A program made the position numbers and the translations under genes. A stretch of DNA of 52,616 nucleotides from a virus (taxonomy: Duplodnaviria > Caudoviricetes): positions 1 through 52,616 of IMG/VR virus record IMGVR_UViG_3300048433_000716; one strand, 5' to 3'. Positions within the stretch are counted from its first letter, which is position 1; each line of letters opens with the position of its first letter. The notes beneath the pieces are model-generated. The model saw nothing but the letters and a program-made list of their open reading frames with translations. It was not told the origin of the DNA and did no database searches. Below are positions 1-52,616 of this stretch, piece by piece.

Positions 1-25
1 TTTTTCTTAACTATCTTTTTAGCCA

Positions 26-214
26 TTATAAACTCATTTCAAATTGTTCATCTTCATTCAAAATTATATCTACATTTTTTTCAAAGCCTACTTTTTCATT
101 AGCTCTTAGCCTTTTGTATAGTTTTAAGTCCATATTCTTTAAGGTCATCATAGCATCTTCATATTTTTTATCTAATATTTTTTGCTCTTCTTCAGTGATA
201 TCGCTTACTAGCAT
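26..214 (-). CDS. Hypothetical protein upstream of TerS (allele 1)
   Basis: 62-aa ORF with AAGGAG RBS; stop overlaps the TerS start at 26; allele at 51818-52006. Confidence 0.75.
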   Translation of the reverse strand: MLVSDITEEEQKILDKKYEDAMMTLKNMDLKLYKRLRANEKVGFEKNVDIILNEDEQFEMSL

Positions 215-362
215 TTACATTCTCCTTTGGAAGATATACTTCTACATAACAATCACACTTAGGACATGTTAAGTTTGTAACGATAGAGTACTCATCTGTT
301 TCTTCTTCTATGTCATGGTCGCCACCCCATATCAAACTTGTTTCACACCACCAACAATTCAT
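192..362 (-). CDS. Small CxxC...CxxC zinc-ribbon protein (56 aa, not in ORF track)
   Basis: Manual translation MNCWWCETSLIWGGDHD...LTCPKCDCYVEVYLP; frame and cysteines conserved in the second copy. Confidence 0.75.
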   Translation of the reverse strand: MNCWWCETSLIWGGDHDIEEETDEYSIVTNLTCPKCDCYVEVYLPKENVNASKRYH

Positions 363-374
363 GACTTAACCCTC

Positions 375-2144
375 TTATTCATATTCATATTCACTAACCT
401 CTTCATATACCTTTTTCTCATTACTGAACGAAAAGAATGCTTGCCCTATGTGACCATAGATACCTTGCTCTCTAATCTTTCTTGTAATTATCTTAGTTGT
501 ATTATCCTCAAAGTCTCTATGCACCACTAAAGCAGCATCACTCATGTTTGCCCAATGTGCAGAACCACTCACTTGATATAAGTCTGGTGGAGGAACTACT
601 CCACTATCATTCCGCTGCAGCTTGTGAGGGTGAGCTACCATCCAAACCACTATTTGATGGTTTCTAGCAAACTGCTGACATTTAGCAATTATATCCCTTA
701 TATGCTCGTCTTCTCTCTTAGCATAATCTCTGTTAGGGCTAATCTGATTAAATGGGTCTATAACTAATCCCTTAATACCAAACCTTTGCTTAGCTACCTT
801 CGCCTTACTTAATATAAACTCTATGTCTGGGATTTCTTCTGTATTCTCTATAAACTTAAAATGATTGTCCAAGAACTCTATCCCACCATTTAGTTCATCT
901 TGTGTGAGCCTAGCATGTAAACCTATGTCAAAAGGCTTCCTACATCGCTTTTCAAGCAAACGCCTAATATGATTTGGTGTTGAGTGTTCTGGGCTGAATA
1001 TAGCAAAGTTCCAATTCTCTCTTTCAGCTAAATTTAATAACAACTGATCTAGAAAGTTACTTTTACCATGATTTGGTATGCCAGTTATTAGGTTAAATGT
1101 ACTTGGCATAATCTTATATATTTTATCTAACTCTTTGAATCCAGTGCTAAAAGCTTTCTGCTCATTACCATCATAGATATTCTGCACACTATCATGATAC
1201 TCTTTAACGCCATGTAACCCTTGTACTGGAAACTCTTCAGCATACTGTATACATTCTCTTAATACTTGTTTATCATATTTAATTAAACATTCATTGGCAT
1301 CTTTACATTGCCAATCATCTTCACGAGGGAAATTGACAACCTTACAAATGTCTTTACCAAATCTATGTATAATCTCCAATCTCAACGCCTTGCCATTTTC
1401 ATCAGCATCTGTGGCTACGATTACTTCGTCAGCATCAAAAATCCATTTAGAATGATCAAACGCCATAAACCTTTTATCATCAGATTTAAATTTCGCTGCT
1501 TGAGGTGCTCCATCTGGTAAGCTTACAACATTTCTAAAACCAGCTTCATGTAATGCTAATACATCCATTTCACCTTCTACAAATATAACAGACTTGAGCC
1601 CAGTTTCTTCCCAATGTGTCCTTAACATATCTATATTATACAAACACTTAGTGGCATTTTTCTCTTGCAGAAACCTTTTGTCTTTTGTTCTGCTTTTTAT
1701 ATTTACAATATCTCCTTCTAAATAATATGGGAAACATAGCTTCTGATCTTTAGTAAATAGCTTAAAAGCTTCTGCTGTTGCTTTTGATATCTTTCTGTTT
1801 CCTAACCAAATCAAAGAACCTTCTGACAAATTGTGATTCGCATTTGATAGAATTGGTATTGGTGGTGCTACTTCTTTTGGCTCTTCTTCAACAATTTTAG
1901 TATATCTTACTTGTCTTATTGGAAGATTAGTATTTTCCTTAACTCCTCCAGTCCAATCGCAATGGTGACACATCCACAATATTGATTCGTATGTTACTGT
2001 AACTGATAAGCAAGGGTCATGCTTCTTTCTTCTACCTGGCGAGCATTCTGGACATCTAGTTCTGTAGTCGCCTACCCCATAGCTATTTAAGTGTATTCCT
2101 TGTTCCATTGCTTTTTCTGCTAGTGTTTTTTCGTTCTTCATCAT
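375..2144 (-). CDS. DNA primase-helicase (T7 gp4/Twinkle-like)
   Basis: N-terminal CPEC...CHHC zinc finger, TOPRIM motifs EGEMD and DAD, Walker A GIPNHGKS, Walker B LVIDP, VAHP motif. Confidence 0.93.
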   Translation of the reverse strand: MMKNEKTLAEKAMEQGIHLNSYGVGDYRTRCPECSPGRRKKHDPCLSVTVTYESILWMCHHCDWTGGVKENTNLPIRQVRYTKIVEEEPKEVAPPIPILSNANHNLSEGSLIWLGNRKISKATAEAFKLFTKDQKLCFPYYLEGDIVNIKSRTKDKRFLQEKNATKCLYNIDMLRTHWEETGLKSVIFVEGEMDVLALHEAGFRNVVSLPDGAPQAAKFKSDDKRFMAFDHSKWIFDADEVIVATDADENGKALRLEIIHRFGKDICKVVNFPREDDWQCKDANECLIKYDKQVLRECIQYAEEFPVQGLHGVKEYHDSVQNIYDGNEQKAFSTGFKELDKIYKIMPSTFNLITGIPNHGKSNFLDQLLLNLAERENWNFAIFSPEHSTPNHIRRLLEKRCRKPFDIGLHARLTQDELNGGIEFLDNHFKFIENTEEIPDIEFILSKAKVAKQRFGIKGLVIDPFNQISPNRDYAKREDEHIRDIIAKCQQFARNHQIVVWMVAHPHKLQRNDSGVVPPPDLYQVSGSAHWANMSDAALVVHRDFEDNTTKIITRKIREQGIYGHIGQAFFSFSNEKKVYEEVSEYEYE

Positions 2145-2148
2145 TTGT

Positions 2149-2772
2149 TTATCCTACTAATAAGTTTAAGTTTGTTTTTCGTTGTTTAGGTTGCTCTACA
2201 TCATTAAATCGCTTTTGCGATAACCAAGTCTTGGCGTGTGGGATAAATCGATCATCTTTCCCTGCCTGCGACTTAGCAAATGATCTTGTCTTATTTATTA
2301 AGTTTTCAAAAGTAATTTCTTTATTCTTCATAGTTATTTGGAACTTTTGTGAAGCTCCAAACTTATTGTCATTAGGTCTGTTTGGATACTCTTTCCAAAA
2401 CAATTCAAATTCCTTACTATATTCTTTTTTATTATGATAGGTTATTGGTGTCGCATTTTGCATAGGGGGTGGGGTGGCATTTTGCGACTGGGTATCTAAA
2501 TTCAATTTATATATGTTACTAGTTTGTCTGTGATTGTTGTTTTCAGTTAGCTGAAATCTTTTCTCAATATCAATAAAGCTCAGCTCTTTCAAACGCTTAA
2601 GTGACCTAATAACTGTATCTGTACTACATTCACATAGCTCTGCAATCTTCTTATGTGAAGGATAGCAAGTGTTATCAGCATCAGTAAAGTTAGCTAATAT
2701 TATTAATATAAGCTTGTCAGTGCTATTACCTACCTTAACTTCTGACGCCCATTTCAACGCTGACCATGACAT
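2149..2772 (-). CDS. Phage replication initiator, N-terminal winged HTH
   Basis: CYPSHKKIAELCECSTDTVIRSLKRL HTH, low-complexity linker, C-terminal FELFWKEYP...HAKTWLSQKRF domain typical of phage initiators. Confidence 0.8.
   Translation of the reverse strand: MSWSALKWASEVKVGNSTDKLILIILANFTDADNTCYPSHKKIAELCECSTDTVIRSLKRLKELSFIDIEKRFQLTENNNHRQTSNIYKLNLDTQSQNATPPPMQNATPITYHNKKEYSKEFELFWKEYPNRPNDNKFGASQKFQITMKNKEITFENLINKTRSFAKSQAGKDDRFIPHAKTWLSQKRFNDVEQPKQRKTNLNLLVG
2453..2485. repeat. Iteron-like direct repeats GCATTTTGC in the initiator gene (putative ori)
   Basis: GCATTTTGC at 2453-2461 and 2477-2485, next to an AT-rich tract at about 2401-2445. Confidence 0.5.
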
Positions 2773-2781
2773 ATAAGTTCT

Positions 2782-3114
2782 CTACCTCAAAACTTCTGTT
2801 ATCAATATTGGTGGATTGTATGTAGCTAGAATTTTCTTCCTCAGCATATAATCCCTTGTCTTAGTGGCTTTAGACTTTACATCCTCCACAACCACTTCAC
2901 CATCTTTTTTATAGCGAAAGTCTGCAGTATACCTACCTATCTTTACGCCATTACACATCAGATCAAACTTTGGATGTATTTCCAAATCTGATATTTCTTT
3001 GGCTCTAAGAAGGTATTCTAACTCAACAAACCTCTTAAGCTCACGCTTACTATCAAAAACCTCACCCTTGTAAGTTTGCTTGATGGCGTTGTATTTGTTT
3101 CTCGTAAAAGTCAT
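2782..3114 (-). CDS. DUF1064-family PD-(D/E)XK endonuclease
   Basis: RNKYNA, FDSKRE, YTADFRY and VEDVKS motifs; start moved to ATG at 3114. Confidence 0.82.
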   Translation of the reverse strand: MTFTRNKYNAIKQTYKGEVFDSKRELKRFVELEYLLRAKEISDLEIHPKFDLMCNGVKIGRYTADFRYKKDGEVVVEDVKSKATKTRDYMLRKKILATYNPPILITEVLR

Positions 3115-3283
3115 GACCAGTAACCTCATTATTAGTAAAGTCAAAAATAAGTTTAGCTTTATTAAATCGTGGTAGAGTTTCGCCCCTACTCCACTTTTCA
3201 ATATTCCTAAACGACACTCCTATTTCTTCACCAAAGGTTCTGTAGTTGTAGCCATTCCTTCTAATCCATTCTCCTAATTGCAT
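3062..3283 (-). CDS. Cro-like HTH transcriptional regulator
   Basis: 73 aa with HTH pattern FGEEIGVSFRNIEKWSRGETLP, GGAG RBS, first gene of the leftward operon. Confidence 0.8.
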   Translation of the reverse strand: MQLGEWIRRNGYNYRTFGEEIGVSFRNIEKWSRGETLPRFNKAKLIFDFTNNEVTGHDFYEKQIQRHQANLQG

Positions 3284-3350
3284 TAGATTTTCTCCATAAA
3301 AAAATTACACTAATACAGATTTAATTTTATGTAAACTAAAAAAACTTTTT

Positions 3351-3389
3351 AAAAGGGTTTGACAAACCTTTTTTATGGGAGTACAAAAT
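3351..3389 (+). promoter_or_regulatory. Rightward sigma70-type promoter with palindrome over the -35
   Basis: TTGACA at 3359-3364, 17 bp spacer, TACAAA; inverted repeat AAAAGGGTTTG..AAACCTTTT spans the -35. Confidence 0.55.
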
Positions 3390-3395
3390 TAATTA

Positions 3396-3476
3396 TGGGT
3401 TATTGACGAACTCTTCGAGGTACTTAAATAAGTTTCATAACTTATAGGAAGTGAAACAGACTACTGATATAGCCCA
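3396..3476 (+). ncRNA. Structured leader RNA, hammerhead-like candidate
   Basis: Closing stem TGGGTTA/TAGCCCA, core-like TTGACGA and GAAA, hairpins ATAAGTT/AACTTAT and CAG/CTG. Confidence 0.35.
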
Positions 3477-3507
3477 CACATAACGATTAACGAACAAGGA
3501 GAAAAAG

Positions 3508-3708
3508 ATGGCAAAAGGTTACTTAGGTACATATGGAGCAAGAAAGTGCAAAATATGTAAAGGCAATATCGAAATTGTAAATGGATATAGAGATGGTCAC
3601 AATGCTTTGCCTGTGGTTAAAGGTAGATGTTGTAGTGACTGCAACTCAACTGTAGTTATTAAAGCTAGACTAAATCAAATTGAAAAGTTTTTTGAGAAGT
3701 CAGCGTAA
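3508..3708 (+). CDS. Small zinc-finger protein
   Basis: CKIC...GHNALP..GRCCSDCN; AAGGAG RBS. Confidence 0.75.
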   Translation: MAKGYLGTYGARKCKICKGNIEIVNGYRDGHNALPVVKGRCCSDCNSTVVIKARLNQIEKFFEKSA

Positions 3709-4469
3709 TGAAGAGCAACAATCCCTTCGAGGCTCATAACATAGATCATCTGTCACCTAGCAAGATTAACTTGTGGGTGGCAGACCCAGCCCTTTTTATA
3801 GGTACATATCTATGTGGTATGAAAGGTTCTTTTGGTGTAGGTGCATTCAGAGGAACTGCAGTAGAATATGCTTTGGAAAAGAAGCTGAACAAACAAGACT
3901 ATCCACAAAAAGCTATGGATGAGTTTTTGTATGGTAAATTTGATGCAGAGTGTATTGAGCATAATATTTCTATAGAAGACGACAAAGCACAGAAAGAGCG
4001 TAATTCTTTAGAAAGCTACTATAATGTTGCATCAGAAGCATACGAGGACTTTGGTACGCCTACTCATTATCAACAGAAGGTCTACTTTCAACACGAAGAC
4101 TTACCTATACCATTTCTAGGTTATATAGATTTTATGTATGAAAATAGCATTAGAGATTTAAAAACAGTTGGGGCAAGACCATCAAAGTTTACTGAAGCAC
4201 ACCAAAGACAATTAGCAGTATATTCTCACGCTTACCCTGATAAAGAAATGTGGTGTGACTATGTCACCAAAAAAGAAGCTATATCTTTTAAATTACAAAA
4301 CCCAAAAGACAAATTTAAAGAAGTAATTAAGATTTGCTTTGGCTTACAAAAATTCTTAAGTATTAGTAATGATGCTTTTGAACTAGCGTCTATGCTACAT
4401 CCCAACTATGACGATTGGAGATGGAGTGAAGATATGAAACAACAATCAAACAAAATTTGGAGTAACTAA
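3708..4469 (+). CDS. PD-(D/E)XK exonuclease (RecE/Cas4-like recombination nuclease)
   Basis: HLSPS, GYIDF, RDLKT and QLAVY motifs; adjacent to ERF. Confidence 0.85.
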   Translation: MKSNNPFEAHNIDHLSPSKINLWVADPALFIGTYLCGMKGSFGVGAFRGTAVEYALEKKLNKQDYPQKAMDEFLYGKFDAECIEHNISIEDDKAQKERNSLESYYNVASEAYEDFGTPTHYQQKVYFQHEDLPIPFLGYIDFMYENSIRDLKTVGARPSKFTEAHQRQLAVYSHAYPDKEMWCDYVTKKEAISFKLQNPKDKFKEVIKICFGLQKFLSISNDAFELASMLHPNYDDWRWSEDMKQQSNKIWSN

Positions 4470-4471
4470 CA

Positions 4472-5203
4472 ATGAACTACCAATCTGAAAAAACTAATCT
4501 TGTTTTGCAAGCTATAGAAGATGCAAGGCAAGAGTTTTCGCCTTTAGAGAAAAGTGGAGTTAACGCCTTCTTTAAAAATAAAAAGGGTGACCCACACATG
4601 TATAGCACATTAGATAATATATTTGATGCATGTATGCCAGCCTTGCATAAACATAAATTATCTGTGGTGTATCAAGTGCAGATTATGCAAACCACAAACG
4701 CCTTGGAAAATGTACTTACAACTACAATAACTCATTTACCTTCTAATCAGTTTATTACCTCTTGCAGTACTTTGGGCAATCAAAGTGCTAAAAGCCAAGA
4801 TGTAGGTTCAGCTATTACTTATCTTAGAAGATATCAAATACAAGCTATGCTGAACTTAGAAGCTGACTTTGAGGATGATGGTAATTTGGCATCGGGTAAT
4901 AAAGGTGGCGAATCAAACATAATCGATAAAAAAGAAAACAATATTATGCCTAAGCGTAAGTATGTTTTGTTTAATAAGGATGGAAATATTGCTTCATCTG
5001 TATCAGCATTTGGAACTTATCTAGGTGAATTAAATAAAGCGATAACCATGATAAAGGGTAATCACTCTTGTTGTTCTGCGACTATAATTCAGTTGCAAGA
5101 TATTAAATTGTGGGCTGAAGAGCTAGGTGAAAAACATAAAAAAAACGCCACAACCATAATAAAGAAATGTGAACAATATATTAAACTTTTTAAAGGAGAA
5201 TAA
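4472..5203 (+). CDS. erf: ERF-family single-strand annealing protein
   Basis: QDVGSAITYLRRY...EDDGN signature. Confidence 0.88.
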   Translation: MNYQSEKTNLVLQAIEDARQEFSPLEKSGVNAFFKNKKGDPHMYSTLDNIFDACMPALHKHKLSVVYQVQIMQTTNALENVLTTTITHLPSNQFITSCSTLGNQSAKSQDVGSAITYLRRYQIQAMLNLEADFEDDGNLASGNKGGESNIIDKKENNIMPKRKYVLFNKDGNIASSVSAFGTYLGELNKAITMIKGNHSCCSATIIQLQDIKLWAEELGEKHKKNATTIIKKCEQYIKLFKGE

Positions 5204-5204
5204 A

Positions 5205-5615
5205 ATGCAAAAGGATAATACAAATTCTGGAATATTATATAAAAACACTGATGATTGGCAAATTGTACAACAAGGCAAGTTAAACCTTGAGGGTGAAGAG
5301 CACAGAATTATTGGTGTAAAACGTAAAAATAAAGATGGTCAGCCTATGGTTGAGCTTTACAGAGCTATAGGAACTCTGAAGGCAAATGATAGTAAACAGA
5401 CTGATAAATCACCAGACGCTAAAGGTGTAGTTAATAAAATCATGAATAGTGGTGCTATGACTATTTCTGCTTGGAAAGACGTATCTGAGGCAGGGAACGC
5501 CTACACTAGTCTAAAAGCTAGGGAGTTCACTAATAATGAAGATAGCATAGACAATGATCCAACTAGTGAGAAAAATGTACTTTATAACAACAATATAGAA
5601 GATATTGGCTTCTAA
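5205..5615 (+). CDS. Putative single-stranded DNA-binding protein
   Basis: DNTNSGILYKN, PDAKG, ISAWK, acidic tail ending EDIGF; AGGAG RBS before ATG 5205; follows exo-ERF. Confidence 0.6.
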   Translation: MQKDNTNSGILYKNTDDWQIVQQGKLNLEGEEHRIIGVKRKNKDGQPMVELYRAIGTLKANDSKQTDKSPDAKGVVNKIMNSGAMTISAWKDVSEAGNAYTSLKAREFTNNEDSIDNDPTSEKNVLYNNNIEDIGF

Positions 5616-5958
5616 GATGCTAATACCTAAATCTATTAAAATTAAAAACAAAAAGCACCTTATGTTTGTAGCTAAACAAGTATGTTGTCTGAATGGCATA
5701 GCTGCTGATTGGTGTAGGGGCAATGTTCAAGCTCATCATCTTCTGAAGCCATATGAAGGTAAAAGAGGTATGGGTATGAAATCAAGCGACAACAATGCAA
5801 TACCATTATGTTATTATCATCACGCTGAGTTACATGACACTCAAGGTGATGAGGATAATTTTTGGGGCAAGTACGATTTGCACGAAGATTTTGGTAGGGA
5901 TAAGGCTACATATTGGTGGAGTATCTCGCCATATAACCAAGAAAGATTTAAAAAATGA
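5605..5958 (+). CDS. DUF968/Ref-like HNH-type protein
   Basis: CC..., QAHHL, GMGMKSSD, IPLCYYHHAELH. Confidence 0.7.
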   Translation: MASKMLIPKSIKIKNKKHLMFVAKQVCCLNGIAADWCRGNVQAHHLLKPYEGKRGMGMKSSDNNAIPLCYYHHAELHDTQGDEDNFWGKYDLHEDFGRDKATYWWSISPYNQERFKK

Positions 5959-6290
5959 ACGAACAAATAATTTCAGAAAAAGAAGTATCAAAAGCATTAG
6001 ACTATTTAAGAGACTCCGCAGCGGAAGTTGCTAAAGCTAAAGCAGAAAGAATATACTTGGAGGAGTACAGAAAATCACTTAAGGCATTAATAATGAAAGA
6101 CCATTTGGACATATCTGTTTCTGCACAAGAAAGAGAGGCTTATGCCAGTGATGAGTACACAAAACATTTACGAGCAATGCAAATTGCTATAGAAAGAGAT
6201 GAGAAGTTAAGATTTATGAGAATAGCTGCTGAGGCTAAAATTAACGCTTGGCAAACAATGTCAGCTAACTATAGATCAATAAAGTTATAA
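5955..6290 (+). CDS. Conserved helical phage protein
   Basis: 111 aa, coiled-coil character, translationally coupled (ATGA overlap). Confidence 0.75.
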   Translation: MNEQIISEKEVSKALDYLRDSAAEVAKAKAERIYLEEYRKSLKALIMKDHLDISVSAQEREAYASDEYTKHLRAMQIAIERDEKLRFMRIAAEAKINAWQTMSANYRSIKL

Positions 6291-6291
6291 T

Positions 6292-6373
6292 TCCACGCTG
6301 ATCTCTACCTCTGGGCGTGGATAGGGGTAAGTAGGTGGTTTCCTCCAATTCCTTTCTAGCCTACTTACCCTAT
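6292..6373 (+). ncRNA. Two-hairpin sRNA candidate with anti-SD loops
   Basis: Stems TCCACGC/GCGTGGA and TAGGGGTAAGTAGG/CCTACTTACCCTA; loops contain TCTCTACCTC and TTTCCTCCAATTCCTTT; no U-tract. Confidence 0.55.
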
Positions 6374-6393
6374 AATGAAAAAACATTTCTTAA

Positions 6394-6452
6394 GGGTTGA
6401 CATTTGTATCTACAAAAATTATATTAAAAAAATAACGAACAACAAAATGGAG
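6394..6452 (+). promoter_or_regulatory. Early promoter cassette A
   Basis: GGG-TTGACA (6397), 17 bp, TATATT (6420); spacer palindrome TTTGTATCTACAAA; leader AACGAACAACAAAA; GGAG. Confidence 0.8.
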
Positions 6453-6458
6453 ATTAAA

Positions 6459-6806
6459 ATGAGATATTTACAAGTAGAAAGCATTTATGACAAACATGGT
6501 GACAACATTCTTAATAGAAAGAGTGAACACCAAGAGTTAACTTTTAATGTAAATCACTGCAGAGGAACTGCAAAATGTTACCTTATGGAAGACCAAAAAG
6601 AAGATAGGCTTTATATATTATCTACTGGTGCTTGCATCAAATCCCATTACACTGAAGCTGACTACGCTGAGGGTGATAGACTTTCTAAAGAGCTTCCACT
6701 TAATCATGGCGACATAGTCCAAATAGTAGGTCGATTTGGTAAAAAATATAAGGTTCATGTAAATGGCAACTATTCTGACTTAGGTGAACTTATTCCAACA
6801 AACTAA
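6459..6806 (+). CDS. Hypothetical early protein
   Basis: Start moved to ATG 6459 after GGAG; own promoter and terminator. Confidence 0.75.
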   Translation: MRYLQVESIYDKHGDNILNRKSEHQELTFNVNHCRGTAKCYLMEDQKEDRLYILSTGACIKSHYTEADYAEGDRLSKELPLNHGDIVQIVGRFGKKYKVHVNGNYSDLGELIPTN

Positions 6807-6809
6807 AAT

Positions 6810-6834
6810 AAGGGGTTTAATTACCCCTTTTATT
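6810..6834 (+). terminator. Intrinsic terminator
   Basis: AAGGGG-tttaatta-CCCCTT followed by TTATT, directly after the stop codon. Confidence 0.7.
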
Positions 6835-6894
6835 GGGTTGACTTACTAAATTACCTATGCAATAAATAATTAACGATTAACAAAATTAGGAGAA
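6835..6894 (+). promoter_or_regulatory. Early promoter cassette B
   Basis: GGG-TTGACT (6838), weak -10, leader AACGATTAACAAAATTAGGAGA. Confidence 0.6.
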
Positions 6895-6898
6895 TAAA

Positions 6899-7129
6899 AT
6901 GAACGAATTATTACACGATATAAAGGTTTTGGAAAAATTAGAGTACAACCTTAAATCTCATCAATCGCTATATGGCAAGGATAACTACTACATAGCCATG
7001 TCTGTGAAAACTATCAAAAAATCTATCACTGAAAAGAATAAAATTTTAGAGAATTTTGAAAAAGAAAATATGTCATACGCTGACTATGAGGAGCACATGA
7101 AGGGCGTAGGTCTTAACGATGTTGCTTAG
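6899..7129 (+). CDS. Hypothetical early protein
   Basis: 76 aa, AGGAG RBS. Confidence 0.75.
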   Translation: MNELLHDIKVLEKLEYNLKSHQSLYGKDNYYIAMSVKTIKKSITEKNKILENFEKENMSYADYEEHMKGVGLNDVA

Positions 7130-7250
7130 TATCTTAAAATTATTGGGGGTTATAGCTTCAGCTATAGCCACCATGTATTTCTTTTATTATTTATTTTGGT
7201 TTTTGTGCCTAATAGATAATGTTTGTTACAACACTAACTTTGGAGTTTAA
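7119..7250 (+). CDS. Small membrane protein (43 aa, not in ORF track)
   Basis: MLLSILKLLGVIASAIATMYFFYYLFWFLCLIDNVCYNTNFGV; fills the gap between neighbours. Confidence 0.6.
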   Translation: MLLSILKLLGVIASAIATMYFFYYLFWFLCLIDNVCYNTNFGV

Positions 7251-7253
7251 TCA

Positions 7254-7586
7254 ATGAAAAATTATAGAACTGAGCTAATTAAAGGGAGTGCAACCTTTAT
7301 AAAAACAATGGCAAGGAATATAAACGATCATGATATTTTTTCACATATTTCTGATCATTCTAGAAAGATTATAAGATACGCCAACTCTCATAATAAAAAC
7401 TTGTTAAATAAATTTGAAATAAGTGATCTTCTCTATCTAATTGATTCTTTTAGAAGTCATGATGGTTACTATCACGATATGTCAGACGAAAAGTTAGATA
7501 ACCTAGAGGCTAAATTAAAGCTACAAGATAAAGAAGCAAAAGTTACTCAATATGAGAAACAAAAAAGAGAAAACATGTTGGGTTAA
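7254..7586 (+). CDS. Hypothetical protein
   Basis: 110 aa, GGAG RBS. Confidence 0.7.
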   Translation: MKNYRTELIKGSATFIKTMARNINDHDIFSHISDHSRKIIRYANSHNKNLLNKFEISDLLYLIDSFRSHDGYYHDMSDEKLDNLEAKLKLQDKEAKVTQYEKQKRENMLG

Positions 7587-7600
7587 TAGAAAGGTGTAAA

Positions 7601-7864
7601 ATGTATAAAAGATTAGTAACTAAACTATGGCAAGGAAAATACGTTAGCATTAGAGATTATGAGCTAGACAAAGCGATAAAGATGGGTGGTCTGATTATAA
7701 CTCATAATGACAAACAGATGCAGTTAAACGTAGAGGAGCTAAAAGCTCTTAAGCCTAGCCCAAAACCAATACAATCCAAATTCAAAGGAACTTATAAACT
7801 AGTAAATATAACTTTCAAACCTTTAACACACGACCCAATGCAAGGAGATTTTTTGTATGACTAA
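7601..7864 (+). CDS. Hypothetical protein
   Basis: 87 aa, AAGGT RBS. Confidence 0.7.
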   Translation: MYKRLVTKLWQGKYVSIRDYELDKAIKMGGLIITHNDKQMQLNVEELKALKPSPKPIQSKFKGTYKLVNITFKPLTHDPMQGDFLYD

Positions 7865-8060
7865 TGGAAATAATGAAAATGAAGTGATTCGCCATAAACG
7901 TAGAGGATATTTAGCTTACTTCAAAGATGGCGTTCATGATGCAATTATTAATGAAGAGCAAGATACTGAAAAGACTTTCTCTGATTATTATAAACAAGGT
8001 TATAAACATGGTAGTTATATAAGAGATAAAATGTTAATTAAGGAAATACCATATGGCTAA
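7857..8060 (+). CDS. Hypothetical protein
   Basis: 67 aa, GGAG RBS, YFKDG...YKQGY repeats. Confidence 0.7.
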   Translation: MTNGNNENEVIRHKRRGYLAYFKDGVHDAIINEEQDTEKTFSDYYKQGYKHGSYIRDKMLIKEIPYG

Positions 8061-8238
8061 CTTGCTTGTTAAAGAAGCTTCAGATGAGGCTTTGCATCTC
8101 AGAAAGCTATTACAAAATTTTAAATCAGACACAAATCAAGGTAATTTGTCTAAAGAAGAAAGCCTTAATCACATAGAGAATATGGTTAAAGTAGCTTCGA
8201 TAATATATGCAAAATTAGAATTTATAAATAAAATATAA
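8053..8238 (+). CDS. Hypothetical protein
   Basis: 61 aa, AAGGA RBS. Confidence 0.65.
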   Translation: MANLLVKEASDEALHLRKLLQNFKSDTNQGNLSKEESLNHIENMVKVASIIYAKLEFINKI

Positions 8239-8252
8239 AAAAACTCTTTTTA

Positions 8253-8317
8253 GGGGTTGATTTATGTATCTACATATATTACATTAATAAAATAACGAAC
8301 AACAAAATTAGGAGAGA
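8253..8317 (+). promoter_or_regulatory. Early promoter cassette C
   Basis: GGGG-TTGATT (8257), 17 bp, TACATT (8280); palindrome TATGTATCTACATA; leader AACGAACAACAAAATTAGGAGAG; near-copy of cassette A. Confidence 0.75.
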
Positions 8318-8320
8318 CAA

Positions 8321-8704
8321 ATGACTAAATACACTTACTCAGACGAACTAGTATCAGATTTACATAAAGATGCTTGGGGTTTTAGACCTCGTGAAAAATT
8401 TTGGTTTTATTGGGAAATTTCAGACCAAGATGCAAAGCAAGCTATTTGGGATAACCTTATTGATGATATGGTTAAAAACCAAGCTGAAGAAATTCAAACT
8501 AAAAAAGATAATGCTTCAATGCTTGCTGAAAGAATTAAAAGGGTTTGTAAGCTTGGTGCTCAAAATTACAGAACTGCAATTAAATGGATACTTGAAGCAG
8601 ATGAGTTAGAGCCTGACTTTCAATATGGTGGCGACCATTTAGCTTGGCATTACCATATTGAATACAGACACAGTAAATTATTTAAACTAGCGGGAGTAGC
8701 ATAA
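8321..8704 (+). CDS. Hypothetical early protein
   Basis: 127 aa, SDLHKDAWGFRPR motif, strong RBS. Confidence 0.8.
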   Translation: MTKYTYSDELVSDLHKDAWGFRPREKFWFYWEISDQDAKQAIWDNLIDDMVKNQAEEIQTKKDNASMLAERIKRVCKLGAQNYRTAIKWILEADELEPDFQYGGDHLAWHYHIEYRHSKLFKLAGVA

Positions 8705-9618
8705 TGTTAGATACAAAAATGGAAGAAGCGTTACAAGACGTATCATTTAAAATTGATGTGAGGGATATTCAAGGTATCCCTTCACATATGGGCAGAAAAG
8801 TAGTTCGCCTTAATGCCTATGGTCAGCAAGAAGGTGATCCTCTTGGTATCGTAGGTTCTAGATATAAACCTATACACCATATGGATGCTTTTGGTGGAGC
8901 TATAGAATCAATGAAAAATGGTGGTCTAGACTTTACTGATCATGAAATCAAAGTTGACACTTATGAAGATGGTGCAATGGCTAAGATGGAATTATTGCTT
9001 CCTGCACATAACACTAAAGTTGGCGACCACGATTTATCACTAAAGTTTGTAGCTAGAAATAGTTACAACGCTAGATGGAAGTTTCAGTCTTTCTTTGGTT
9101 GGATGAACCATGTATGTTTTAATACGTTAGTAAGTGGTCAAAAGATTGCTTATACTGCTAACAGACATACTACTCATTTCAACGTAGACGCCTCTAACAA
9201 AAAGATACAGAATGCAGTAAGTGCGATTACTAATGAAGCTCAAACTTTCAACAAGTGGTGGGATACTAAAGTAGAGGATGAACAAGTTATCGATCTGTTT
9301 AAATCTACTATTGCAAAAAGCCAAGCTAACGATATTAAAATTGCTAGTGGTCAGTCAGACACTAATAAAAAGCAACTATATCATTTAATGGGCTTATATG
9401 AGGCTGAGGTGGCTCAAATTCATGGAAGGGGTGATTATGGCAGAAATGGTGCTAAAGGCTCTCTATGGTGTGCTTATCAGTCAGCAACTGCTTGGTCTAC
9501 CCACTTAGGTGACGTAAAAGCTAATAGCACAAATAAATATATAGTCGAGCAACGTAGACAAAACGATGTGAGGTCTATGATTAATAGTAACAAGTGGAAA
9601 CAACTTGAAAATGCATAA
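8704..9618 (+). CDS. DUF932/DUF945-family protein
   Basis: LGIVGSRYKPI, NSYNA, VCFNTL, RHT and SLWCAYQSATAWSTH motifs. Confidence 0.8.
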   Translation: MLDTKMEEALQDVSFKIDVRDIQGIPSHMGRKVVRLNAYGQQEGDPLGIVGSRYKPIHHMDAFGGAIESMKNGGLDFTDHEIKVDTYEDGAMAKMELLLPAHNTKVGDHDLSLKFVARNSYNARWKFQSFFGWMNHVCFNTLVSGQKIAYTANRHTTHFNVDASNKKIQNAVSAITNEAQTFNKWWDTKVEDEQVIDLFKSTIAKSQANDIKIASGQSDTNKKQLYHLMGLYEAEVAQIHGRGDYGRNGAKGSLWCAYQSATAWSTHLGDVKANSTNKYIVEQRRQNDVRSMINSNKWKQLENA

Positions 9619-9622
9619 TAAT

Positions 9623-9649
9623 AGGGGAGCGAAAGCTCCCTTTACTTTT
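9623..9649 (+). terminator. Intrinsic terminator
   Basis: GGGAGC-GAAA-GCTCCC followed by TTTACTTTT. Confidence 0.8.
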
Positions 9650-9661
9650 GAGGAGAAGGTT

Positions 9662-10807
9662 ATGGAAGATTTATATGGATACAAAAAAACTATATTAAGA
9701 AGTGAGGTGGAGCTTTCAGATATAGATAAAGAAATATTTAAAAACTTTGATTATAAGTTTGATGGGGTCACTGAGTTTGAGTTACCTCATTTCGAGCCTT
9801 TCAAGGAGGACTTTTCTATTGGCGTTATTTATGGGTCAAGTGGTAGTGGTAAATCCTCTATGCTTGCTCAGTATGGTAAAGAAGAGGAATTGACTTGGGA
9901 TAACAACAGAACCATAGCATCTCATTTTGATAGCGTAGAAGACGCCATAGAGCGATTTGGTGCAGTTGGTCTTAATACTGTTCCAACTTGGGCTAAACCT
10001 CGACATGTATTATCAAATGGTGAAGGCTTTAGATGCGACCTAGCTAGACGTTTAGGTAACGATATTGTTATTGATGAGTTTACTTCAGTTGTAAACAGAG
10101 ATGTAGCTAAGTCATGTTCATTATCTTTATATAAGTATGTAAAGCGTAAAGGGCTTAAGAATATTGTACTAGCCACTTGTCACGATGATATCTTAGAATG
10201 GCTGCAGCCAGATTGGGTATTTAACACTGATGTGAAGCGATTCGCATCAAGGGGGTTAGTTCGGCAACCCATTAAAGTTAAAATTGTCAAGGGGAACAGA
10301 AACCACTGGGAACTATTTAAAAAGCATCACTATCTAAGCGAAGACCTTCCAGCTTCTGCACACTGCTATCTTGCAGTTTGGAACGATAGAATTATTGGGT
10401 TTTCTTCAGTCATGTCTTTGCCTGGTTGGACACCACCTCTTTACGAAGGCGACAAGCGTCTTAAGTGGCGTGAGGCTAGAACAGTAGTCCTTCCAGACTT
10501 TCAAGGGCTAGGGATAGGTGTAAGGCTTTCTGACGCTATTGCAGATATGATGATAGAGAAGAATGTACGTTATTACTCTAAGACCTCACATATTAGAATG
10601 GGTGAATACAGACAAAAGTCACCTCTATGGAGGGCTAGTGCTAGTAATTTAAAAGACAGAAGTAGTGACATACATGACCATAAGAAGCGTCTTATACCTT
10701 TAGAAAGAGATAGAATTTGTTATTCTCACGAATATATAGGCGAAAACAATAAGTCATATGACCCCAAGTATAATCGCCCTGACGATCCACAACAAAGCTT
10801 GTTCTAA
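9662..10807 (+). CDS. ABC-type ATPase fused to GNAT (Mom-like) acyltransferase
   Basis: GSSGSGKS, LSNGE, IVIDEF and TCH motifs, then HHYL and VLPDFQGLGIG; start moved to ATG 9662 after GAGGAG. Confidence 0.85.
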   Translation: MEDLYGYKKTILRSEVELSDIDKEIFKNFDYKFDGVTEFELPHFEPFKEDFSIGVIYGSSGSGKSSMLAQYGKEEELTWDNNRTIASHFDSVEDAIERFGAVGLNTVPTWAKPRHVLSNGEGFRCDLARRLGNDIVIDEFTSVVNRDVAKSCSLSLYKYVKRKGLKNIVLATCHDDILEWLQPDWVFNTDVKRFASRGLVRQPIKVKIVKGNRNHWELFKKHHYLSEDLPASAHCYLAVWNDRIIGFSSVMSLPGWTPPLYEGDKRLKWREARTVVLPDFQGLGIGVRLSDAIADMMIEKNVRYYSKTSHIRMGEYRQKSPLWRASASNLKDRSSDIHDHKKRLIPLERDRICYSHEYIGENNKSYDPKYNRPDDPQQSLF

Positions 10808-11400
10808 TGATATTTGAATATCATAAAGACAATTCTAAATATCTATCTACAAAACTTACGAAGCCTAAAATAAATGTAGATATAATTCATGGTGATAGAA
10901 AGCTATGGGATATATTTAAGAAACACCATTATCTTAGTGAAGATTTACCTGCATCCACAAGATGTTACTTTGCTGTATGGGAGGGCAATATTATTGGATT
11001 TAGTGCTACAATTAGTTTGCCAGGCAAAATACCACCTTTATATGAAGGCGACATAAGAAAAAAATGGAGGGAATGCAGAACTGTAATAATACCAGACTTT
11101 CAAGGATTGGGTATTGGAACTAGATTTTCTGACGCTATAGCTGACATACACATAGAGCAAGGTTATAGATATTTTAGCAAGACATCTCACATGAGGATGG
11201 GGCTATATAGAGAAAAGTCATCTATATGGAAAGCAACAGCGACCAATCTAGCAGACAGATCGAAAAGCACCAAAGGAAAAAGTTGGGCACATCTTACGCT
11301 TGAAAAAGAACGAATATGTTATTCACATGAATATATAGGTAAAGATAGAAAATCCTATAACCCTAAATATAACGCCACTACTCACCCTTTATTGATCTGA
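10807..11400 (+). CDS. Stand-alone GNAT paralog of the preceding C-terminal domain
   Basis: FKKHHYLSEDLPAS, IIPDFQGLGIG, SKTSH, RICYSHEYIG shared with the upstream gene. Confidence 0.85.
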   Translation: MIFEYHKDNSKYLSTKLTKPKINVDIIHGDRKLWDIFKKHHYLSEDLPASTRCYFAVWEGNIIGFSATISLPGKIPPLYEGDIRKKWRECRTVIIPDFQGLGIGTRFSDAIADIHIEQGYRYFSKTSHMRMGLYREKSSIWKATATNLADRSKSTKGKSWAHLTLEKERICYSHEYIGKDRKSYNPKYNATTHPLLI

Positions 11401-12145
11401 GGCTATCCATAACATCGCTAATACTAGGCTCTTTCCCATTAGGGTTTAGTACACATCTATAGCTCTTAGGGCATCCAACTCGAATATCTGTAAATTCCAT
11501 TTCGTATGTTTTTTGTGCTCCTCTATAAATACAAGCCATTTTGTCTTTATAAACCTTCTGCTTCATAAGTCTACATAAGGTCATTGTAGGAGGTGTTATT
11601 ATACCTTGATTAAGTTGTTGTTGTTTAGTTAGTCCTTTAAATTGAGTGTTTTTAGACTGATAGGTGTTACCTTTAGCAAATACTTTAACGCCTACTACTA
11701 AACCACCTAACAAAACACCTATACATGTAAAAATAATTCCTACCCATTTTACAGTCTCTAATAGCTCATCTTGCCTTTTCTTGGCTTGAAGTCTAGCTTT
11801 CCTTTGAGCTTCTTTAGCTTCATTTATTCTATTGGCTCTTTCTGCAAGTATCTGATCCCATGCCTGCGGCCCAAATCTTAGGTTAATTATCATTTTTAGT
11901 TCATGACGTTTTTCTTCTAAAAGCTTTCTATCTATAAAATCTGTTGCACTTGATTCTATTCCAAACTGCTCTTTAATGCTAAAGCCCTTACCTTGACCTT
12001 TATTCATCTGCTCTTCGCCTAGAAAAAAGCCATCGATTTGTTTAGCTATGCCTTGAATATCTTGAACTGTGGATATATTTTCTTTTATGAAGTCAACACT
12101 TTTTTTGACTAGTGCTATACCTGTAAGTATTTCAGCAACGACCAT
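11378..12145 (-). CDS. Membrane protein with C-terminal 4-Cys domain
   Basis: Helical N-terminus, TM segment WVGIIFTCIGVLLGGLVVGV, then CRL..C..GCP...C. Confidence 0.7.
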   Translation of the reverse strand: MVVAEILTGIALVKKSVDFIKENISTVQDIQGIAKQIDGFFLGEEQMNKGQGKGFSIKEQFGIESSATDFIDRKLLEEKRHELKMIINLRFGPQAWDQILAERANRINEAKEAQRKARLQAKKRQDELLETVKWVGIIFTCIGVLLGGLVVGVKVFAKGNTYQSKNTQFKGLTKQQQLNQGIITPPTMTLCRLMKQKVYKDKMACIYRGAQKTYEMEFTDIRVGCPKSYRCVLNPNGKEPSISDVMDSLRSIKGE

Positions 12146-12150
12146 ACCAT

Positions 12151-14163
12151 TTACCTAACACCAATTACCTGTAATAACTTTTGTTTAGTTTCTTCATCTA
12201 GGTCTTTGATGATTGGCTCTATAGCTTGATTAACTTGCTGATCTTCTGCATTTTCTTCAGTGGCTAATGCATCTGTAACTATTGAAGCGTTTTCAGTTAA
12301 ATCACTAGCTTCTTGTACGCCAGCCTTTGCTAATCCTGCTACAAACCTATCTGCAAGTTCATTTATTTTTTGAACAAGTTGTTGCCTTGCTTCATTGTTA
12401 GTAAGAGCATTTCTAAGTAAGTCTTTATCCTCGCTTATCAAAAGCCTAGCCACTTGTGTCATTTGCTCATCATTTAATTGATTTGATTTTGTAGGTATAA
12501 ATTTTTTAAGAAGTTGTACCCCTGCTCCAATATCAGTACCACCAGACGCCAGAACTCTAGTTAATGCATAGGCGTCATCAACTGTACCAACTCGACTTGT
12601 TGCTTTGGTAGTTTCTGCAGTTGGTGAACCACCCATAATTCTTCCTTGTGCCATAATAGAAGCTTTTGCTAGATTAATTTTATCTATTACATTATCTAAG
12701 GCTTCGTCTGGGTATATTTTTTGAAGTATCAGACTTTCTTTTGTATTTAAATCACCTAATTTATTGATAAAATTAACAGATGTGCCACCTTGTTTTTTGC
12801 CTCTTATGGCTGAAGCAACGCCTGCTCTAAAACTATCTATTGCTTCTCTATCACCACTAGCCAATAATCTTTCAAATATAACCTCAGCCTCATCTGCTTG
12901 TTTTGTAAAGATTGATCTTCCAACATCAAAACTTTCTTTGGCTTTCATAATCCTAGCCCAGTTATTTCTTGCTACTGAAAGCTCTGGACTTGCCTCATCT
13001 ATTATACCTCTGAGATTTTTTTCTAAAGAACTTGCCACCTCACCTAACCTACCATCGCCACTTTGATAAAGTTTATTTGCTCTTTCAAGTAGTAATCCTC
13101 TGATATTTTCAGCAGTTTCTAAGTCTACATCTTGAGTTAATTTTAAAACTCCATCTTTTACTTCAAAGGGAGTGCCCTTACCTAACGCAGTCATCAACGA
13201 TCTTATTTTAGGTCTTAGTTGTGGTTGCTTTTGCAATGCTTCTTCAATTGCTAAGTTAATATTGTTACTTCTGAAATTACCAAACTTATTATAAATTTGT
13301 TTGTAGTTGTCACTAGCACCACTCTTGATAGCATTCATAGAGCCAGTTATGTATTTGTATACGTTTCCAATTTGCTCGTTGGGCGATAGGTCTTTTTGTA
13401 AATTACCAAAAACATCTTCCATGCCTTGTTGTTTTCTTGAAACAAGTGATTCAGCTATGATTGGTTTACTCTTTTCAGAAGCGACATAAAAACCCCTAAC
13501 TTCTGCTGCTGCGGTCTCTGAGAGTTCTGGTATTGTTTTACCACTTGCTATTTGCTCAATTATTTCATCTGTAGTCATTCCAGAAGAATTTGCTATTCTT
13601 GCTAATTCGTCTTCTACTGGTTTTGCTAGTTGTCCTTTAATTCTTCTTATAATTGGCTCAGATATCTTACCTATGCCTTCTATCATTTTACCACCAACTT
13701 TTTGTAGTAGTGGGTTTGCTACTGCACCTCCTGCAGTTGAAAGACCAACGTCAACATAGTCTGTGTCACCTTCTTGCCTTCCTAATGAACTTACACCACC
13801 TTGTATAGCTCCTTGTGTCATAAGTTTGCCACCAGTTCCTATGGCGTATCTTCCAACAGTTGCTGGAATAGATGTGCCTGCAGTAAATGGTGCTAACGCT
13901 AGAGCGGGTGCTATTGCCCCACCTATTTCATATTTTAATGAGCCTTCTTTTTCTTGTGCCTTTTTAAGAGCTTCTCTTTCTTCGCCTAATGCCTCGTCAT
14001 AGGTTTCGCTACCTAGTGCAGACCTAACCATTGCAAAGAACTCATCACTAAAGTTCATTAGAGCACCTTGTGCCATAAGCCTAGCTCTATCTGCGAATGT
14101 TAAATCTTGCAGAGCTATTTGAGTATCAAGTAATTTATCTAAGTCGTCTAATTCTGCACTCAT
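12151..14163 (-). CDS. Internal virion / DNA ejection protein
   Basis: 670 aa, Ala/Gly-rich hydrophobic N-terminal third, helical, last of three large genes after the tail genes. Confidence 0.65.
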   Translation of the reverse strand: MSAELDDLDKLLDTQIALQDLTFADRARLMAQGALMNFSDEFFAMVRSALGSETYDEALGEEREALKKAQEKEGSLKYEIGGAIAPALALAPFTAGTSIPATVGRYAIGTGGKLMTQGAIQGGVSSLGRQEGDTDYVDVGLSTAGGAVANPLLQKVGGKMIEGIGKISEPIIRRIKGQLAKPVEDELARIANSSGMTTDEIIEQIASGKTIPELSETAAAEVRGFYVASEKSKPIIAESLVSRKQQGMEDVFGNLQKDLSPNEQIGNVYKYITGSMNAIKSGASDNYKQIYNKFGNFRSNNINLAIEEALQKQPQLRPKIRSLMTALGKGTPFEVKDGVLKLTQDVDLETAENIRGLLLERANKLYQSGDGRLGEVASSLEKNLRGIIDEASPELSVARNNWARIMKAKESFDVGRSIFTKQADEAEVIFERLLASGDREAIDSFRAGVASAIRGKKQGGTSVNFINKLGDLNTKESLILQKIYPDEALDNVIDKINLAKASIMAQGRIMGGSPTAETTKATSRVGTVDDAYALTRVLASGGTDIGAGVQLLKKFIPTKSNQLNDEQMTQVARLLISEDKDLLRNALTNNEARQQLVQKINELADRFVAGLAKAGVQEASDLTENASIVTDALATEENAEDQQVNQAIEPIIKDLDEETKQKLLQVIGVR

Positions 14164-15785
14164 TGATTAGATGTCCTTTTTTTCTTTACTAAATCTTTAA
14201 CGAACTTTAATTGTTGTAAATTTAAATCTTGATTTACAAGAATGTCTCTTAATTGTGGTATAGTCATCTTTTCTATTTTTTGCTCATCGAAAACAAATGT
14301 CTCTACCTTTATTTTGTTTATGTCTATTAAATCTTCTAATGGTACTTCTGGCTCTACAGTAAAGAAATCAAGCCTTGCACCTTGCTTGTCATCTTGCAGA
14401 TCAGACGCTAATAAACCTTTAAATTTATTAATTATGTCTACTGCTTTCGTTCTTTCTGTATTAAATATCTCTATTGATCTATTATAGATATCTGCTCTTA
14501 ATCTAGGTGGTAGTGCTCCCATTCCATTGAGGGCATTTATTAATGCTGCTTTTACTGAATCAGGTAAAGATCCAGCCTTTTGCACTGCAGCTACCTCGCC
14601 CTCTCTCGCAACACTTCCTGGATCTATTAATTTAGCAAATTGAACTGCTAGACCATAATCACCAATCGGTCCTTTTGTATCATAAAACTTTTTGATTTTT
14701 TGATAACCAGACTGTATATCTCTAAAATCTTTTGTTAGCTTTTCTATTTCTGATCTATATTGCTTAACATAACCCATCTCAACTTTATTTAATCTTTTAA
14801 GTTTTGGCTTTTCTTCTTCTTTTATTTCAAGTTCTGTGTCGTCAATGTCTTCTTGGTTTTCAGCCTTTTTTGCTTTTAGTACATCACTAACCTTTTGACC
14901 TTCAAATGGTCCTGTTAGATACCTTTTATCACCAAATTCATCTTCAAAGGTTTGTGGTTTTTCTGGCTTCTCAGTTGAGAATTTTCCAGAGCCTAATTCA
15001 GTTTTATACTCATCACCAAACTCCTCGACCATCTTTATTGTACCAGTTCCAATTTCATAGATTGGCACTTGTTTTCTAGGCGTTACCTTTTCATAACCTA
15101 CCAATGATCCTCTTGGCACTTTATTAAATTCGTTTGCAGTTAGCGAAACTTTATCACCTTGTTTAAAATTAGTGCCTAGACTTCTATTTACAAAATTAGC
15201 GTCTACTACAGTATAGTCTTTAGGTGCACCAGTTGGCTTGTCTTTAGCGTACAGTTGTGTAGCTAGGCTTACCACACCTTGCTTTTCTTTAAGCTTTCTT
15301 GCTCTTTCTTTATTAATTCTATCGATATATGATTTAGCAGTATCTGCACCAGCAATATTAGCTGCCCCAAATGCAGTAGCACCTGGCTTTGATGCCTCTG
15401 CTCCCATCTTAGTAAAGAAGTTGAGGAACATAAGTCCAGTGTTTATTCTGTCTTCTCTTTCTTGTTGCTCTGGTGTTTTGCCATATAATGTGTTCATTAT
15501 AGTTTGGGCTTGAGGTATATAATCAGTTATATTGTTTAGAGCACCACCACTAAGGGCTTGTGTGTTTGTGCCAGATGCACCAAACATTTGATTTTTAAGT
15601 TGGGTTGCTGTGTCAATATTGCTCATATTTTGTTTTAGAAGTAATGTGTTATAATCGCCAGCTTTAGGTATATAGCTGTATTCTCCTGGCGTAAGATTAT
15701 CTACACCCAACGTATTTTTAAATATGTTGATTTCATTTGGTGTAAACTTATCAATATCTTCTTGTCTTAAAAGAACTTGAGCCAT
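14160..15785 (-). CDS. Internal virion / DNA ejection protein
   Basis: 541 aa, FAKLIDPGSVAREGE motif typical of podovirus ejection proteins, and position. Confidence 0.65.
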   Translation of the reverse strand: MAQVLLRQEDIDKFTPNEINIFKNTLGVDNLTPGEYSYIPKAGDYNTLLLKQNMSNIDTATQLKNQMFGASGTNTQALSGGALNNITDYIPQAQTIMNTLYGKTPEQQEREDRINTGLMFLNFFTKMGAEASKPGATAFGAANIAGADTAKSYIDRINKERARKLKEKQGVVSLATQLYAKDKPTGAPKDYTVVDANFVNRSLGTNFKQGDKVSLTANEFNKVPRGSLVGYEKVTPRKQVPIYEIGTGTIKMVEEFGDEYKTELGSGKFSTEKPEKPQTFEDEFGDKRYLTGPFEGQKVSDVLKAKKAENQEDIDDTELEIKEEEKPKLKRLNKVEMGYVKQYRSEIEKLTKDFRDIQSGYQKIKKFYDTKGPIGDYGLAVQFAKLIDPGSVAREGEVAAVQKAGSLPDSVKAALINALNGMGALPPRLRADIYNRSIEIFNTERTKAVDIINKFKGLLASDLQDDKQGARLDFFTVEPEVPLEDLIDINKIKVETFVFDEQKIEKMTIPQLRDILVNQDLNLQQLKFVKDLVKKKRTSNQ

Positions 15786-15787
15786 AC

Positions 15788-17266
15788 TTATCCACCTGCT
15801 CTATTTCGTGACATAAAGTAAGCACTTCCTAATGCACCCAATCCACCAATTGTCTGTCCATATATACTTGGTGACTGAATGAACTGTTGACCTTGTGTAA
15901 GGCTTATATTTCTAGTGTCGTAAGGTGTTCCTTGTAATACGCCTAATGCGTAGTTTATTTGTTCATAAGGATATTCCCTTTGCTCAACATAATCTGCATA
16001 AGCCATATCTAAAGCTCTTTGGTCTAGCTCTCTTTGAGCTTGTCCAGAGGTAAATAAACCTGCTGCTGCCTGATCACTTAGGGCTTGTGTAAGTGGTGCA
16101 AAACCTTGCAAGGCTTCTGTGGCTCTTAATCTACTAGCTTCTTCAGTCTCAAATGCTGATCTTGCTGCATCTTGTGCCCCAAATCTAGCTTGCCTTTCTG
16201 CATCATATCTAGAACGCATGACGTCTTCTGCACCAAAACGTGCACTTCTATCCCTTTCAGCCTGTGCTCTGTCTTGCTCAAAGCGACCTCTCATAACATC
16301 TTCAGCACCAAATCTAGCTGACCTATCTCTTTCTGCTTGTGCTCTATCTTGTTCGTATTGGCTTCGCATTAGGTTTTCTGCAGTAAATCTACCTTCTCTA
16401 TCTTGCATAAATTGACTACGAAGTAAGTTTTCTGCTCCAAACCTTGCTTGTCTGTCACGTTCAGCTTGTGCCCTATCTTGGTCATACCTTCCTGCCGCAA
16501 ACTGTAGCCCTTGTGCTGCTGCCTGTGCTCTTAAATCAGCAGAACCTCTTGCTCCTTCACTTTGTGTTAGGGCTTCTTGTATTCCTAATCTTGACCCACC
16601 AAAAGCACCAGACCTAGCTGCTGAAGCTCTATTTCTGGCATTAGCTCTCGCAGTTTGCCTTTCTAACTCTGCCACTGAGGCGTCTTGTGCACCTTGATAT
16701 ATGTCAAGGAAAGGTTGTGCAGTTTCCATAGTAAATGGCGACATACTATCGCCTACTAATTGCTCTCTAGTAGCACCAGTGTAATTACCTAATAAATCTT
16801 CACGACTTGCACCTTCATATGCAGGAAGAGAGCTACCTATCAAATCTGCTCTTGATGCACCTTGATATGTTGGCAATGCACCACCAAGTAATTCTTCTCT
16901 TGATGCCCCACGATATGGACTACCTATTAACTCACTTGTAGACATTCCTTGAAAGCCTTTACCTAAACCACTAGCCATATCTGAGGCTCTATCTATGTAG
17001 TCTTGATATCCAGTCGCATTGTCTCTTAAAAGTCTTTGAGCAGCTAATTCGTCTGGGGATAGTTTGGATGTTGCTCCAGTAACTGGGTCTGTATATGATG
17101 TTATTCTTGCATCTTCGTATGCTGGGTAAGGTGATCTTGCCAGTGATGACGCTTCTTCAAATAGTCTTTTACCACCCTCAGAAACCCAACCAGGTAATTG
17201 TGTATCTGTTACAACTTCGCTATAATCTGGAAGTGGGTCAACAGTTGTAGTGCAAAATCCACCCAT
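15788..17266 (-). CDS. DNA ejection (pilot-like) protein with tandem repeats
   Basis: AARSGAFGGSR motif, Q/A/R-rich repeats, Gly-rich hydrophobic C-terminus. Confidence 0.7.
   Translation of the reverse strand: MGGFCTTTVDPLPDYSEVVTDTQLPGWVSEGGKRLFEEASSLARSPYPAYEDARITSYTDPVTGATSKLSPDELAAQRLLRDNATGYQDYIDRASDMASGLGKGFQGMSTSELIGSPYRGASREELLGGALPTYQGASRADLIGSSLPAYEGASREDLLGNYTGATREQLVGDSMSPFTMETAQPFLDIYQGAQDASVAELERQTARANARNRASAARSGAFGGSRLGIQEALTQSEGARGSADLRAQAAAQGLQFAAGRYDQDRAQAERDRQARFGAENLLRSQFMQDREGRFTAENLMRSQYEQDRAQAERDRSARFGAEDVMRGRFEQDRAQAERDRSARFGAEDVMRSRYDAERQARFGAQDAARSAFETEEASRLRATEALQGFAPLTQALSDQAAAGLFTSGQAQRELDQRALDMAYADYVEQREYPYEQINYALGVLQGTPYDTRNISLTQGQQFIQSPSIYGQTIGGLGALGSAYFMSRNRAGG
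16140..16490 (-). repeat. Coding tandem repeats (18/25 aa units, QDRAQAERDRSARFGAEDVMR-like)
   Basis: Visible in translation; synonymous divergence at DNA level. Confidence 0.85.
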
Positions 17267-17706
17267 TATTCTTTCTCCACATATGTAGAGCCAGCTTTGA
17301 CTAGCCCTAATCTTTCATAGAATTTATCCTTTCGATCCAAGTCTCCAGAATAAATATGCCCTAATCTCACTTTAAGTTTAGCATCTTTTGCCACTTTGAT
17401 AAACGCCTTTATTAGTGATACTGCAGAATCAGTTTTTCTTTGTGAAGGCGTTACATAAAACCATACATCAGACAAATAAGGCTGATTAGACCACCAGTCA
17501 GTTGTGGTCATGCCACCTATAGAGCCAGTAATCATATTGTCTTTAATGCTTACCAAAACTAAACCCTTGTGAACCACTTCGTTGATTTTATTAATCAACT
17601 TGTATTCGTCTATGGGTGCTAAATTTATTTCAGTATTGCTATGCATCTCCTTGAGCATAACATACAAAGCTGATATTTCATTAGCACCAGCTCTAACAAC
17701 TTGCAT
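17266..17706 (-). CDS. Morphogenesis-region GNAT acyltransferase
   Basis: WFYVTPSQRK and KFYERLGL GNAT motifs; directly upstream of the ejection proteins. Confidence 0.75.
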   Translation of the reverse strand: MQVVRAGANEISALYVMLKEMHSNTEINLAPIDEYKLINKINEVVHKGLVLVSIKDNMITGSIGGMTTTDWWSNQPYLSDVWFYVTPSQRKTDSAVSLIKAFIKVAKDAKLKVRLGHIYSGDLDRKDKFYERLGLVKAGSTYVEKE

Positions 17707-18077
17707 TACATATTACCTAATGCACCCATGTCTTTAGGCATATCACCTATTCCCATCTGATCTTCTTCCATTGCATCGCCAGCACCACTTTGCTCAACCA
17801 TTTCAATTAATTGTTGCATTTCTGGCAATAATTTAACTAAAACACTAGCAACCTCTGGTGTGATTGCTTTGTCTAACATTTGCAACTCTTCTGGAGTCAT
17901 GTTTGTTAGCCTCATGAAAAGTGCATTTTTTATGCCTTCACTTGGTCTCATGATAACATCATTTGCCTCTTGAGGCATACCCATGTCTAGTTGAGGATTT
18001 GCAGGCATTCTATCTCTAATACCCATCTGAGCCTCCATAGGCATTCTTTCGCCCATCATTTCCATATCTTCAGCCAT
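17706..18077 (-). CDS. Acidic Met-rich protein
   Basis: Start moved to ATG 18077 after GGAGG; ends MGALGNM. Confidence 0.75.
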   Translation of the reverse strand: MAEDMEMMGERMPMEAQMGIRDRMPANPQLDMGMPQEANDVIMRPSEGIKNALFMRLTNMTPEELQMLDKAITPEVASVLVKLLPEMQQLIEMVEQSGAGDAMEEDQMGIGDMPKDMGALGNM

Positions 18078-18079
18078 GA

Positions 18080-19462
18080 TTAAACCTCCTTTGTTTCGTA
18101 TAATACTGACCAATCTGTTTCTTTACAAAATAAGCCCAAAGTCCAACAAGCTGGCTCAAAGATTTTTCTATAAAGTTTACCAAGATAATCTGGCTTCTTT
18201 CTTTCGCCATATATGTAAGCTATTTCGTTTGCACGATGTTTTACCACATGTGTCCAAAATTTTACATATTTACCTTTTCTCATTTGCTTTACCATCCACA
18301 ATGCCCATAGATGATATCCATTTACATGTTTTGTAGATAGATAATCTCTAGTGAACTTGTAGTCATTGATAAGTTCTTTCCTTGTTATCAAGCCTTGTTT
18401 ATTCAATTCATTACATATCACTCGACCACCAAGTGCTCCACCAATCATACCTCCAATAGCTGTACCTATTCCTGGTAATATAGCAGTACCTATGGATTGA
18501 CCTATAGTAGTTCCAATCCCAGTCTTTGCTGCCTTTTCAACATCGCCTGTCAAAACAAGTGTGGTTGCTGCTGAAAACAACCCAGCAGTACCTGCCTGTC
18601 CAATATTTGCTTTACCTGCATCTGAAAATGGGTTTATTCTATCACCTACATTTTCAACATACCCAGATACCCCAGAAGCACTTGAAGATGTAACTGGTGC
18701 TCCAATATTTCCAAGTTTTGTTCCTTGTGTGGCAATATCATCGAAATCACCCATAAATTCAGGTGCTACTTTATATAAACCACCATCAGAACCAAATCCC
18801 ATACCTTGTTGAGCCATTGCACCTTGGTCATAAACAGACATTGTCATTTTGTCTGGGCCCAGCAAACTTGAGCTTTCTACTGTAATATCTTGCTGAAATG
18901 GCTCTAGTTGATTGTACAAAGCTTCGTTTCCAGTCATCTTTGCTGTTTTCAAAGTGTCTAATTCAGGAATATAAGCTTGATTAGTTTTTAAATTGGCAGG
19001 ATCAAAGCCTCTTCGAAGTTCATCTGTTAATCCATATGGGCTACGAGTAAATGTATCTAAAGCTCCCTCTCCTGCTCTACTTAATGCATCACCTTTGTAG
19101 TAACCACCTGGATTAACTATAGCTTCGCCAACTGCTGAACCAACTCTAGGGAGTACGCCTAATGCAGTTTCTGCTATAGCGTCAGCAAAAGTTGGAGCTT
19201 CTGGGTTCTGTAATCTGTATTGTTCATATTGCCTTTGGTATTCTCTATCTTCTGGTCTATTTGGGTCATAGGTTCTTTCCCCAACCTTGACTTGTCTAAT
19301 AAACTCAAAGATAGGCATAGCTTTTGTGCCATATACATTTTGTAAATTATCACCTTGACCACTTGAGTAGGCTCTATTTTCGTAAATATTATATGTTTTT
19401 GGTGTGTCAAGTGAATCAGATAAATTTAACACATTCCCAAGTTCATCATATTGCACAGCCAT
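18080..19462 (-). CDS. Putative virion protein with glycine zipper and C-terminal IC[N/T] domain
   Basis: 460 aa; GIGTTIG...IGGALGG followed by RVICNEL domain. Confidence 0.75.
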   Translation of the reverse strand: MAVQYDELGNVLNLSDSLDTPKTYNIYENRAYSSGQGDNLQNVYGTKAMPIFEFIRQVKVGERTYDPNRPEDREYQRQYEQYRLQNPEAPTFADAIAETALGVLPRVGSAVGEAIVNPGGYYKGDALSRAGEGALDTFTRSPYGLTDELRRGFDPANLKTNQAYIPELDTLKTAKMTGNEALYNQLEPFQQDITVESSSLLGPDKMTMSVYDQGAMAQQGMGFGSDGGLYKVAPEFMGDFDDIATQGTKLGNIGAPVTSSSASGVSGYVENVGDRINPFSDAGKANIGQAGTAGLFSAATTLVLTGDVEKAAKTGIGTTIGQSIGTAILPGIGTAIGGMIGGALGGRVICNELNKQGLITRKELINDYKFTRDYLSTKHVNGYHLWALWMVKQMRKGKYVKFWTHVVKHRANEIAYIYGERKKPDYLGKLYRKIFEPACWTLGLFCKETDWSVLYETKEV

Positions 19463-19472
19463 TTTAAACTCC

Positions 19473-19793
19473 TTATGTAACCTCTAGAAAACTACCTACA
19501 ACATGCAATCTGTCTGCAGTTGCTGCAGTTACTTTTAGAATTTGATCTTCTTCTAGCACCAAAGGTTGCGTTAACAATTCTTCTGTTCCATTTGCACCAA
19601 TAGTCTTTGTTTTGTATATACTAAACACATTAGCCCCATTTGTTAAGGTTAAAGTTATAGTATCGCCACTTCCACTATCATCTGACACTAATATTGATTT
19701 GAATATCGCACTTGTTGCAGTAGGTGCAGTGTACAAAGTTGTTGCATCAGTTGTAGTCAAGTCTAGTAGTGCATTTTTATAACTATTAGCCAT
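19473..19793 (-). CDS. Small virion structural protein
   Basis: Thr-rich beta protein, TLYTAP motif, tail region. Confidence 0.65.
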   Translation of the reverse strand: MANSYKNALLDLTTTDATTLYTAPTATSAIFKSILVSDDSGSGDTITLTLTNGANVFSIYKTKTIGANGTEELLTQPLVLEEDQILKVTAATADRLHVVGSFLEVT

Positions 19794-19974
19794 TAAACCA
19801 ACTCACTGCCTCAGAAATCTCTTGTGTTGTTTTACTTGATGAATTTTGTGACAATATAATGTTTCTTGTCTGCAATTCTAATGAATTTACTAAAGAATTT
19901 GCCCACGTTGTGGAGTATGTGCCAGTTGGGGTAGGCATTCTAATATTAAGATTTGTTGGTGCTGACTCACTCAT
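19786..19974 (-). CDS. Small tail-associated protein
   Basis: 62 aa, coupled to the nozzle gene. Confidence 0.6.
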   Translation of the reverse strand: MSESAPTNLNIRMPTPTGTYSTTWANSLVNSLELQTRNIILSQNSSSKTTQEISEAVSWFNG

Positions 19975-21875
19975 CTAAAACCATCCTGTCTTGTGTTTAT
20001 TCTAAAATCGCCTAATTGCCACTGATCTTCTGTACCTGTGCTTGCTATTTTCATTGTCATTTGTCTTGCTTTCGCTCTAGTGCTAACCTTTTCTGTTTGA
20101 TTAGTAACAGTAAAAGTGCCCTTTGTTATATCAGGGGCATTAGGGTATTTTCTAGTTTTTAACGTAATAGATAAACTTGTATCGTCAGTAGCAGTCAAGT
20201 CAGGTATAATTTTATCTACTAAAAATGTATTATCACCACCTTGTGATATTTCCATAGCAGAACTTTCTACAAAACTATTCATTGCAGAGCCATTGTCGCT
20301 TGTCCCAGTTTCATGATTATAAAGTATTCCATTTTCATCAAAAGCAAAAGGCACTTGCCTAACGCCAAATGCGTCTGACCAAACAGTTCTATTTAAAGTA
20401 CCTACTGACCAAGCTAATTCTTGATAATTGTATGTTACATAACTATCAGGCTCTGGGTTATCAGCTTCCCTTGGATTATCGTTGCTAACATAAAACCAAG
20501 TAATCTCATTAAATTTTTTGTTATGACCAACAACTGTTTTGTCAATATAATTTAGTTGCATTCTGTCATAAACGAAATACTGCACTGAGCAAGGCAAGTC
20601 TTTGACAATCCCATCATATATAAAGAAACTAGATTTCCCCATCCAATATACTGTGTTGTCTACAGATATAATTGTGTTTTTACCAGCAGCACCACAATTT
20701 GTAGCAAGTAACCTAAAGGAAAATATAAATGGCGGACCTATAAAACTCATGCCATAAGCTGCCTCGTCAGTAGCTATGAATGTTTCATCTTTGGCATTTG
20801 CTACGCCAATAATCTTAGTGCCCACCTCTAGCCTTTGGTCTCCTGCAGTATTAGTTACTGTTGGTTGCCATTGTGCAAAATTCTCTTGGTTTGACCACCT
20901 AACTAACATAGGGTCGATGTTGCCTAAGCTTCCTATTGGGTCGCTACCAAAACATACTAGATGTCTATCTGGAAAAGATATCAATGAAACTCTAGCAGTA
21001 GTAGGCACAGAAGTGGCGTCTGCCTCATCTGAAACCAATGAAGCTCTGGTCATCTCACCTACTGAGGTATCCCAATAATATATTTGTCCATTACGAACAG
21101 TAGCTATCAAATCTTCACCCCAAAGATTTAAACTCCATTGTGAATTTTCTAACCTAATATCACTTTGGTTAGTGCTTCTGGGTGTTCCCCATGTACCTGT
21201 GCTCCATGTGCCAACACCCCATCCTAGTGCTGGATCTGCTGACTGCTGACCTAATCCTTCTTGTACACCTATTAGATATTTAACATCTAAACTAGTGCCA
21301 CCACCAGTTGCAGTACTACTGGCTGCCGTTGGTACTGTTATACTATAACTATTGGCGTTTATATATGTTATTTGGTATCCTTCTATACGATTTAGTGTAT
21401 CAGCATCTATGCCTCCAACTGCAGTGGCTTGCTCCATAATTATAAAGTCACCATCTGAAGCACCATGAGATGTGTCAGTTACAGTTACAGTCGTGCTCCC
21501 ATCTGTAGTTGATAATGGATTGCTTAAATTTGTAGATGTGGCTCTTAATGGAGTTATGTCGTATAGAGCGTTATTTACAATCAAATATAGATGATTGTGT
21601 GTACCTATAGCAATTCTATCTTCGCCATCAGTATTTGCTCTCCATGATATCATGTTTCTAGCAATACCTTGTATTGTGGCTTCTTCATTAGTTATATCGC
21701 CATTTGCATCAACTTTGTCATATACTTCCTTTAACCATCCTCCAATTTTCTCTGCATAACCATTTTTAAATCTAATAAAGTTTCCATCTATCCAATACGG
21801 CCCGTTCTTACCAGCAGCATATTGTGTGATATCCTTTACTATTCCTGGTTTAATTTGCATCAATTGTAATGGCAT
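19971..21875 (-). CDS. Tail nozzle / head-closure (stabilisation) protein
   Basis: 634 aa beta-rich protein, VRWSNQE motif, C-terminal QLGDFRINTRQDGFR. Confidence 0.72.
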   Translation of the reverse strand: MPLQLMQIKPGIVKDITQYAAGKNGPYWIDGNFIRFKNGYAEKIGGWLKEVYDKVDANGDITNEEATIQGIARNMISWRANTDGEDRIAIGTHNHLYLIVNNALYDITPLRATSTNLSNPLSTTDGSTTVTVTDTSHGASDGDFIIMEQATAVGGIDADTLNRIEGYQITYINANSYSITVPTAASSTATGGGTSLDVKYLIGVQEGLGQQSADPALGWGVGTWSTGTWGTPRSTNQSDIRLENSQWSLNLWGEDLIATVRNGQIYYWDTSVGEMTRASLVSDEADATSVPTTARVSLISFPDRHLVCFGSDPIGSLGNIDPMLVRWSNQENFAQWQPTVTNTAGDQRLEVGTKIIGVANAKDETFIATDEAAYGMSFIGPPFIFSFRLLATNCGAAGKNTIISVDNTVYWMGKSSFFIYDGIVKDLPCSVQYFVYDRMQLNYIDKTVVGHNKKFNEITWFYVSNDNPREADNPEPDSYVTYNYQELAWSVGTLNRTVWSDAFGVRQVPFAFDENGILYNHETGTSDNGSAMNSFVESSAMEISQGGDNTFLVDKIIPDLTATDDTSLSITLKTRKYPNAPDITKGTFTVTNQTEKVSTRAKARQMTMKIASTGTEDQWQLGDFRINTRQDGFR

Positions 21876-22327
21876 TATGTAACAAACCCTATATTTCTCA
21901 TTCTTTCACAAAGCCTATTAGCTCTATTAGGAACTTGTTTTGCCCATTTACTATCTTCCATTTGTATTGCTGCTTCTATCCAATTATGATCATCTACTGC
22001 CGCTTTCATTTTTTTAAATGCACTTAAACGAGGGCGACCAAGATTAAACATCATATTGGCAATGATTAATTGTGCCTCTTCTGGCAACTCATAAAAGTTG
22101 TCATAGAGTATGGTGCAGTCATCTAAGACCTTTTCTATGTCTTCAGCAAATAACTCATTTACTCTTTCTACAGAAACTGGATCTCCTACTTCTAAATTGT
22201 TTTCTGGGTCTGTAGCTCTACATAGATGCCCAATGCCACAAGTCTTGTACCCAAGATGATCTAGGTATATTTCGTACTCACAACCTTCGTCTTCTATTAA
22301 TTGCTGTTTTAAAACTTCTATATCCAT
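21875..22327 (-). CDS. Endolysin (T4-like lysozyme family)
   Basis: DEG...YLDHLGYKTCGIGH (E-x8-D-x5-T triad), NMMFNLG, DSKWAKQVPNRA. Confidence 0.9.
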   Translation of the reverse strand: MDIEVLKQQLIEDEGCEYEIYLDHLGYKTCGIGHLCRATDPENNLEVGDPVSVERVNELFAEDIEKVLDDCTILYDNFYELPEEAQLIIANMMFNLGRPRLSAFKKMKAAVDDHNWIEAAIQMEDSKWAKQVPNRANRLCERMRNIGFVT

Positions 22328-22722
22328 TACTTAGTTAATCCTTTTTGCTTCTCATATGTTCTGAGCCCGCCAAGTCCCAGCATTCCCATCAAAACGGTCA
22401 TAAGTGAACCCATATCAAAACTTGGCAAATCTGGTATAGTTACTCCTAAATATGCACATAAGAATATTGTAACAGGAGCTAGGACAAAATGCCAACATAA
22501 AGCGATACCACATGTCCAACCAATAAATGGTCTCCAGCCTGCAACAAATATTGATTTGTGTTGTGCTTCTGCTTTGTTGATTTCTAACTGACCTTTAGCA
22601 AGTTCTTGAGCATGTTTCTCAGACATGGTGGCTATATCGTGAGCCAATTTAGCCTTTTGGTCTTTGTCTTCTATGAATTTGTCTAAAAGTCCTGTAACGG
22701 GACCAATTAAAGCTTGCAACAT
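22327..22722 (-). CDS. 3TM holin (GTA-type)
   Basis: FVAGWRPFIGW and GMLGLGGLRTYEK motifs; next to the lysozyme. Confidence 0.85.
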   Translation of the reverse strand: MLQALIGPVTGLLDKFIEDKDQKAKLAHDIATMSEKHAQELAKGQLEINKAEAQHKSIFVAGWRPFIGWTCGIALCWHFVLAPVTIFLCAYLGVTIPDLPSFDMGSLMTVLMGMLGLGGLRTYEKQKGLTK

Positions 22723-22916
22723 TAATATACCCTCACCTTATTTGTATCTACATTAGCTACCAATTTACACATACATTGATAAACTTGCTCTTTATCATTT
22801 TTTTTAATAATTTGATTATGCAACTGATTTTTATAAGCCAAACAGTCATTTATGTTTTTAAAGTATATAAATTCCATTGTAGCCCCTAAATAACAGACTA
22901 GCATGAACGCAGTCAC
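22722..22916 (-). CDS. Small Cys-containing protein in the lysis cluster
   Basis: 64 aa, coupled to both neighbours. Confidence 0.6.
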   Translation of the reverse strand: MTAFMLVCYLGATMEFIYFKNINDCLAYKNQLHNQIIKKNDKEQVYQCMCKLVANVDTNKVRVY

Positions 22917-23221
22917 TTTCTAGACATCCATGCAGTAGTACCCATATATGCCCCTACAATACCAGCACCTGATAAATAAAATAGGTTCGATATATCAGAT
23001 AACGCCTTAACTCTTTCTATATCTACAAAAAACATAGCTAGTGTAAACAAGCCCATAGATATTAATGTATACCTAGCCATTCTCAGTTGGGCTAAGTGTT
23101 TTCTTAATTCGTCTTCAGTTTTTTTTATTTCTTTAACATGAGATAGCTCTTCGTCAGTTACGATACCATCGCCATCTTCATCGTATTCTTCGTATTTACT
23201 ATTTTTTTGAAATTTCTTCAT
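22913..23221 (-). CDS. Two-TM membrane protein with EF-hand-like loop
   Basis: DEDGDGIVTDEE followed by two hydrophobic segments; start moved to 23221. Confidence 0.7.
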   Translation of the reverse strand: MKKFQKNSKYEEYDEDGDGIVTDEELSHVKEIKKTEDELRKHLAQLRMARYTLISMGLFTLAMFFVDIERVKALSDISNLFYLSGAGIVGAYMGTTAWMSRK

Positions 23222-23222
23222 T

Positions 23223-23408
23223 TTACATTTTGTATATAATAGTTGCCATAAATACAATTAAAGTACTTGCAAAGCCTATCATTATGCTTTCAATTCTTTT
23301 AATACGAAGAATAGTTTCCTTCCAGCGTTCTGCACAAACTGCCTCGTGAGTGTCTAATTGAGCTTTAACTTCTGTTGTTTTTACCATTTCAACCTCATTT
23401 GTATACAT
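23223..23408 (-). CDS. Coiled-coil plus TM protein in the lysis cluster
   Basis: HEAVCAERW then C-terminal TM; start may be at MVKTT. Confidence 0.65.
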   Translation of the reverse strand: MYTNEVEMVKTTEVKAQLDTHEAVCAERWKETILRIKRIESIMIGFASTLIVFMATIIYKM

Positions 23409-23444
23409 ACATAATACACAAAAAAGACTTTTTAGACTAGCCCA

Positions 23445-24014
23445 TTATTTAAAAGGTTGTCCACAGAACCATGCTACTAAGGAGTATCTTGTTCCTTTTG
23501 TTACAGGTCTTACTCTGTGTACCATGTAAGATGGAAAAACAATTACAGTTCCCATTTTTTCTTTTATTAAGTTCTTGTCTTCAAAAAACTCAAACTCGCC
23601 ACCTTCATAATCTTCATTAAGCACAATTGTCATTGATAATTTTCTAGTTGTTCTATGAAGAAATTTGTTGATTGGGTTATTAAATCTTGTAAAGCCATCT
23701 CCATCAAAATGAAAATCGTAATGCCCATCTTTTTCGTATTCTGTTATTTGCATTGGCTCACAAGCACTAATTTCAAAGTTCCAGTTTGAGTTTTTGTTTG
23801 CAGTGTGTAAAAACTCCCAACATATATTAAAAAGCCATTCATCATTTGACCATGCCACATTGGTTTTTCTTTTTTCTTTGTCAAGTTTGATTTCTGTAGT
23901 CACACCTACTTTTGCTTCTTCCCATTTACCTTTTCCTAACTCAATAATTTTTTGACATATTTCTTTATTTAAAGCTTTATCAAAGACCCAATATGCATGT
24001 TTGGCATCACCCAT
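23445..24014 (-). CDS. 2OG-Fe(II) oxygenase (prolyl hydroxylase-like)
   Basis: HFD...RKLS...YEGGEF...FPSYMVHRVRPV...RYSLVAW. Confidence 0.9.
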   Translation of the reverse strand: MGDAKHAYWVFDKALNKEICQKIIELGKGKWEEAKVGVTTEIKLDKEKRKTNVAWSNDEWLFNICWEFLHTANKNSNWNFEISACEPMQITEYEKDGHYDFHFDGDGFTRFNNPINKFLHRTTRKLSMTIVLNEDYEGGEFEFFEDKNLIKEKMGTVIVFPSYMVHRVRPVTKGTRYSLVAWFCGQPFK

Positions 24015-24602
24015 TTAATTATTTTCTGTTATTAGTTTTAAATTAAATGATATAGCTATTCTACTTTTGCTCATATTTAAGTCTACTGAGTGTGGTAAAT
24101 CTGATTTCCATATAAATATATTACCTTTTTGTGCAGGAAAACGCCATTCGTTTGAATTGTATTTATTATACTCTTTAAAATGAAATCTTGAATTAGGGTC
24201 GTTAATAAATTCATGTCTATGAAATATTATATCCGCACTATTGGGTTCTGTATGCACATAAAAATTACCACTTAAATCACAGTATCCATTATGTCCATGT
24301 ACTTTATGTTGACCATATTTATACATCTCTGACACCCATATAGTTTCTATGGATACTCTATTTACATTTTGTATTTGTAATTTTTCACAATAAGCAAAAG
24401 CATTTTTAAAAATAAAATCATATAATACTTGAAACTTTTCGTTATATTCATTCCATATATTAGTATTAAAAAATGATGTCTTGCCAAATTTATATCTTCC
24501 ATCTTTAGGAAGGCGAGATAAAATGTCTTTACATGGCTGCAATATACTATCTGCTATAGCCTCGTCTTTGTTTCTTTGAATGTAGGTTGTGAATAAATCC
24601 AT
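24015..24602 (-). CDS. 2OG-Fe(II) oxygenase (TIGR02466-like)
   Basis: HGH...LSGNFYV...SDLPHSV...RIAISFN; start moved to 24602. Confidence 0.85.
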   Translation of the reverse strand: MDLFTTYIQRNKDEAIADSILQPCKDILSRLPKDGRYKFGKTSFFNTNIWNEYNEKFQVLYDFIFKNAFAYCEKLQIQNVNRVSIETIWVSEMYKYGQHKVHGHNGYCDLSGNFYVHTEPNSADIIFHRHEFINDPNSRFHFKEYNKYNSNEWRFPAQKGNIFIWKSDLPHSVDLNMSKSRIAISFNLKLITENN

Positions 24603-24606
24603 CTTA

Positions 24607-25179
24607 TTACCAAAGATAGCTGAACCAACCAGTAATGATAGTTTTTTCTTGAGTTTTTGATATTTGACCACAATGTGTGTGTGTCCAATCAGCGGGCCAG
24701 ATAATTGTTTTACCCTTTTGTGCTTTTACAATTCTATTTTGATAGACAAATTTAGTTCCACCATCTTCTACATCATTTAAATATGTCATAAACACTAAAC
24801 ATCTTTTTAACGTCAAATTAAATGAGCCATCTCTTTCACAATGCTCCGCTTTAAAACCTTCATCCTTTTTGTAATGTTGTATATTGTAAGGCTCTGCCAC
24901 GTTGAATCTATATAATTTATTAACTTGTGGGTACGTTTCAACATACAGATTTAAACAATTTTGTAATTCGTTACGATAGTCTCCAAAGGGTCTGTCATTG
25001 TTATTAGGCTCAATACTTAAATCAGTAGATATTTTAATATCATCTTTTACTGTTTTCTTGTTTGTTGATTGTACAATTCCTTTGTGGTGTAAATGTATAT
25101 TATTTTTATAGTAATCTAATATTTCGTCACATATATATTCAGGTATTGTCCAACTTGATATAAAATCGCTACTCATCAA
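24607..25179 (-). CDS. 2OG-Fe(II) oxygenase (prolyl 4-hydroxylase-like)
   Basis: HCE...MTYLNDVEDGGT...WPADWTHTH...KTIITGW. Confidence 0.88.
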   Translation of the reverse strand: MMSSDFISSWTIPEYICDEILDYYKNNIHLHHKGIVQSTNKKTVKDDIKISTDLSIEPNNNDRPFGDYRNELQNCLNLYVETYPQVNKLYRFNVAEPYNIQHYKKDEGFKAEHCERDGSFNLTLKRCLVFMTYLNDVEDGGTKFVYQNRIVKAQKGKTIIWPADWTHTHCGQISKTQEKTIITGWFSYLW

Positions 25180-25636
25180 ATGTTAATAGTTCCCACCCTT
25201 GTGTGTTATCTGTTTGATAGGCATCTTCATTCCATGTGTAAGGCGTTTCATTGCTATCATCACTTGGTCTAGGAATAGGTGCTTCCCACACACAAGAAGT
25301 TTCATTTAATGACCAAGATGGATAAGTTTGAGGCTCATAAAAGGCATTTCTTGTTGCGTCATATATCCCACCTAATATTGGGTAATTTTTTCTAAATGCT
25401 TTACTTTGGTCAGAAGATGGTACAGTAGCTCTACCTTGCTCATCCCTTTCCCAATAAATACCCCCAATTGTATTATATGACGCTTGTTTCCAATTTGGGT
25501 GTCCAGTTAAATTAGTTAAAAAGTCAATTCCTAGTTGCTCTTGCTCTACACCATTCTCGTCAAGAATAACTTCATCAGCCACTCTAACTATGTCTTCTAC
25601 TATATTATCTGTTCCAATTTTTGCAAAGTGTGCCAT
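25169..25636 (-). CDS. Tail-fibre-associated protein
   Basis: MAHFAKI, WKQASYN, FRKNY, YPSW and WEAPIP motifs; follows the Gly-rich fibre gene. Confidence 0.7.
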   Translation of the reverse strand: MAHFAKIGTDNIVEDIVRVADEVILDENGVEQEQLGIDFLTNLTGHPNWKQASYNTIGGIYWERDEQGRATVPSSDQSKAFRKNYPILGGIYDATRNAFYEPQTYPSWSLNETSCVWEAPIPRPSDDSNETPYTWNEDAYQTDNTQGWELLTFDE

Positions 25637-26622
25637 TACGCAGTATAACTCCCAGAACCTGTAAACTTCATAATAGTATTACTTCCACTTGTTGTAACTG
25701 TTGGTGAACCAGTTGTTGTGCCTGAATAGTTAGATGTAGGCACACTTAATATTACTACGCCAGAGCCACCTGAGCCACCTCCTGAATTACTGTCAGTAGC
25801 ACCTCCACCACCACCTAGATTAGCAGTGCCAGGTGTCCCAGCAGTTCCTGTTCCTGCGGGTCCACCTCCACCAGAACCTCCAGGACCTTCTCTTACGCCA
25901 CCTCTTCCCGCAGCACCTCCACCACCTGCATAGGTTACTGAGCTTCCAGTTATATTACTTACTGAACCATTACCACCACCTGCTTCGTGTCCACTAGAGT
26001 TACTTCCTGTGTCTCCTACATTACCTGCACCTCCACCACCTCCACCTTGACCAGTGTTAGGACTACTAGTTCCTGCACTACCACCCCCATTGTTTCCTTG
26101 ACTTGGCGATACTGAAGGCACGTTACCTTGTCCTCCAGGTCTTCCTTGAATAGATCCTCCTCCAGACCCACCAGGGTCTGGGGTATAGATGGCGGGTCCA
26201 CCTGCATCAAAAGATATCCCACCTGCACCACCTGCACTTTGGATAGTTGTCAGTCCAGAACCTGATATAGTGGATGTTCCTCCAAATCCTCCATGTGAAG
26301 AGTTAGTTCCACCAGAGCCACCAGCACCAACTTGAACTGAAATTACAGTTCCACCATCTACAGTTTGCGTTGATGTTCTAAATCCACCTGCTCCTGCTCC
26401 AGAAGCTGCAAATCTATTTCCACCTCCTCCTCCTCCTGCAACTATAAGGAAGTTAACGCTATAGGAAGCTGAAGTTCCATAGAAGTCAGCGGCTAGTTCT
26501 ATTTGTCCAGATGCTGGGGCGTTACCTTTGCCATAATATTCTGATAAAGCGATTGGGTTAGAGCCACCAAATTCACCTTGAATATCAGATAAACTAATTT
26601 GACCAGAACTAGGAAGAGGCAT
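25636..26622 (-). CDS. Glycine-rich tail fibre / adhesin protein
   Basis: Phage fibre-like N-terminus SLSDIQGEFGG and many polyglycine runs. Confidence 0.75.
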   Translation of the reverse strand: MPLPSSGQISLSDIQGEFGGSNPIALSEYYGKGNAPASGQIELAADFYGTSASYSVNFLIVAGGGGGGNRFAASGAGAGGFRTSTQTVDGGTVISVQVGAGGSGGTNSSHGGFGGTSTISGSGLTTIQSAGGAGGISFDAGGPAIYTPDPGGSGGGSIQGRPGGQGNVPSVSPSQGNNGGGSAGTSSPNTGQGGGGGGAGNVGDTGSNSSGHEAGGGNGSVSNITGSSVTYAGGGGAAGRGGVREGPGGSGGGGPAGTGTAGTPGTANLGGGGGATDSNSGGGSGGSGVVILSVPTSNYSGTTTGSPTVTTSGSNTIMKFTGSGSYTA

Positions 26623-26625
26623 TTA

Positions 26626-28632
26626 CTAAGCTCCTTTTAATTCATTTATTTCTTGCTTAAGCTCTTTGATTGACTCAATTAGCAGACCTATGATTTGGTC
26701 GTACTGAACAGTCTTATATGCCACACCATCATCCATCTTCAATGGCAACTCTTTCTCTCTTACTGCACTTGGTAGAACTTTCTCTACTTCTTGTGCAATA
26801 ACACCAGCAGATTTCTTGCCATCAGCTTTGTATGTGAATGTGTAACCATTTAGCTGACTTACTTTGTCTGTAGCATTTTCAATCTTCTCAATGTCTGTCT
26901 TCAGTCTTTCATCTGATACAGTTGTTGAGTAAGCAATTACGTCCGCATCTGCATGGAAGTCACCATCTGACTGCATACGAAATTCATTGCTGTTGTTGAT
27001 GTAAAAATTAATATCACTTGCACCAATAACAATTTTATCTTGATTGCTTGCACCTTCAAATGCTCCACTTGATGACTGCACATTACCAGTTACATAGATA
27101 CCATCTGATTCTGTTCTAAATTTCTCTGAGCCATAGTGATATAAAATTACCTTCCCAGTTGAACCATCTGCTGTAAAGTAGTTAGTTGTTCCACCTGAAC
27201 TATTGTCTGATTGTATAAAAATATCGCCATCATTTCTTGATTGACGAATATACAGATTACCAGTTCCAGTATGTTCTAGATAGGTATTACTGGCGTCATG
27301 TCGCATATTAAAGTCATCGCCAGTACCTAGATAAATGTAATCACTATCTTGCAAGTCTACGTTGCCACCCATTGTGAGTGTGCCACTAATATCAGCATTG
27401 CCATCTACATCTAAACTATCTGATTGCAATTCTCCAGTTACGTCTACTCCATCTGATTTGGTGTTTAGTTTTGAACTACCATAATGATATAAAACTACCT
27501 GTCCTGTAGAACCATCACATATAATATAATCTGCGTCTCCACCTGAACCATTGTCAGATTGGAGAATAATATCCTTGTTTGCGTCTCTTTGTCTAATGTA
27601 AAGACTACCATCTCCTTCATGGTCAATAAACGCATTACTACCACTGTGTTGAATTTGCAAGTCATTACCAGTACCCATTACAAGAATATCACCATCTTGC
27701 ATATCAAGGTTGGAACTTAATGTAAGTGTGCCACTGATATTACCTGCACCATCAATGTCTAGGCTATCTGCTTGTAGTTCACCAGTGATGTCTACCCCAT
27801 CTGTTTTAGTACTAAGTTTGGTACTTCCATAATAGTTCAGTGTCACTACGCCTGTAGAGCCATCACATTGAATATATGTGGCTAAACCACCAGCAGCATC
27901 GTCTGATTGTATGCGAATATCTTGGTTATCAACGTTTTGCCTAATAAACAAAACACCTACGCCATCTGAGTCTATATAGCTATTAGAACTATCATGATAA
28001 AGCTGTAGGTCATTACTTGCACCAAAACGTGCTCTTTCATTATCACCAAAGTTAACAAACCCACTACTGTCAGCAGTCACTGTTTTTGATGCTTGCACTT
28101 GACCTAATGTAGAAATGTCATTGTAGTTTAGCTCTGTAGCAGTTGCAGTAATAGATGTGCCACCTATCTGTAATGTTGTGGCGTCTATAGTTCCAACATT
28201 TAAATCAGCAAAAGCATCTGTTACCGCTGCTGTTGATCCACCACCATCTAAATATACTGCTTTAGTAGCCCCAGTTGGAATTGTGACATTTGATCCACTG
28301 CCTTGAGATATATTTATAGACTGACCACCAGTTGTGGCATTTTCTATAAATTGCAACCTTGATACAGTATTTGGAGCTATAGTTAATGTTCTTGTCGCAG
28401 TTAATGTTGCTGACGATGTAACTTTAAAATACATCGCTCTGGCTGGATCACTTGCTCCATCTGCCACTGTAGTTGTAGCGTTTGCATCTGTAGTAAAACA
28501 ATCTTGAGTGCCATAACTTAAACCTTCACCTATCAACTCTAAGTTAAGGTTAGTTATTGTGCCCCAAGTACCACTAGCATCGCCAGTGCCTAATTCATTA
28601 AGCCTAAGATCATTAACATATGTGCTTGCCAT
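26626..28632 (-). CDS. Tail fibre with C-terminal peptidase S74 intramolecular chaperone
   Basis: Internal repeats of about 110 aa; SDERLKTDI...GVIAQEVEKVLP...coiled coil. Confidence 0.88.
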   Translation of the reverse strand: MASTYVNDLRLNELGTGDASGTWGTITNLNLELIGEGLSYGTQDCFTTDANATTTVADGASDPARAMYFKVTSSATLTATRTLTIAPNTVSRLQFIENATTGGQSINISQGSGSNVTIPTGATKAVYLDGGGSTAAVTDAFADLNVGTIDATTLQIGGTSITATATELNYNDISTLGQVQASKTVTADSSGFVNFGDNERARFGASNDLQLYHDSSNSYIDSDGVGVLFIRQNVDNQDIRIQSDDAAGGLATYIQCDGSTGVVTLNYYGSTKLSTKTDGVDITGELQADSLDIDGAGNISGTLTLSSNLDMQDGDILVMGTGNDLQIQHSGSNAFIDHEGDGSLYIRQRDANKDIILQSDNGSGGDADYIICDGSTGQVVLYHYGSSKLNTKSDGVDVTGELQSDSLDVDGNADISGTLTMGGNVDLQDSDYIYLGTGDDFNMRHDASNTYLEHTGTGNLYIRQSRNDGDIFIQSDNSSGGTTNYFTADGSTGKVILYHYGSEKFRTESDGIYVTGNVQSSSGAFEGASNQDKIVIGASDINFYINNSNEFRMQSDGDFHADADVIAYSTTVSDERLKTDIEKIENATDKVSQLNGYTFTYKADGKKSAGVIAQEVEKVLPSAVREKELPLKMDDGVAYKTVQYDQIIGLLIESIKELKQEINELKGA

Positions 28633-28633
28633 T

Positions 28634-29056
28634 TTAGTCTATCCTTATAATCGCTGCTGCTCCTGCTGCTGGAAATACAATTCTAAATGTACCACTGGAT
28701 ACTGTGAAATCACCACCAAAGTCTAGTACTGCTATCGCTTTGTCGCCATTGGTACTATTGTAAATCAATGCACCTCTAGCAGTAAAACTTGCACTAGTCC
28801 ATGTTGGGTCATCTGCATCAAAATATGCAGTAGTTCCAGATGTATTCACTTCTTGAGTTGTAAGGGTTTCTCCCCCTGCAGTGTAACCAGTACCAGTTAC
28901 CTCGTTAGATGTAGTGTATGCAGTTGTAGTCGCACCTAATGTGGCAGAACTTGTATAAAGAGCTATCTTAATAGTATCTCCACCACTTGCTAGGTTGTGA
29001 CCTTCTTGCAATATTTCTGACTTAAAAGAAGTCGCCATTGCTTGTGTAATTGCCAT
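28634..29056 (-). CDS. Tail structural protein
   Basis: KIALYT, EVTGTGYTAGG, TARGALIYN motifs. Confidence 0.7.
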   Translation of the reverse strand: MAITQAMATSFKSEILQEGHNLASGGDTIKIALYTSSATLGATTTAYTTSNEVTGTGYTAGGETLTTQEVNTSGTTAYFDADDPTWTSASFTARGALIYNSTNGDKAIAVLDFGGDFTVSSGTFRIVFPAAGAAAIIRID

Positions 29057-29059
29057 TTG

Positions 29060-29686
29060 TTAAATACCTCCTTCGTATTCTGCTCTATAATTACGTTGCA
29101 TCTCTTGTTGAAACAAAGCTATTGCTTCATCAAACTGAGCTTTATACAAGTTTACACTATCGGGTGCCTTTAGAAAAGAGGAACTTTCATATAGGCAAGC
29201 TGACAATAAAACTTGCTCTGCATTATCTCCTATCCAATTATTTGCATTGGAAACAGATAATCCTGTCTCTAGACCTACAAAATCTACCTCATAAGCAAGT
29301 GTTGCTGAAGGTACTGGGCCCAGTAATATTGTTATACCACTTGTGTCTGCATCTTTTGTGGCATACATAAATGGTGTTCCTTGTGTAGATGCATTTGGAA
29401 CATAATCTCTTAGATATGAATCTAATCTGTGTTTTAAGTATATTACATCACTATCTGCTTTTGTTACTGATACTTGCCTAATCATCCTAGCGTTAGCAAC
29501 TGAATATTCTGCAGTGCCAATAACAAGGTTACCTGATTGTTTTTGTCTATAACAAGGTAAGCTAGGCAATCTAGCAAATATCATAGCCTCTGCTTGTGTT
29601 ATAATGTCTGGTATAGAGTTTTGAAACTCTGTACTGTCATCTTCCATAAAATTTTGTATATCTGCTACTAAGTTTGTATAATTCAT
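29060..29686 (-). CDS. Head-tail adaptor / tail tubular protein
   Basis: 208 aa, MNYTNL, GPVP and LYESSSFLK motifs, position. Confidence 0.65.
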   Translation of the reverse strand: MNYTNLVADIQNFMEDDSTEFQNSIPDIITQAEAMIFARLPSLPCYRQKQSGNLVIGTAEYSVANARMIRQVSVTKADSDVIYLKHRLDSYLRDYVPNASTQGTPFMYATKDADTSGITILLGPVPSATLAYEVDFVGLETGLSVSNANNWIGDNAEQVLLSACLYESSSFLKAPDSVNLYKAQFDEAIALFQQEMQRNYRAEYEGGI

Positions 29687-30709
29687 TTATTCACCCCAAG
29701 CTCCTGAACTCCATGTATCTTCACCAAAACCTCTATTTACCTCAATGCTTGATGTTCCTATTGCTCCAGTTCCTGCCAAGCCAGTCTCAAAAGCTTCTGC
29801 AACCCCAGCTTCTTCACCTATAGCTCCAGTTGCACCAACACCACTTACGCCAGTGACTTGTAGTAGTATGTTACCATTGCCACTTACACCAAATGCTTCA
29901 GTAGCTCCAGTGCCATTTACACCAGTCACACTTAATTCTGCTTCTGGAACGTCTGCACCTATAGCTCCTGTTCCAGCTTCGCCAGAAGGTGTGGCGTCAG
30001 TTTGGAATGTTTCTTCACCTATCGCCCCAGTTGCTGACACACCAGTCTCACTAATCTCAGATTCTGGTATCTCTGAACCAATAGTACCTGTACCACTCAC
30101 ACCAGTTACTGGAGCGTCAGTGGTTATAAAGAATGTAAATGTGCCAATAGCTCCAGAACCTGCAACGCCAGTTAATGTGTCTGTTTGTGTATCAAATGTT
30201 TCGTCACCTATAGCACCAGTACCAATTGCACTTGTAGGCTCTGCTCCAGTATCAAATGTCTCAATTCCTATAGCTCCAGTAGCTGATACGCCAGTAACAA
30301 CTACATCTTCATTATCAGAAATAACGAAATCACCAATAGCCATAGTACCAGCAACACCTGTGGCATCCACCTTCATGTCTGCTCTAATTGTATCTAGGAA
30401 ACCTACTGAGCCAACGCCTATAATGCCTACACCTTTTTGTGAGCGTTCCACTCTTGATGCAAATATATCTTGTGTACTATACCCATAATATATAGATACA
30501 TTTTCTGGATCATTGTCTGGTCTTGGTTGGAATAATGCAGTTGCATCAACAACATTTTTGGCTGGCGTTAATTGAGGATGCTTCGGTTCCCATTCGCTAG
30601 GCTCAACTCGCAAACCATCCCAAGTTGTCTTAAGATCAGTATATTTAATCTTAAAACCACTTCTATCGCTTATCGCTACTGATTTTTTGCCACTAGCTAG
30701 TTTCGCCAT
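29687..30709 (-). CDS. Virion protein with TGVSGTGAIG-type repeats
   Basis: N-terminal SDRSGF...EPKHPQL domain followed by about 11 repeats of about 21 aa. Confidence 0.72.
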   Translation of the reverse strand: MAKLASGKKSVAISDRSGFKIKYTDLKTTWDGLRVEPSEWEPKHPQLTPAKNVVDATALFQPRPDNDPENVSIYYGYSTQDIFASRVERSQKGVGIIGVGSVGFLDTIRADMKVDATGVAGTMAIGDFVISDNEDVVVTGVSATGAIGIETFDTGAEPTSAIGTGAIGDETFDTQTDTLTGVAGSGAIGTFTFFITTDAPVTGVSGTGTIGSEIPESEISETGVSATGAIGEETFQTDATPSGEAGTGAIGADVPEAELSVTGVNGTGATEAFGVSGNGNILLQVTGVSGVGATGAIGEEAGVAEAFETGLAGTGAIGTSSIEVNRGFGEDTWSSGAWGE

Positions 30710-31383
30710 TATGTAATATTCAACGCTGTTGGCTGAACCCTCAAGCTAACCCCATCATTGTCACTTGATGCCGCAAAGTTAAAAGACCTTTCATACATCT
30801 CGTTTAACACTTGAAATTTCTCTGGTGCATACTTCATAGCTAGTTTTGAAGCTAATCCTGCACATATAGTGTCATTCCATCTATAAGGTATGTCTGCATC
30901 TTGATTAGATAAAGTCACATCTTCTAGTTGGTTCATAGCCCAATAAACCATAGAATATGTGGATGTATTAGGTACTGCCCAAAAGTAAACGACTGGCGTA
31001 TATTGCCTATCAATCATATATTGACTTGGCTTGCCTTCGCTATCTTTATTAGGTAATTGGTTATAATCTTGTATTGTAATTCTGTTTATTATCTGATCTG
31101 TACCACTTGAGCTATCTCTTATGACCGCATCTAATATATCTATAGTGCCTACTGGAAGTGTATAACTTGTAGTACCATTAACTAATGGCAATGTGTTTTG
31201 TGATAAAGTCCAATAGTTTATGCCTCTATTAGCAAACTCTGAGAATAATAAATTAATACTTCTTCTTGCTGATATAGCGTGGTCACCAGTCCTTGTCTGT
31301 ATATCTATGCCACAACGCTCAAATGATTCTGTTATTATCTCTTCTACGTTAGGTCTGAATGCAACAGTTCCTGAAGTTGCCAT
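30709..31383 (-). CDS. Head-tail connector protein
   Basis: MATSGT, ARRSINLLFSEFANRG, GKPSQY motifs, position. Confidence 0.65.
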   Translation of the reverse strand: MATSGTVAFRPNVEEIITESFERCGIDIQTRTGDHAISARRSINLLFSEFANRGINYWTLSQNTLPLVNGTTSYTLPVGTIDILDAVIRDSSSGTDQIINRITIQDYNQLPNKDSEGKPSQYMIDRQYTPVVYFWAVPNTSTYSMVYWAMNQLEDVTLSNQDADIPYRWNDTICAGLASKLAMKYAPEKFQVLNEMYERSFNFAASSDNDGVSLRVQPTALNIT

Positions 31384-31385
31384 AT

Positions 31386-32171
31386 TTAAGCTCCATCATT
31401 TTGTATATATATAATATCTAATCCAGCAGACACTGCCAAGTCTGCATTTGATGAACTCGCTATTGCCCTAACTTCAATGTCTGTTTTCTCTTCGTATTTT
31501 CTTGGGTATGTAAAGGTTTGGTGTATTATGTCTTGTGATAATACAAATTTATCTTGAACATTAAATACGCCACCAAATGGTCTAGCTACTAAAGATACTG
31601 TACCATACTTATTAGCCACCTCTGTATTCATTGTTATGTCTAGTTGGTGCAAATAAGCAGTATACCCCCTTGGCACAGTCCAGGTACACATAAGTGTTTG
31701 GTTATCACCTATAGCTATAGTTGCATACTTGTTTGCAGGTACGCCAGAACTAATAGCTCCAGTTCCAGCATAAATGACGCCAGCATTTTGACCACCACTT
31801 CCTGCTGTCAATACTTTAATTCTATTGACCCTAATAAATTGATTACTTGTAGTTATAGCAGTTTGCCCTGCAAGAACAACTGTTTCAGTTAATTCATCGT
31901 AGTTAGCATCTAAACCAGATACTGCTATGGTTCTAGCACCAGTACCTGTTGAGCTATCATCAAGTGAACTACTAGACACTTTAAGGGCAGTAGCTGACGA
32001 TAAATAAGAATAAAGCCCACCTTCTGCCCATATTGTTTCTAACGAATTATCAACATCTGGGTTAAAGCCAAATTTAAAATTATCTTTGTGAAATGATATT
32101 TGATTACGAGCTACTTGAAGATAAAATGGCTCAGTAGTTCCAACCCTACTAATTGAAGATACTTGAGCCAT
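31386..32171 (-). CDS. Virion structural protein
   Basis: 261 aa, TGTGARTI and WTVPRG motifs, morphogenesis operon. Confidence 0.6.
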   Translation of the reverse strand: MAQVSSISRVGTTEPFYLQVARNQISFHKDNFKFGFNPDVDNSLETIWAEGGLYSYLSSATALKVSSSSLDDSSTGTGARTIAVSGLDANYDELTETVVLAGQTAITTSNQFIRVNRIKVLTAGSGGQNAGVIYAGTGAISSGVPANKYATIAIGDNQTLMCTWTVPRGYTAYLHQLDITMNTEVANKYGTVSLVARPFGGVFNVQDKFVLSQDIIHQTFTYPRKYEEKTDIEVRAIASSSNADLAVSAGLDIIYIQNDGA

Positions 32172-32182
32172 ATTTAATCCCC

Positions 32183-32596
32183 TTAATAATCTTTGGATAC
32201 CCTAAGAACTACATGGTAAGCGTCACCAACAGCAGCGGACCCAGTCGTGGTAAATCTTATATCACCAGTTGGGCTAGTGCCAAAAGACTTAGTAGAAGGC
32301 AACCCACCAAATTTTTCAAAGTTTTGATATCCTTGTTGATCTTCTGCAAGATGTAACATGATAATATCAGTAGAGGCGTCAGCTAATACTTCTACTGTTA
32401 AGCCATGTAGCACCCACCAGCACTCTAAAATTCTCACCCCTGTACAAGCTTCGCCATTGGCGTTAGGTGCAAGGGATGAGACGTCTATTTTTAGGACTGC
32501 TGATTCATTTCCAGTATCTACATATTGATATTGAAAAGATATAATTGCTTCTTTTGTATTCTCTTCAATAGTAGTAGTGGTTGTTATATCAGCCAT
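32183..32596 (-). CDS. Virion structural protein
   Basis: 137 aa, TGDIRFTT motif, morphogenesis operon. Confidence 0.6.
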   Translation of the reverse strand: MADITTTTTIEENTKEAIISFQYQYVDTGNESAVLKIDVSSLAPNANGEACTGVRILECWWVLHGLTVEVLADASTDIIMLHLAEDQQGYQNFEKFGGLPSTKSFGTSPTGDIRFTTTGSAAVGDAYHVVLRVSKDY

Positions 32597-32609
32597 TTAT
32601 ACCCCCTAA

Positions 32610-33062
32610 TTATTGGTCAGCAAACACTGGGGCAGTCGCAGAAGTAACAGAACCCATAACTCTATAATTTGTGCTATCAACGCCTATAAATGTCACATCA
32701 AATCCTGCTGGCACATTTATTTGCAAGCTACTGTTTGAGTTTCCATCTGAGAACACAGAACTAATTTCATTGTCAGTGTCTAAGAAAGTTACGCCACCAA
32801 TATAAAAGTTAGCGTTACCAGGTGTTATGAATATAGCGTCTGTTGCATCGGCAGCAGCTCCACCATATACAAATCTGTAGGATACCCCAGCTTCTGGTGC
32901 TGGTAGTGTATATGTGTTGTCTTGACCACCATCTGGAACAAAGTTAATTCTTCCACCATGTGTTAATTTTGTAATTGTAATGTCACCATCAGCAAGTTCT
33001 ACTGGGGCAACTTGAAATCCATTGTTAGATATAACTGGACCTGTAAATGTTGTATTAGCCAT
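32610..33062 (-). CDS. Minor capsid / decoration-like protein
   Basis: MANTTFTGPV start, TYTLPAP motif, directly after MCP. Confidence 0.6.
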   Translation of the reverse strand: MANTTFTGPVISNNGFQVAPVELADGDITITKLTHGGRINFVPDGGQDNTYTLPAPEAGVSYRFVYGGAAADATDAIFITPGNANFYIGGVTFLDTDNEISSVFSDGNSNSSLQINVPAGFDVTFIGVDSTNYRVMGSVTSATAPVFADQ

Positions 33063-33070
33063 ATTATTCT

Positions 33071-33106
33071 CCTTGTCGTGGCTAGTGTCTGCTTATGCAG
33101 TCAAGG
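33071..33106 (-). ncRNA. Structured element downstream of MCP (Mu-gpT-DE-like)
   Basis: CCTTG/CAAGG outer stem, CTGC-ataa-GCAG hairpin, located after a Mu gpT-like gene. Confidence 0.5.
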
Positions 33107-33108
33107 TT

Positions 33109-33141
33109 AAAAGTAAAAGGAGAGGAGACTAGCCCCTCTCC
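33109..33141 (-). terminator. Intrinsic terminator after MCP
   Basis: Minus strand GGAGAGGGG-ctagt-CTCCTCTCC followed by TTTTACTTTT. Confidence 0.85.
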
Positions 33142-33154
33142 ATGTGCGAGGTTC

Positions 33155-34057
33155 TTATGCTGCACCTTCTGTGCCAAAAACACCACGCCAGTCAGTGAAA
33201 CCAAAAGAATATCTTTCTCTCACTTTATAACGAATGTTTCCAGTCTCGAAGTCGCCTTCCATGCCTTTTTTCATTGGGCTTCTTTGGAACATCTTAAGTC
33301 CATCAGGCACATCAGTCTTAACAAAGAATGCATCACTGTCTGTTAATCTTCTCATCACATGATAGCCTTGTGGTAAGTATCCACCAGACTTAATAGCGTT
33401 GAGATCGTTATCAGCAGTTCCAGTTCTTAACTGACTCTCAAGTAATCTTTCAGCTACGAAAGTATAAGCAGTTGGGATAATAAGCATTGTGCCTTGTGCA
33501 GCAATTCTTAATCCTCTGTCATCCTTCATATCTGCAATGTTTATCAAGATGCTCTCTAAAGAAGTCTCTGATAAATCAGCCGCAGTAGCTAAAGTGTTAC
33601 TTTGGTTGCCATTTTGGGTTGGGTGTGATGTGCTCAATAATGAAACGCCATCGCCACCATTTGTTGAAGTAGCGTTATTTAAAACATTTGCTGCTTTGAT
33701 TTCTTTAGTAGAAGCCATAGACCTAGCTAATGCTTTTGTATAACGTGATGCAATTGACCCATAAAGACCATCTTCTTCAGCTTCTTCAGTAACTGAGAAA
33801 GCTAAAGCAATAGTTTCATGCTGATATCTAGCAGTCCACTGTTGAGATGCACTATCGTAACTTACGCTTGCACCTTCGTCTTTAGTTGGAGCCGCTCCAA
33901 AACCTGTCAACAATACATCTTCTTCAAATGCTTTTTGAGATGTGTTGCTTTCAAATACTGCAGCATACTCTGGTGGGTAACTGTCATATTCTAAGCCGAA
34001 CAAGGTATTCAAACCAGGCTCAAGCATTTTTGCAAATTGTGCTCTATTCATTGCCAT
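33155..34057 (-). CDS. Major capsid protein (Mu gpT-like, HK97 fold)
   Basis: LEPGLNTLFGLEY, GDFETGNIRYKVRERYSFGFTDWRG motifs; followed by a terminator. Confidence 0.9.
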   Translation of the reverse strand: MAMNRAQFAKMLEPGLNTLFGLEYDSYPPEYAAVFESNTSQKAFEEDVLLTGFGAAPTKDEGASVSYDSASQQWTARYQHETIALAFSVTEEAEEDGLYGSIASRYTKALARSMASTKEIKAANVLNNATSTNGGDGVSLLSTSHPTQNGNQSNTLATAADLSETSLESILINIADMKDDRGLRIAAQGTMLIIPTAYTFVAERLLESQLRTGTADNDLNAIKSGGYLPQGYHVMRRLTDSDAFFVKTDVPDGLKMFQRSPMKKGMEGDFETGNIRYKVRERYSFGFTDWRGVFGTEGAA

Positions 34058-34071
34058 TGTTTAAATCTCCC

Positions 34072-34626
34072 TTATATTCCAGCACTATCTTTGAGCAAGT
34101 GCTCATTGATAAGAACTTCCATGATTGCATTTGCACCAAAGGCGTTATCTGGAGCATCATATAGAGCTATGATTTTTGCAGTAGCCGCAGTGGCTGCCAT
34201 AGTTCCTGATATTTCAAATCCAGATTGTCCAGTGGTTGTAGAACCAGCACCCGCAACAACATCAGCACAATTACCAATGTTTGTCTGAGCAGTAGTTCCT
34301 GCAGATTGAACTTTAAACACAGTATAAGGATCGTCATAAACGTAAGCTTTAATATCTGTAGCAGTAGTTCCTGACGGCCAGTATTGTGAATAAACATAAG
34401 AGCCATCTGAAGCAGTGTATGAAACTCCAGCGAAAACGCCTATATTATTAACTTCTGTGGCAGTATGAGGTGTTACTACACCATCTGCAGTGATTATGCA
34501 GAGATCACCAGTAAAGATGTTCTCAGCTAAACCCGAAGTAATTGTATATACATTTGCACGAGAGTAACCATTACCACTAAGATGACGTACGGGTACAAAC
34601 CCAAAAGCAGCATCAACATTTGCCAT
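34072..34626 (-). CDS. Capsid cement / decoration protein
   Basis: MANVDAAFGFVPV, VYDDP motifs, immediately upstream of MCP. Confidence 0.65.
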   Translation of the reverse strand: MANVDAAFGFVPVRHLSGNGYSRANVYTITSGLAENIFTGDLCIITADGVVTPHTATEVNNIGVFAGVSYTASDGSYVYSQYWPSGTTATDIKAYVYDDPYTVFKVQSAGTTAQTNIGNCADVVAGAGSTTTGQSGFEISGTMAATAATAKIIALYDAPDNAFGANAIMEVLINEHLLKDSAGI

Positions 34627-34647
34627 TTTTTATCTCCTAGTTAATAG

Positions 34648-35130
34648 TTAGTCTTCCATAGCAGACAATTGTCTGCCACCACTAACTGAACTCTTCCTCT
34701 CTTGATAGATTCGTTGTCCAGTTCTTTGCCCTAATGCATCGAGGTCGCCTGCAAGTGATTCATTTTGTTCTACGTTCCTATTAGAGTAATAAGCTTTCAT
34801 CTGCTTATGTTTCTCTATAGGCATTTCGCATAACAACATGCCTTCAATTCCAATACAACCTTCCCACTGTCCATGATTAATAGTTGGGAACAACTTACTC
34901 TTCACAGTACTAGCAGGGCGAGCTTCCCACCCTTCACGCATTCTCTTGAATACATTGTCAGGTGTGTCCTTCCCCTGAATCGAGGTAGCTACCCATCGTT
35001 GAACATAACCAGGTCTCGGTTCTGGCGCATCCAACAATGCTGGTGGTGTCCAATGTGTCTGAGGTCTTGACTCCTCGTCTCGTACACCAGTTCGGGTTTC
35101 GTTTGCTCTCACATTTCTATTTTCAGCCAT
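34648..35130 (-). CDS. Conserved head-module protein
   Basis: WTPPALLDAP, RWV, REGWE motifs; between scaffold and capsid genes. Confidence 0.7.
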   Translation of the reverse strand: MAENRNVRANETRTGVRDEESRPQTHWTPPALLDAPEPRPGYVQRWVATSIQGKDTPDNVFKRMREGWEARPASTVKSKLFPTINHGQWEGCIGIEGMLLCEMPIEKHKQMKAYYSNRNVEQNESLAGDLDALGQRTGQRIYQERKSSVSGGRQLSAMED

Positions 35131-35132
35131 GA

Positions 35133-36059
35133 TTAACTCCTTTGACTTTTCTGAATTTCTGAAGCGTATTTTTTCAAACCTGCCTCATCATTTATTCCAA
35201 GCTCTCTAGCCATTCGTAACTGATCCTGTGTCATTCGAACCCTGTTACCTCTATACGATGAGCCACCCGTAGTTGGTGTTACTATCTTTCTACTCTTACT
35301 CTTCGTACTTTGGTCGTTACTTGATACTAACTCTGGAAACACCTTTTGTAAACGACTATTTAATTGGTTGTAATAGTCCTCTGAGTTCTTGTCGAACCCT
35401 TCCAAGTCGAGTTGTACATCTATGGCTCTAGCCGCTGCCGTTTCTCTTTCATATCCTTGAGCATTAAACCATTGGTTTTGTTGCCACCAAGTCATCGCTT
35501 TTGGAGGTGCTGGATTAACTGCAGCTTGTTGTGCTCTGCCAACTGTAGGCGATTGTGTTTGTTGTTGTTGCCTTAGTTGTTTTTGCATTTCGCTAACTCT
35601 CATAGCTGCTCTCATATCAGCTAATTGTTCTGAGAAATTAACTTGAGCGTCAGTATCGCCTTCTTCAACTGCCTTATGCAAAGCTTGCTTTGTGAGTTGG
35701 TAACGATTTTCAAACTCACTTTGTGCTCTTGCAGTTTGTTGCTCTACATTTGTGTTTTCCAATCTAGCTAACCTAGCTTGTAATTGAGCAACTTCTTCTT
35801 GATACTTCTTGGCTTCTGTTTCAGCTTGTCGCCTTTGAGCAGACATTTTGTTTAGTCTAGCTTGCACTGCTTCGCTATACTTTTTGTCTTTCTCTTCTTT
35901 GGTTTCAGAAACTTCTTCGACTTCTTCAGTATTCTCTTCAGATTTAGCTTCAACTTTCTCTTCAGCTATCTCAATTTCAAAGTCATCTGACTGAGCTTTA
36001 CGCCTAGTCTCTTCTATTTCTTTTTCAATCTCTTCTATTGCACTATTTTTTTCTTCCAT
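35133..36059 (-). CDS. Capsid scaffolding protein
   Basis: Acidic coiled coil, NQWF, C-terminal ARELGI...KYA helix. Confidence 0.72.
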   Translation of the reverse strand: MEEKNSAIEEIEKEIEETRRKAQSDDFEIEIAEEKVEAKSEENTEEVEEVSETKEEKDKKYSEAVQARLNKMSAQRRQAETEAKKYQEEVAQLQARLARLENTNVEQQTARAQSEFENRYQLTKQALHKAVEEGDTDAQVNFSEQLADMRAAMRVSEMQKQLRQQQQTQSPTVGRAQQAAVNPAPPKAMTWWQQNQWFNAQGYERETAAARAIDVQLDLEGFDKNSEDYYNQLNSRLQKVFPELVSSNDQSTKSKSRKIVTPTTGGSSYRGNRVRMTQDQLRMARELGINDEAGLKKYASEIQKSQRS

Positions 36060-36071
36060 TACAACCTCCTA

Positions 36072-36479
36072 TTATATGTATGCAGTTACATCTACGCCTT
36101 CAGGCAGTATGCTTGTAACCTCATCATCGTTTAATAAAAGAAACCTAACGCCATTGATTGTAAGTTTTTGTCCTGCATATTTACCATATGTGACCTTATC
36201 ACCTACCTTTGGCTTGTTATAGATACGCCAACTTGCTCCACTTTCTCTTTCTCTGTAAGCAAGCTCACCAATAGCTGCAACTGTTCCATGAGCAGTAAGG
36301 TATGCTTCGTTCTCTTTTGCCTTTTCTGGAAGTATTATGCCACTTTTGGTTTTCTGTTTGGCTTGGTTTGGTTGTATTAGAATTTTCCAACCCATAGGTG
36401 TTGGAAGTTGGTGGGAACCGATTGTAGCCTTTGACTCTTCATCGGTATATAGCTTTGCTACGTCATGTTGATGAGACAT
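36072..36479 (-). CDS. groES: Co-chaperonin GroES-like protein
   Basis: PMGWKILI, KTKSGIILP, VGDKVTYGKYAG, LLNDDEV. Confidence 0.9.
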   Translation of the reverse strand: MSHQHDVAKLYTDEESKATIGSHQLPTPMGWKILIQPNQAKQKTKSGIILPEKAKENEAYLTAHGTVAAIGELAYRERESGASWRIYNKPKVGDKVTYGKYAGQKLTINGVRFLLLNDDEVTSILPEGVDVTAYI

Positions 36480-36481
36480 GT

Positions 36482-36679
36482 TTATTCATCTCCTTGATCT
36501 AAGTCAGTTAATGTTTTGTCGATTATAGCACAAGCATCTTCAAGTCCTTGAGCTATACCAACGTCTTTTTGATATGATTGAAAGTCTGTTTCTCTACCCT
36601 CAATCATCTTCTCTGCTATCGCAGATTTCTGTTCTCGTAGGTTGTTCTTTATTCTCTTCAGTAGTTCTATTGTGTTCAT
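36482..36679 (-). CDS. Conserved small head-module protein
   Basis: 65 aa helical, YQKDVGIAQGL, upstream of groES. Confidence 0.7.
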   Translation of the reverse strand: MNTIELLKRIKNNLREQKSAIAEKMIEGRETDFQSYQKDVGIAQGLEDACAIIDKTLTDLDQGDE

Positions 36680-36732
36680 TTAGTTTTACCTCTCCAGACA
36701 TAGAGACGCCAGTGACCACAACCTCTACATCT

Positions 36733-52616: not shown

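Follow-up and report, generated by a model that had tools for sequence, protein, structure and literature searches.

A two-hairpin RNA motif in the 3' untranslated tail of a recombination operon of uncultured marine phages

Directly after the last gene of the early rightward recombination operon of an uncultured marine phage lies an approximately 80-nt non-coding RNA module, which is the 3' untranslated tail of that operon and a genuine structured RNA motif, new in that it is absent from Rfam 15. Judged from the comparison of related sequences, its two hairpins are real and their fold is kept by selection on the plus strand RNA; the functional RNA is the plus strand read-through transcript of the recombination operon. 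Our tentative preference, held short of calling it probable, is that the element would serve as an accessory 3'-UTR-derived riboregulator, operating like the CcsR/cuckoo RNAs without being a member of that family. To our knowledge, hardly any regulatory RNAs have been described from uncultured marine phages, and the viruses bearing this element are related to the abundant marine roseophages and pelagiphages.

The window, i.e. the whole stretch of DNA analyzed, corresponds to a complete virus record from IMG/VR, 52,616 bp long and with 37% GC. Its relevant genes and the parts of the element are the following.

375-2144, leftward: primase/helicase
2149-2772, minus strand: replication initiator, with its ATG at 2772
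2782-3114, minus strand: DUF1064 gene, directly upstream of the initiator gene with a 9-nt gap
First in the rightward block: small zinc-ribbon ORF
3708-4469, rightward block: exonuclease
4472-5203, rightward block: Erf annealing protein
Between Erf and orf111, rightward block: SSB, then an HNH/DUF968 protein
5955-6290, plus strand: orf111 (111 aa), last gene of the rightward exo-Erf-SSB-HNH block, with its TAA stop at 6288-6290
6292-6321, plus strand: hairpin 1, with a 7-bp stem (6292-6298/6315-6321) and, in the window, the additional pair U6299.G6314
6299-6314, plus strand: loop 1, 12-16 nt across versions
6319-6328, plus strand: junction GGATAG(R)GGT, which joins the two helices with 0-2 unpaired bases
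6324-6371, plus strand: hairpin 2, with a 12-bp stem (6324-6335/6360-6371) whose 5' arm is purine-rich and 3' arm pyrimidine-rich
6336-6359, plus strand: loop 2, 14-24 nt across versions
Minus strand: head, portal and terminase genes

The first-pass annotation of this DNA had described two adjacent hairpins after the stop of 5955-6290, with no U-tract on either strand, and both observations are correct. The two stems are present, a terminator scan has no entry for them, and hairpin 2 is followed by AUAAUGAAAAAACAUUU, there being no U-tract 3' of the stem in any of the 13 versions of the element that we collected. The TAA stop of orf111 lies 1 nt before hairpin 1 in all of these. In the window, the element has a predicted minimum free energy of -33.7 kcal/mol, compared to -21.5 +/- 3.5 for shuffled sequences (z -3.5), and 1 out of 200 shuffles folds as stably. 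Searches of Rfam 15, with the whole window at gathering thresholds and with positions 6200-6470 at E <= 10, returned no family for the element, and a tRNA/tmRNA scan found none, so that it is neither a tRNA nor a tmRNA. The upstream gene, orf111, has no Pfam family (E <= 0.01) and no PHROG family. Since loop lengths differ between versions by non-multiples of three, the element is non-coding. A read-through extension of orf111 was considered and dropped: by eye, the frame downstream of the stop stays open over 23 codons in the window and closes after 10 in one relative (L008). A small ORF or a separate promoter within the element was likewise discarded, as neither is conserved by eye.

Homologs of orf111 were collected at 36 loci from viral contigs and from the best 80 of 494 metagenome matches, and the 13 distinct element versions, all from related uncultured marine phage contigs, were aligned over 86 columns. 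Every one of the 247 stem cells in this alignment (13 versions, 7 + 12 bp) forms a standard pair. Compensatory double changes were found in 9 of the 19 pairs (38 cells), namely in four of the seven pairs of hairpin 1, where 100% of the cells are paired, and in five of the 12 pairs of hairpin 2. The covariation score was 0.459, compared to 0.209 in shuffled alignments, and none of 500 shuffles attained it. As a control, partner columns were slid by 1-3 positions, upon which only 38-47% of the cells remained paired, and RNAalifold recovered the same fold when the structure was not supplied. Mean pairwise identity over the 78 pairs of versions was 77% in the stem columns and 66% at third codon positions of the adjacent gene; as the stems diverge nearly as fast as third codon positions while no pair is lost, the pairing must be actively maintained. 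The strand is indicated by two further features. The non-Watson-Crick stem cells comprise 12 G.U and no A.C on the plus strand, and a covariance model trained on the aligned versions gives 75-87 bits for the plus strand but at most 19 bits for the minus strand at the same place. With all wobbles being G.U on the plus strand, and with strand-specific model scores, the functional molecule is the plus strand RNA. A minus strand RNA with GGA loops, of the CsrA-sponge type, was rejected on account of these wobbles. The motif is compact and its comparative support unusually clean, in that all pairs are kept under near-neutral sequence drift.

Apart from the variable R, the junction GGAUAG(R)GGU is invariant in all 13 versions. 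In one version (L074), hairpin 1 is of one type and hairpin 2, together with its loop, of the type seen in the window; this mosaic suggests modular exchange at the inter-hairpin junction. In four other loci (L008, L009, L071 and L072), loop 2 opens with 9 nt (UUUUUUAUU) that form a perfect complement to AAUAAAAAA directly 3' of the hairpin, which would allow an H-type pseudoknot. Such a pseudoknot, joining the U-run of loop 2 to the A-tract behind it, was considered and dropped, as by eye the window version lacks it.

The loops follow a different rule than the stems. They had been noted as pyrimidine-rich, which is correct in the window (69% in loop 1 and 75% in loop 2) and ranges over the versions from 62 to 77% in loop 1 and from 53 to 86% in loop 2, while the background in the other plus strand spacers of this phage is 45%. 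Counting each distinct loop type once, 47 out of 66 positions in the five loop-1 types are pyrimidines (p = 2e-5 against the background), as are 71 out of 97 in the five loop-2 types (p = 3e-8). Going by these versions, the loops are constrained in kind, i.e. long and pyrimidine-rich, and not in sequence. Loop 1 has the rough consensus GUCUYA..MCU and lacks CCUCC in all 13 versions; loop 2 contains UUCC in 12, UCCU in nine and CCUCC in six of the 13. Pairing with the Shine-Dalgarno (SD) consensus is stronger for loop 2 than for 199 out of 200 shuffles of itself, whereas loop 1 shows no excess over its composition (73 out of 200 shuffles equal it); as the versions are related, these shuffle figures are indicative and not probabilities. 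The proposal that the element is an anti-SD small RNA therefore stands in part. A structured plus strand RNA, co-transcribed with the upstream operon and equipped with pyrimidine-rich loops and a UUCC/UCCU/CCUCC core in loop 2, agrees with the data, while the initiator target proposed for it does not. We also dropped the idea that loop 2 pairs in cis with AAGAAAG at the start of orf111, since this start region is identical in relatives that have the element and in those that lack it, and 8 of the 13 loops do not contain the motif.

The initiator target had been proposed from a 10-nt identity. As stated there, TCTCTACCTC occurs exactly twice in the window, at 6302-6311 in loop 1 and at 2779-2788, the latter copy being situated at -7 to -16 of the minus strand ATG at 2772. 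Equally correct is the match of loop 2 to the ribosome binding site of 37708-37962, as TTTCCTCC at 37965 is the complement of AAGGAGGAAA. This 8-mer is, however, found at three sites in the window (6339, 37965 and 51379), a number that is reached in 31 out of 100 shuffles, and loop 2 has two 10-nt complements within coding sequence. When the two loops were shuffled at constant composition and compared to any start-codon window of the genome, a perfect complement of at least 10 nt turned up in 244 out of 2000 trials (P = 0.12). The loop-to-initiator match is at chance level and looks like a coincidence, and a loop-to-RBS complementarity of about 10 nt is to be expected by chance for any pyrimidine-rich loop.

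We give scarcely any credence to the idea that loop 1 binds GAGGUAGAGA, situated upstream of the initiator gene (2149-2772, minus strand), and thereby ties repression of replication initiation to the recombination operon. It can draw on the perfect 10-nt complement itself, on the initiator start region being the best predicted loop-1 duplex in the window genome (-17.7 kcal/mol), and on one close relative (L056) with the same loop 1 and the same upstream sequence as the window. The match is nevertheless at chance level, and it does not co-vary in relatives, where loop 1 and the initiator upstream region change independently. TCTCTACCTC is found in loop 1 of the window's subgroup only. L051 and L053 have one upstream region (...GCAGGGGAGCUUAUAUG) in common and L055 and L058 a third one (...AAGGGGAAAUAUAUG), with differing loop 1 sequences in either case, and in these four relatives, all with a different loop 1 or upstream region, the complementarity between the two is no longer than 4-6 nt. 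In a 99%-complete relative (G001), complements of loop 1 are nowhere longer than 8 nt, and in a 96%-complete record (G002) the window's loop 1 is present while no initiator homolog was found. The GAGG of the initiator-side 10-mer is, furthermore, 12 nt away from the ATG and within the end of the DUF1064 gene, whose TAG stop (gene 2782-3114) is spanned by the 10-mer; this position of the stop makes translational coupling to the initiator plausible. Repression of the phage's own initiator by an anti-SD loop, as originally inferred, thus finds no support. If the element is a riboregulator, its target or targets are probably not the phage initiator. A wider comparison of the start regions of 47 orthologous gene trios from three near-complete genomes gave no conserved target beyond chance.

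Among close relatives, defined by an orf111 protein identity of 74% or more, the element is present in 9 out of 12 viral loci and 8 out of 14 metagenome loci, one of these eight being truncated where its contig stops; three of the metagenome records are duplicates of viral ones. Close relatives that lack the element have the A-tract and the promoter immediately after the stop codon, and in the more distant loci inspected the element was found in 0 out of 48. When presence and absence are mapped on a 22-row tree of orf111, four changes are needed, at least two of which are forced by well-supported branches. As far as these loci tell, the element is accessory, in that close relatives without it appear to manage. 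A covariance-model search found a single copy per genome in five whole records and no copy at other positions in 764 kb of related loci, and two pattern scans covering 2.9 million viral contigs recovered the element only in the orf111 context. The pattern-scan matches in L047-L050, L057, L059 and L060 were set aside as chance occurrences in coding DNA, as was a 20.9-bit covariance-model match in L059, which is antisense inside an ORF. Yet another match, in the unrelated viral contig L062, is an unrelated iteron-like hairpin, around which (13800-13930) four iteron-like GGATAGG(G) repeats are found. A scan of genome contigs gave only one distant protein homolog, in a Limnohabitans MAG, in which the element is absent.

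The element is flanked by direct repeats, namely TATAAT...TATAAT in the window (6284-6291 and 6368-6376) and TTGTAAT...TTGTAAT in L007 and L012. Relatives lacking the element resemble precise deletions between these flanking repeats, which could reflect slippage across the hairpins. A feature acting at the DNA level, such as a hairpin-bearing insertion (a miniature transposon or REP-like sequence), a protein operator or a single-strand DNA signal, would account for the presence/absence polymorphism with exact boundaries and short flanking repeats, for the repeated gain or loss on the tree and for the mixing of hairpin types in L074. It is nonetheless a very improbable explanation: the element keeps to a single genomic position in all of the above scans, there are no terminal inverted repeats, the arm spacing of 14 to 24 nt is unfit for a dimeric operator, and the strand-asymmetric G.U wobbles, together with the lack of any broken pair, indicate that selection acts on an RNA fold.

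The explanations at the RNA level have to be weighed against the transcriptional signals around the element, which are as follows.

6397-6425, plus strand: sigma-70-type promoter TTGACA-17-TATATT with 11 out of 12 consensus matches, starting 23 nt after hairpin 2
6810-6829, plus strand: canonical terminator, AAGGGGU-loop-ACCCCUU + UUAUU, between the stop of 6459-6806 and another GGGTTGAC promoter
7144-7173, plus strand: strong hairpin GGGGGUUAUAGC-UUCA-GCUAUAGCCACC with a U-rich tail
Within 33058-33158, minus strand: terminator GGAGAGGGG/CUCCUCUCC + UUUUACUUUU

The promoter at 6397-6425, which was missing from the first-pass annotation, drives the next gene, 6459-6806 (likely start 6459), and is conserved in relatives both with and without the element. 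The hairpin at 7144-7173 has counterparts, with stem changes, in 15 out of 20 loci scanned, and it is situated inside a possible 43-aa hydrophobic ORF (7119-7250), meaning that it could represent a terminator, coding constraint or both. No correlation was found between the presence of the element and downstream terminators. Intrinsic terminators have a GC-rich stem, a short loop of about 3-8 nt and a U-tract directly 3'. The canonical terminators of this genome agree with this in having loops of 4-6 nt and U-tails, whereas the element has no U-tract, two helices and large, composition-constrained loops. Although it resembles terminators in that its GC-rich hairpins come immediately behind the final stop codon and ahead of the following promoter, the element was therefore rejected as a canonical intrinsic terminator, its loops being 12-24 nt long and not followed by a U-run. 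In a relative with 57% protein identity (L095, around 1780-1900), the position of the element is instead taken by a textbook terminator, GGCCCUGC-UUUAU-GCGGGGUC + UUUUUU, before a TTGACA promoter.

The main rival to a riboregulator is a passive operon-end structure acting in cis, i.e. a 3' exonuclease barrier and/or a weak, non-canonical attenuator, which would stabilize the mRNA of the recombination operon and keep read-through transcription away from the strong downstream promoter; we rate it as a real possibility, though one that we doubt. The layout is what one would expect from such a structure: hairpin 2 ends 20-23 nt before the -35 box in most versions, the next intergenic gap is arranged in the same way with the terminator at 6810-6829 followed by its GGGTTGAC promoter, a canonical hairpin with a U-run occupies the equivalent place in L095, and dispensability suits a modulatory role. 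At most a weak hint is added by metatranscriptome data: among 23 runs, six rows are of RNA type, with small shares, and the contigs of four of these were compared to the window. The contigs of three of these four runs, representing three studies, cover orf111 and stop at 6295-6320, although RNA-library contigs break at variable sites, may contain DNA, and show neither transcript ends nor strand. Against a passive structure stand the missing U-tract, the invariant junction, which it leaves unexplained, and the 12-24 nt loops, which destabilize a hairpin and are unneeded for a barrier and whose pyrimidine bias is still maintained. In addition, one contig of the RNA-library run X18 spans the end of an L007-type hairpin 2 (its final 15 nt), the promoter and the next gene; it may derive from DNA, but if it derives from RNA, any termination at the element is incomplete. 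A related option is a put- or nut-like RNA, with nascent hairpins that bind polymerase or a protein and bring about read-through of the terminators at 6810 and 7144. The put RNA of phage HK022 binds the zinc-binding domain of the RNA polymerase beta' subunit and suppresses termination in cis. Like putL and putR as described in PMC9378689, the element would be a nascent RNA of about 70-80 nt that folds into two neighboring stem-loops, belongs to an early phage operon and precedes terminators (here the first strong terminator-like hairpins), and an invariant junction with constrained loops would suit contact with a protein or polymerase. We still consider this option improbable. The element is not promoter-proximal, lying about 2.9 kb from the presumed early promoter, it has no sequence likeness to put or to any Rfam family, and close relatives do without it even where they retain the terminator, the homolog of the 7144 hairpin being present in five out of seven element-less loci scanned (L006, L013, L067, L068 and L076). 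An essential antiterminator should not, moreover, be lost repeatedly, as the four changes on the tree would imply.

The riboregulator that we tentatively favor would find its closest models in the cuckoo/CcsR RNAs. These are freed from a co-transcript by RNase E, are bound by Hfq and repress targets through anti-SD loops. The family is described in PMC4615179 as having 2-4 adjacent hairpins of 24-50 nt with loops of 9-27 nt, and according to the accounts in PMC8034643 and PMC4615179, the two-hairpin CcsR RNAs, with anti-SD loops, are cut by RNase E from the ccaF1 3' UTR in Rhodobacter/Rhodobacterales. The element, with hairpins of 26-30 and 38-48 nt and loops of 12-16 and 14-24 nt, is within the family ranges so described; both it and the family, as portrayed in the same two papers, have stems that are highly variable through compensatory changes, C/U-rich, anti-SD-like loops, and a location in the 3' UTR of a small upstream ORF in the same orientation. 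The phage structural genes, moreover, point to an alphaproteobacterial host. Membership of the family was all the same rejected, on motif, covariance models and DUF1127 context. The defining loop motif, CCUCCUCCC, is found in none of the 13 versions, in loop 1 and loop 2 alike; the ar14 model (RF02344) gives no match at E <= 10, and the CcsR1 model (RF02791) matches only 25849-25910 (8 and 5 bits), away from the element. The upstream ORF is not DUF1127, whereas the CIN1 context is an adjacent DUF1127 ORF. The element also differs in being phage-borne and single-copy, in having no terminator after it and in its invariant inter-hairpin junction.

In the mechanism we envisage, the stable double hairpin would survive when the read-through transcript of the operon is processed or degraded in the 3'-to-5' direction, and its exposed loops would pair with purine-rich, SD-like stretches in other RNAs and thereby lower the translation of these, with the UUCC/CCUCC core of loop 2 as the most likely contact. 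Such a riboregulator is favored by the conservation of every stem pair in a plus strand fold, by the selected pyrimidine bias of the loops together with the SD pairing of loop 2, and by the fact that the same genome has ordinary small-loop, U-tailed terminators (6810-6829, 7144-7173 and near 33100 on the minus strand). The suggested alphaproteobacterial host also fits, as the processing of two-hairpin anti-SD RNAs from a 3' UTR is described for Rhodobacterales (PMC8034643, PMC4615179). What speaks against it is that no conserved target emerged from the 47 orthologous trios, that loop 1 shows no SD-pairing excess, that close relatives lacking the element apparently manage, and that the element has no 3' U-tail. 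Hfq-dependent sRNAs usually have such a tail.

As to the host, the large terminase subunit (TerL) of the window phage is 76.7% identical to that of roseophages CRP-901/902, which PMC10149686 presents as infecting the CHAB-I-5 Roseobacter lineage and classes with pelagiphages HTVC023P/027P. Owing to this similarity, the host is probably alphaproteobacterial, and possibly a member of the Rhodobacterales, as far as phage sequences can indicate. A point on the other side is the GC content, which is 37% in the window phage and 41-49% in the CRP-901 group. The early region of CRP-901 carries different genes from that of the window, so that there is no homologous site to compare, and a nucleotide search of isolated phages with window positions 5000-7500 gave no match.

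It is conceivable, though in our judgment doubtful, that the element represents the first phage-borne counterpart of the alphaproteobacterial two-hairpin anti-SD riboregulators, carried by an abundant group of marine viruses related to roseophages and pelagiphages, released from a recombination-operon transcript and with fast-evolving pyrimidine loops that would re-program host or phage translation. If so, the loop versions would reflect different targets or hosts. A riboregulator of any such kind would mean that phages have their own versions of host-type anti-SD RNAs, while a 3'-end element without a U-tract would show how these phages partition early transcription units. Either way, the motif is suited to RNA family libraries.

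Some additional features were found in the vicinity. Promoters of the GGGTTGAC class (-35 region) are located at 6394-6425, 6835-6870 and 8255-8290 on the plus strand, where they head successive small transcription units, and TGTATCTACA has four occurrences in the window. The promoters at 6397 and 8255 have spacer palindromes, TTTGTA-TC-TACAAA and TATGTA-TC-TACATA, respectively, which are likely the operator for a dimeric phage regulator. In L007 (3440-3530) and L013 (1580-1680), a long conserved leader (...AGUCGUUUUGAGAGUUGCUCCCAG...GCGAGACAUUUUC...), absent from the window, follows the promoter and precedes the next gene, and is possibly a second structured RNA. Lastly, two adjoining plus strand ORFs at 9605-11400 both match PHROG 11143, the first of them also having a GNAT acetyltransferase domain; acetyltransferases are mentioned in PMC10149686 as auxiliary genes in CRP-901-type phages.
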